Positions 1 to 64,000 of a stretch of 64,000 nucleotides of DNA are shown here, one piece after another. The position numbers and the translations under genes were made by a program. The first letter of the stretch is position 1; each line of letters begins with the position of its first letter. The stretch is from Mobula hypostoma (Eukaryota). Location: assembly GCF_963921235.1 (NCBI RefSeq), contig NC_086097.1, positions 48,548,001-48,612,000 of the forward strand, given 5' to 3'. A model generated the notes under the pieces. That model made no database searches, was not told the origin of the DNA, and was given only the letters and a program-made list of their open reading frames with translations.

Positions 1-324
1 TAAGCTAGAGAGAGTCTATCCATATTAATATTATTATTATTAAAACACTTTATTATTGCTGAGGACCCAGCAGCTTCATCCTGAGGTGCACAGTTGACCA
101 GTGTGTTAACTGGACCAGCCATTTAAACACCACAGCTGTAACAGCAAGCCAGAGGTTTGGCAGCTTCTGTAGAATGACTCACGTTCTCTTCCTAAAATTT
201 TTCCACCATCATCAAAGCAAAAATCAGGAGTGTGATAGAATAGATTCAGTTTTCCAGGATAACAGCATCTCAATAAGTTTGATGCCATGCAGAATATAAT
301 GGATGATCGGTTTTGAAGTTCTCA

Positions 325-467
325 CCTGGCACTCCATCCACCATTCTGTTCTTTCATTGTCCCTCTACCACCTACATGCCATAACTACTGTATATACCAT
401 CCATAAAATGTATTTTAGCAACCTCATGAAAGCTCCTTCAAAAGCACCTCCAGAACTATTGACCTCT
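325..467 (+). mobile_element. Old CR1/L2-group LINE 3' region, left part (host of the LTR at 468-2232)
   Basis: Ends ...aaagcacctccagaactattgacctct and resumes at 2233 as ttctgccatcaaggaggacaag. This matches a recalled elasmobranch LINE 3' sequence (cagcacctcccaaacccgcgacctctaccacctagaaggacaagg). Confidence 0.55.
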
Positions 468-2232
468 TGTGTCAGGTTTCAGTGGGACTCAAGTGCAGAC
501 CAATGAATACTTTTTCACCAGGATTTATTAAGGACCACAAAGGCAACAGTCTTTCAAAAACAGAAGGCAGGCACAAATCCAAAATGGCAGGCAGAGGTCT
601 TACCCAGGAAAGGCAGTCAGGCAAGGGCAGACAATCCAGAGCACACAGGCAAAAATCAGGTCCAAGAACGGGCAAAATCCAAAGCACAGAATCAGACAAA
701 ATCAGTTGGCAGAAGTCACAATAACAGACTAGGACAACACAAGTCAGAACTGGGATGAACTGGCAGAGGATGCTAGTCAAGTTGAGGTTTAAATGGACAG
801 GGTAATGAGTGAAAATTAGAAACAGGTGGGTGCAAATGAGGAGACAAGCAGGTAGTTGGAGGAAGTCCAAAAAAGGAAAGGGGCTGGGTCAAACCAACAT
901 GGGAGGTTTCAGAGGGATACCTTTAGTCGGGTAGGGAATGATATCGCGAAAAATGTGGAGTGTTTGATCTGAGGATAAGTCCTTCAGTAGTTTATCCGGT
1001 TGTAGCTCCATGGAAGCTTGGCTCCATAGACTGGCATTTGTTAGAGGTAAAAAGGAAAGAAAGATATAAAACAGATTTGGTAAATGCATTTAACTGTCAT
1101 GTGATGGAAAAGTATAGTGATTATACTCACATTTATACGGATGGTGCGAAGGAACCTGAAACAGGAGTGACAGGGTTTGGGGTGGTAATACCAGCAAAAG
1201 AAATTGGAATCAGCAGAAGAACATCTAATAAGTTAGGGGTGTTTACAGTGGAGATGCTGGCAGTGTTGATTGCGTTGCAATGGGTGCAGAAAGCCAGACA
1301 AGCCAAAGCATTGATATGTTCAGATTCATCCTCAGTTCTAGCAAGTTTAAGGTTTTTTCACACAAACGGTCGGCAAGATGTACTTTATGAAGTCCTTCAG
1401 TTAGTTACAAGAATTGCAAATCAGGGAGGTCAGGTAAAATTTCTATGGGTTCCAGCACATGTAGGGGTGAAGGGGAATGAGAGGGTGGATGAGTTGGCAA
1501 AGAGGGCGTTAAAGAAAGTAAATGTGGAAATGCACATTAGTATCAGTAAAGCAGAGGTTAAGTGTGTAATCTGGGAAAAAGTCAACCGAATGTGGCAAGA
1601 AAGATGGACAGGGAGGGGAAAGGGAGGCATTTATATCAAATACAAAAGAGTGTTGCAGGTACTAGGGTAGGTAGTGGAAACAGAAGAGAGGAAACTGTGT
1701 GGACTAGGTTAAGGCTGGGGCATTGTGCATTAAACAAAACATTGAAAATGATAGGGAAACACCAGACAGGATTGTGTGAGAAATGTCAGGAAGAGGAGTC
1801 AGTAGAACATGTAGTTTTGTGTTGCAGGAAGTATGGGATACAGAGAGAGATGATGAGAAATAAATTAAGGGAGTTGGGGATGCAGGAATTCACATTAAAA
1901 GGGTTGCTGGGCATGGGTGAGAGAGCACAAGTCCAGGTATTTTTAGCGTTTTTAAGGGGTACAGGGGTTTTTTATAGAATATGACGAATAAACAGGAATA
2001 GGATACTAGGATGGTCAAAGATGGGAGGGTGAAGTGTAGGTTTGTGTATATATATATATATATATATATAAAATGCACCATTAAGCTGGATGCCAACCGC
2101 TGTAAAACAAGATACAGACAGACAGACAGAACCCACATGGCCAGGTGAAAGAAAACAGAAATTAAAGACCATCGTCATCCAGAGCTACCAGCAGAGGCCC
2201 TTCGACCCAGTGTTCAGGCCAGATTCTTAACA
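468..2232 (-). mobile_element. Solo LTR (Gypsy-type, about 530 bp without its insert), interrupted by a Nimb-like LINE
   Basis: TG(TGTCA)...TTAACA termini. TTTATT at 524-529 is AATAAA on the minus strand. GGGACTCAAGTGC matches the GCA(T/C)TTGGGTCC motif of the other LTRs in the window. Imperfect TSD ctct/ttct. Confidence 0.7.
903..2129 (+). mobile_element. 5'-truncated Nimb/I-group LINE: RNase H plus C-terminal CCHC knuckle, frameshifted
   Basis: ORF 960-1670 has RNase H motifs IYTDG, VEMLAV, CSDS and WVPAHVGVKGNERVDELAK. ORF 1562-1984 has TRLRLGH and CEKC...EHVVLCC. 3' end is aatgcaccattaagctggatgccaaccgc plus a (CAGA)n tail. 11-bp TSD aaccaacatgg (892-902) / aacccacatgg (2130-2140). Confidence 0.85.
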
Positions 2233-2480
2233 TTCTGCCATCAAGGAGGACAAGAGTACTACTAGGTACAGGGAAATACCATCATTTGGAGGCCCCTTTC
2301 CAGGTCACACGTCATTCTGAGTTTGAAGAATATTATTGTGCCTTCACGAAAGCTAGTCTAAATCCTGAAATGCTCTACCTAAGAACACCTCACTGGAAAG
2401 ACTACAGCAGCTCAAGAACGTGACTTATTATCATCTCCTCAACAGGAATTAATGTTAGACGATAAATGTCTATTCCTGTA
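2233..2480 (+). mobile_element. Old CR1/L2-group LINE 3' region, right part
   Basis: Continues 325-467 across the LTR. Similar remnants occur near 25490-25550 and 28370-28490. Confidence 0.55.
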
Positions 2481-4450
2481 AACAGATAATAATAAATCAG
2501 GCTTTATCAGTAGTTTTTAATTGCCAGACATCATAGGCAGATTGCATTGATACAACTTAAGACCATGATGTATCAGGTAACTTGAAGTAAGCAAAGCACC
2601 GATTAATAAATCTTTCAACACTAAATCCTCTGTTTTCAATGGCACAATAGCTGAACCTGTGAACATTTTATTTCCAAGCACAGGTACAAGGTGGTTTACA
2701 ATAGTGTCCATTAGCAGAGATGATTGGTTTCTACCCGATATCTGACCTTGTAGTTGAGACTTAACTAGCGGTACAATATCAGTTTTGCCTTCTGCTGCTA
2801 CCTCAGTATCATTTCCATCTCTCCCACAGAGCTAATAGGCATTAGGAGAAGCATTAATCCAGATAAATGAAAAATTTAGCAAAGAAACTGAAAATAAAAG
2901 TAATCTAATCAGTGTGTGAAAGTTTTCAACTGAAATCTCATTATACAAAGATTAAATTGTTCTTATTTCTCTTTCCAAAAATTTTTTAATTTAGCTGAAC
3001 GGTAAGGTTTAAACCCTACTCAACATGGCAGGATTAAGATTTATCTGATCCTTAAAATCTTACGAAAATAATTCTTGTCAATCAAATAGTACCCATTTCT
3101 TGTTCTCTTTCTTGTTTAACTGCTGTGTAAATTAATTTTGTATGTTTTATTTCTGTAAAATGTTACTGCTGAAAAATCTTTGACCTTTCTTATTTCTTAG
3201 GTTCTGTTCTTCCTTGTATTTACATTTTGTTGAGGCTCCTCTGTGTACAGCGTCAGGCAGATTCGCTGCAGTATGCCAGCTGAGTTTGCTGGCATGTACC
3301 TAGATTGTTTTCAGGAAGCTTTATAGACGCTACACATGGTGTCTCTAGGCAGCATGAGAAATGAGAAGCTCATTGTTTACAATTGATTACTCTCCCAGTG
3401 CAACACCTCAACACTACTTGTTCTGGGAAGTGTTACAGGACTCTTAATAATATGACCACTCCATGATTCAGTGCAGGTGGGATAATTATAAGTTTTGTTA
3501 ACAATACGAACATCATACATTTACAATCCACAATGATCAGTTTATCAGAGTGAAGGTAGGACTGATTAGAGATAAAGGTGGGAAGATGTGCCTGGAGGCT
3601 GTGGAAGTGAGCGAGGTCCTCAATGAATACTTCTCTTTGGTATTCACCAATGAGAGGGAACTTGATGATGGTGAGGACATTATGAGTGAGATTGATGTTC
3701 TGGAGCATGTTGATATTAAGGAAGAGGAGGTGTTGGAGTTGTTAAAATACATTAGGACGGGTAAGTCCCCAAGGCCTGACGGAATATTCCCCAGGCTGCT
3801 CCACGAGGCGAGGGAAGAGATTGCTGAGCCTCTGGCTAGGATCTTTATGTCCTCGTTGTCCACGGGAATGGTACCAGAGGATTGGAGGGAGGCGAATGTT
3901 GTCCCCTTGTTCAAAAAAGGTAGTAGGGATGATAGTCCGGGTAATTATAGACCAGTGAGCTTTACACCTGTGGTGGGAAAGCTGTTGGAAAAGATTCTTA
4001 GAGATAGGATCTATTGTCATGGTCCGGATCGGGGTCCCTTCAAATTTACTTTGTTTATGTTACGATCTGGACCGTTGACTCCCTGTTTCCCTTTGGTTCT
4101 CTGTTTTCCCGTGTCCCTCGGCTTTGGTGATTGGAGGCAATTACTCTTGACTGAATTGGTAGTTTATAGTCTCCGGCTTTCAGCTGTTCGGTGTGAGAGC
4201 GTCTGCAAAGTCACCAAAGGTACGACGTGCCAATGTCATCTGGCCGGAGCAAGCCTAGTCTCTGCCGAAGCATGTGCCGGTAATTCGCCTTTCCTCACCA
4301 GAGCAACCCGGTCCAGTTACCTCGCCAAAGCGAGCCTGCAAAGTTTCCTCACCGAGGTGGGTCCGTCAGTTAACCTGCCGGAGGGAATCAAGAACCACTG
4401 TCTACTGTTCCCAGGCCGAGTCGAGAGCTCGCCACTACCCGGAGGCTCAG

Positions 4451-4680
4451 AGTCAAGTCCTGGCTCCGGCGGAATTCAAGTTCCAAGTCAAGTCCTGGCC
4501 CTGGCGGCATCCAAGTACCACGTCCAAGTCCAAGTCCTGGCAGCATCCGAGTACCAAGTCAAGTCCTGGCCCTGGCGGCATCCAAGTACCAAGTCAAGTC
4601 CTGGCCCTGGCGGCATCCGAGTACAAAGTCAAGTCCTGGTCCTGGCGGCATCCAAGTACCTAGTCAAGTCCTGGTCCTGG
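4451..4680 (+). repeat. 35-bp minisatellite (about 6.5 copies) inside the LTR
   Basis: Unit caagtcaagtcctggccctggcggcatccaagtac; period 35 (e.g. 4555 and 4590). Confidence 0.9.
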
Positions 4681-4828
4681 TGGTCTGTGATTCCTGTCCT
4701 ACCCCCCTGTCTGAATCCCTTCTCTGCCCCCCTCGCCTCTAGCCCTCGTCTGTAGCCCTCGCCTGCACCTCGGTCTAGTTCTATCACTGGAGCTAGATAG
4801 GAACTGTGTTGCTCTTTGGTGTTTGTCT

Positions 4829-5016
4829 TGTCTTGTCCTCGCCTCCATGGGGTAAGTCAGGCCGTCTTGCCATTGCCCCGTGGGGAGTCATGTCTTGTCC
4901 TTGCCTCTGTGGGGTAAGTCCGGCCGTCTTGCCATTGCCCCGCGGGGGGGTCGTGTCTTGTCCCACCTCCGTGGAGTAAGTCAGGCCGTCTTGCCGTTGC
5001 CCCGCCAGGGGTCATG
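4829..5016 (+). repeat. 62-bp tandem repeat (3 copies) inside the LTR
   Basis: gtaagtc(a/c)ggccgtcttgcc recurs at 4852, 4914 and 4976. Confidence 0.9.
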
Positions 5017-7439
5017 AGTCCCGGCATTATGTCCTGTACCCAAGGAGGGGTCTTGGCTCTGTGTTCTGTGCATGTGTCCATGGTTCCATGTACCTGCTCT
5101 CCTGAGACCTAGGCTCTGTTTTCCATGTTCCTCCTCTCCCTAGCCCATGTCATGTCCATGTCTGGTTCTGGGGTCCGAGCCCAAGGCAAGACCCAGGTAC
5201 TGGGTCCTTGCCCAGTCTCGGGCTCGGAGTCCATACCCTAGCCTCTTCATGTCTCCTCTAGTTCTGGGAGCCGATTCCGAGTCCAAGCCCAGACCCATGG
5301 TCCCAGCCTAGTCGTAGTCCTCAGTCCTTGTCCAGTTCGCTATTCCTACTCCTGCCTTGCTCTCCTGGTTTCGAACAATAAACTAAATTTAATTAACCTC
5401 ACAAGATGTGTCTTGCATTTGGGTCCACCCTATGCCCCCGCCAGTGTGACATCTATGGGCACTTAGAGAATCATGGTCTGATCAGGGACAGTCAGCATGG
5501 CTTTGTGAAGGGCAGATTGTGTCTAACAAGCCTGATAGAGTTCTTTGAGGAGGTGACCAGGCATATAGACGAGGGTAGTGCAGTGGATGTGATCTATATG
5601 GATTTTAGTAAGGCATTTGACAAGGTTCCACATGGTAGGCTTATTCAGAAAGTCAGAAGGCATGGGATCCAGGGAAGTTTGGCCAGGTGGATTCAGAATT
5701 GGTTTGCCTACAGAAGGCAGAGGGTCATGGTGGAGGGAGTACATTCAGATTGGAGGATTGTGACTAGTGGTGTCCCACAAGGGTCTGTTCTGGGACCTCT
5801 ACTTTTCGTGATTTTTATTAACGACCTGGATGTGGGGGTAGAAGGGTGGGCTGGCAAGTTTGCAGATGACACAAAGATTGGTGGTGTCGTAGATAGTGTA
5901 GAGGATTGTTGAAGATTGCAGAGAGACATTGATAGGATGCAGAAGTGGGCTGAGAAGTGGCAGATGGCGTTCAACCCAGAGAAGTGTGAGGTGGTACACG
6001 TTGGAAGGACAAACTCCAGGGCAGAGTACAAAGTAAATTGCAGGATACTTGGTAGTGTGGAGGAGCAGAGGGATCTGGGGGTCCATGTCCACAGATCCCT
6101 GAAAGTTGCCTCACAGGTGGATAGGGTAGATAAGAAAGCTTATGGGGTGTTAGCTTTCATAAGTCGAGGGATAGAGTTTAACAGTCGCGATGTAATGATG
6201 CAGCTCTATAAAACTCTGGTTAGGCCACACTTGGAGCACTGTGTCCAGTTCTGGTCACCTCACTAAAGGAAGGATGTGGAAGCATTGGAAAGGGTACAGA
6301 GGAGATTTACCAGGATGCTGCCTGGTTTAGAGAGTATGCATTATGATCAGAGATTAAGGGATCTAGGGCTTTACTCTTTGGAGAGAACAATGATGAGAGG
6401 AGACATGATAGAAGTGTACAAGATAATAAGAGGAATAGATAGAGTTGTTAGCCAGCGCCTGTTCCCCAGGGCACCACTGCCCAATACAAGAGGACATTGC
6501 TTTAAGGTAAGGGGTGGGAAGTTCAAGGGGGATATTAGAGGAAGGTTTTTTACTCAGAGAGTGGTTTGTGCATGGAATGCACTGCCTGAGTCAGTGGTGG
6601 AGGCAGATACAATCGTGAGTTTAAGAGACTACTAGACAGGTATATGGAGGAATTTAAGGGGGGGGGGTTATATGGGAGGCAGGGTTTGAGGGTTGGCACA
6701 ACATTGTGGGCCGAAGGGCCTGTAATGTGTTGTACTATTCTATGTTCTATGTTTATAGGTAAAACCATAACATTAGTCCAGTATTTTTCATTGTAACTGT
6801 GGAATTAAAAATATTTAACTGTCAAATAGACATCAATCTCTGGTTGATTACACAGTTTCAAAATTCAACATCTTACTTTCAAAATAAAGCTGCAATGATG
6901 CAATAATATTTGTTCTTGAAGCCGATAACCTGATTTATCCTTGTCTAGGGTATCCAAGTTAGAGGTAAATAATAATTGCTTTGGCCATAGGAACGTTTTG
7001 GAACAGGTTCCCTTGCTGAAATATCCCACTTTGCATGCTATCCAACAAATCAGACTCTTAATCTATGATTCCAAAATCTGTGCTCTTTGAACCTTTATGT
7101 ATATGCAGGAGACACCTATAAACAAAAATTGTTTTTGATGTTAGTATTAACTGACAGAAGTCACTCTGGTCTCCTGATCATCCAGAGCAAGAGATCCAAA
7201 TCACATGTTGTCGCACCAGTTTTTGATAGAAACAACGATCTTTTATTACTCCTGGTACTTATCTCAAGCACAGTTTTCTTTGGTTCTTATACTGGAAGTC
7301 AATGAGCACTAATGATATTGCATTAATCCCTCATAATAAAACTGCCTGAGCTTTATCTCATATCATTCCTATGATTCCAATTTTAACACCAAGTGAACAG
7401 TAATCCTCCCAGAGTGGAATTTTTTTTCTCACTATCTTA

Positions 7440-8430
7440 AATGGACACCCTATTAATTTTTAGATAAAAATCCCTATTTCTAGGTTCTCTTTCAAGAGGA
7501 GAATCCACATCCACCCCAGCAAGACCACTCAAAACTTTATACATTTCAGTCAAATGCCTCTTTACTCTTCTAAATTCTCATAAATATGCAGCAAGCCAAA
7601 CTGGCCCAAACCTTTCTCCTAAGACAATGTGCTCATTAGTCTAAACTGGTTACAGTGCATAGACATCTGTTCTCAAGTAAGGAGACCAATGTGATATACA
7701 TTATCTCTAACATCATCTCACAACTGCCCAGTGTATCTGAACCACAGACTCCTTGCTTCTGTATTCAGTTCCCTGAGCAATAAGCAATAACATTCTGCTT
7801 TCTTAAATACAAGAGATTCTGCAGACGCTGGAAATCCAGAACAACACACACAAAATATTGGAGGAACTCAGCAGGTCAGGCAGCTTCTATGGAGAGGAAT
7901 AAACAGTCAATGTATTGGGCTGAGACCCTTTATTCCACTTACTCCTTTCCATAGAAGTTGCCTGACCTGCTGAGTTCTTCCATCATTTTGTATGTGTTAC
8001 TCTACATTCTGTTCTCCTTCCCAATTTGTTGTTAAAAATGCATACCATCGTTTTGCATCTTGGAGTTCTGCAGTCATTCACCAATAGATAAAAAACTTTG
8101 TTTTATTTTTTCTCTTAAAACAGACTATTTTGTGTTTTCAATAATAAACTCCATTTGCCAAATCTTTGCCAACTGCCCAATTTTTCCATGCCCCTTTGTA
8201 GCTTTCTTATGTCCGCTTCACAGCTTACTTCCCCACCTATCCTTGCTTCATCAGCAAATCTAACAAGTTTTCAGTACCTCGGCCCACATCACTTATATAA
8301 ATTGTAAAAAGTTGAAGACCCAGAACCACCCAGTCCCAAACCGTTCCTTACAAGTTGCAATTCAGAATAATGTAGTGATGCCTACTTTCTGTTCTTATTT
8401 AGTTAGCATATCTGTTATCCATGCAAGATG
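7440..8430 (-). mobile_element. Old degraded CR1 fragment
   Basis: Reverse-strand similarity to the CR1 RT C-terminus and 3' region seen in other copies; interrupted by 7805-8003. Confidence 0.5.
7805..8003. mobile_element. Palindromic Penelope-type short element with decayed hammerhead remnant
   Basis: 60-bp inverted arms at 7843-7902 and 7939-7998. The spacer carries cagtcaatgtattgggctgagaccctt. Flanking direct repeat acattctg at 7790-7797 / 8004-8011. Confidence 0.75.
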
Positions 8431-8564
8431 TTACTTCAACAGGAGATTTTATTTTTCTTTATGTCACCCTCCTGACTACTTTTAGAAATATTTTCAATGT
8501 TAAGCTATGAAAAATACTCCATCCTTTTCAGTTAGCCTTTTCTAAGCTCTCTCGCTCTCTTCTA

Positions 8565-8970
8565 GCTGCTGCTATCAGGAAGGAAGTACAGGAGCTTCAG
8601 GTCCTGCGCCACCAGGCTCAGGAGCAGGTATTACCCCTCAATCACCAGGCTCTCGAACCAGAGGGTATGATTTTACTCAACTTCACTTACCCCAACACTG
8701 AACTGATTATATAACCTGTCGACTCACTTTCAATGACATTTCAACTCACGTTCTTGATATTTATTGCTTATTTGTTTATTACCATTATTTTGTTTTTTTT
8801 ATATTTAAGCAGCTTGTCCTTTGTGCATAGACTGTCCGTCTTTGCTGTGTGCAATTTTTATTGAGTCTATTGTGTTTCCTTGTATTTACTGTGAATGCCT
8901 ACAAGCAATTGAATCTCAGGGTAGTATATGGTGACGTACTATATATGTATTTTAATAATAAATTGAATCT
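8565..8970 (+). mobile_element. Rex1/Babar-type LINE 3' end
   Basis: ctgctatcaggaaggaagtacaggagc...caccaggctcaggagcagg matches the ORF2 C-terminus (LPSGRRYRS...TRFRNS) of other copies; 3' UTR with AATAAA. Confidence 0.7.
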
Positions 8971-9785
8971 AACTGCTACCACCATCAATACAAGCATCAA
9001 AACAAAATCCCACCAAATCTTAAATAGAAGTTCAAAAATTCAAAAGATCAATGGTTTGCTGAGTAAAACCCTGAATAATTTATAGTACAGCTGGGCTGAA
9101 AGCTCACTGGCATTTCCATCGACTTTACCAGTTTTTGGGAATCAATGGATCAGCATTCTATTTACGCTCACTTCAAGTACCCAGCTTCGACGTAGCCTCA
9201 GGCTTGCAGGGGAGACATCTAGCAATATCAGATGCAGCAGGTTTGCTGTCAAGGGAAACAAATGTTCCATCTCTCAGAATAAACTCAATCGTGATCACAG
9301 TTGAATATTGCTGAAATGACACTAGTTGGTGTTGTCTTGAAACCTCAGACATCAGGTTTACTTTGGTTAGCCTTTATTCAGCACTGTATTGAAATATTGA
9401 TTTCCAGACAGAAGACGCTCTCAGACTGCAGTGATAGGGATTGCACCACTGCGACAAAGTAGGATTAGCAAGCCTCCATTTCATACAACGGCCTGGATTT
9501 TGCTACTGTTCCAGTGGCTTGTAGTTAACAGGCTGGCCGAGCAATTTAAAGAATTCCCACACACAGTAGTCCAGGAAGTTAAGTGCTTTAACTTTAGAAT
9601 TGAAAGGATAGACTATATCCATATTATTAAGATTGAATCTATGCTGAATTACTCACAATGCTGCTACAACTTCTACATTAAACTTCAAGGTTAAAATCCT
9701 AAAGATGATCTCAGTTCCATAAGAGTAATGACTGCAAATGATGGTGGTCTCACTATTAATATCACTGTAAAATAAGACCAGTGGT

Positions 9786-10136
9786 TAGAAACATAGACAC
9801 ATAGAAAACCTACAGCACAATACAGGCCCTTCAGCCCACAAAGTTGTGCCGAACATGTCCCTACCTTAGAAATTACTAGGGTTTCCTATAGCCCTCTATT
9901 TTTCTAAGCTCCATGTGCCTATCCAAAAGTCTCTTAAAAGACCCTTTCGTATCTGCCTCCACCACCATCACCGGCAGCCCATTCCACACACTCACCACTC
10001 TCTGAGTAAAAAACGTACCCCTGACATCTCCTCTGTACCTACTCCCCGGCACCTTAAACATGTGTCCTCTTGTGGCAACCATTTCAGCCCTGGGAAAAAG
10101 CCTCTGACTATCCACATGATCAATGCCTCTCATCAT
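9786..10136 (-). mobile_element. CR1 3' fragment (relatively young)
   Basis: ORF 9876-10136 MRGIDHVDSQRLFPR...FFTQRVVSVWNGLP; (TTCTATG)-like tail on the minus strand. Confidence 0.88.
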
Positions 10137-10244
10137 GTTGATGTTGGCAAATGGGAGCAGCTATGTTGAATGAGATTTTGCATAAAAGTGTTTTGACAAA
10201 ACGGAATTAGTATCCCATGCAATTGATAAGAGTACATTAAACAT

Positions 10245-10435
10245 GATAGGGCTGCGGAGGCCAAGTCATGGATGACTTTTAAGACTGAGGTTGATAGGCT
10301 TGTGATTGGTAAAAGAGTTAAGAGTTATAAGGAGAAGCCCAGAGGAAGGGATTGAGAAAAAAAATTCGGCCATGATCGGGTGGTGGAGCAGACTTGATGG
10401 GCAGGATACTCTAATTCTGCTCCTACATCTTATGG
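10245..10435 (+). mobile_element. CR1 3' UTR fragment
   Basis: Matches the 3' ends at 17150-17340 and 31270-31465 (ggaggccaagtcat...taattctgctccta). Confidence 0.75.
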
Positions 10436-10679
10436 AAATGAAAATACATCTTGCCCTGATGCTGTCTCAAACTGAGCCCATTGGAAGTTGTGGGATAAGT
10501 CAAGTTTTATGTTAAAGCAATAAAAATTTTGTACTTTATGAATTGGATTAGACTTGAAATGTCACCAAATTCCCATAATCCTGTTCCAGGAGGAATGCGA
10601 GAGGCAGGGGACGAATGGAGCATGCAAGGAAAGGAGGCATTAAAATAATATATGGAAAATACCATGATACTTGCACACA

Positions 10680-11270
10680 TTCTCCACCTGGAGTTACCTA
10701 GAACCTACTTTGGGGATGGGTGAGTCCTGGGGTGGACGTCCTTCTGACTTAAGGAAGGTGAAACGTCTTCCAAGGCCCCTCCTTTCCAGAAGTAGTGATC
10801 ACTGCAGGACCACTAATCGGCTTTTCATGCAGGAGGTCATTTGCGTACGGCCTCTCCTACACTACCGCGCCCATTGCAACGCCTTCACATGGCGTCCCTG
10901 TTCTTAATGAGTTTGCTGTGTTGCGGTGCGACTGTGTCCAGAAGTATAACAGGGTGGGTAGGCTGTGCCTATCAGCCTTGGGTGGCAGCCAACCTACGAG
11001 AAGGACAACTCCAATTCCAAACCCGGGTAGATGGGACTCATTGGCCTTGCCAGGCAGTCTGTCTAGGAGAAGGAAAACTCCAATACTCAGCCTTGCGGGT
11101 CACCACAGTCGTCGCAGCTCACTGTGCCATTGTGGAATGCCCCGTGGCCTAAAGAATAGAATCTGTCTGTGCTCACCGATCCTCACCATAAACCTACGGT
11201 ACGCAGGTGGGAAGAAAAGTCCTATAGTGATGGAGTTTTCCTTCTGATCTCTGCAAGTGAAGAACCAGCC
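10680..11270 (+). mobile_element. GC-rich repeat, probably an RTE-type LINE 5' UTR or derivative
   Basis: Duplicated ggcagyc...ctaNgagaaggamaactcc motif at 10984-11018 and 11053-11088, which I recall from RTE-family 5' UTRs. No ORF is attached. Confidence 0.4.
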
Positions 11271-11448
11271 AGCCAGCTAGCCACTTAGCGGAAGAAAAGT
11301 TTGCAGCATGGACGAAGTTGGGTTAGATTTGGCAACACACCCTGTACCAGCCTCCAGCTATCGGAGACAGGAATGCAGGATAATGACCCTCTGGCTTGTC
11401 CGGTTTTTCTTAAAATGTGTGCTATGTATTAATTCCAGTTGTTCTGAC

Positions 11449-12097
11449 TGAAACGCCCTGGTTTCCTTGGCTGTGTAAGTCTAGGGAAGTCAACCTTCGG
11501 CCCTACAAAACTTGTGAGTTTGAGGCGTGCTCGATCCTACCCCAAACCCCGGTTTGTCACTGGCTACCCTGTTACAAACTAATGTCATGGAATAACAGAC
11601 AGTACACTGCATACGATTAAAGGAATTATATTTATAAATCTTAACTAAAGGGTTAGTAAAAAAATAACAAAATGAAAACGGCCCATTCTAATTAAACAAT
11701 CAAATGTGCAGAAGTTGGAGCTCATCTTGAACTTCTCTGTCACTCATGCTCTGGGCCCTCGGTCAACCTGAAAGCACACACCACCTTCCGAACGTCGTTC
11801 GCAATTCATCTCAAACAAATGGGTTTCCCACTGGCTCGTATGCTATGACTAGTTCTCCCCAGCATCTTCTCTCTTCTTCTCCTCACGAACAAAAGCCACA
11901 AGCCCAATCTTAGTGTCCCTCACCAGAGAAACCTTCCTTTAATCCGACCATCCTAATTGGATGGCACACATTTCTCCTCATCTCTTATCTTCAACCGTAA
12001 CCCAAACAAGCATGAAAACAGAGCAGACTGCTCTTACAGAACTGCCCAAATGAAATACATACAGCATAACAGTAAAAATATGAACCAGGACATTACA
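11449..12097. mobile_element. Solo LTR, 649 bp, Gypsy-type
   Basis: Imperfect 15-bp terminal inverted repeats tgaaacgccctggtt / aaccaggacattaca. 4-bp TSD tgac/ttac (1 mismatch). Confidence 0.65.
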
Positions 12098-13330
12098 TTA
12101 CTCTCACACAATCCATAGGAAAGACTGCTCTCATTGATGGGATACCCATTCATTTTCCTATCTTCCATGAAGAATTTAGAAAGGCATTTTTTGTTTTTAG
12201 GTCACAGTGGCAATCTCCAGCCAATCTGCCACTTGCTCAAAGAGAGTTTTGGGTTTGCGGCAGCATGTGAATGTGGTACTCCCTTTTGTTGATAGAAACA
12301 TGTGGGTTTCCTCCACCACAGCTTGTCCTTTGCAGACCCAGCCAAGTGTTAAATGTGTGGTCTTATCACACTGCTTTTTCAGTGTCACGTGGGTCACTTC
12401 ACCAGGTCTGATATGATTGTACCAGTTACATAATGTACACATTCCCGAATGCTAGCTGTGGCAGGCTTTGCTGCTTAAAATAAGCCTGTAGCATAAAAGT
12501 CAAGTGTGTTATTACTTTTATGAGCAGAGCTGTTCAGAAGGCAATTCTTCATGGAGATGTTAATGCACAATCTTTACTCCCTCCAGGATGTAGTCATTTT
12601 ATCCAATGCACAGCCCTGCAGTTGTAAAGTCATCATGTAATCTGATGGCTTGCATACTGTTTGATAGAGAATAGGATCTAGTTGGACACAGTATCTCAAA
12701 GTACACTTCTTTCCTTCATTTCACACTCCCACTCTTCCACTCTGCCTCCTTTGTTACAATTCTGCATAAGAAAAAGCAGATTGGCAATCCAACCCGATAC
12801 CTTTAACTCTTCCTACGGTGGGTGTGAATAAAAACTTCCCAGATGTTTCAAAGTTAAGTAAAGCTCAGTCCAGACTCCATAAAAAAATCCAATGCTTTGT
12901 TAGCACTTCAATCACTGAAACAGTTTTCTTCAACTTGCAGTGTACAAGGTGAGGCACTCCATCCGTATCAGATGACACCAGGCAGTCTGCTTTATTAATG
13001 CAGTAGGAACACAAACCGAAAGATTTGGGAACTCCACTCTCTTACTTCTTGTTTTAACACAAGCGACTGAGTTCCCTGTGATGTGATGAATGAGAAATAG
13101 AAGCCTCAACTGAATCTGGACACAAAACTATGGGCAGCAACCAGCCAAAAACAATTTCAGTTCCAGAATCCACCACTGTAATCAACTGTCATGAAGTCAT
13201 CAGGGATCCAGGGCCTGTGTCTCAACAGTTGAATTAGAACTATTATTGGAGAAAGAAATGTTTTATAGATAATTTGTTGAATTCTTTTCTACACGACTCT
13301 TAAGAAATTTAAAAAAATGCATCTGGATAT

Positions 13331-14031
13331 TGTGAGGGGATCCAGGAGTACCTCTATTAACTGTCTGGAGAGAGACATTTATCATTGATGGTTTGTTTGG
13401 AAAGGAGAGAGAGAGAGTTATTTACCACTGATATGTTGCTTTTGAAAAGAGAGAGAGAGACGAAGATCAACAGTTGGACTGTCACTTTAAGGCATTGGAA
13501 GTAACTTTGGATTTTTACTGAGTTTGGAGTTAGAGACGGCACCAAGCAGCTCGAAGGTTGCTATGGTGATCAAAGGCGGTGGACACTCGATGTTATGATT
13601 TTCAGCTGGTTATTGATGTTACTTCCAAGGACTTGTTGCCTGCTTGTGCACTCCTTTACAGACAAAGGAGGGAGGGGCTCCTTGAATGACAGGTGATGCT
13701 CAGCACAGAGAAATAAATGGGAGGTCAGATGATACAGACCTCAGGACACATGATCTGGACACTGAATGAGCATTGTTGTGCCCGCAGAGAAAGTGGGTTT
13801 TGGAGGATCGATCTGGCGGATTGATCCAAGTTGCTATTCCAGTTTGAGGAGAAGGGGTTGACTGGTGGGGAGTTGTCTATGTGTCCACCCTCGCCTGGGT
13901 GATAGCTCCACCACAGAAGACCGGTCCCCCTGGTTAAAGCCACAGTCGGTGACTTGTGAAGGATTTCAGAGGACGACGAGAAGATCAACGACAAGAAGAT
14001 CGACGGCATCAGCTCACCTGAAGACTCAACT

Positions 14032-14064
<33 letters not shown>

Positions 14065-14335
14065 ACTCAACTAAATACCACGAACTGAACTGAACTTTAC
14101 TCAACATCGTAAGACTGTATCTTTTTACCCCTAGACTTAAAGAAGCTTGGTTTTCATACGTATATATTCCACACTTACTTTCATATATAATCATTGCTAA
14201 CCTGTTTGATTTATCTACATTTATATTACTGTATTGCGTAGTTACTAATAAATATTAGTAGTTTATAGCAATACGGGACTCCAAAGTGGGTTCTATTTCT
14301 GCTGGTTCTTTACCCCTGTCACGGGATGCGTGACA
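13331..14335 (+). mobile_element. Solo LTR, 1005 bp, Gypsy-type
   Basis: TGTGA...TGACA termini. Perfect 4-bp TSD atat (13327-13330 / 14336-14339). AATAAA at 14247-14252. Internal (CT)n at about 14033-14060. Confidence 0.85.
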
Positions 14336-14479
14336 ATATTAACTCATTATAGGAGGCATAGATAGAGTAGACAGCCAGAATCCTTCTTAGGTAGAAATGT
14401 TGAACACTGGAGAACATTGGGGAAAGATTAAAGAGGAGTGGGATGAGTCAGTGGGATGAGTTGCAGCGTAAAAGAGAGA

Positions 14480-17340
14480 GAAAGTTGAAAAGGTTAATGG
14501 ATACAGGACTGAAGCTGTTGCATTTGAATATACCCAGTATACGGAAGGAATAAGCTTGATGATCTTCTAGCGCTGTTAGGTATTGGCAGGTATGACATTG
14601 TGGACATCACTGAATCGTGCCTGAAAGAAGATTATATTTGGGTGCTTAACATTCACAGATACACATTGTATCAAAAGGACAGACAGGTAGGCAGAGGGGG
14701 TGGGGTGGCTCTGTTGGTAAAAAATGGAATCAAATCCTTAGAAAGAGGAGATACAGGATCAGAAGGTGTTGAATCCTTGTGGGCAGGGTTAAGGTACTGC
14801 AAGAGTAGAAAGGCTCTGATGGGAATGATATACAGACCTCTGTACAGTAGCTAGGATGTGGACAACAAATTACAATAGGAGATAGAAAGCCATGTCAAAA
14901 GGGCAATGTCACGATAGTGATGGGGGATTTCAATATCCGAGTAGATTGGAAAAATTAGGTTGGTGCTGGATTGCAAGAGAGAGAATTTGTAGAATACCTA
15001 CGAGATCGCATTTGAGAGCAACTTATGGTTGAGCCCACTAGGGGAAAGACAATTCTGGATTGGGAGAAATGTATTGTTGTGTAACGAACCAGAACTGATT
15101 CGGGAGCTTCAGGTGAATAAACCATTAAGAGTCACTGACCAAAATGTGATGGAATTCACCCTGCAAGTTGAGAGGGAGAAGCTAAAGTCAGATGTATCAG
15201 TATTACAGTGGAGAAAGGGAATTACAGAGGGATAAGAGTGGAGCTGGCCAAAGTTGATTGGAAGGGAGCACTAGCAGGGATAACGGCTGAGCAGCAATTC
15301 AGAAGGTGCTGGAAAGGTACATTCCAAAGAAAAAAAATATCTTAAAGAGAGGATAACACAACTGTAGCTGAAAATGGAAGTGAAAGTTAACCTTAAAAGC
15401 AAAAGAGAGGGCATATAATAGAGCAAAAATTAGGGGGAAGTTAGAGGATTGGGAAACTTTTAAAAACCAACAGAAGACAGCTAAAATGCCACAAGAAGGG
15501 AAAAGATGAAAAACGAAGGTAAACTACCCAATAGTACTAAAGAGGATACAAGAAGTTTTTTCAGATATATAAAGAGTAAAAGAAAGGTAAGAGTAGACAT
15601 TGGACCGCTGGAAAATTACGCTGGAGAGGTAGTAATGGGGGATAACGAAATTGCGGACAAACTAAATAAGTATTTTGCATCAGTTTCATAGTGGAAGACA
15701 TTGGCAGTATGCCAGAAGTTTGAGAGTGTCAGGGGACAGAAGTGAGTGAAATTGCAAATACTAGGGAGAAGGTCCTTGTGAAACTGAAAGGTCTGAAGGT
15801 AATACCATCTGGACCAGACGGACTACACTCCAGCTTTCTGAAAGAGGTAGCTGAAGAGATTGTGGAGGCATTAGTAATGATCTTTCAAGAATTACCAGAT
15901 TCTGGCATGGTTCTGGAGGACTGGAAAATTGCAAATGTCACACCACTCTTCAAGAAGAGAGGGATGCAAAAGAAAGGAAGTTATAGACCAGTTAGCCTGC
16001 TCTCAGTGGTTGGGAAGATGTTGGAGTCGATTGCTAAGAATGTGGTTTCAGGGTACTTGGAGACAGATAATAAAATAGGACACAGTGAGCATGGTTTCCT
16101 AAGGGGAAATCTTGCCTGACAAATCTGTTGGAATACTTTGTGGAAGTAACAAGCAGGATAGGCAAAAGAGAATCAGTGGATGTTGTGTACTTGGATTATC
16201 AGAAGGCATTTGACATGAAGTTCCTTAACAAGATAAGAGTTCATGGTGTTACAGGAAAGATGCTAGCATGGATAAAGCATTGGCTGATTGGCAGGAGGCA
16301 AGGAGTGGGAATAAAGGGAACCTTTTCTGATTGGTTGCCGGTGACTAGTGGTGTTCCATAGGAGTTCTTGTTGGGACCAATTTCTTTTTATGTTGTATGT
16401 CAATGATTTGGGTGATGGAACTGATGACTTTGTGCTCAACTTTGCAGAAGATACAAAGATAGGTGGACAGGCAGGTAATGTCAAGACAGCAGGTAGGCTG
16501 TGGAAGGACTTAGATGGATTAGGAGAATGGGCAAAAAAGTAGCAAATGGAATACAGTGTTCAGAAGTGTATGGTTTGCAGTTTGGTAGAAGGAATAAAAA
16601 CCTAGACTACTTTCTAAATGGGTAAAAAATTCAAACATCTGAGGTGCAAATTGACTTGGGAGTCCTCGTGCAGGATTCCCCGAAGGTTAACTTGTAGGTT
16701 GAGTTGGTGGTGAGGAAAGCAAATGCAAGGTTGACATTCATTTCAAGAGGACCAGAATAAAAAAAGCAAAGACGTAATGCTAAGGATTTATAAGTCACTG
16801 GTGAGGCCTCACTTGGATTTTTGTGAGCACATTTGAGCCCTTATTTAAGAAAGGATGTGCTGACATTACGGAGGATTCAGAGGAAGTTCACGAGAATGAT
16901 TCCAGGAATGAAAGAAGCAATTCATGGCTCTAGGTCTTTACTCACTAGAATTTGGAAGAATGAGGGAGTACCTCTTTGAAACCAATTGAATGTTGTAAGG
17001 TCCAGATAGAGTGGATGTAGGGAGGATGTTCCTTGTGGTGGGTGAGTCTAGGACCAGAGAGCCCTGCCTCAGACTGGAGGGACATCCTTTTAGGATGGAG
17101 ATGAGGAGGAATTGCTTTATCCAAAGGGCAGTGAATCTGTAGAATTTGTTGCCACTGGCGGATATGGAGACCAGGTCATTGGGTGTATTTAAGGCGAAGG
17201 TTGATAGGTTCTTGATTAATCAGCACATAAAGGGCTACAGGGAGAAGGCAGGAGCATGGGGTTGAGAGGGAACTATATCAGCCATGATGAAATGGTGCAG
17301 CAGACTAGATGGGCTGAATGACCTAATTCTGCTTCTATGA
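14480..17340 (+). pseudogene. Decayed CR1 ORF2 (APE endonuclease + RT) and 3' UTR
   Basis: Fragments DITES, KDRQVGRGGGVALLVK, IYRP, EDWKIANVTPLFKK, YRPVSL, YLDYQKAFD, TSGVP and FAEDTK, broken by many stops and frameshifts; CR1 3' UTR at the end. Confidence 0.9.
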
Positions 17341-17799
17341 TCTTTTTACTGCCAACTGCCAACAGGACATCAGCCATCTTGACTTCAACACTCCTCTCTC
17401 CAAATCCAAAGAGTGGTAGGTGTTTGATGCAGCTGACAGGGTGCTGTAGAAAAAGACACAATAACAGCATCCAAGAAGCTTTTAGATAGGCACATGAAGG
17501 GAATGGAGGAATATGGATTATTTGCAGGCAAAAGAGATGAAGTTAATTTGGTATCATGATTGGCACAGATATTATAGGCTGAAGTACCTGTTTCTTTGTT
17601 GTACTCTTCTACATTCCGTTTCGATAATGATGCAAATATTTACTCTTTACCTTAATCTATACTTTACTATGATCCCCATTATGAACTCTTAATGGAGTGT
17701 TTGTTTGGATACTCACTGAGTAGGAAGTTTAGGATGCCGAGAGTATGCAATATCCTGTTAGTATAAAAGCTGCTCTCATGATGAGCTGAGATAAAAGGC

Positions 17800-18925
17800 T
17801 TCCATATAAACAGGATATTAACACTAAAAGTTAGACTAAGGAGAGGCTAGGTCATCTTAAAAACCATCAGGGCTGCCTTTGTGTGAGGTTACAGGAGATG
17901 GGTGAGATATTTAATGTTCATTTCTCCTTGATGTTTACTAAGCAGAATATTATGGACCCCAAAGAAATTAGGGTAATAAGTAGGTAGGGAGATTCAGAGA
18001 AGTAGGGTACCTCAGGAACCTATGTAGGGACCTCTGTTATTCATTATTTATGTGAATAATTTGGACGTGAATGTACATGGAATGATTAACAAGTTTGCAG
18101 AGCATACCAAATTTGGCAAGGGGGGCCGCAGCCTTGTTGATTGTGATGAAGTTTATAATGAATAGCAAAGAGATCTTGAGCTGAGGAATGGCAAATCGTT
18201 TTCAACTTGGTGGTGCAATTTGGATATTCAGACTAGGGTAGGACCTATACAGTGAACGGCAGGGCACTGCTGAGTGTTGTGAAACAGAGGAACCTGGGGC
18301 ATAAGGGCACAGTTTGCTGAAATCGGCTGCACAAGGTAGGTGAGGTGGTAAAGGTGTTCGGCAGTCTGGCCATCATCAGTCAGGGCAACGAGCTTAGGAG
18401 TGCAGATATATAAGCTGTTGGTGACACGGCACTTGGTGTGTTGTGTACAGTTTTGGTGACCCTCTTAGAGGAGAGATGTTGTCAAGCTGTAGAGGCTGCA
18501 GATGAGAATAACAAGAATGCTGCCTCGACCCGAGTGCCTGAGTTACAGGGAGTGACTGGCTATGCTAGATCTTTCTTTCTTGAAGTGTAGGAAGATGAGG
18601 AATGACATCATAGAAGTTTATAAAATCATGAAGGATATGGATAAGGTGAGTGCTCACAGCCTTTTCTCCAGGGTTACGGAATTCAAAACTAGTGGACACA
18701 GGTACAAGGTAAGAGAGGACAGAACTAAAAGAGACCAGTAAAGTAACTTCTTTACATAGGAGGTAGTGAGTACCTAGAGTAGTCTGCCAGAGGCAGTGGT
18801 TGAAGTGGGGCTTGGAGACAAATGAGTCAATGCAGACAACTGGGACGAGCAGGAGCGTTGCTGTGGTCAGCATGGATCATTTGGACTGCAGGGCCTGTTT
18901 CTGTACTGCACTACTCGATGGCTCT
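17800..18925 (+). mobile_element. Old, internally deleted CR1
   Basis: gggtacctcagg...gggacctctgttattc (GVPQG..GPLLF), aagtttgcagag, and the C-terminal and 3' UTR similarity. Confidence 0.75.
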
Positions 18926-19244
18926 ATAATATTAAAATGTTACACGATGAAAATTTCAGTAACACTGAGAGAATATGTTGAGCTACAAGTATACATTTTG
19001 CATCTTGTATTTTTGGTCTATTGTTAATCACATTTGTCTTATGCCAGTGACCTTTGAGACAAATATTTAACCCTGTCTATACTACGTTAGCAATTCTCAG
19101 CCAATGTAACACAGTGTAACAAGGAGACTGTCTTGCTGGGCAGTAAAGCAGACCCAGCACTGTTAGAGGGTGTCACGGCAAATAAAATGTGTGGAAGATG
19201 ATAGGTGAAAATACAATGGATCAAAGTGAGCGGGCAAGCAGGCA

Positions 19245-19553
19245 ACAGGAATCAGGTCTATTGTCATTGACATAGGTGGTGAAGTTTGGTGATCTGTAGC
19301 TGCAGTACAGTGAAGGCAAAGTTCAATGTTCAAAGTAAATTTATTATCAAAGTACATTTATGTCACAGATACAACCATGAGATTCCTTTTCTTGCGGGCA
19401 ATCACAGTAAATATAAGAAACAGAACAGAATCAATGAAAGACCACACCCAACTGGATGGACAACAACCAAAGCGCAAATACAAAAAAGTATAGAAAAATA
19501 AAGAAGCAGTGAGAATAATAATAACTAACTAACTAAGTAAATAGATAGATAGA

Positions 19554-19584
<31 letters not shown>

Positions 19585-20395
19585 ATAGTAAATATCGAGA
19601 ACATGAGATGAAGAGTCCTTGAAAGTGAGTCCATATGTTCTGGGAACAGTTCAGTGATGAGGCAAGTGAAGTTGAGTTAAGTTATCCCCTCTGGTTCAAG
19701 AGCTTGATGGTTGAGAGGTAATAACTGTTCCTGAACATGGTGGTGAGAGTCCTGAGGCTCCCATACCTTCTCCCTAACACAAAATAATCTGCAGATGCTG
19801 GGGTCAAAGCAACGCTCACAACACGCTGGAGGAACTCAGCTGGAGTTCCTCCAGTGTGTTGTGAGTGTTGGTCGTACCTTCTCCCTGATGGCAGTAGCAA
19901 GAAGAGAGCATGATCTGGATGGTGGTGTTCCTTGATGCTGGATGCTGTTTCCCTGTGACAGCGCTCCATGTAGAAGTGCTCAATGGTGGATGGCTTTACC
20001 CGCAATGGATCCATTACTTTTTGTAGGATTTTTTGTACAAGGGCATTTGCTGGTATGCAACAAGTTGCAATATATTCTCCACCGCACATCAATAGAAGTT
20101 TGTCAAAGTTTCATATGATATCCCGAACCTTTACAGACTTCTAAGAAAGAAGAGGCACTGAGTGCTTTCTTTGTAATGGCACTCACATGCTAGATACAGG
20201 ATGGATCCTCTGAATTGATAACACCAAGGAACTTAAAGTTGCTGACCCTCTCCACCTCTGACTGGTTCATGGACCTCCTTTTTCTTCCTCCTGAACTCAA
20301 TAATCTTGTTGTTGCTAACATTGAGTGAGAGTTTGTTGTTGTGGGAGCACTTTGTCACTTTTTTTTCCTCCCTCCTATATGCTGATTCTTCACTA
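19245..20395 (-). mobile_element. Rex1/Babar-type LINE 3' fragment(s), containing (TAGA)/(TAAA)n and a Penelope-type insert
   Basis: ORF 19682-20092 contains HHPDHALFLLLPSGRRY...TTMFRNSYY; 3' UTR tttattatcaaagtac. Confidence 0.8.
19776..19872. mobile_element. 97-bp palindromic Penelope-type insertion
   Basis: 28-bp arms at 19810-19837 and 19843-19870 (2 mismatches). 14-bp TSD cataccttctccct (19762-19775) / cgtaccttctccct (19873-19886). Confidence 0.85.
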
Positions 20396-20399
20396 CATA

Positions 20400-20920
20400 T
20401 ATGTCATCATATACTACCCTGAGGTACATTTTCTTGTGGGCATTCACAGTAGACACAAAATTATTTACTCTAAGTTATAGCATAGCAAAGTATTCAATGC
20501 TATAATAAACAAAAAACCAATAAACAAGAGTACATAAATATATAGAAAGATAGATAAATAGTGCAAAAGAATAGTGAGGTAGTGTTCATACTTTCATTGT
20601 GTGTTCACAAATCTGATGGCAGAGGGGAAGAAGCTATTCCTAAAATGTTGAATGCATGTCTTCAGGCTCCTGCACCTCCTCCCTGATGGTAGCAATGAGA
20701 AGAGGGCATGTCTTGGATGGTGATGGTCTTTCTTGAGGTACCGGCTTTGGAAATTGACCTCGATGGTGGGGACGCTTGTCCTGTGATCTAAGTGGCCGAA
20801 TCTACAACCCTCTGCAGCCTCTTACAATCCTGTGCATTGGCACCTCCATACCAGGCGGTCATGTAACCAGTTAGAATGGTGCATCTGTAGAAATCTGCTA
20901 GAATCTTTGGTGACATATCC
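20400..20920 (-). mobile_element. Rex1/Babar-type LINE 3' fragment
   Basis: ctgatggcagaggggaagaagct...cctcctccctgatggtagcaatgagaagagggcatg is shared with copies at 38020, 48395 and 53255. Confidence 0.8.
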
Positions 20921-21084
20921 TAATAAGGCAGTGCCAACACTGGTAAAAGACACACTGGGGGAAGGTGGTAGGGTGAGTTGATGCTATCATGTTCTAAAGG
21001 CAGTAACTGAGCATTCTACAACAGTCAAAATGTGACACAAAAATGAAAAATCCATCTGATTGATGAGTGACATAGAAAAAGAAA

Positions 21085-21385
21085 AGTCTTGTATTTATAT
21101 AGTGCCAGTCCAAAGTACCTTACAGCCAAAGAAAACATCACACTGTAGTAAGAAATGAAGCAGACAGTTAGCACAAAGCAAGGACACACTAACATTTTCC
21201 CCATAGCATGACTGTACGAACTGCAGTGATGACAACAAACTCACTTGTGGTGATGTTGACAGTAGGATAAACACTGTTTATCTGGGGACACCGGAAAGAA
21301 TTTCACTGCACTTCTCTGGAAGAAATAAAATCTTTCACATCCATTTTAGTAGGCAGTCAGGACTTTGATTTAAAATCTTATATAC
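21085..21385 (-). mobile_element. Degraded DeuSINE (SacSINE1-like)
   Basis: cttgtatttatatagtgcc..ccaaagtaccttacagccaa..gtgatgttgac..ggataaa..ggacaccgg..tctttcacatcca..aggcag is colinear with the recalled reverse complement of the shark Deu-domain SINE. Confidence 0.6.
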
Positions 21386-22289
21386 AGGGGAACTTAAAAA
21401 TAATTGACAGTAAGTAAGTTTACAAAAGGAAAGATTTTAATTAAAATATCATGGTAAAGGATTCAGTTATGAAGATATCATTTTGAGCATCAAGTCTGAC
21501 CTAGATGAAATCAGCCTGGGAACATGACAATTTAAGCTCTAATTATAATGCACTGATGATTGGACTGTATGAGTTATGAAGTCCTTGAGTATTTAACAGG
21601 CCGACATGATATTCCTCAGATATTATCTACAGTAACCCATGGCATAACCTTTTCTTTTGCTAATTAGAAAATTTTCCTGTTAAGCTGTTGAGGAGGCAAT
21701 GAATATGTGGCGCCAAAAGCGCACGCCAAAAATGACCGAGTCTATAGTGTATTCTCCCAATTGCACAGCTCGGTAACACTTTCAACCCATGTCTGTGAGA
21801 TTTGTTAAAGGATATCAGGGGTCTGCCTGAAGCTGTAGTGCAGATATAGTCAAACTACATCTCCCACTGGGTGATGGCAGCTGAATGTACTTACAATGAT
21901 TATGATTAATTTCTTCAGCACTCAATTTGCTTTAATATTTTCTTCCTTTTCTGTGTTCATAGCGATAATTTCGTTCTTACAGTGAATTCAGCATGACAGT
22001 TTAATTGGCTCAGACAAGCTTAAGCCTGAAATGAATCTGTAATATTAATATGCTATTGACCAGAGCAATGGATTACACTAACTAAGGGCGTGATAAGTGA
22101 TTGACTGAACAGGATCTTTGTGGCTAGTTTGAAGACTTTAAAAAGTCATTGGCAGTAATCATGAAGATTATTTTCTAACAGTGACATGGTATTTGTACAG
22201 GGATTCTTCAAAGAACCCATGGCCTTATTGTGACTGATTTTTTTAAAGATAATGGTATTTCTATGTGCTGATCAATTGCCGTAAGGTAA

Positions 22290-22990
22290 TTGAATCACAC
22301 AGCTCAGAAACAGGCCTTTAAGCCCAACATGACAATGCTGACCATCAAGTACCCATCTATACTAATCTCACTTATCAGCACTTGGTCTGTTGCCTTCTAT
22401 GTCTTGACGATTAGACTGCTCATCCAAATGCTTACTAAATTAAGTTTAATAAGTTAATATTAACCAGCCAGTGGCCGTTTGTTCAAGTCGCTGCCCTCGG
22501 AGGGGTTGCTGCATCCCAATGCTCTCAGAGATGATATTGAAGTTCTGAGATTTTTGGATTGGAGTGTAGTTCATGTTGGCCTTTTTCAGTTCTATGTTTT
22601 TTTAGTCTTCTCGCCCATTGTTTCTTGTTGCAGATCGTTGGGCTGGAGGTTTGGGTGACCTGTTACTTTTGGGTGAGCTGTGAGGGAGGGATAGTGGGGT
22701 ATTTGGGGTTTGTGAGCTTTTATTTCTTTTCATGTGGGGGGATTGATATCCTTCTTTCAACTACTTCTATGGTTTTCTGTATTCTATGGCTATCTGGAGA
22801 AGACAAATTTCAGAGTTGTATTCTACCTACATACTTTGAGAATAAAACTGAACCTTTCGAACCTTTGAATGTGCCTTCAACACTCATTCAGGCAGTGCCT
22901 TCAGATTCTAACTTGAGTGAAAAAATCTTCTGCAAATCCCCATTAATCCTCTCATCCTTTACTCTAAGCCTATATCCTCTGGGTACAGAC
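22290..22990 (-). mobile_element. Old CR1 3' fragment interrupted by a + strand non-autonomous element (about 22470-22869)
   Basis: CR1 3' UTR (gaaacaggcc..gcccaac) breaks at about 22440 and resumes at 22870. The insert ends aataaaactgaacctttcgaacctttgaa. Confidence 0.55.
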
Positions 22991-23209
22991 ACCTGATGAC
23001 ATGTGGTCTTGATGCGATTTAAATCTTTTAAAGTCTATGTCTATGATTTGGCACAAAAGATTCAGACAATGTATGTTGTCCTCAAAAAGAAAGGTTTTCC
23101 AAACATAAACAGTAATTGATAACTAAATAGTATTGTTGCATTGCTCTCAAAACTTAAATCATGCTATTCGAATAGCAAGAAAATAATATCTGATGCTGTG
23201 GGGTCTATG

Positions 23210-24418
23210 GGGGATGCAATCTCATGGCTCTTCACACAGCCTTGGGTCACCTGGACAATATAAATGCCTGTGTTAGGATGCTGTTTATTGACTAGCTCAG
23301 CATTTAACACAATTATTCCTACTGTTCTGATTGAGAAGTTCCGGAACTTGGGCCTCTGGTACTTCCCTCTTCAACTGGATCCTTGACTTCCTGACCGAAA
23401 GATCACAATCTGTGCAAATCAGAAATAATATTTCCACCTTGCTGACAATCAACACTGGTGCACCTCAGGGATGTGTGTTTAGACCACTGCTCTACTCCCT
23501 TTACTCCCATGACTGTGTGGCTAGGCACAGGTCAAATGGCATCTATAAATTTGCTGATGATACAACTACCGTTGGCAGAATTTCAGATAGCGATGAGAGG
23601 ATGTACAGGAGCAAGATATATCAGCTAGTTGAGTGGTGTCGCAGCAACAAACTTGCATGCACTGTCAGTAAGAACAAAGAACTGATTGTGGACTTCAGAA
23701 AGGGTAAGAGGAAGGAACCCACGCTGGTCTTCAAAGCGGGATCAGAAGTGGAAAGATTGAGCAATTTTACATTACTGGGTATCAATTTCTCTGAGGAGCT
23801 ATCCTAGACCCAACATTTCGATGAAGCTGTAAAGAAGGCACAACAGCGGCTATGTTTCATCGAGAGTTTGAGGAGTGTCAAAGACACTCAGAAATTTCTA
23901 CGGATGTATTGTGGAGAGCATTCTAACTGGCTGCATCGCTATCTGGTATGGGGAGGTTGGGGGGGGGGTTACAGCACAGGATCAAAATAAGCTGTAGAGA
24001 GTGTTAAACTTAGTCAGCTCCATCATGTGCACTAGCCTCTGTAGTATCCAGGACATCTTCAAGGAGAGAAGCCTCGAATAGGCGGTGCCCATCTTTAAGG
24101 ACTCCCAGCACCCAGGTCATGCCTTGTTCTCATTGCTACCATCAGGGAGGGGGTAGCGAAGCCTGAAGTCAGACACTGATTGTTCCAGGAACAGCTTCTT
24201 CCCCTCTGCCGTTGATTTCTGAATGGACATTGAACCCATGAACACCACCTCACTGTTTCTACTTTTGCACTACTTATTTAATTAAACTATTTAATATATA
24301 TAAACTTACCTTAATTCACAGGTTTTTTCCCTATTATTATGTATTGCATTGTATTTCTGCCACAAAGATAATAAATTTTACGACATATGCTGGTGATTTT
24401 ATAACTGATTCTGATTCT
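23210..24418 (+). pseudogene. Rex1/Babar-type LINE RT fragment and 3' UTR
   Basis: [20 protein letters not shown] and YKFADDTT; stops and frameshifts; (TGATTC)n tail. Confidence 0.9.
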
Positions 24419-25328
24419 GTGATTTCCGATTGTCCTGAATAGAAATGCTTCTCAGCAAAAAGTGTATTTGGTTGAGTTGGCCAGTTCCACCTACTTCAGC
24501 GTTGTTACTGTGGTAACCTATGCATGTTCTTCTGACTTTCACTGAATATTGCTTTTGATTTTTACTTGACTATTTAAGCAAATTGATTTTTTTTTAAATG
24601 GAAATGCATTTGCTTGCTACCTCCATTCACTTCACATGTAGAATTTCAGGGACTGAACAAAAAGAGATCAGTCATGCATACCAATATACACTACAGCCTC
24701 ATTAGAACAATCACCTTTTCTTCTCCTTAGGAGACACAAACTCACTGTGCTGTAATGAGGTGCATTCAGGAGTGCGGATCTTTTAACGCTGCATATAACA
24801 CGCTATGCACAAATCTGCAGCCATAGCCCGCTCAATTTATTGTAGCTGGGGCAATGTTATACTCAAGAGCCTTATAATGAGAGTTGCATCTTAGACTGTG
24901 TAGTCATTTTCACGTAAATTTATTCCATGGGTTTTAGTGGTAATTTCACTGCTCAGTAAAGACAAACTATTATACTATCACTGATCTGAAACACTTCCAA
25001 ATATATATTAAGAAATTCCACTTTCCCAGAAACAGATCATTATAACTGTGATAGTAAATTATTGAGGTGCTACCACTCACATGGGCACTGGGAATGGTGC
25101 TGTCAGGCTTGACTCTCACACCATCCCTCCCATTAGAGATCTTTTATCATTCCTGGCATAAAGGAGGTCGGTTGTGCAACATGTCCGCAGTGAGCATCAC
25201 CAGTGAGATCCAATTTACAATGGCTTCTTTGATAGTTCCTCGTAATCGTTCAGCATATAAAATCCAATATAACTGAGGTCCCTGTGGAATTCAGTCTGCT
25301 GGTTTGGCCCTTTGTTTAATCTGACGCC

Positions 25329-25382
25329 AAGGTTACTGTACCTGGAACTCCCAGGTGGTCTTCCACTCAGGTTGATTACCAG
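25329..25382 (-). pseudogene. Degenerate 5S rRNA-like 3' half
   Basis: 32/44 identities by manual alignment to the reverse complement of the vertebrate 5S rRNA 3' end as recalled (AAGCCTACAGCACCCGGTATTCCCAGGCGGTCTCCCATCCAAGT). Confidence 0.5.
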
Positions 25383-26454
25383 CGTGACTGGTAATCAAAG
25401 GGAGGACAAAGAGAATGCTGATCAACGGATTCACATAAATACATAAATAGTTAAATACTGAAATAGTTAAATGGAAACACTGTCACTTGCAAGTTTCACT
25501 TCATGTCATGCACCATTTTAACTTGGAAATACATTATTGTTCCTTCATTGGTATGGAGAGGTTGGCTGGAGTTTGTGCTATTGGAACAGTTTAGACAGTA
25601 ATTTAAAAATGAATTACAGTCTGCGAAAATCTGACCCATCTGGGCCTAGGATTGGATTTAGGCAGCAATAATGAGCTGAAATGAATGGAGGACAAAGAAT
25701 CTCTTAAAATAATTGTGTTTAAACGTTAGGCTGAGCTGGGATTAAAGGAAGGTTGAGATTACTGGGATCTTGTAGTCAAGTAGAATAATGGTGAGGATAG
25801 AAACTTGGAAACTCAGTCCATATTCCGGGAAGGAAAACCAAGGAGAATGGGTGTCGTTCCCTGTTAACATTATATGCCTATTGTTATGCCGTAATCACCC
25901 ACTTGTGTAATAACTCATTGCATTGAAAGTTAATGGAACTCAGAGTTTAATGATTAATTGCTTACAGAAGGCCAGCTTGTAGCCTTTCCTTCAACTTCCA
26001 TCCGATGCGTCAGCTATAGATTACAATTTACAGGAAGGAACCTGCTTGAGTATCACCAAAAATGCCCTGTTCCTCTAATTGTCACCCCACGTAGTTCACC
26101 TGCAACTTTACAGTCTGGCTCCTGTCTTTGTCATTTCAGTGTTGGGGTGACCCACTCTTGCTCGAAACACACATCTGCTTCAGTTACTTAGTGCACCACA
26201 GACCAATGAAGTAATGCTACTTTTGATATTTATTTTAGTTCATGGCAATGAGATTCATCTGTCACAGATAAAGAGCTGACTCACCTCCAGCACCTATAAG
26301 TGACCAAAGTGAGTTAGATTATTGCAATTAAACTGTCGTCTGTTGTGACCAATGACGTTAAAATAAATCTGAATAGTATGACAAGGCAGAGAGTGCAAAG
26401 AGAATGTACAATTTTATGTTTCAACTTATTTTCCTACAACTCTCTGTCTTCTAA

Positions 26455-26720
26455 TTTTGGCTTCTTTTTGATTATACCTGAAATTAATCACTGCACCACT
26501 GGAGGAGCTGTCTTAAGATGCCAAGGCCCTAAGACCTAAAATCCCTCCCTTCAACCTTCTGGTTTTCCTAGCTCTCCTGTAAGGCAGTATTTGAAAGATT
26601 TCTCTCATTAATTAATATCTTTATCTAATCAGCTGCAATATCTCCCTCGCTAAAGTTTTACTTGATTATGCTTCTGTGAAGCACCTTGCTACATTAACAA
26701 CTTTGCATAAATACAGATGA
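26455..26720 (+). mobile_element. Old L2 LINE 3' end
   Basis: caccactgg..gccaaggccctaag..atccctccct..ttctgtgaagcacctt..tacattaa..ataaatac follows the recalled shark L2 3' end. Confidence 0.6.
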
Positions 26721-28859
26721 TATTCTTGTTTCATAGGATGGTGAAAGAAAAACTATGGCCTCTGATAAAACAAAGCCCTCACGGAAACAACCTAACAAAA
26801 GCATTTGGCAAAACAAGTGTAGAACTTGAAGTAACAATGTCTGAGGAAATTGCTGAAAATATTGTCATCTTTTAAATAATTGTAACATTAGTTGTGGAAG
26901 GGGAAACAGAGAAATGCTATTGTATTTCCATTGGCAGCTTTTCTGATCACATTGTGTATAATCCTATAAACTGACCTTCACACAGAGGAAACGCCCGACA
27001 AGATGATTCTATTAATAGTTTTATTTTCTTGACTTCTAAGCAATAAATAGTGGGAAATTTGATTATCAGGATCAGGCATCTTGACTATATAAAACTAATG
27101 CATTCTAATGATACAATTTATTGTTTAAAATGGGAAGGGAGAGAAAGGTGTTGGGATTCACCAAGTGATTAAAATAAGTTCATAAGCAATGCTATAAAAG
27201 GATAATAAAATCTAAATCTCATTTGTTCCACTTCAGTTTCTTCATATGCATAAAACTCCATAAAACAGCATCTGTGTCCAAATAATGAGCTGAAAAGACA
27301 CTGCACAGTTGCTAATTCGATTTACATTCTTAAGCTCATTGTACCATATACTTCCATTCACTAGATATCTGGGCCAATATAATTCTTCAGAAATAAAAGG
27401 GAATTAAAAATTGGAGCTATTTAGTTACCATAATGAGATTGGCAGCAGATTGACAGTACACAGAGGTGTCAAGTTTGCTCTGATAGTCAGTCATCTTTTA
27501 CCTGGATTGTTGCTGTCTTTCCAATTTATTACAATTCTCTGCAATAAAATCTTACTTAGCCCTGTTGCCGATAAAAGTCCAATCAGTTTCTCTGAGATGA
27601 CTTCTAACTCATACAATTTTTGACAAGACAGAGAGAAAACATCGAGATGACTCTTACAGAATAAACTACTTATAGTAAGAAGAAAGGACAGCCATAGCAA
27701 AATGTTAGGGGTCATTAATTCTGGCATCATTTTCACAAGAGAGCAAGGAGTATTCTGGGAGTGGAATCATTAGCGTTTTGTCTGCAACTTCTTTTCAACA
27801 AAGGTAATCTATATCAGGAGGCAGCAAGTGAAAAACAACCTTGTACAAATGTTTTAAACTCACATTGTACAGTGTGGTTACGTCCTGCAATTGCTTAAAT
27901 ATACTGCTGTTTTTGTTCAATATTGTGATTTTTTTGTGTTTTACAGCACTAAAATATAGATTGTGTGTCATGCATGAAAGATACGGACTGAAATATGGAC
28001 TGTGAAGTGGACATTCTGTGATCCTGTTAGAGAAGAATTGTGTGGTGTGCCTACATTGTAACAATATAATAATGACTGGAACACAGTCTGTTGCAGAACC
28101 TTGAAACTTTAACATGTAGATAGTATTCAGTTGATTTATTTTGTTTTGTGCATATATAACATGCTTCATGTAATTATATAGCATTCCAGGTATTTAAATA
28201 TCAGATCAGCTTAATGGGCCTTTAGATATCAGAGTGATTCAGGAGCTATCTAAAAACAAGAGTAATGGAAACACAGCTGATCAAGCAACATTTCTTGGGA
28301 GAGATAAAAATTAATGTTTCAGTTTGATGACTTTCCATTCAAACCAAACAGGAGGTTGTGGAAATAAAGACTTGTCACTGGAAGGATTGCAGCGTTTCCA
28401 CAGCATGACTTACAACCTCTTTCTCAAGGACATTTAGGAATAGGCAATACATGTTGGTTTTTCTGGTGGTGACCAGACCTCATGCATTAAATTCAAAGAA
28501 ATTGGGTGGAAATGTGGACAATTGAATATCTAAATTGTCCATTTACTGTCTATTTCATAGGATATCATCGTATATTTACATAGTCTTTCTGTCTGAGCTA
28601 ATGCGTGTTTGAATACTAAGCCTGCACAAAGCTCATGATGCCTGCCATCCTGTACACTTTGGAGATATAAATTACCTACAGCAGGCTCTTCATAGCACTG
28701 GAGAGATATCATTAATACTGCATCCATAAAATCCTTCCAAGTCCATTGGCAAGATAAGCAAACCAACATTGAAGTCCACTGTCAGTTCAACATCCTCAAC
28801 ACTGAGGTGATAATTACACTCATTTGGCCTTGTTGGACATGTATGATATGTAACAGTTT

Positions 28860-29170
28860 CTTACCCAAGCCTTCAGACTCCTCAATACCCAGAGCCTGGA
28901 CTGACACCAACCTACTGCCCTCTACTGTGCCGATTGTCTTGTTTATTAATTATTGTAATGCCTGCACTGTTTTGTGCACTTTATGCAGTCCTGGGTAGGT
29001 CTGTAGTCTAGTGTAGTTTTTGTGTTTTTTTACGTAGTTCAGCGTAGTTTTTGTACTGTTTCATGTAGCACCATGGTCCTGAAAAATGTTGTCTCATTTT
29101 TAGTGTGTACTGTACCAGCAGTTATGGTCGAAATGACAATAAAAAGTGACTTGACTTAACTTGACTTGAG
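28860..29170 (+). mobile_element. Rex1/Babar-type LINE 3' UTR with (GACTT)n tail
   Basis: aacagtttcttaccc..cagactcctcaa; gaaatgacaataaaaagtgacttgacttaacttgacttga. Confidence 0.75.
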
Positions 29171-30142
29171 GTCACATCATTCACATGTCCACATAAGACT
29201 CCCAAAACAGGAGCTCTAATCTGAACTATGTCACAGCAGGGTATTATGAGAGGAAAGAAAGAAGAGTCAGTGACGTTCTGAAAGCTTTCTTACAAGTTTT
29301 GGAGAATCTTTGGCCCATGGTCACTGAAAGTGGGGAAGGAGCATTCTGGATAGTATGAGAAGATCAAGTCTATTCAGCAGGAGCATGCAAAAGACCAGCG
29401 GAGATAACAGGAAAAGCACACCATCTTGTGGTAGAACCTGCATGTTCTTCACTAGCCTGATTGGTCACGTCAGAACCAGGCCGGAAACAAGTTATCTTCA
29501 ATCCTGAGGGATGACCCAAGAAGATGTTCGAATGCCTTTGGCAGCAAAACAAAATGCAGCAGCCAAGGGGGTGATGAGAGATCAGCTGAGTGAGTGAGAA
29601 AGAGAGAGTAAACAGGTATTGATAGTGGCGAGGCAGGGGCAACAAAGCGGCAGAAATGCAGGACAATGCATGCCAGGAAGGAGAAAAGAGGGTGAACGCA
29701 ATGGAAACATGAAGGACAAATCAAGATTGACAGATTAGGTGACAGCTAATTCTGACCTGAAGAACTCAAAGATTTTAGGAAAAATTAGTTAGGGAGATAA
29801 GACTGAGTCATACTGTAGATCCTTATCCAATTGTAAAAGCCATCATAGGTTAAAAACATTTCTGCCACAAGGCTAAAGCTGTGGTAATTGCTTGGTGTTG
29901 AATGGGTAGTATAAGATTACTGTGTTGGTGAAATCACCAATTCACTTTGCGCTTTTCCATTTTTCAAATATCAGTAAAGATAAATCAGAGGTTTATCAGA
30001 GGTTTATTTAAAAACAATGGTCTTTGGGGGCATGATTACACTGGGCCAGCTGTAGCTTGAAATGAAATGGGGAGAACAATGGAAGTGTCATAGATTGCAA
30101 TCTGCAATTAACATTCATTTCTATAGCACTGTTACTATAATT

Positions 30143-30515
30143 TGAATTGAATTGACTTTATTTCTTACATCCTTCACATACATGAGGAGAAAAAATCTTC
30201 ATGTTACATCTCCGTCTAAATGTGCAATGTGCAATCATAGTAATTTATAATAAATAGAAGTGACAATGTAATATAGAAATACATTTAAATCAGTGTGAGT
30301 TAATCAGTCTGACGGCCTGGTGGAAGAAGTTGTCCCGGAGCCTGTTGGTCCTGGCTTTTATGCTGTGGTACCATTTCCCGGATGGTAGCAGCTGGAATAG
30401 ATTGTGGTCGGGATGACTACAATTGCACATTGCACATTTGAACTGAGACTTAACATAAAGATTTTTACTCCTCATATATTTGAAGGATGTAAGTAATAAA
30501 GCCAATTCAAATTCA
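30143..30515. mobile_element. Two Rex1-type 3' ends fused head-to-head
   Basis: Minus-strand copy at 30143-30418 (HPDHNLFQLLPSGK...NRLRDNFF). An inverted copy of its terminal ~93 bp lies at 30422-30515. Confidence 0.85.
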
Positions 30516-30612
30516 GAGCAATACACGCAAAATGCTGGAGGAACTCAGCAGGTCAGGCAGCATCCGTGGAGAGGAATAAATAGCAGACGTTTCAAGCTGT
30601 GACCCTTCATCA
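30514..30612 (-). mobile_element. Penelope-type short element truncated within its hammerhead core
   Basis: aaaatgctggaggaactcagcaggtcaggcagcatc; the minus strand reads TGATGA-AGGGTCACAGCTT-GAAAC-GTC. Confidence 0.75.
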
Positions 30613-30689
30613 TTGATCTTGGACATACTTGGTGTTATGCAGTAAAGTGCCTCAGTTAGACCAAAGGAATAAATTGTATTTAATCTGAT

Positions 30690-31465
30690 CATAGTTTAAC
30701 ATGGTAAGGAAGGCTAATGCGATATTTGCATTCATTTCGAGAGGACTAGAATATAAAAGCAGGAATGTAATGCTGAGGCTTTATACGACATTGGTCAGAC
30801 CACACTTGGAAGATTGTGAACGCGAGGATATCTGCAGATGCTGGAATTTCAAGCAACACACATAAAAGTTGCTGGTGAACGCAGCAGGTCAGGCAGCATC
30901 TCTAGGAAGAGGAATATTGTGAGCAGTTTTTGGCTCCTTATCCAAGAACGAATATGCTGGCTTTGGAGAGGGTCCATAGAAGATTCACGAGAATGATCCC
31001 AGGATTGAAAGAGTTAATGTATGTGTTTTGTTTAATGACTCTTAAGCTTCTATTTGCTAGAATTTAGAAGAATGAGGGGGATTTCATTGAAACCTTTCGA
31101 ACATTGAAAGGCCTAGATGGAGTGAATGTGGAGAGGTTGTCTATTCTAGTGGGGGAGTCTAGGCCCAGAGGGCACAGCCTCAGAATAGAAGGACGTTCCT
31201 TTAGAACAGAGAAGAGGAGGAATTTCTTTAGCCTGAGGGTAGTAAATCTGTGGAGTTCATTGCCACAGATGACTGTGGAGGCCAAGTCATTTGGTACACT
31301 TAAAGTGGAGGTTGACAGATTCTTGATTAGTCAAGGCATCAAAGGTTACAAGAAGAAGGCAGGAGAATAGTGTTGGGAGGGATAATAAATCAGCTGTGAT
31401 GGAATGGCAGAGCAGACTTGATAGGGCCAAATGGCCTAATTCTGCTCCTATAGTCTTCTGGTCTT
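30690..31465 (+). mobile_element. CR1 3' fragment
   Basis: ORF 31104-31370 GESRPRGHSLRIEGRSFRTEKRRNFFSLRVVNLW; CR1 3' UTR. Confidence 0.88.
30820..30910 (-). mobile_element. 91-bp Penelope-type insertion in CR1
   Basis: Same subfamily as 45410-45531 (gttgctggtgaacgcagcagg). 12-bp TSD ggaagattgtga (30808-30819) / ggaatattgtga (30911-30922). Confidence 0.85.
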
Positions 31466-31620
31466 AATAAACTAAAAATTACACATCATCTTTGACATTT
31501 GTATGTTTAGAGAAGCTTTTGTATTTTAATGTCCCATTTACGCATGCAAATTAAACCTTGTCCTGCACTTCCAGTATTGTTGACGAACACTCACTGAATG
31601 GCATTTTTAATTTGAGCAAA

Positions 31621-31680
31621 ATAATTGATTAGCATATGGAAATTAGTAAGATAATTGATTAGCATATGGAAATTAATAAA
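31621..31680. repeat. 30-bp tandem duplication
   Basis: ataattgattagcatatggaaatta is identical at 31621 and 31651. Confidence 0.9.
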
Positions 31681-32538
31681 ATTAAAACAGCTCCCATGAG
31701 AGATGTGCTGTCTGCAGATTGTAGAGCATGTAAAGGAACTCGAATAAAGCTGAAAAGATAATTGAAATGATAAAGAAATGAAAATATAAAGACTGAAAAA
31801 AGACAAACTTTGGTGCAGTGATGTATTGGAAGCAGAGGTGGTGGAAGTAGATATGATAGTAACAATTAACAGGCATTTAAGGCAGGCATCTGGACAGGCA
31901 GGTAATGGAGGCATATAGCCCATGTACAGGCAGATGCAATTAGCATCAAGGTCAGCAGATGCACTATGGGCCAAAGGGTCTGATCCTATTTTGAACTGTT
32001 CTATGTACAAGTGCAATTTTAATGCATTACCATATCAATAAGGAAAAAGGTATGCATGTTACAATTTACTGAGGAAAGACGGGCAGTGACTGATTAATTC
32101 TTTCCTGCTTAAGCATTTTACAAAGGTCATTTTGGAAACCACAGACAATCCATTTGTAGATTTAAAACCATCGGTTTTGATGTTGGATCGTTCAAATACA
32201 AACTGAAACACTGGTGGAAACTGATAAAACCTGAGTCAGAAAGGATGATCTTGGAACATGAGATCAGGCTGAGTCATGCAGTGAGTTGGTAAAGATGTTG
32301 ATGTTTTGGGTCAGGAGGCAAAGGTGTGATGGGAAAATTATGCACTGAAATTTAGAAAAAAATTAACAAGTTAAATTGCAGTATTATAGTTGAACGCAAG
32401 GTAGATGGATTATCATCTTGTGGGAGTGAAAAGGAAAGACCAGGGTTTGATTGACGAAAGAGGATAGAGAGGGAAATAACTAATTCTCAGCTGTAACGTG
32501 GTTCTGCACTGATTACGAACCATGCGGAGAAAAAATTG

Positions 32539-32843
32539 TGTGACAAGAGACCTTGACGAGAATGGTTAGGACCCAAGTGCTGCAGTATTGAGACACGATA
32601 CGAGACTGAAACTAGAACTGAGCACAAAAGAAGATGCTAGATGATAATCCAAGTGAGTTTACGATTGAGCACTGAACCTCCATTAAGGTGCTCCTTAAAT
32701 ACTGAAAGCCTGGTGCCAAAATATGGTTACCAATTAGCAGGACGGTCATGAATCCTTGGAGGGGTCATACCAGCTATCCATACACCAGAGAGTTCGAGTG
32801 TCGGAATTCTGGAAGCTGGCCTGGTTGGGTGTGTACCGTAACA
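32539..32843 (-). mobile_element. Short solo LTR, 305 bp
   Basis: TGTGACA...CGTAACA termini; GGACCCAAGTGC motif; 5-bp TSD aattg/acttg (1 mismatch). Confidence 0.65.
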
Positions 32844-33139
32844 ACTTGAAAGTACACCTCAGTGTAGACTGTGGATATTTGAAACAACATCTTTACACAA
32901 TGTTCTTTTATAATTTAATTGCTTATGATTTAGATGGGTATATATGCTAGAAAAATATATTGAAACTCATATTGAAATTTATAATTATTAAAATATATTG
33001 AAATTTACTCAGTCTTAGGATAATTTAACCTTTCAAGTAAACTGGAAGAAGTGCATTTTAAAAATAAATGGCTATATTTCATTAATCTTTAGAAGCCTTT
33101 AAAAGAAAATATTTACTTTTACTCTATGATGTTCATATA

Positions 33140-33475
33140 ACTTAAAGTTCAAATTTTGAAGTACATTTATTATGTCACCATGTACTATCTTGAGACTTAT
33201 TTTCTTGTGGCCATACACAGTAGAACAAAGAAATACAATAGAATCAATTAAAAAAACTACACACAAAGATGAACAACCAAGCAATGTGATAAAAAAAACA
33301 AACTGCAACTCAAAAATCAAACAAACTAATAAGTAAATAATTTTGGGAACATGGGTTGCAGAGTCCTTGAAAGTGAATTTATAGGTTGTGGAATAGCTCA
33401 GAGTTGAGGTGAGTGAAGTTATCCACACTGGTTTGGAATCCTGATGGTTGAAGGGTAATAACTCTTCCTGAAACA
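33140..33475 (-). mobile_element. Rex1/Babar-type LINE 3' end
   Basis: gagtccttgaaagtga...gtgaagttatcc...ctgatggttgaagggtaataact is shared with 19610-19740. Confidence 0.75.
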
Positions 33476-35774
33476 GTTAACTGGAAGTTCCAGCCATGTT
33501 AAGACACCCATAAACACTAAGCTTTATGTTGAGCATTAGCGAAGAGTGAAATAACCAGGTAGCTATTTGAATAATTGAGGAATGCAATGATGAAAGGATG
33601 ATCTTCGGCAATGAACATAAGGGCACAATTGCCATGGAAACTTTTGCTATGATGGACAATGTTATTATTATTCAACAGTTGCTCTGTGAACTTGTAAGTA
33701 ATTACTAAAACATGAGGACAAATATTACTTCAATAAACGTTAAGGGAAAATATACTAAAATCAATATTGCGTGCATTTCTATCAATTTCTTTTCTCACAA
33801 TACCATGGGCAGAAAGAGTAAGTGATGGAAATGCATGAATGTTGACTGTTGGTAATTAGGTATGTGATCTCAGAGACTGAGAAGTGTGTCTTTGTTCATT
33901 ATGTGTGTGTGTGTATTGGGTCAGAGGACTGGTGAGGTGGAACAGTGCAGGGAGACTTTCTCCCTTGGGTAAGTTTTGATGTTCACATACAGATTTTTAT
34001 AAAGTAAAATTGAGCAGGGGTTTAAGGAATTCCTCAGAAGGCTTTTGAAATCTGGCTACTTTGAAAGAAATCTTTAACTGAATTCTTAGGAGAGGCTTAC
34101 CTTTATGTTAGAAACTTCCATTATCTTTTAAGAGCCTGTATAACATGTGCAATATGTAACTCAGACTACATTAAAATCTTATATTATTATGTGAATCACT
34201 ATAGTGCAGCTGTCATGAATGCAAAATGGAAACATTAAATGCAGTGACATTTTATAATGGATAAATAGTATGTTTTGCAAAGCCAGTCTTGACTTGTCAC
34301 CACATCTTCCTTTGGTGCCTGTACACTTAGTAAACAGAATGTAAACATTTAACAATAAGAACAATCTTAATAATTCCTAATATAAGGTTCAGCTGATTAT
34401 TTTTAAGACCAACTAAGTAGAGGTTTTAAGAAGAGTCTACTTGCCTTAGGAGGATCCTTGCTTTGAAGGCAGTCTGTTGTTTTACAGAGAAATACAAATT
34501 AGTAATGTACTATGAATATATTTACCATTGTGGACTTTCAAACAATGAAATTATATTGAAAAAAGTAAGGATGTTATTAGTGTTTGGGCTGGTAGATATC
34601 AGTTAATCAATTATCATCTCATTATTCTGGCTGCATCAAGTTGAATGCAATCACTGTGTAGACATTGCATCAAAAATCAATCTTTTGTTATTTCTTTGAA
34701 ACCAAGTATAGTATTGTAGATCTTCTATTGAACAAGCTGTAGCATCAGTTGGCCCATTCAGTACAGTGATTGCCTGCCATTTCTTGCTGGATGAACACTT
34801 TCTGCAGTCAAAAGCAGACCTCTCTATATGAAGCTGCACTCCATCTGTCAGGAGCAATTTGTCTCATTTATCTTTCAGATCATATTAGGGTGTAATAAAT
34901 GTGCCAATTAATGCTGTAAACATTGATTTAGTTGAAAATTGATAAAAATGAGGCAGCTATATTCATATGTCACAAAAATTTTAGCATATGTATACTGACT
35001 GATTTGCCTCATTGACTTCAATTACTAGTGCCCCAGATTGGTTAAAAATTCTGCAAAGTGTTATATCGGAACCTGGTGGCATTATAATGGCTATATGTTG
35101 AAATGGAGGTCATTTTTATCTCTGTAAATTCAGAACTGGGTTTTCATAAGGCAACTGATAAATCTCAGAATGTTAGGTTATTCATAATAAAAAAAATTGC
35201 ATTCTCTCTCAATTCCTTTTTTCTTCAGCCTCATTCCAAATGATCAGACTTGGTCTGAGAGGACAGACAAATGACCATAAACATCTCCCCAGTGTCAGTT
35301 TATACTCCTTGGGAGTCTCCTGGTAAAGAGGCAAACATCTGTTAACTTAATTCCTTTCCAGTCCATCGGGCACCTTGCTTTGGTTGATGTTACAGTTAAT
35401 GGCATAGCTGAGGTCAGTGCAGATCTGTAGAGGCCCAAGTAATAGGATGTATATGAAAGACATGATTACTGCAAAGTAAGTTATAACTTACCATGGAGTG
35501 AGGTGTGAATTGACAGGCAAACATTAAAACCACTCTACTTGCCAATTAAATAGATAAGGCACTCATGGCACAGTAACAATAATAATGGTAAATGGATATT
35601 GCCATTCTGAAGTAACTTGGGCAATCCCCTGTTACTCAAGCTAGTTCTAATTGTTAGAATGCCAAGGAATGGAAATGTGATAATCAGACTTCCTGGTTCT
35701 GGGCTTCAGTTGTTGCATTGGTGGACTGAGTGAATGTAAGAAAACTATTTATATGCTTGTTTGCACATTACTTT

Positions 35775-36325
35775 AGATTCAGGGTTGTGTAGTGCAGATA
35801 CAGGACCTTTGGCCCATCAAATCCATTTTGGTATTTTTCAATCTTTTATATTAATTCCATTTGCCCTTTTGTTTGGGACTGCAATCTTCTATGTCTTGCA
35901 AATTGTGATTGTCTCTGATTCCACCAAATCCTCCAGCAGTGCATCTAGATTCAACCACTCTGGGCAGTAAAAAAGTTACCCTCCAGCCTCCCTTTTGAAT
36001 TCCTCCCTTTTACCTTAAACCCATGATCTCTTGGTTTTGATGCCCCTGCCATGGGAAAAGGATTTGGTTATCTATGACTGTCATGCTTGAAATACACTTC
36101 TATCTAGTCACTCCTCAACGTCCTTTGCTTTGAAGCAAATAAACCCAACCTATCCAACCCCTTGCCATAAACAAAGGCTTTTAATCCAGGTAACATCTCC
36201 TCTGCACTCTCACCCACACAATCATATCCTTCTTACTGTGTGACAGCCAGAAAAGGAAATATACCAAGTATAGCCAAATCAAAGGCTTTCATAATGCACT
36301 GAGAATTGCAACATAACATCCCATC
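35775..36325 (-). mobile_element. Old CR1 3' fragment
   Basis: acaggacctttggccca..accactctggg..taccttaaacc..gccatgggaaaag; colinear with 9786-10136. Confidence 0.6.
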
Positions 36326-36335
36326 ATGTATTTTC

Positions 36336-38540
36336 TGCGTTATATTCATGTATATTTTGACCCTTATGGCTTGCTGTCAAGCTTCCCAGTGTTCGATGGA
36401 CTGAGGGCATTCTGGGTCGAGGAATTCCAAGCAAAATCACAGCTGCATGTTTGCCTCTCACCTCTCCGTCTCTCGCATCTGTTATTCATGGCCGCCTGGC
36501 TTCTCAGTACCACAAACATCATAACTGGCGATGAGGTGGTAAGTCCTCGCGTGATATTTATTGTTTTGTTCCCTTCAGCAAGAAAGTTCCGTATGCAACG
36601 CTGGCAGTGTACCATTGTGTAATGTGGGTAAATGAAAAGATGCCGCATGCCATGAGAAAATGGCTGCAGGAAGCATGGTGAGTGAAGAATCCAAGAGGAG
36701 AGAACGAGAACTAAATGGTTAAATAAAACAAGTAAGAGAGTGGGTGTGAGAGAGAGAAATAAAACTAGGTAACTTTTATGGTGGCAAGGTTTGGAAGTAT
36801 GAAACCGTATGATGAAATGACAGGGCAATCGAGTTATCTACTGAAAGATTTCAATACTTTGCATTGGCAAATCAAATTTCAGATGATATTCATGTTCCAA
36901 CTATTCTGACTGTGATGGATGCAAAAACATTTAATTTATTACACACTTTAGTGCAAACCGCTAAGCCTAGTGATAAGGCTTATGAGGTCAGAGTTAAAGT
37001 CTTAATAGACCACCCTTCACCTAAACCTTTGATTATTGCTGAGAGGCTTAAATTTCATAAAAGGAATGAAGAGGAAGGCAAGTCTATTTCATAGTCTGTG
37101 GCAGTGCTGAAGCAATTGTCTGAACAATGAGGGTTTGGGCAGTCGTTGAATGACACGTTACATGATAGACCTGAATGTAGTCTGCATACCGAAGCATTTC
37201 AGAAATGTTTGTCTACAGAAGACTGACTGAAATTGCATTAGACAACTGAGATTAATACATTTATGGTGATGGCAGCTAAAAAAGCACAGTTATTAAGTGC
37301 ATCTCCCCAAGTTGATAACGTTTTACTGACTTTAAGAATAAGACACCTATCAATGTTACCATTGTGACAAAAGAGGACATATTGAACACATCTGTAGAAG
37401 TAAAAAGACATGGTCAACAAAAACACTGTAATAAATAAAAATGATTTTTGTAAAAACAAGAAGTAACGTGTGAACAAAGTAGCTACCTGTGACAGTGATG
37501 GCACACAGTGGGAACTAGTAACCACAGCATCTGGAGAAGGCATATTGACCAGTTGTTGCCCACTTCTGAGGCTACTGAAAGCCAGCACAAACTGACCAAT
37601 CCAGATCCAGTTGTAGAAATAGGACAAGGTTCTTAGACAACTTCAGAACCTCTATTAAGATCTAATGACACAGCCAGTACTTTTCCATCATCTGTACTTT
37701 CTGAGGTGGCCCCGACAGAGAATGCAGTACCCAAACCAAGATCTATACATACACCACCAAGAGATAAAATAACCTTGGCATCAATCCCAGGCCAGGGTAC
37801 CCTAGATTTAATATCATCAGCATATGTCATGAAATTTGTTATCTTTACAGCAGCAGTACAATGAAATACATGATAAGTAAACATAGAGAAAAAGCTGAGT
37901 TAAATTAAGTTTGTATACATCTATTAAATAGTTGAGCTAAAATAAGGAGTACAAAAGCAACAGGAATAAAAAAAGTAGTGAGGTAGTGTTCATGGGTTGT
38001 GTCCATTTAGAAATCGGATGGCAGAGGGGAAGAAGCTGTTTCTGAATTGCTGAGTGTGCCTTCAGGCTTCTGTACCTCCTTCCTGATGGTAACAGTGTGA
38101 AGAGGCTATGTCCTGGTGATGGGGATGCTTAATGGTGGACATCGCCTTCCTAAGGCACCGCTCCTTGAAGATGTCATAGATGCTATAGAGGCTAGTACCC
38201 AAGATGGAGCTGACAGACAACCTCGGGACAGACTGAATCTCTAGTTTAGTGTCTAACCCTCAGCACATGTGATAAAATAATTCCCAGGGTTTTGAATGGG
38301 ATAGAGGCCATCTACCCTCTTTTCCCAGTTTAGAAAAAATGCTTTTTTTTGTTGGTGTTTGTATTTGATAATTACTCCATTGAATGTTAATAGTTCAGTG
38401 CCGGACTGTGTATGGAAAGGGAGAGAAACCTTTAAAATAAGGGGGGAGGAGGGAGGGAGGGATATGTTATGTATATTCATGTATACTTTGACTCTTATAG
38501 GTTGCTGTCAAGCCTCCCCATGTGTTATGTTATGTACTGA
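36336..38540 (+). mobile_element. Internally deleted Gypsy LTR retrotransposon (Mag/K02A2.6-like gag)
   Basis: 5' LTR at about 36336-36525 and 3' LTR start at 38465 share tatattcatgtata.tttgac.cttat...ttgctgtcaagc. PBS TGGCGATGAGGTGG at 36526-36539. Gag remnant ERFQYF..AN...PKPLIIAERLKFHKRN at 36780-37230. Pol end DRLNL* near 38230. PPT aggggggagga at about 38440. Confidence 0.85.
37805..38213 (-). mobile_element. Rex1/Babar-type LINE 3' fragment nested in the Gypsy element
   Basis: atatgtcatgaaatttgtt..gcagcagtaca 3' UTR and the shared ORF2 C-terminal block. Confidence 0.8.
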
Positions 38541-38559
38541 ACAGCTGTGTCTGTACATA

Positions 38560-40820
38560 AGGTGACAGAGAGGAAATGATAAAGTAATGGTGGTTGGGGG
38601 TGTGGAGGGGTGGAGTTGTTGATTAGCCTAGCAGTCTGTGGATGCTACATTACATCCTCCCTGATGGGAGTGGGACAAACAGTCCATGAGCAGGATGGGT
38701 GGGATCCTTCGTTATGTTACTGGCCCTTTTCTGGCACCTCTTTGTACATGTGTCCTTGAATGAGGGTAGGCTGGCACTGGTGAAGCATTGGCCAGTTTGG
38801 ACTATTGTACCCATGGTGGAGCCATCCTGTCTGCCGCTGTGCAGTTGTCAGCAGTGATGCAGCGTCTTAGGATGCTCCCTACTGTGTATCTGTAAAATGG
38901 CATGAGTATAGATGTGCATAGACCAGCTCTCTTCACCCTCCTCAGAAAGCAGAGGCTTTCCTGATTGTGTAGGATGTGCTGTGGGACCTTGAGAGGTTGT
39001 ATGTGATGTGCACTTCCAGGAGTTTGAAACTGCCCACTGCTGTGGAACACACAGCCCTGGGGGGGCGCATGTTGAGGATAATGGAGAGGGAAGAGCAGCT
39101 GTGCACCCTGACTATCTGAGCTCTGATGGTTAGGAAGCCCAGCACCCCGTTGCACAGTGGTGTATTTACTTTATACTTTATACTTTATTGTCGCCAAACA
39201 ATTGATACTAGAGCATACAATCATCACAGCGATATTTGATTCTGCGCTTCGCGCTCCCTGGAATACAAATCGATAGAAATAGTAAAAATTTAATTATAAA
39301 TCATAAATAGAAAATAGAAAAGGGAAAGTAAGGTAGTGCAAAAAAAAACCAAGAGGCAGGTCCGGATATTTGGAGGGTACGGCCCAGATCTGGGTCAGGA
39401 TCCACTCAGCAGTCTTATCACAGTTGGAAAGAAGCTGTTCCTAAATCTGGCCGTACGAGTCTTCAAACTCCTGAGCCTTCCCCGGAGAGAAGAGGGATGA
39501 AAAGTGTGTTGGCTGGGTGGGTCGTGTCCTTGATTATCCTCGCAGCACTGCTCCGACAGTGTGCAGTGTAAAGTGAGTCCAGGGACGAAGATTGGATTGT
39601 GTGATGTGCTGGGCTGTGTTCACGATCTTCTGCAGCTTCTTCCGGTCTTGGACAGGACAACTTCCATACCAGGTTGTGATGAACCCTAGAAGAATGCTTT
39701 CTATGGTGCATCTATAAAAATTAGTGAGGGTTTTAGGGGACAGGCCAAATTTCTTTTGCTTTCTCAGGAAGTAAAGGCACTGGTGGGCCTTCTTGGCAGT
39801 GGACTCTGCTTGGTTGGACCAAGTTAGGTCATTTGTGATATTGACCCCGAGGAACTTAAAGCTTTTGACCTGTTTCACTTGTACACCACCGACGTAAATG
39901 GGGTCGTGCAGTCCGCTACTCCTTCTGAAGTCAACAACCGATTGCTTCGTCTTGCTGATGTTGAAGGATAGGTTATTGTCTTCGCACCATGCCACCAGGT
40001 TCTTAATTTCCTCTCTGTACTCAAACTCATCATTACCTGAGATACAACCTACAATTGTGGTGTCATCAGCAAACTTATATATTGAGTTTGATGGAAATTT
40101 GGCTACACAATCATGGGTGTACAGTGAGTACAGCAGGGGGCTGAGTACACAGCCTTGTGGGGCACCGGTGCTCAGAGTGATTTTAGAGGAGAGCTTGTCC
40201 CCTATTTTCACAGCCTGGGTCCTGTCTGTGAGGAAGTTGAAGATCCAGCTGCAGATCTGGGTGCTAAGGCCCAGGTTCCGGAGCTTAGGAATCAGTTTAT
40301 TTGGAATGATGGTATTAAAGGCAGAGCTGTAGTCAATGAAAAGGAGCCTTACGTATGCGTCTTTATTCTCCAGGTGTTCTAAGGAGGAATGTAGGGCCAA
40401 ACACACCAAAGAGAAGGAGTTTATTTACCAATATCTGCAGGATGATGGCGTTGAATGCTGAAGTAAAATCTGGAAACAGCATTCTGACATAAGTGTTCCT
40501 CTTTCTAGGTGTGTCGGGGCCAGATGTATGAGAGATGCTATGGCATCCATCTTAGAGTATTTTGTCGGTAAGCATATTGGTGAGTGTTCAATGTTGCAGA
40601 AATGGCGTTCTTGGTGTTTCATTGCTAACTGTTGAAAGCATTTCATTGGCGTAAGTGTCACTGGGTGGTAACCATTTACTTCTGAAGCTGTAGATTTCTT
40701 TCATACAGAAAGTGAAGCGTATGGGGACAGCAGCCTGGATGAGTGATGTTTGAAGATGTCCATGAAGATGTCAATGAGCTGGCGTGCACACTCCATGAGT
40801 ACTCAGCCTGGGATGTTGAC
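38560..40820 (-). mobile_element. Older Rex1/Babar-type LINE (38560-39165 and 40410-40820), split by a younger copy
   Basis: Degenerate RT pieces LCFLRRVKRAGL and LERGTLMSEC/SAFNAII lie on either side of 39166-40398. Confidence 0.65.
39166..40398 (-). mobile_element. Young 5'-truncated Rex1/Babar-type LINE, 291-aa RT ORF (39534-40409)
   Basis: [39 protein letters not shown] and YKFADDTT; (GTATAAA)n tail on the minus strand at 39166-39189. Confidence 0.93.
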
Positions 40821-43739
40821 GCTCTACAGAGTCCTTGTCATTTCTGCTGATGGCGGCGGGGGGGGGGGTGGGGGGGTGGGGTTGGGGTAGCATTCATGGC
40901 CAGCGTTGTATTGCATGCCTCGAAATATCAGGGAAGAAGGTGTTGCTGGTACAGTGTTGTGCCACGGTGTTGTTGCTTTCAGTGAATTACGAACTTGGAC
41001 CTCAAGGTCTCCATGTTCTTCAACGTTCCTTAACATCCTCCTAATTAGTGTGTTTTTACAACCCATATTTGGCATCTCAAATAATGGAAGGACAAATAGA
41101 TGGGCCAGCATAAAGGCATGTAGCCCACTTGCCTCCCTGCCTGGCCAAATATGGCCTTGCAAGCATGTTCATTCTTAGTCTGAACATAACATATGAGCAG
41201 AAATAGACCATTCAGCAACTTTGAGCTCACTCTACCATTCAAATTAATCCTGGCTGATTCTCTAAGTCAATAACATATTGCCACTCACTTCCCTACCCCT
41301 TTGTCCAAAGGCCATTACAAATCCATGAGAGTGATAGACCAGGAAAGGGTAACTAATCCATTGACCATCTCACATCATCACAATGAAACCAATGCAGATT
41401 TTCACCTTCATTAGCCTACCCTTACATTAAGCACAAATGTAAGAATAGTTTTGCATATAATTACAGTTTGCATAAATTCCATTGTGGGTATATTAGGAAA
41501 AATATTTAAAAAAAGGACGCAGCATAGATTATTCACTTGATTCCTAATCTTACCGTTGATGTGTGTTGCTCTAAGAATTTCCCTCTAATATAGTTAGATC
41601 CATCTGCAGATTTCACTTAACATGTCTTTCAAGCTGCTGCAATATTTGTCTGAGCACTTGCAGGAAAGAAACATGCATTGTTTGGTTATATTTCAAATTA
41701 TATTGGAATCTTAGTTGAAAAGAGCATATTATAGCTGAAATTCTATTGCAGAAAGAATAAGAACCCAAGATAACATGGAATTTGACTTCAATAGTCTAAT
41801 ATAAATTATAGTACATGTATATCACTTCTCAGCTGGTATAAATGTTGAACTGCATATTAATCCAACACTTGAGTGGACAAATGTTTAAGAAAAAGGCTGA
41901 ATGTGAGCAGAGACTGACGACAATTCGGGTTTGCGCCTATTGTGGCAGTCCTGACATTCTGCATAAATTTGATTAGCATGTAGCAGCTGATTAAATCTTC
42001 ATTTTTGACACATCATATGGGGAAACCTGACTGAATGAAGCACGGCATCACCATGTTAAAGAGTAGCAAGAAGTATCATATAATATTTTTCAAAAAAAGT
42101 TCAATATAGATGTTTTCTGTCATTTGCATATACTTTGCATCATCACCAGTAACAACTTCAGGTTCATTTCATTCATGCAATATTTTCAAAATGGTTGTGT
42201 GTGTATGTGTGTGTTAACATTCACCATAGATAGGTTTATGAGGAATGAAGAAACACAGCCTGATCTTTCTGCTAATTTTCCATCATATTTGAACAGTGCT
42301 CAGGACATGTGCCTTTCACAGATTTTGCTGCAGTACAGGTAAGTGCAATGACATGCAAATGAAATGCAGCTCAGGTTTCTGCCTCAGCCCATCGACTATG
42401 ATTTGCAAAACATGATGTGGAAGGATGTTTTGAGTTTCAATACTTGGATCAAATGGTACTATAAACTTTAGCAATTTACGTTCTGGTTGCTCGAAGGTTT
42501 ATTTTGTGCTGCTCTCAGTGCTGTTCATCTGTTTTTCTATGTGCATGCTTGTCATCTCCTAGAAATACATCTAACCATCTTTTATATGAATTTGTTTCTG
42601 AATTTCCTTTCACTGCAGCTGAAGTTTATTCCCTCTTAACAAGTGAAGTGAATTTATCTTGAGATGAGATCAGCACGAAATCCTGATTTAATCTTGCAAT
42701 GTGAAAACTGATATTTATAATAGAGTTACTTCTGTAATCTGATGTAAAAATCTAAAATGCTTGGGCGGGGATCAGACTTACCAAAATTGCAAATTTAAAG
42801 GAGGGTGGCTAATAACTTTAGAAAACAGTAGTAGGGCCATCAGTGCATTCACTCCCGCTCAACGCCATGTTTCTTTCCAGATTTTTGGCCAGCTTCATTA
42901 ACATTAAAGATGGTCAACCAAGAAAATAACCATAGTTTACCATTTCCTGAATGCCTACTGGCCCACTTCATAACAACAGCTTAATTAAGTTTTAAATGTA
43001 ACAAACCAGTGAGCGTTTCTTCCTTTATTATTATCAAAACATTTTCGTTTTTATTTTTGGTCATCTTCAGTATTTGTCTGTTTATATTTGAAGCCAATTA
43101 AGCAGATAATTAACTTTGGTTTTGGTCTTTACTTATGCCAATGCGATCCATATAATTACCTGTAGCAGAGTTCACAGTATTGGCTGGACTATAATCTGAT
43201 TTCTGCACTCAGTTTCAAGTCTATAACAGATGCAATTCACGCTTCCTGCCTTTCTTTCCCTGCACAATATTTTGAGCTTATTAAATATTGATGGTACAGT
43301 ATATGCAATGCCCTGACTGTTGAATTCCTTCACAGAAAGTGTAAACCTATAAGAACCCACCCATCATTCTAGAAATTTCCATGTAAACATCTGATTATCT
43401 TCCATTCAGACAAAGCCACCCTCCCTTCTTGGCTCTTTATGCAGCTCCTTATTTCTGATAAAGAATTTTTTCCCTTTATCATTCCTTGCTGTCTTTTTAT
43501 TCACTGCATGGCAATGTTACCACAAAATGAAATAATCCTTTTATTTTAATAGTAAGTGGCAGTCCTCTAAAGGTCGATAAAATGCCAGATTTCTTGGTTA
43601 CCTTCCCCTTGTATCATTTGCCAATGCACAGAACAACATGAATGGAAACTTTTCAACTCAATAAACTTGCTCTATGTGTAAAGCAACCCTGACATTAAGG
43701 AATGTTTATCTCATTATATTCACTTTGGTGAATCTTGGT

Positions 43740-44030
43740 GCCGCCTCCTCACCGATCTAGTATCCCAGGTTCAATACCGATCAGATTTGTTGCTTTTGCG
43801 TGCTGTCTGTGTGAACACTACACATTCTCCCAGTGTGTGATCCTCTCTCCTTTGCCTTAGTTTACTCCCACATTGTAAAGGTTTGTTGGTAGATTAATTA
43901 AGGGCAATCGGTGTGTGTGGGGGTGGTGGCATTTATGGGGGCATGTGTGCAAAGATGGATTATCAATAAATAAGTGCAGGAAAGGGATTGATGGGAATGC
44001 TCTTACAGCACAGGCATAGACTAGACAGTA
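43740..44030 (+). mobile_element. Degraded V-SINE (HE1-like, tRNA-derived)
   Basis: B-box-like ccaggttcaatacc; gtgctgtctgtgtg..cacattctccc..gttttactcccacat..ttggtagattaatt matches the recalled V-domain. Confidence 0.6.
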
Positions 44031-44065
44031 TGAGGAAAAATGAGCACATGATGCCAAGTTGTAGA

Positions 44066-45392
44066 ATACACCTACTGGTGCTACTTGGACACGTCTTCAG
44101 TGATGAACTCAGGGTCATAGGGTGCTTCGTGTCTTTAATCATCAGACAACCTTGACCGGGCGACGCACCCGGGGGTGATCAGCCCCCGACTTGTGTCCAA
44201 GTGGTGCACTAATCCACGGATCCCCCCTCCGGATCCACAGCCACCGCGAGGCCTTTTCAGCAGCCTCCAGAATGTTCTTGGTGGCTCTTCTGCACTGCAG
44301 TCCTTTAACTCCAAGGAGTTTTAGAGTCCGCTGTAATGAATGGCCAGCAAAGCCCCAGCACCCAACTTCGACTGGCTCACAGTGAGCTCTCCAGCCATTG
44401 CTCCAGCATTTTGCAACAAGATCTGTGTATCTAGCCCTCTTGCGCTCGTTGGCCTCTTCAATCCGGTCTTCCCTGGGGACAGTAAGTTCCAGCAGGACCA
44501 CTTGCTTTGTAGACTCCGATATTAACACCATGTCTGAGTGGAGCAGAGTGGCTGCGATGCTCCCTGGGAACTTGAGCTGACTCTCTAGGTTGACTTGGAG
44601 CTGCCAGTCTCATGCAGTGGCAAGAAACCCTCCCGAGGAGCTAGGCCGATGTTGAGCCTTCTCCCCTGCTCTAATGAAGGTGATGGACTGTTTGGGAGCG
44701 TGCTGATTTTTGCTGTCTTGAATCTCTGTGCTGATTGCGTCCGCCATAGACCTTAGGACTTGGTCATGGCGCCAACGGTATCGCCCTTCCCCCAACGCCT
44801 TCGGGCAGCAACTTAGGATATGCTCCAAGGTGCCCCTCTTCTGACACAATTGGCATGCTGGACTGTTTGCCATGCCCCACCTGTGCAGGTTGGCCGGGCT
44901 TGGGAGAACGTCATAGACTGATTGGATGAGAAACTTGATGTGCAATGTTTCGGCTCTCCAGAGCTCTGTCCAGTTGAGCTTGCGAGGTTCCACATGCTCC
45001 CAACTAGTCCAGGCGGCTTGTTTGTAAATGCCAACCATCTTGTTGTATCGTTCATCCTCCACTTCTGCTCGTATCTTGTTCTGAACCAGTTGATGCTTCT
45101 CCTTTCCGTGGGTTTTGTCGTAGCGTGGTTTGGGAAAACAGCCCAGTCCTGCCCGCCCCAACACCACAGTGCCCACCAAAGTGTTGTGCCTCAGCCGTGC
45201 CTCCGCTCTGTCGACAGCTTCCTGTGCCTGCCACTTCCTTCCGGTCTTTACGCGGATTCCTGCCGAAGTGACTTTAACATCAGAGGAGTCTCGGTACATC
45301 ATAACCTCCCTGGCTCGAGTGACTTTGAATTCCTCTGATAGGCCGCTGATGGGGAGCTGCAGCTTGGTGGAATGCCCATACAGGACAATGCC
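44066..45392 (-). mobile_element. 5'-truncated HERO-type non-LTR retrotransposon (CCHC + restriction-like endonuclease)
   Basis: CQLCQKRGTLEHILSCC, RYRWRHDQVL, and SDMVL...LLELTVP..D..EEANERKRARY. ORFs 44610-45416 and 44142-44531 are in one frame, separated by a single TGA. Confidence 0.85.
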
Positions 45393-45409
45393 TATATTAA
45401 ATTGAGCAA

Positions 45410-45531
45410 AAAACAAGGCCTCTTCCTTCAGTTAGTCCTGACGAAGGGTCTCGGCCTGAAACATCGACTGCGCCTCTTCCTACAGATGCTGCCTGGCCTG
45501 CTGCGTTCACCAGCAACTTTGATGTATGTTG
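45410..45531 (+). mobile_element. 122-bp Penelope-type insertion carrying a hammerhead motif
   Basis: Perfect 14-bp TSD attaaattgagcaa (45396-45409 / 45532-45545). Confidence 0.88.
45433..45470 (+). ncRNA. Minimal type I hammerhead ribozyme motif (probably inactivated by CpG decay)
   Basis: Stem I TAGTC/GACTG, core CTGACGA at 45438-45444, stem II AGG/CCT, GAAA at 45458-45461, NUH triplet ATC at 45463-45465. Confidence 0.75.
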
Positions 45532-45720
45532 ATTAAATTGAGCAACTTGTTTCCTATGTATACAGCAGCAGCCCCTCTCTACTATGAGAATTGGTGATCC
45601 CTTGCTGTAGACAGGCACCAAACTAACTGTGCTGCTGTTGAGGAGAGTGAGGCATTGACTTCCTTTAGCCAACCTGAACCGGTTAAATTGTTTGGTTCAT
45701 ATCAGTTCTGCATCATATAT

Positions 45721-46401
45721 TTGAGGAGGAGGAGAAGATGGCGGTGCGATGCAGCTCGCACGGCCACTCCGGTGAATGATATCTGTTATCTGTCAAGTAG
45801 GGTGCCATGCACAATTCTGATTTGATGGAGACAGACGTGAGAGAACGAAGGAACATCTGGAGAAACTTCTGAGATGCGTTTTTCGCTACCACTGTTACTG
45901 TGTGATCCTGAATCTCCGGAGGGGAAGGCCCCGGATCCTCGGCTTTGCTTGTTGCTCGGCGGCCGGGGCGGGGTCAAGGTGCTCGGCAGAGATGGTGCTC
46001 GGTGCTCGGTGTCGAAGGTCTGCTCGAAGGCTCTAAGTTTTCAGACGGACTCAGAGTTAGCTGAGGTTGGGTGCTTCCAATACATCGACAGTTGTCGGTG
46101 CCTGGAGGTTTATGGCAGAGAGAGTTCCTCCCTTCTGCCGCCAGCTATCGGGGACTGTCGGGAGTCAATCAGAACTTTGAGACTTTTTCTTACCATTCCC
46201 TTGGTCTGTTCTTTATCAAATTATGGTATTGCTTTGCACGGCTGTAACTATATGTTATAACTATGTGGTCTTGTCAGTGTTAGTCTTTGGTTTGTCCTAT
46301 TTTTTTTGTGATATCACTCTGGAGGAACATTGTATCTTTTCTTAATGCATGCATGCATTTCTAAATGACAATAAACGAGGACTGAGTGTCCTCATAATCT
46401 A
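45721..46401 (+). mobile_element. Non-autonomous retroelement (LINE 5' UTR + 3' UTR type)
   Basis: GC-rich, no credible ORF. AAGATGGCGG at the 5' end. AATAAA, GAGGAC/GTCCTC hairpin and TAATC tail at the 3' end. Possible TSD atatat (45715-45720 / 46402-46407). Confidence 0.7.
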
Positions 46402-48133
46402 ATATATGAACTAATGCCAGTAAAAGATGGTGAATTAGAGTGCCCCCTCCGCCATTTACACAGGGCTACTGTGCATAGTTATACAGCAAAAAATATACAT
46501 GGTTTCTGAAATGTGTACACATTTGTAAATTTTCACATAAACAAAGTGAATCTTCCCATAGTGTAAATGGAGCAGATGAATTCAATCTGTCAAAGTGGGT
46601 TTAAAATTCTGATTACCATACACCGTCTGATCATAAAAGAAATAAATGAGTTTCCACTGATTGTGGCAGTGCTAAAGTGACTAGATTTGCAGAAGGAAGG
46701 AGCTCTGATATACTCCAGTCTTTTTCAGATGACTTATGAATTTGCTGAAGTTTCAATTTAAATTCACAGTCAGGTTTCATCAGTTCAGAGGAAAATTGGC
46801 TGAATGCTCTTTATGGGAACCTTGTTATAGTGATGAAATCGTTCCTTTTGGGTATGCAAAAGAACTGAATAAAATTTCTCTAAGTTAGAAATAAGAGGAG
46901 CGTAATGCATTGGTTGGTGAGCCCATCACCATACTTCAGACGTGCTAAATTAGTCAACCAGACAATGTGATAGTTTTAATAGTGACTGATGTTGGTCTCT
47001 AGTAGAATGAGAATATTTTCCACAGCACCTTATGAAACACCATGGGATTTCAAAGAGAATCCGTTGAGTAGTTTTAAAGGAACCTTTCCATTGGGTTGAA
47101 GAAGGATTAACTTCACCTTTCTGTTAATGTAGGTTTTCGCAAATAAAATGGTATAAAGCATTTTATGTTTAAGAAAAACTGTAACAACTCAATGATGGTG
47201 GTTGTGAATTATGTACTTTTCTACCAAATTACTTTACCCTACACTATCATTTGCAGATTTATGCTTCATGAACTGCCTGCAAGATTGACTCTTCATTATG
47301 AATTTGTCATAGTGAAATCCAAATCTCCTTCCATGCCTCTCTGAATTGGGTAGTGTTTTACTGTATGTGCCATTGAAACATTAAAAATATTTCACCTCTG
47401 GTGAAAAATTTGCAGTATACATGTCAAATGCTGCAGAAGACAATTTTTTTGAGTTTTTTTTTACATTAAGAGCAGTCTAATTAGAAGTATTGTTTCTGGG
47501 TTGCCTTTGCTGCCAAATACCTGAATTGCTATACCTGATTCACTTTCAATATTTCACTCATATCAGTCAGGACTTACAGAAGCTTATCCTGACCACACAT
47601 AGGATCTCAAGGAGCAGCAGCCTCTGAACTTTGCAAAGCATATAGAACCACCAGCAAAGATTGACAAGGATGGTCACAGAGGTCAAAGGCAACAATGATC
47701 AGAAATGATAGATCAAGCTTGGGTAGTTCTCTCAAGGAAGCAAATAGGTGAAGGCATTCTGGTAAAGGACTTGAGAGTCATAACAGAGTTCTACATGCTA
47801 GTCCTGGAATAGATACAAATATGTCAAATAGTTTGTGCCTTAAATATAGGATATATATTGCAAATACAGTAAAGAATTCAGATTAAACATCTTCACACAG
47901 TTAGAATGTAGAATTGACTATAACTTGACGAAATTGAGATTAACTAGGATAGATGTATTTAAGGGAAACCCACATTTGTACATGAGGCTTAAAAAAATTA
48001 GAAGGATGTGTTGATTAGATAGGGAGAAGTGAGAGCAAACCGGGTTGTTGTTTCTGTTTTGTGCTGTAAAGTTGTAAGCAACTTAATATATACAAAATAA
48101 AATCTATAGGATGAAAGATAGGTGTTACAGTAT

Positions 48134-48242
48134 ATCAGAATCAGAACTAGGTTTAACTTCATGGCAAATTTCATGACATCTGTTGTGTCTGTAGCTGTAA
48201 TGCAATGCAATATATAATAATAGAAAAAAGAATTGTAGTATG

Positions 48243-48290
<48 letters not shown>

Positions 48291-48950
48291 TATGTATAGT
48301 TAATATATTAAAAGGTAAATTAAGTAAGTAGTGCAAACACAGAAATAAAAGTATTAAGGTAGTGTTCATGGGTTCAATATCCATTCAGAAATCTGATGGC
48401 AGAGGGGAAGAGGTTGTTCCTGAATTGCTGGGTGTGTACCTTCCATCTTCTGTTCCTCCTTCCTGATGGTTGCAATGAGAATATGGGATAATCTGGAGGA
48501 GGGGAGTCTTTAATGATGAATGCTACCTTTTGGAGGCATTTCTCCTTGAAGATATCTTGAATACCATGGAGGCTACTCCCTTTGATGGAGCTGGCTAAGT
48601 TTACAACTCTCTGCAGTATTATCTCGGTCCTGTGCAGTAATACCGCCCCCCCCCCACCCTCATACTAGATGGTGAAGCAGCCAATTAGAATGCTCTCTAG
48701 AGTACATCTATGGAAAGTTGTGGTAGTACTTTGCTGACGTACCAAATCTCCTTAAACTCCTAATGGAACATCGACACAGCTATATTGATACATTGTGTCC
48801 AGGATAGATGCTCAGAGGTATTGACACCCAGGAACTTGAAAATGCTCACTTCTGATCCCTCTACGAGGACTGGTGCGTGTTCTCTCATCTCACCCTTTCT
48901 GAAGCCCGCAGTCAGTTCTTTGATCTTACTAACGTTGAGTGTAAGGTTAT
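48134..48950 (-). mobile_element. Rex1/Babar-type LINE 3' fragment with (TA)n
   Basis: LNVSKIKEL..FRKG..FKFLGV on the minus strand; atcagaatcagaa tail. Confidence 0.8.
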
Positions 48951-49302
48951 ATACTCTTCCTCTCATCTGTGTGACTTCAGTGGAGTTAGATATCAGGTGG
49001 GAATCTAGTATGTGCCCCTTACAATACTGTGTAACCTCCTCGAAGCCCCAGAATAAATTATGATACCTTAAATTCCCAGCACAGAAATGCATTGGGCACC
49101 GGAGAGTCTTTCTTCCGGCTTCATCGTATTTTGAATGCTGTAATGGTTAGAAGTGAACATAAAGCAGATGAAAATATTTGTCTGTGCCATAGTGATTTGG
49201 TTAAACAGGAAATTATTCATAATAGACATCAAGAAATTCTTGATTTCTGCTATTCAGTCATAATAGTAAAGATGAGTTGCTCATGTATTGTAGGACAAGT
49301 CC

Positions 49303-49317
49303 TGTGTGTGTACGTGC

Positions 49318-49351
<34 letters not shown>

Positions 49352-49455
49352 GTGTGTGTGTGTGTGTGTCAGTGTCTGTGTGAGAGAGAGCAAAGTGGGA
49401 GTAACTGTATGCACATGAGTGCGTATGTCTTTGCCTGAGAGAAAGAAGTGAGAGA

Positions 49456-49501
<46 letters not shown>

Positions 49502-49510
49502 GTGTGTGTG
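49303..49510. repeat. (TG)n microsatellites
   Basis: TG runs at about 49303-49370 and 49457-49510. Confidence 0.95.
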
Positions 49511-49885
49511 ACTAAGTCTGTGCCTGTGTGTGAGTGCTCCTTGCAGAATAAATCACTTAAAATGACCTTGGACTTTAGAATGTAATATTACTAACAAATC
49601 AAAAATATATATACCTGATAATCGTTCGGTGTGGTGTTCCTACATGAGGTAACATCACATGCCTGTTGCTGCATCAAGAACTGAAATACATTTATTTAAT
49701 TAATTAACATAATCACAAGACATGTAAGAACACTTCATTGCTACTGCTCTTCACTAGTTAGGCTTACATTCCATCCAGGCAGTGCAATTAAACATCATTA
49801 AGCATCAGGTCAACCATTATCAACCCAAATTTACTTCATGAAGAAACTGCTGAAGATTATGAAGAGATGCCATCAATCTCTTCAT

Positions 49886-50140
49886 AATTTTCAGCAATTC
49901 CTTAGATGACCGAACTTTTCTAACAATGAGGGAAAATATTCTTCGACAAATATCAAAGAGAAAATGTGACTTCTATAGATAGAATATAAATTCTATTCTT
50001 TCCAATTTTCAGCAATTTCTCAGATGACTGAATTTTTCTAAAAATTAGGGCCCCCATTTGGCAAATATTCTCTTACAAATATCACAGAGGAAGTCAAAAA
50101 AGTGTGAGTTCCATAGACAGAATATGAATTCTATTCTTCC
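49886..50140. repeat. Diverged tandem duplication (about 118 and 137 bp units)
   Basis: aattttcagcaatt..agatgac.gaa..aaatat..acaaatatca.agag..atagaNagaatatNaattctattctt occurs at 49886-50003 and 50004-50140. Confidence 0.8.
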
Positions 50141-50554
50141 TTGAGCAGCACGCAATGCTTTGTAGTAAAATGAGGAATGGTAAGTTGTGAACCAAAACCA
50201 AAATTGTAGCGGGCTGTTCTAGACTGTGACATCCAGGTGCATGGATCATAAGGACGATGTGTTAAAGTGGATATAATGAGATAAACTTCTCTTAATATCA
50301 GGGTTGCTTTATGCATAGAGCAAGCTTATTGAGTTTCTAAGTTCCTATTCATATTGTTATATAATTAATTCAGAGGCCGTGATACCTGGCAGCTGCTCTC
50401 AGGTGAGTAGATACACAAGCCGCGGTAACATCGAATAAGGTCAGTTGCAAAAGGAAGTGGGTAGTAGAAGATGCTGTTAACAGTATGGAGTGGTGATGTC
50501 TTGTCCTCCTACCTCGCTTCACTGCCGCATTGAGCTTTTCAGTATCGAAACACA

Positions 50555-50850
50555 GTGGTGCTGGAGACCAGATGCAATGGTCAGATGGGAAACAGAATAC
50601 TGGAGGCGCTCAGTGGATCAAGCAGCACCTGTAGAGGCAAAAGGTATAATTCAACATTTCTAGTCAAAACCCCTAATCAGGACTGAGAGGGAACAGGAAA
50701 TATTGCTGTGTGTATCAATACAAAGTGGGAAGCGGGTGGGATGGAGGCTAGTAGGAATCAGATGGCGAGGGGATGTTGGGCAGATAGAACCAGTGAAGGT
50801 GGGAGGGGAAGAAGTTGGGATGGAAACTAGGAAGTGACATAGTTCAGCCA
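50555..50850 (-). mobile_element. Older Penelope-type element with decayed hammerhead remnant
   Basis: The minus strand of 50648-50685 reads CAGTC-CTGATTA-GGGGTTTTGACTA-GAAAT-GTT; upstream tggagg..ctcag..gcagca block. Confidence 0.6.
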
Positions 50851-51081
50851 ACAAGCTGCTAGTCCTGTTCAGATCACTCCCTCAGGCTGGGACAGGAAAT
50901 AGATTACGCCCAGTACTTGCTTTGGATTGGGGGAGATTGAAAGTTAAAGTTGATAAAGCACTTGCAACACTTACAAAACATTCACTCATCTTCTTGTACT
51001 CTTTCTTTGAAATAAACATTAACAGAACAGATGGGCCCTATAGATGGATAAATAGCACAGGAACAAAGGAGATGCATAAAA

Positions 51082-51836
51082 CAGCGGTCCCCAACCACCG
51101 GGCCACAGACTGGTACCGGGCCACCAGGAAACGATATGAGTCAGCTGCACCTTTCCTCATTCCCTGTCATGCACTGTTGAACTTGAACATAGGGCTGCCA
51201 ACTATCCTATATTTGCTGGGACATCCCGTATATTGGGCTAAATTGGTTTGTCCCGTACGGTCCCGCCCTTGTCCCGTATTTCCCCTGCTAAGGTAGAGCA
51301 TTCCTATGAAACCGTTCGTGCTGAAATGGCATAAAGCAAAGAAGCAATTACCATTAATTTATATGGGAAAAATCTTTGAGCATTCCCAGACCAAAAAAAA
51401 CCTACCAAATCATACCAAATAACACATAAAACCTAAAATAACACTAACATATAGTAAAAGCAGGAATGATATGATAAGTACACAGCCTATATAAAGTAGA
51501 AATAATGTATGTACAGTATAGTTGGGAAGATTAAGCTGAAACCGATTTGTGGGAAAAAAAATCGGCATGTACGCGCATACGCACACAGGTGCCCGCGCAA
51601 GACTTCATGGTCATGGTAGTCTTTCTCAGGGTAAATGCAAGTATCCCGTATTTGACTGCTACTTTTGTCCCTTATTTGGGAGTGAGAAAGTTGGCAACCC
51701 TAACTGTAAAAGACATGTTGAGGTGAGATTAACCCTACTTGAACACCCCCGCCCCCCCGCCACCGGTCGGCCGGTCCGCAAGAATATTGTCAATATTAAA
51801 CCGGTCTGGGGTGCAAAAAAAGGTTGGGGATGCCTG
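51082..51836. mobile_element. hAT (Charlie-like) MITE
   Basis: TIRs CAGCGGTCCCCAACC / GGTTGGGGATGCCTG. 8-bp TSD gcataaaa (51074-51081) / gcgtaaaa (51837-51844). Confidence 0.9.
51190..51737. mobile_element. Nested hAT (Tip100-like) MITE
   Basis: TIR TAGGGCTGCCAAC at 51190 and GTTGGCAACCCTA ending at 51702. Perfect 8-bp TSD cttgaaca at 51182-51189 / 51738-51745. Confidence 0.85.
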
Positions 51837-53044
51837 GCGTAAAACAATACTCCCTACCCCCTCAAAGCCAATGCTGCCTTACAGTTCTCTTCTGCCTTGG
51901 GAAATCTACTGTTCCTTATGTGTGAGTTTGGATCATGTGTAACTACATGAAATGATCAATGCCACATTTCATTCTTTCCCTCCCAGGCAACATGTTTTTG
52001 ACAGCACTGGACTATAACCCATCTCAGGATGCTGATTCTAACTTTAGGCCTTGCACTGATACATTTTTGCATCTGGGCATTGTTCAAGCCTTTAGTAAAA
52101 TTCAATACTTCCACATCACTGGCTTTCTCTGATTGTGTCACAACAGGCCAGTTCTGCTGAAAATCCATTCAACTCAGTTCTTTCCTGCTATGCTGGGCAT
52201 TCCCCAGTTCTGATTTTACACGTTCCTGTGTTTATATTAACTATATCAATCAGATAGCTCCTATCTGAGATATTCCCTTTAGCCTATCTATCCCACCTCA
52301 GGCCGATTTTTCAGCCTTTCCTGTACCATAAGGCCAGAAAAGGGTTTTGCACTGTTTGCTGATAATGAGTTCATACCTCCAACTAAAACAGAAATTGTCA
52401 AAAACACTCAGCCGGTAGTATCTGTGGAAAGAGAAATAAAGTTAACATTTTAGATCGACAATATATCAGTCCCTAAATGTGTTCATCTGGGACAATTTTC
52501 CCTCCTCTGCTTAGCTGGAGGGTAAAAATTCTAAGTTTACATTTAGATATTAAACCAGATAATTGTATCAGGAATGGCTGAGTGTGTCATTTATGCAAAT
52601 CTGGAAATCTGACTTAAACATTAAATATTCTGTATGGATGCCTTGGATGCATCCTGACTGAAGAGCATTTCCACCACTTTCAGGACTGGTCATCCTATAT
52701 GTTGACGCTCAGCGATTTAAAGTTGCTGACTTCCTCCACTGCTGATTCCCATTGTAACATGATACATGTGTCAAAATGCTAGAACTCCACCACGCCACAT
52801 ATAGGCCACATGAGGAAACTAATGATTATGGTAGGAGGCAATTCAATGATCTGGGTTGTTGGTGATCAGAAACCTGGAGAGAAGATGTTCTTGAGGTTCA
52901 CGAGAGACACTGGGGATCAGGCAGGTGTGAGGGTGGGCGTGTGTGTTGATGGTTGGTGACTGGAGCGGAGGACAGAGTGATGTGGGAAAAGGCAGTCAGT
53001 GGAAGAGGGATTATACTCTGCAGAGAAAGGTGAAATGATGACCA

Positions 53045-56030
53045 GGATCAGAATCAGGTTTAATGTCACTGGCATGTGCCATGAAATTTGTTGTTTTGAA
53101 GCAGCAGTACATTGCAAAACATAGCAATAAAAAATATAAATTACAATAAGTATATATAAAAATAAACAAGTAGTGCAAAAAGAGGGGGAAGAAATAAAGA
53201 GAAAAAATACTGAGATAGTGTACATGGGTTCATTGTCCATTCAGAAATCCAATAACAGAGGAGAAGAAGCTGTTCCTGAAACACTGAATATTTGTCTTCA
53301 GGCTCCTGTACCTCCTCCCTGATGGTAGCAATGAGAAGAGGGTATGTCCTGGGTGATGGGGTTCCTTAATAAAGAATGCCACCTTTTTGAGGCGTCACCT
53401 TTTGAAGGTGTCTTGGATGCTGGGGAGGCTCGCCCAATGAAGAAGCTGGCTGAGTTTACAACTTTCTGCAGCTTTTTCCAATCCTGTGCAGTGGCCCCTC
53501 CATGCATGCAACCAGCTAGAATGCTCTCCATGGTGCATCTGTCAGAGATGTTAAAATTGCTCACCTTTCCAATTCTGATCCCTCGATGAGGATTGCTGTG
53601 TGTTCGTTCGACTTACTCTTACTGGACCACAATCAGTTCCTTTGTCTTACTGATGTCGAGAGCCATCTCACGTGCCTAGCAACACAGTCGTGGGGGTAGA
53701 GAGAGTAGAGTAGTGTACTAAGCACACATCCTTGAGGTGCACCAGTGTTGCTTGTCAGCAAGAAAGAGATGTTATTTCCGATCTGCACAGACTGTGGTCT
53801 CCCAGTGAGGATGTCAAGGATCCATTTGCAGAGACAGGTGCAGAGCCTAGGTTTTGGAGCTTTTTGATTAGAACTGAGAGTATGATTTTGTTGAACGTTG
53901 AGCTGTAGTCAATAAGCATTGCTATTGTCTGGGTGATACAAGGATGAGCGGAGAGCCACTGAGATTGCATCCACTGTAGACCTATTGTGGTGATAGACAA
54001 ATTACAGTGGGTCAGGGTCCTTGCTTCAGCAGGAGGTGATTCTAGCCATGCCCAGCCTCTCAAAGCACTTCACCACAGTAATGTGGTGCCACTGGGCAAT
54101 AATCATTCAGGCAGCTCTTTCTGCTCTTCTCTGGCATTGGTATGATTGTCACCCTTTTGAAGCAATTGGAACCAACAACTGCAGCAGTGACAGATTGCAG
54201 ATGTCCCTGAACACTCCCAACAGTTGGTTAGCAGAGATTTTTAGATACACCATCAGGGTTTTATGCTTGCGAGGTTTCATCCTCTTGGAAGATGTTCTGA
54301 TATCAGCCGCAGAGACAAGATGAATGCTGCAGGGATTTGCATACAGTAAATCTAGTTTTATTCCCCCTTTCAAATCATGCATAAAAGGCATTTAGCTCAT
54401 CTGGGAGTGAAGCATCACTGCCATTCTTCATGTTATATTTCACTTTGTAGGAAGTAATCATGTGGAAACCCATTTCTGGATCACTGATCTTCAATGCTCT
54501 GATCTATCCTGAGCAGACTATGAATCTCCTGGTTCATCCACAGCTTTAGGTTTCAGTATGTCCGATATGTTCCTGAAAGCACACGCTCATCCACACAGGT
54601 TTTGATAAAGTCTGTGAGAACAGTGGTGTATTCCATCAGACTTGAACATGAATCCATGAATATTGTCCATTCCACCATCTTAAAGCTGTTCCCCCCGCTT
54701 CCCTTGACCGTACCTTCTTGATCTCACCATTGGCACTGCGGTCTTTATTCTCTGCCTATACACTGGGAGTAGAAGTACAGCCAGGACGTTTGGACTTCTC
54801 AAAGTGTGGTTGTGGGATGGCACAGTAAGCATTCTTGATGGTGCTATCATTGTGGTCAAGTGTGTTGACTCCTCTGGTTCCCCAGGTGATATGTTGATAT
54901 TTGTTCAGAGACCTTTTTCAGGAAAGAAGGCGGGGTGAAGTTAAGATGGAGCTAAACAGCGACTCCTTCGCTTGCATCTTTGGAAGCAGCTTTATTTCTA
55001 CCTTTGATATCTGTTTTTTTCCTTTTCAGGGTGTGGGCAGTTCCTTTGAAGACCCTGACCTGGAGTTACAATCAGTCTCTGGTTCTTTGTGAGAATGGGA
55101 CCCGCACTCAGGGCCTCACGACCGGCCGCTTTTATATATCCTAAGGACGTGGCCCGGAAGATGAGTGCGTTGCAGGATTCCGGGACTTCGTGGCTCTAGG
55201 GATGTGCTGATTCTAGGCTGGTGCCCCTGATTAAAGCATCACGGGAGAGCACGGAGCACCAGGCACAGTGGGTTAGCTGCCGGGGTTGTGTGTCCGGAGA
55301 GCTGTGCCTGTTTGGTGCCGACTCTCCGGGCATAGAGCTTGGAAAAAGAGATGCAACGGACTTTTAACATCGTAAATCAATGAGTTGTTTGTTATATCTC
55401 CCCTCTCGCTGTGAAACAGGGACACTTCTTTTTCCCTTATTAGAGAGGGAGAGAGGGAGGCTGATTTGATTAATTATTGTGTAAATGTGTAGTTTTTGGG
55501 GTATTGCAAGTTTGTGTCTTTATTGACACGTTGCTGCAACTCAAGTGCTCGGTGGAGGGTGCTGATGCTTTTTTGCTGGGCGGGGTGTCATTGCTTTGCT
55601 GCTCGTGCATGAGAGGGGGAGTTGGGGGGCTTCGAGGTTCTAACATTTTAACTGTCGTTCATTTTTTGGGGCACTCCTCTTTTTATGTGGATGTCTGCAA
55701 AGAAAAAGAATTTCAGGATGTATATTGTATGCATTTCTCTGACATTAAGTGCAGCTATTGAAGCTGGCCTGGTTGAAATCCACCACAGTGATAGGGAAGA
55801 CATCAGGGTGTGCTGTCTTGTATCTGCTGATTATGGAACTTAGCTCCTTCAGTGCCTGCCTAACATTGGCCTGAAGTTGAACGTGCACCACTACAAGGAT
55901 GATGGTCCATCAGCAGATAAAAAGAATGACCTTTGACCTCTAGATGTTCCAGTTTGGGTGAGCAGGACTAAGACAGAACTGCCATGTTTGTGCACCACGA
56001 TGAGTTAATGTTCTGCTTTTAAGCATGTTC
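53045..56030 (-). mobile_element. Long, heavily decayed and deleted Rex1/Babar-type LINE, interrupted by 54921-55761
   Basis: [21 protein letters not shown] and ANQLLGVFRDICNLSL on the minus strand; endonuclease-region remnants at 54780-54920 and 55763-55990. Confidence 0.75.
54921..55761 (+). mobile_element. Non-autonomous retroelement inserted into the Rex LINE
   Basis: AAGATGGAG near the 5' end; GC-rich body; 3' end gaatttcaggatgtatattgtatgcatttctctgacattaa. Host sequence rejoins across it. Confidence 0.65.
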
Positions 56031-56081
56031 TTTTGAAATGACTGAGGCCAGAAGCAGATAATTGGGAAATTTGGAGATTTC

Positions 56082-57371
56082 CCTGGAGAGGCTTGTTCCG
56101 GAGCTGCCCCCGCCTATGGTCAGGCCACACTTAGATCCCCTCCAGTTCGCCTACCAGCCCCAACTAGGAGTTGAGAATGCCATTGCCTACCTGCTGAACT
56201 GTGTCTATGCCCACCTGGACAAGCCAGCGAGCACTGTGAGGGTCATGTTTTTTGACTTCTCCAGTGTGTTCAACACCATCCGCCCTGTTCTGCTGGGGGA
56301 GAAGCTGACAGCGATGCAGGTGGATGCTTCCCTGGTGTCATGGATTCTTGATTACCTGACTGGCAGACCACAGTACGTGTGCTTGCAACACTGTGTGCCC
56401 GACAGAGTGATCAGCAACACTGGGGCTCCACAGGGGACTGTCTTGTCTCCCTTTCTCTTCACCATTTACACCTCGGACTTCAACTACTGCACAGAGCCTT
56501 GTCATCTTCAGAAGTTTTCTGATGACTCTGTCATAGTTGGATGCATCAGCAAGGGAGGTGAGGCTGAGTACAGGGCTACGGTAGGAAACTTTGTCACATG
56601 GTGTGAGCAGAATTATCTGCAGCTTAATGTGAAAAAGACTAAGGAGCTGGTGGTAAACCTGAGGAGAGATGAGGTACTGGCGACCCCTGTTTCCATCCAG
56701 GGGGTCAGTGAGGACATGGTGGAGGATTACAAATACCTGGGGATACGAATTGACAATAAACTGGACTGGTCAAAGAACACTGAGGCTGTCTACAAGAAGA
56801 GTCAGAGCCGTCTCCATTTCCTGAGGAGACTGAGGTCCTTTAACATCTGCCGGACGATGCTGAGGATGTTCTACGAGTCTGTGGTGGCCAGTGCGATCAT
56901 GTTTGCTGTTGTGTGCTGGGGCAGCAGGCTGAGGGTAGCAGACACCAACAGAATCAACAAACTCATTCGTAAGGCCAGTGATGTTGTGGGGATGGAACTG
57001 GACTCTCTGATGATGGTGTCTGAAAAGAGGATGCTGTCCAAGTTGCATGCCATCTTGGACAATGTCTCCCATCCACTACATAATGTACTGGGTGGGCACA
57101 GGAATACATTCAGCCAGAGACTCATTCCACCGAGATGCAACACAGAGCGTCATAGGAAGTCATTCCTGCCTGTGGCCATCAAACTTTACAACTCCTCCTT
57201 TGGAGGGTCAGACACCCTGAGCCAATAGGCTGGTCCTAGATATTTCCTGGCATAATTTACATATTACTATTTAACTATTTATGGTTTTATTACTATTTAA
57301 TTATTTATGGTGCAACTGCAACGAAAACCAATTTCCCTGGGGATCAATAAAGTATGACTATGACTATGACT
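56082..57371 (+). mobile_element. Young 5'-truncated Rex1 LINE with uninterrupted 388-aa RT ORF (56062-57228)
   Basis: LDPLQFAYQP, MFFDFSSVFNTIRP, TGAPQGTVLSPFLF, LQKFSDDS and YKYLG; (TATGAC)n tail at 57353-57371. Confidence 0.95.
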
Positions 57372-60300
57372 CCTTACATTGTTCTATTTATCATGAGTGT
57401 CTTTAGCAATCTCAGAAAAATCCTTACCCTTTCTTCCCAACAAGCAAGCAGCTAATCAAACGTTGTGTGAAGCCTCTTGATCACCGGAGGAATATTTAGT
57501 TCCATTTGGACTTCAAATTCAGATTTGGAAGCACATAATGGAGACCACGTGCTATGGTGAAGAAGGTGAAAAAAATATTTACTTAAATCCATCTCCAGTA
57601 AATACCACAAGGAATGCCTTAAAAATGAGAAGTAGGTCCACATCCACCTCTGGAGAGCAATAAATGCCATATTTGGCGACTCACTGTGGGCATATGGCAT
57701 TCAAGTCAGATTGGCCTCTGACTATTACACTTCACTAGTTGCCAGCTGACTACAGCAAAACACATATCTTACATATTTGCGAACACAATGTTGTGTCTTC
57801 TGTAAGATCAATGAAATTGAAGGCAATCACATTTACAGAATTTCCTGAAACCTTTCTGGAGCCCCATGCCACTTTGCTTGTCATCGAATGAAATCTTTCA
57901 TAAATTTGCTCTGTTCTCAGACAGGCTTTTCAGATACCGGAGTATAGTTCTGCAGCAAAGGACTCAGTTCTTTGGTGCTCACTTCTAAATAAGAAAGAGT
58001 TGGAGCTATGGAATCAAAGGCTGGAATTTACTGTGTATGCCAACCTTTGCTAAAATAAAGGGGTAAATAACAGTGACGAAAAACAAGAGGAGGTTGGTGA
58101 TGATGGCATGGAAGTGGGGTGGGGGGTGGAGAGATGGAAATTTGCCTTTGGAAGCTAGTACTCATCATGAATTTGAGTATCAGCTGCTGGTCACAGTCAC
58201 CTCTACACGTTCGGCTCAATGTTCAGCATCACAGCCAGAGAGGAGTTTCTCTATTGTTTATACTGGTGCAATACTGGAAAACAACTGGAAGAAAGGATGT
58301 TTGCAAAAGTTCAAAGCAGTTCATTCGGCCTCAGGGACAAAAAAAGCTTTGTCCATTTGAAGAACTCTCATTGTTATGTGCCATATATTAAGTGTACATT
58401 AGTTCCTCACAGCAGTCAGTTCTGGATGTGGATAACAGATATGTGACTGAAACAGTTCTATCATCCAGGAATCTTCATCAAGCACACCCAAGATATTAAC
58501 TAGATATGTGTGACACAGCTGTAATCACACCCTCCAGTGCAATCTACTTTATTATATATCACTTGAAATTGAAGTTTAAAATATTGATGTAAATGGACTT
58601 GCTGAATTATTCATTACAATGACTGAATCTGAATGTAGACTTTTCAATCTGTATTGCCGCTTTTGGAATTTCCTTGCATTTCTGTTTCTCACCCTTTCTT
58701 CAGTAATCTTTAGTTCAGAGCATATAGCGTAGTACAGGCACCCACACTGTAACCAGATAAGTTTCATCACAAACAGGATATCTAACTGATTTCCTCACGG
58801 GACAGCCAAGAACTTCCACTAAGTCATCCCCAGAGAATCTCGCACCAGTGTTCAAAAAAGGAAGGAAAGGAGGCAGATGCACAGAATGGTTGAGCATATA
58901 AATTTAAAGATCTATTAAAATGATCAAGTAGGAGACAATAAAGAGCGTGACATGCTATAGGTACAGAAATAAAATGTGAATGCTTTTTATAATCTATAAT
59001 TATGTTGGATAAAGTGCAAGCCATTCCACTGAGATATTGCTGGACAGCCATTACTGTCATTTGAAGAACAAAATTCATCCAGTAAAAAAAAAATGGATTT
59101 CAACTCCATACTTTTATAATTTTAATTTAAGTTTGGTAATTAATTCGCACATTACAGTAGAAGGGCCTTTGTATTCAAACAGCCTTTTATTCCATCATTT
59201 CTGTAGACAAATGCAGGCTCCCTATGATGAATTGAATAGCTTTCGGTGCAAAGTGCCAAATTAATGCAAATCATTTTGAAAAGTTAATCTTCTTGGGGGC
59301 AGAGTTCATAGGTTGTGAATGAGCTGTTTTTCAGCATGAGGCCATTTGCAAAAACAATTTTCTACATTATTTATCTTGCCATTTCTCTTCACATTAGTCT
59401 TTTAAGTATCACTTTGCATAATCATTATTGCACTCTGTCTTAGTTCTGCTTTACAATGATATTGGTTTTCTTCACCAAACCATAAAAGAAAATTTCATAG
59501 TTTAGACTTGTATTATAACAAGATCTCAATGGTGCAATAAATGTAATCAAAGTAAATATGCCTTCCAGCAGGGTTATCGTTTTAGCAGATTCCCAGAGTT
59601 CCTGGCAGGCTGCTTTCTGTGGGAATTATCAAAAAATCCACACTTTTTATTATACTTGCAGTATCCTGAAATCCTGCCCCATTGCCTGGAGAACAGATTC
59701 CTCAATAGGTGAGGCTGCTGTGTGAAGAGTGACCGAGTCAACTATTGGCGCCTGTGACAGGTGGGACTGGTACTACTGCTTGCAAACAGGGGCCAAGGGC
59801 ATCACTGTAGATGGTAGCACCCATGACGATTGACCTGCATGGCAACCCTGACATCAACCAAAATAGACTGTGCCTTATTGCCAGAGGGAGAGATTGTGTG
59901 CATTTAAATTCATGTACTGAGCCCTCCCACCCTTAAAGTCCATGAACGTGCCATGAATCTTTTCTGCAGTGGTCATTGGCAGCAGACAAGTAAAACTGTC
60001 CGCCTACCCTCTGACGCATGTCAAATACTACAGCTGTCCAGGAAAGGCAGCTGCTTGACATGCTGAGAGCTGCTGGCATTTACTGATTTTATTTCAGATT
60101 TCCAGCTTTCACACAAAAACATTTTGCTTTTGTATGAAATTGTTCAGCTTCCAGAGCTCCGAGCCCCTGAGCTGGCCTTCGGAGTTGCTCCTGGAATAGA
60201 AATATGCTTTGAAATCTGTTTTAAAAAGTCTCTTTGGTCCCAGCATGCCAGCCGACAGTCTGCTGCCAGCAGAGGGTTCTCAGCTTGTGCTCCAAAGCCC

Positions 60301-60864
60301 GTTAACGCTAAATATCAGATACACTCTCAGTTCTGCGGCAAGACCCCCGGAGTGGATGAACTGCAGATTCTCTGTGAAACCCATCTCCAAATGAGCTGAC
60401 GTAACACCAGGTTCTCTGAGAGCGACTCGTGAGCAATAGGCAGTCTATTTGCTAGGCTGAGACATCTGGACCCAACTGTTTCAGTGAGCACTGATTCTGG
60501 AAGGGCATTAACCCAGAGGATCCCAGTCTGAGCCAAGCCTGTGAGAAGTAAATTTCCTTGGGAACTACTAATAAGTCATTCAAAGTTCTCCACGCTGCGA
60601 TTCTGAGAGGTAAGGAACAAGAAATTCCACTGCACGGCGTAATGTGCTTGGTCACTGCAGGAAGGAATTTTTATCAGAAGCCAATTCAGATGGCCTGTTG
60701 CATGTTCTTGTCCTGACACCTTCATGCATAACGGCACATTTACATGGCAACTGCCGGGCTTGAGTGGTGAAGTCACATGTCCTCATTTTCCCGATGGATC
60801 CCAGATCTTCCTAATAATTTTCTTAACATATCCCATTTTTTCACCTTCCCAACCATGTGCCATA

Positions 60865-61330
60865 CTACTGACCCCAGCCCCATTTAATCACCCTTGACTC
60901 AATCCTGATCCCATCTCCAGAAGATGATGACTTACTTCACCCATATTCTCTACCTGATTTGATCACCCTTGGCGCAAGTCCTAATAGATCACCCCTGATC
61001 CCAGCCCCAACCCTGCTCTTATGACCACCCCAATTTCAGCATCTGTTTCTCCCAAGATGACTATCCCAACCTTTCCCCAGGACTGACTTTGGTCCTGACT
61101 AATCATCCTCAATCCTGACCCTGACTACCACTGCCAATCTCGATTGCAGCCTTGAACAACACAGTCCTAAACATAGCCTGCTCCCATGGTCAACAGCTCA
61201 TCTCTGAACCAGTCCTAACAGGTCATCCCCTGACCTAATGCTCCCAGTCAGACACAGGGACCCCAACTTGATAACCCCAATATCTTTAATCCTCCAACTC
61301 TGTTCCAAGTTCCTGACCCTCTTCAATTCA
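60865..61330. repeat. C-rich low-complexity degenerate repeat
   Basis: Recurrent cctgacc / ctgatccc / atcaccc words. Confidence 0.55.
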
Positions 61331-61679
61331 TTCCTGCAATTTGCCATCCAGGTGATTTCCTAAACCATATCTGCAGAAGCAGGTACTTGTGGATGAAAGG
61401 CAAATCTGCACAATTAAAGCTACAACCTTATGCTATCATCACAACATTTTGAGGCTTGCTTACAATGGAGTATCAGTGGATTACATTAACAGGAGCCCCA
61501 CAATATCCCCACCCACAACTCACCTCCACAAAATGCAGTGCCATTTTAAAGTTCCTTTTCAAGTGCTGCATAGTGGCTGGAATGAGTACTCCTGGTGAGG
61601 CTGTGCAGAAAAGGCAAGGATAGCCATGTGAATAGCGTGTATTGCAAACTGCATTTGGGTTTTAGACACCAATAGCAAA

Positions 61680-62525
61680 GTTTAAAGTTGAAAGTTCAAA
61701 TGTATTATTAAAGTATGTATATCATATACAACCTTGAGTCTCTTCTTCTTGCAGGCACTCACAAAACAAAGAAATGCAACAAAACCGCCGCGCATCCGAT
61801 TTGCAAAAAAGGAGAAGTGGCGCAGAGAGCAAAAAGGTAACTAAAAACACATGGAACATGAACTGCAGAGTTCCTGAAGGTGAGTCCACAGCTGTGGAGT
61901 CTGTTCAGCGCTGAGACAAGTGAAGCTGGTCCAGAAGTCCGATGGCTGCAGGGCACCAACTGCTCCTGTACCTGGCGGTGTGGGACCCAAGACTCCTGCA
62001 CCTTCCGCCTAGCAGTAATAGTGAGAAGAGAGGCAGGCCAGTCAAACACAGGCAAACATTGCTAAATACCTGTTCATTTTCCACTTTTGATGAACCACAG
62101 GTTTGTCTGGTTCGCCTGACAGTAGTAGTGAGAAGAGAGGGAGACCAGTCACAGGTAGATGTCGCTGAACAGCTGTCCATTTTTGCCTTTTGTCCTCGAC
62201 AATTTTAATCTTGTTCAACACTTAAATCTCTGTAGAGTAATGGAGCTGATCACGGGTTTGTCTTCCACTACCAGACCTTCACACAACATCAACCACCTCC
62301 AATGGCTGTCCTGACCTTACATGCACTCTCGAGGGTCTAGTTCATTGAATCTCCAGGAGACTGCAGAAGTGTCAATCATTTGGTCAGTTCAAAAGTACGT
62401 CCTTAAAAGGGAAATTACATGCCACAGACAGTAGCAACTGCAGTTCAAAGAAGAACATCTACTAGGGTATCGAGAGTTTTGTGAGCTATTTACAAAAGAT
62501 TGCCATTGGTCACCGGCCCCAATTT
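61680..62525 (-). mobile_element. Rex-tailed LINE fragment or non-autonomous derivative
   Basis: aaagttgaaagttcaaatgtattattaaagta tail; HTARYRSSWCP (TRFRNS-like); followed by a non-coding 5' portion. Confidence 0.55.
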
Positions 62526-62874
62526 TTCCCTACTCCCCCACCCTTGTCCTCTCTGAAACTTAGTTACAATCGGCAGCTACTTACCTTTTTGGAGGGTATC
62601 AGACCATAAGAGAATAAGACATAGGAGCAGAATTAGGCCATTCGGCCCTATTTTAGGAGCTGTTGGTTTTGCGTTATGTATGCAAGTGTCTGGTGCTGCT
62701 AGATGGAGACAGGTATGGTCACAGAATTAAAGAACTCTTCCCTTTCATTTCCTACACATTCCATATTCCAGGTTTTGCCGAAGTGATTGTTATTTTAGGG
62801 TATTATCTTCACACATTCTATTATTGGGAATATTGATTCCACCTGACCTTGAATCCATAGGGCAGCTTTAATTC

Positions 62875-63352
62875 ATGGCACAATACAGATGGAATACTGT
62901 GTAGGGAAGTGTATGGTCATGCACGTTTGTAGAAAGAATAAAGGTGTAGACTATTTTCTAAGTGAGGAGAAAATTCAGAAATCAGAGCTGCAGAGGGATT
63001 TAGGAGTCCTAGTGCAGGATTCCCTAAAGGTTAACTTGCAGGTGGAGCTGGTTGTAAGGAAGGCAATGCAATGTAAGCATTCATTTTGAAGGTTAGAATA
63101 TGAAAGCAAGGATGTAATGCTGAGGTTTTATAAGGCATTTGTTGGACTGTATTTGGAATATGGTGAGCAGTTTTGGATGCCTCATCTAGAAAAGATGTGC
63201 TGGCATTGGAGACAGTAGGAGAAGGTTTGCAAGAATACTCCTAGGAATGAAAAAGTTAATTTATAAGGAGCACTTGATGGCTCTAGGCCAATACTTTCTG
63301 GTGTTTAGAAGAATGAGGGAAGCTCTCATTGAAGCCTATTGAATGTTGAAAG
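62875..63352 (+). mobile_element. CR1 fragment (post-RT region)
   Basis: MEY..GKCMVMH...QRDLGVLVQDSLKVNLQVELVVRKA; colinear with 16545-17000. Confidence 0.85.
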
Positions 63353-63354
63353 GC

Positions 63355-64000
63355 TGTCTGGCCCATTACTTATCACGGCCTCTTGGAGTGCTGAAAGGTG
63401 AGCTGTCTACCTAGGAGATGCCTATCGACCTTGAAAGCCTCATTACTCTGGCTGTCTGTATTGACAAGCACCTTATGAAACGACCCTCCAGGTCACTACC
63501 AATGCCTCTAGAATGCAGGTAGTCAGGCAGAGCTTCCGTAACCCCAGCAGGAGCACGAGAGTTAGTGGAGAAACAACTTGTGCACCTACTACAGAGCAGT
63601 GGAACACCAAGGCATCAAATACCCATTGTGTCTGGGAAAATGGCACCTCCAGGTAGAGATGAGTGGCCTCTGATCTGGCAAGCTCTTCCTGGCCCGACGT
63701 TCCATCACCATAGTCTGTCTCACTCATTCTGCCGTCATGCACACTCCGTCTGCCCTACACGCCCAGGAAGCTCTGGTGGATACAGACACTGCAGACAGCT
63801 TTCTGGATTGGACTCTGCACATAGCTTGAAATCCCTACCGAGCCTGTCTCTCACCCCTTCAACATCATGGCGATTGATGGACATCCCTCGCGGTCTGGGA
63901 CTGTCAGTGTGTGCACATGAGCTCAGAGAACACTGCGAATGCATTCATTCCTTCTGACTGAATCACCCAACACTCCTCTCATCCTGGCTACTCCTGACTC
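63355..64000 (+). pseudogene. Sushi-like Gypsy gag-protease fragment (runs off the window)
   Basis: LKGELST.EMPIDLESLITLAVCIDKHL; degenerate knuckle LCTYYRAVEHQGIKYP; GGGAAAA at 63634-63640; protease-like ALVDTD..DSFLD at 63770-63810. Confidence 0.75.

Follow-up and report, generated by a model that had tools for sequence, protein, structure and literature searches.

We suggest that the 122-bp insert at 45410-45531 of the window (the whole 64-kb stretch of DNA analysed) is very probably a dead-on-arrival copy of the 3' pseudo-LTR (pLTR) of a Penelope-like element (PLE), truncated at its 5' side and belonging to a family hugely amplified in a ray (Mobula-like) genome. The insert contains a minimal type I hammerhead motif (45433-45470, plus strand), detected by sequence, RNAfold, contig depth and a descriptor search. 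This hammerhead motif is already known from PLEs, and what is new here is its extension to a ray family. On its own the locus is of little import, being one young decayed copy documented together with its empty site. The family is a natural data set of tens of thousands of copies or more, in which the 3' ends are of two kinds and the 5' ends are scattered. Its start-position statistics could test whether the PLE hammerhead cuts the reverse-transcribed RNA, a question left by the anole in vitro work.

The insert and its target site

The insert lies between perfect 14-bp target site duplications (TSDs), both found by repeat match on the plus strand. The left one (45396-45409) is AT-rich, begins with ATT and is present as a single copy at the empty site; the right one (45532-45545) is spanned by a junction contig of organism A (run X1, 45510-45752) with 0 differences. 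We detected the empty site in one organism B contig, which joins 45395 directly to 45532 and skips 136 nucleotides (122 + 14), with 14 letters that fit either side of the joint. The insertion is real and recent; either it postdates the divergence from organism B or the site is polymorphic.

On the 5' side the family contigs part from the reference at 45420, and 45410-45419 (plus strand) is therefore non-family filler of 10 nt at the 5' junction. The contigs delimit the rest (45420-45531, plus strand), which we assign to a Penelope-type terminal repeat as a 112-bp piece, truncated at its 5' side and ending in a short, tail-less 3' end. An earlier note, made from the sequence alone, had described a 122-bp TSD-flanked mobile element; the 122-bp insert, its 14-bp TSD and the empty site agree with this, but 122 bp is not the family unit, since it is composed of filler and a truncated piece. 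Within the filler, 45411-45417 matches in reverse complement the bases 45546-45552, located just past the right TSD (rough post-hoc chance about 0.007), suggesting a templated fill-in from the opposite target strand.

An older non-LTR retrotransposon remnant (44145-45391, minus strand) is the insertion target rather than a partner, and the insertion landed just outside it, within a few bases of the point where its 5' side is truncated. This 5'-truncated remnant was recognised by long open frames and a zf-RVT domain (Pfam, E=7.3e-07), and contigs of its own family end at 45391. The short side of the organism B joint has 60 letters inside the non-LTR element, which therefore predates the insertion. 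The remnant presumably belongs near the RLE-type (HERO-like) elements, which it resembles.

The hammerhead motif and the family state

The motif at 45433-45470 has the CUGANGA and GAAA boxes, the NUH triplet, stems I and II and the type I topology. Stem I has 5 bp (5' strand 45433-45437, 3' strand 45466-45470); the core CUGACGA (45438-45444) is followed by a bulged A45445, and stem II (45446-45449/45454-45457) has 4 bp and a 4-nt loop. The GAAA box (45458-45461) precedes C-A-U-C (45462-45465), and the predicted cut site is between 45465 and 45466. The type I layout proposed by the earlier note, with no loop on stem III, was thus recovered, and it was the single match of a relaxed minimal hammerhead (min-HHR) descriptor in the 64 kb. 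On matched-composition Markov random sequences the descriptor gave at least one match in 2/300 (order 1) and 1/300 (order 3). The minimum-energy fold of the 38-mer consists exactly of stems I and II (RNAfold, -7.0 kcal/mol), and its folding energy is no better than that of shuffles (z = 0.20). An Rfam scan at E<=5 returned no hammerhead among 13 matches, which is unsurprising because the motif is without a stem III.

According to the RNAfold minimum, the best reading of stem II is the bulged A followed by G.U, G-C, G-C and U.G. The stem II described previously (A-U, G-C, G-C with a 7-nt loop) also satisfies the descriptor, but the minimum-energy fold prefers the reading with 4 bp and a 4-nt loop. 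The canonical G10.1-C11.1 pair is absent under both readings.

The published consensus has a U-rich stretch, CUGANGAH, a G..C pair and GAAAN followed by a palindrome and NUH (PMC4209133 supplement), and the motif fits it, as expected from the Penelope-type minimal hammerhead claimed earlier. Compared to the min-HHR motifs in PLE pLTRs (Xena, Poseidon and Neptune of fishes, and those of coelacanth and Xenopus; PMC4209133), the topology is the same type I with no loop 3, and the family shares with them the palindromic 15.2/16.2 positions, the bulged base after A9 and the U-rich 5' flank. No chondrichthyan motif was found in the parts examined of the alignment or table in the PMC4209133 supplement.

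Contigs of four runs (X1, X5, X9 and X17) were aligned to 45200-45800 at 80% likeness, giving 57,517, 41,630, 11,459 and 3,697 aligned contigs, respectively; X1 is possibly the window's own sample and hence not independent. Most of these contigs cover the insert, in agreement with the high abundance suggested by the earlier note. Summed depth ratios in X1 (about 2.5e4-7.6e5) are not copy numbers and give the order of magnitude only, which is roughly 10^4-10^5 family copies, apparently higher than the approximately 4,000-9,000 reported for PLE motifs (PMC4209133). X17, which is only guessed to be RNA, contains abundant family sequence with no cover of 45557-45703 and is uninformative on the expression of this copy.

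At 45463, G accounts for 79, 68, 74 and 95% of the aligned depth in X1, X5, X9 and X17, despite the bias towards the reference letter. The majority is G in all four runs, and the family state of stem III is therefore the palindrome ACGU, which the earlier note had taken to be ancestral. In this copy stem III reads ACAU, which is not palindromic. The six window copies that cover the site have the dinucleotide CG once, CA three times and TG twice; CA and TG together among the siblings are the two-way pattern of CpG deamination, and the CpG decay proposed for this copy is borne out by these counts and by the family majority.

C at 45457 represents 21, 31, 74 and 16% of the depth in X1, X5, X9 and X17, and the subfamily with U11.1 is dominant in organisms A and B. 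We infer a subfamily trait rather than decay: the G10.1.U11.1 closure would characterise the subfamily that these two organisms amplified, with reference bias possible. A G.U closure is also present in cichlid, Xenopus and coelacanth PLE motifs (PMC4209133 supplement).

Two majority-allele copies can form a stem III of four pairs, while a homodimer of this copy forms 2/4. The modelled double hammerhead of this copy is at +0.6 kcal/mol, in comparison to -8.5 with G at 45463 and to the minimum free energy of -28.2 kcal/mol. The predicted fold of the G-allele monomer is a rod, with the core paired to the bases of the cleavage site (-11.0 kcal/mol), and the probability of a hammerhead-shaped fold is 0.001. 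The rod at 45438-45465 would be an 'off' state of the family G allele, a trap that the decayed copy is predicted to be without. As a calculation only, the predicted rod fits the need of the anole PLE ribozyme for an element protein. The ribozyme of this copy is probably inactive.

Family anatomy and the relation to Penelope-like elements

Upstream of 45420 the family has a defined consensus, rich in pyrimidines and drawn from 238 X1 contigs and 244 X5 contigs (agreement 0.65-0.72), and a second subfamily departs from the reference at 45434. Behind 45531, 400 X1 contigs scatter into unlike flanks, and 140 contigs run on behind 45539 into a defined tail. The family ends in either of two ways on its 3' side, one of them with a tail of 30-40 nt: copies B, D and F are tailed and copies A, E and G are tail-less.

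The window has 11 family pieces at 8 loci, 10 of them detected by nhmmer at E<0.01 and the other being the second arm at 19843-19874. Four inserts are flanked by TSDs of 8-14 bp and have lengths of 91, 99, 122 and 206 bp, and two of the four are inverted. Sibling B (30820-30910, minus strand, 91 bp) is tailed, has no hammerhead and is flanked by a 12-bp TSD with 1 mismatch (30808-30819 and 30911-30922). Siblings D (minus strand, tailed) and E (plus strand, tail-less) form a head-to-head pair in the 206-bp insert (7798-8003, 8-bp TSD), and siblings F and G form another in the 99-bp insert (19776-19874, 12-bp TSD), with one arm tailed and no hammerhead. The old decayed copy H (50593-50686, minus strand) and further old copies at 28266-28326 (minus), 52406-52457 (minus) and 60034-60104 (plus) were found by nhmmer, the old copies having E values of 2.5e-05 to 1.4e-03.

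Sibling C (30509-30612, minus strand) retains GAAACGUC, as described earlier for its part at 30586-30612, but it is not an intact hammerhead, since C3 is replaced, stem I is missing and the core is broken. The TSD search found none at sibling C and none at the old copies. Directly at the 3' end of sibling C lies an element whose inverted arms are 98 nt long (30147-30510, 86% complementary), and this element may have deleted the sibling's TSD.

We read the window copies as truncated pieces derived from a Penelope-type terminal repeat, whose source RNA may be the autonomous element or a deleted derivative. PLE insertions are described with an optional 30-40-bp tail, an inverted 5'-truncated pLTR and a short TSD (PMC3846280, PMC8557442), and the anole Poseidon PAc was shown in vitro to cleave at ATT, to start reverse transcription internally at two sites and to copy uncleaved RNA (PMC11167929). 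The ray family agrees with these PLE insertion units (PMC3846280, PMC8557442, PMC11167929) in its two kinds of 3' end, its head-to-head inversions, an AT-rich target that begins with ATT and copies in which the uncleaved ribozyme is included. In comparison to the rotifer PLE, the TSDs are 8-14 bp here and 8-10 bp there, and no ORF was seen here. The variable ends, the tail and the inversions are those published for truncated PLE ends and do not speak for a family of separate, non-autonomous elements. Thousands of dispersed single motifs derived from truncated PLEs were reported by Cervera and De la Pena (2014; PMC4209133), and the ray motifs are likewise mostly dispersed singles from truncated elements in thousands of copies.

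The earlier note had favoured a dedicated non-autonomous family of about 122 bp. It is unlikely, in our estimate, that the copies derive from such a short ribozyme-bearing retroelement (SINE-like or a retrozyme monomer) with its own source RNA and with PLE protein acting in trans. All 11 window pieces are short and without coding sequence, the flank changes at 45434-45436 (607 contigs in X1; 471, 182 and 144 in X5), and several joints that go back to 45434-45435 hint at a preferred boundary at stem I. The 45434 boundary is, however, at least partly the upstream sequence of the second subfamily, and the defined consensus before 45420 continues beyond it. The 5' ends are scattered: the TSD-flanked sibling B begins 3' of the ribozyme, and A, C and D differ. 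The lengths range from 91 to 206 bp, and the tail and inversion patterns are explicable without a separate master. In line with the use of uncleaved RNA, X1 depth does not drop on the upstream side of the cut site (9.2M, compared to 8.3M just downstream). Rows beyond those listed (810 loose ends, 24 joints and 40 variants) may contain an excess of 5' ends at this site.

PLE-pLTR-derived retrozymes were reported in one chondrichthyan, with an average consensus of 363 bp (bioRxiv 10.64898/2026.07.22.740005). Non-LTR retrozymes are, like the ray copies, non-coding, PLE-related and provided with a type I hammerhead (PMC7229834, bioRxiv 10.64898/2026.07.22.740005). They are described as tandem units of fixed length with mostly canonical hammerheads, whereas the window copies are dispersed, variable and often without a ribozyme. 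We did not assign the family to the retrozymes, given the absence of tandem fixed-length units in the window and only rare tandem joints in the runs. No tandem family copy was found within the 64-kb window. The joints that go back are rare, for example 45470 to 45435 (36 nt, 2 X1 contigs), others having a depth of 50-118. They indicate rare head-to-tail duplications of the hammerhead itself (within 45434-45507) somewhere in these genomes, which are natural candidates for cis-dimers. Another very high-copy repeat begins at about 45724, and several contigs join the family 3' end directly to it, which suggests frequent adjacent insertion.

No PLE ORF tied to the ray family was found in the window by motif regular expressions, Pfam on 30 of the 254 ORFs and protein searches, and a profile made from 24 PLE endonuclease ends gave nothing beside the family copies in the window. 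Searching 120 PLE proteins against the window gave two weak remnants, 14460-14603 (minus strand, E=0.002) and 17327-17416 (plus strand, E=0.02), neither of which adjoins a copy. A pyrimidine-rich region upstream of copy H (50690-50900, minus strand) is possibly a decayed PLE 3' region and has no profile score.

A metagenome pattern in which only the core, the stem II ends and GAAACGU were fixed matched at least 122 stretches, and the base after the pattern was not G in 122/126 matches. Stem I, which is outside the pattern, had at least 3 bp in 52 of the 89 distinct motifs (mean of 16.1 and maximum of 26 in 1000 shuffles, which ignore relatedness). Flanks were fetched for 80 loci. In 24 of these, including 2 that had supplied the queries, a same-strand PLE endonuclease C-terminus was located 73-179 nt upstream of the motif; another arrangement of the endonuclease end and the motif was found in 1/80. 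One locus (L002:1061-3608) is a near-complete PLE with an ORF for reverse transcriptase (RT) and GIY-YIG (Pfam E values of 5.4e-05 and 0.001, neither reaching the gathering cut-offs), and has one direct and one inverted hammerhead motif. PLE-type hammerheads in inverted pairs were observed in five metagenome contigs (L002, L011, L038, L066 and L079).

These loci belong to other families with no DNA similarity to the ray family beyond the motif. They lend indirect support by showing what kind of element the motif form marks, and are no demonstration of an RT/GIY-YIG ORF in the ray family. We infer the PLE identity of the ray family, and in ray genomes a PLE ORF presumably precedes its repeat. 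The family-specific downstream pattern had 0 matches in viral contigs and 0 in metagenome contigs; six matches in bacterial genome contigs extend no further than 19-25 nt and were rejected as chance. PLEs are present in the elephant shark and expanded in the whale shark (genome papers). Our literature search found no paper describing the motif in rays or Penelope elements in Mobula, and neither shark terms nor two short words of family sequence matched the PMC8557442 supplement.

Proposed insertion steps and host transcripts

The insertion probably proceeded as follows, by analogy to the anole PLE in vitro. The GIY-YIG endonuclease of the element would have cut AT-rich DNA at ATT, and, with the still uncleaved RNA of the element as template, RT would have initiated internally at the tail-less site 45531, passed the hammerhead and halted after 112 nt. 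The 5' junction would then have been sealed by the 10 nt of filler, partly templated by the flank, leaving the 14-bp TSD. In the family, two motif copies would share the 4-bp ACGU stem III, probably aided by the element protein, and the lone copy would have lost the palindrome later through CpG deamination, being most likely inactive.

The pyrimidine tract at 45420-45435 (plus strand) has two AG dinucleotides (45430-45431 and 45434-45435), abuts stem I and is a candidate 3' splice acceptor. Helix I is where the intron of D. virilis Penelope ends (PMC4209133). An insert-derived peptide matched 2 of the 12 candidate longer proteins, both Mobula host gene models (97% and 91% identity), which places the family in rays. 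These models, P0001 and P0002 (a STARD3NL isoform and an uncharacterised protein), hold the element peptide and exit at the short 3' end; no PLE domains were detected in either. The P0002 model enters the element at about 45420-45435 and may do so via the candidate acceptor at the stem I edge.

We regard as very unlikely a combined scheme in which exonised or intronic copies of this highly abundant, dimer-dependent hammerhead, each provided with a splice acceptor at its 5' edge, pair in trans and the predicted 'off' hairpin is opened by the element protein, resulting in concentration-gated cutting of host mRNA, spread by a non-autonomous element with its 5' boundary at stem I. Also highly improbable is a working ribozyme, in this copy or the family, acting in host transcripts with a trans partner, or an exapted exon or regulatory element. 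The core and the 5-bp stem I are preserved, 3/4 stem III pairs would remain when this copy dimerises with one of the majority allele, family pieces are present inside the two Mobula gene models, and rare 36-nt tandem duplications of the motif occur. The insertion is nevertheless lineage-restricted, with an empty site in organism B, and hence has no sign of conservation. Published min-HHR monomers were without cleavage and the dimers had low activity (PMC4209133), the anole PLE ribozyme requires the element protein (PMC11167929), and the modelled double hammerhead of this copy is far above the minimum free energy. Dimer cleavage of min-HHR was described by Lunse et al. (via the review PMC6765202).

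A chance hammerhead layout in an unrelated repeat, which the z-score and the absence of an Rfam hammerhead would allow, has a negligible probability against a descriptor chance of at most 2/300, a family majority restoring a palindrome that the descriptor did not demand, and the stem I pairing and PLE linkage of the motif form elsewhere.

The window additionally contains an RNase H-bearing retroelement remnant at 942-1984 (plus strand; Pfam, E=2e-15) and two minisatellite arrays, 4451-4700 and 4825-5009, with 35-bp and 62-bp repeats, respectively.
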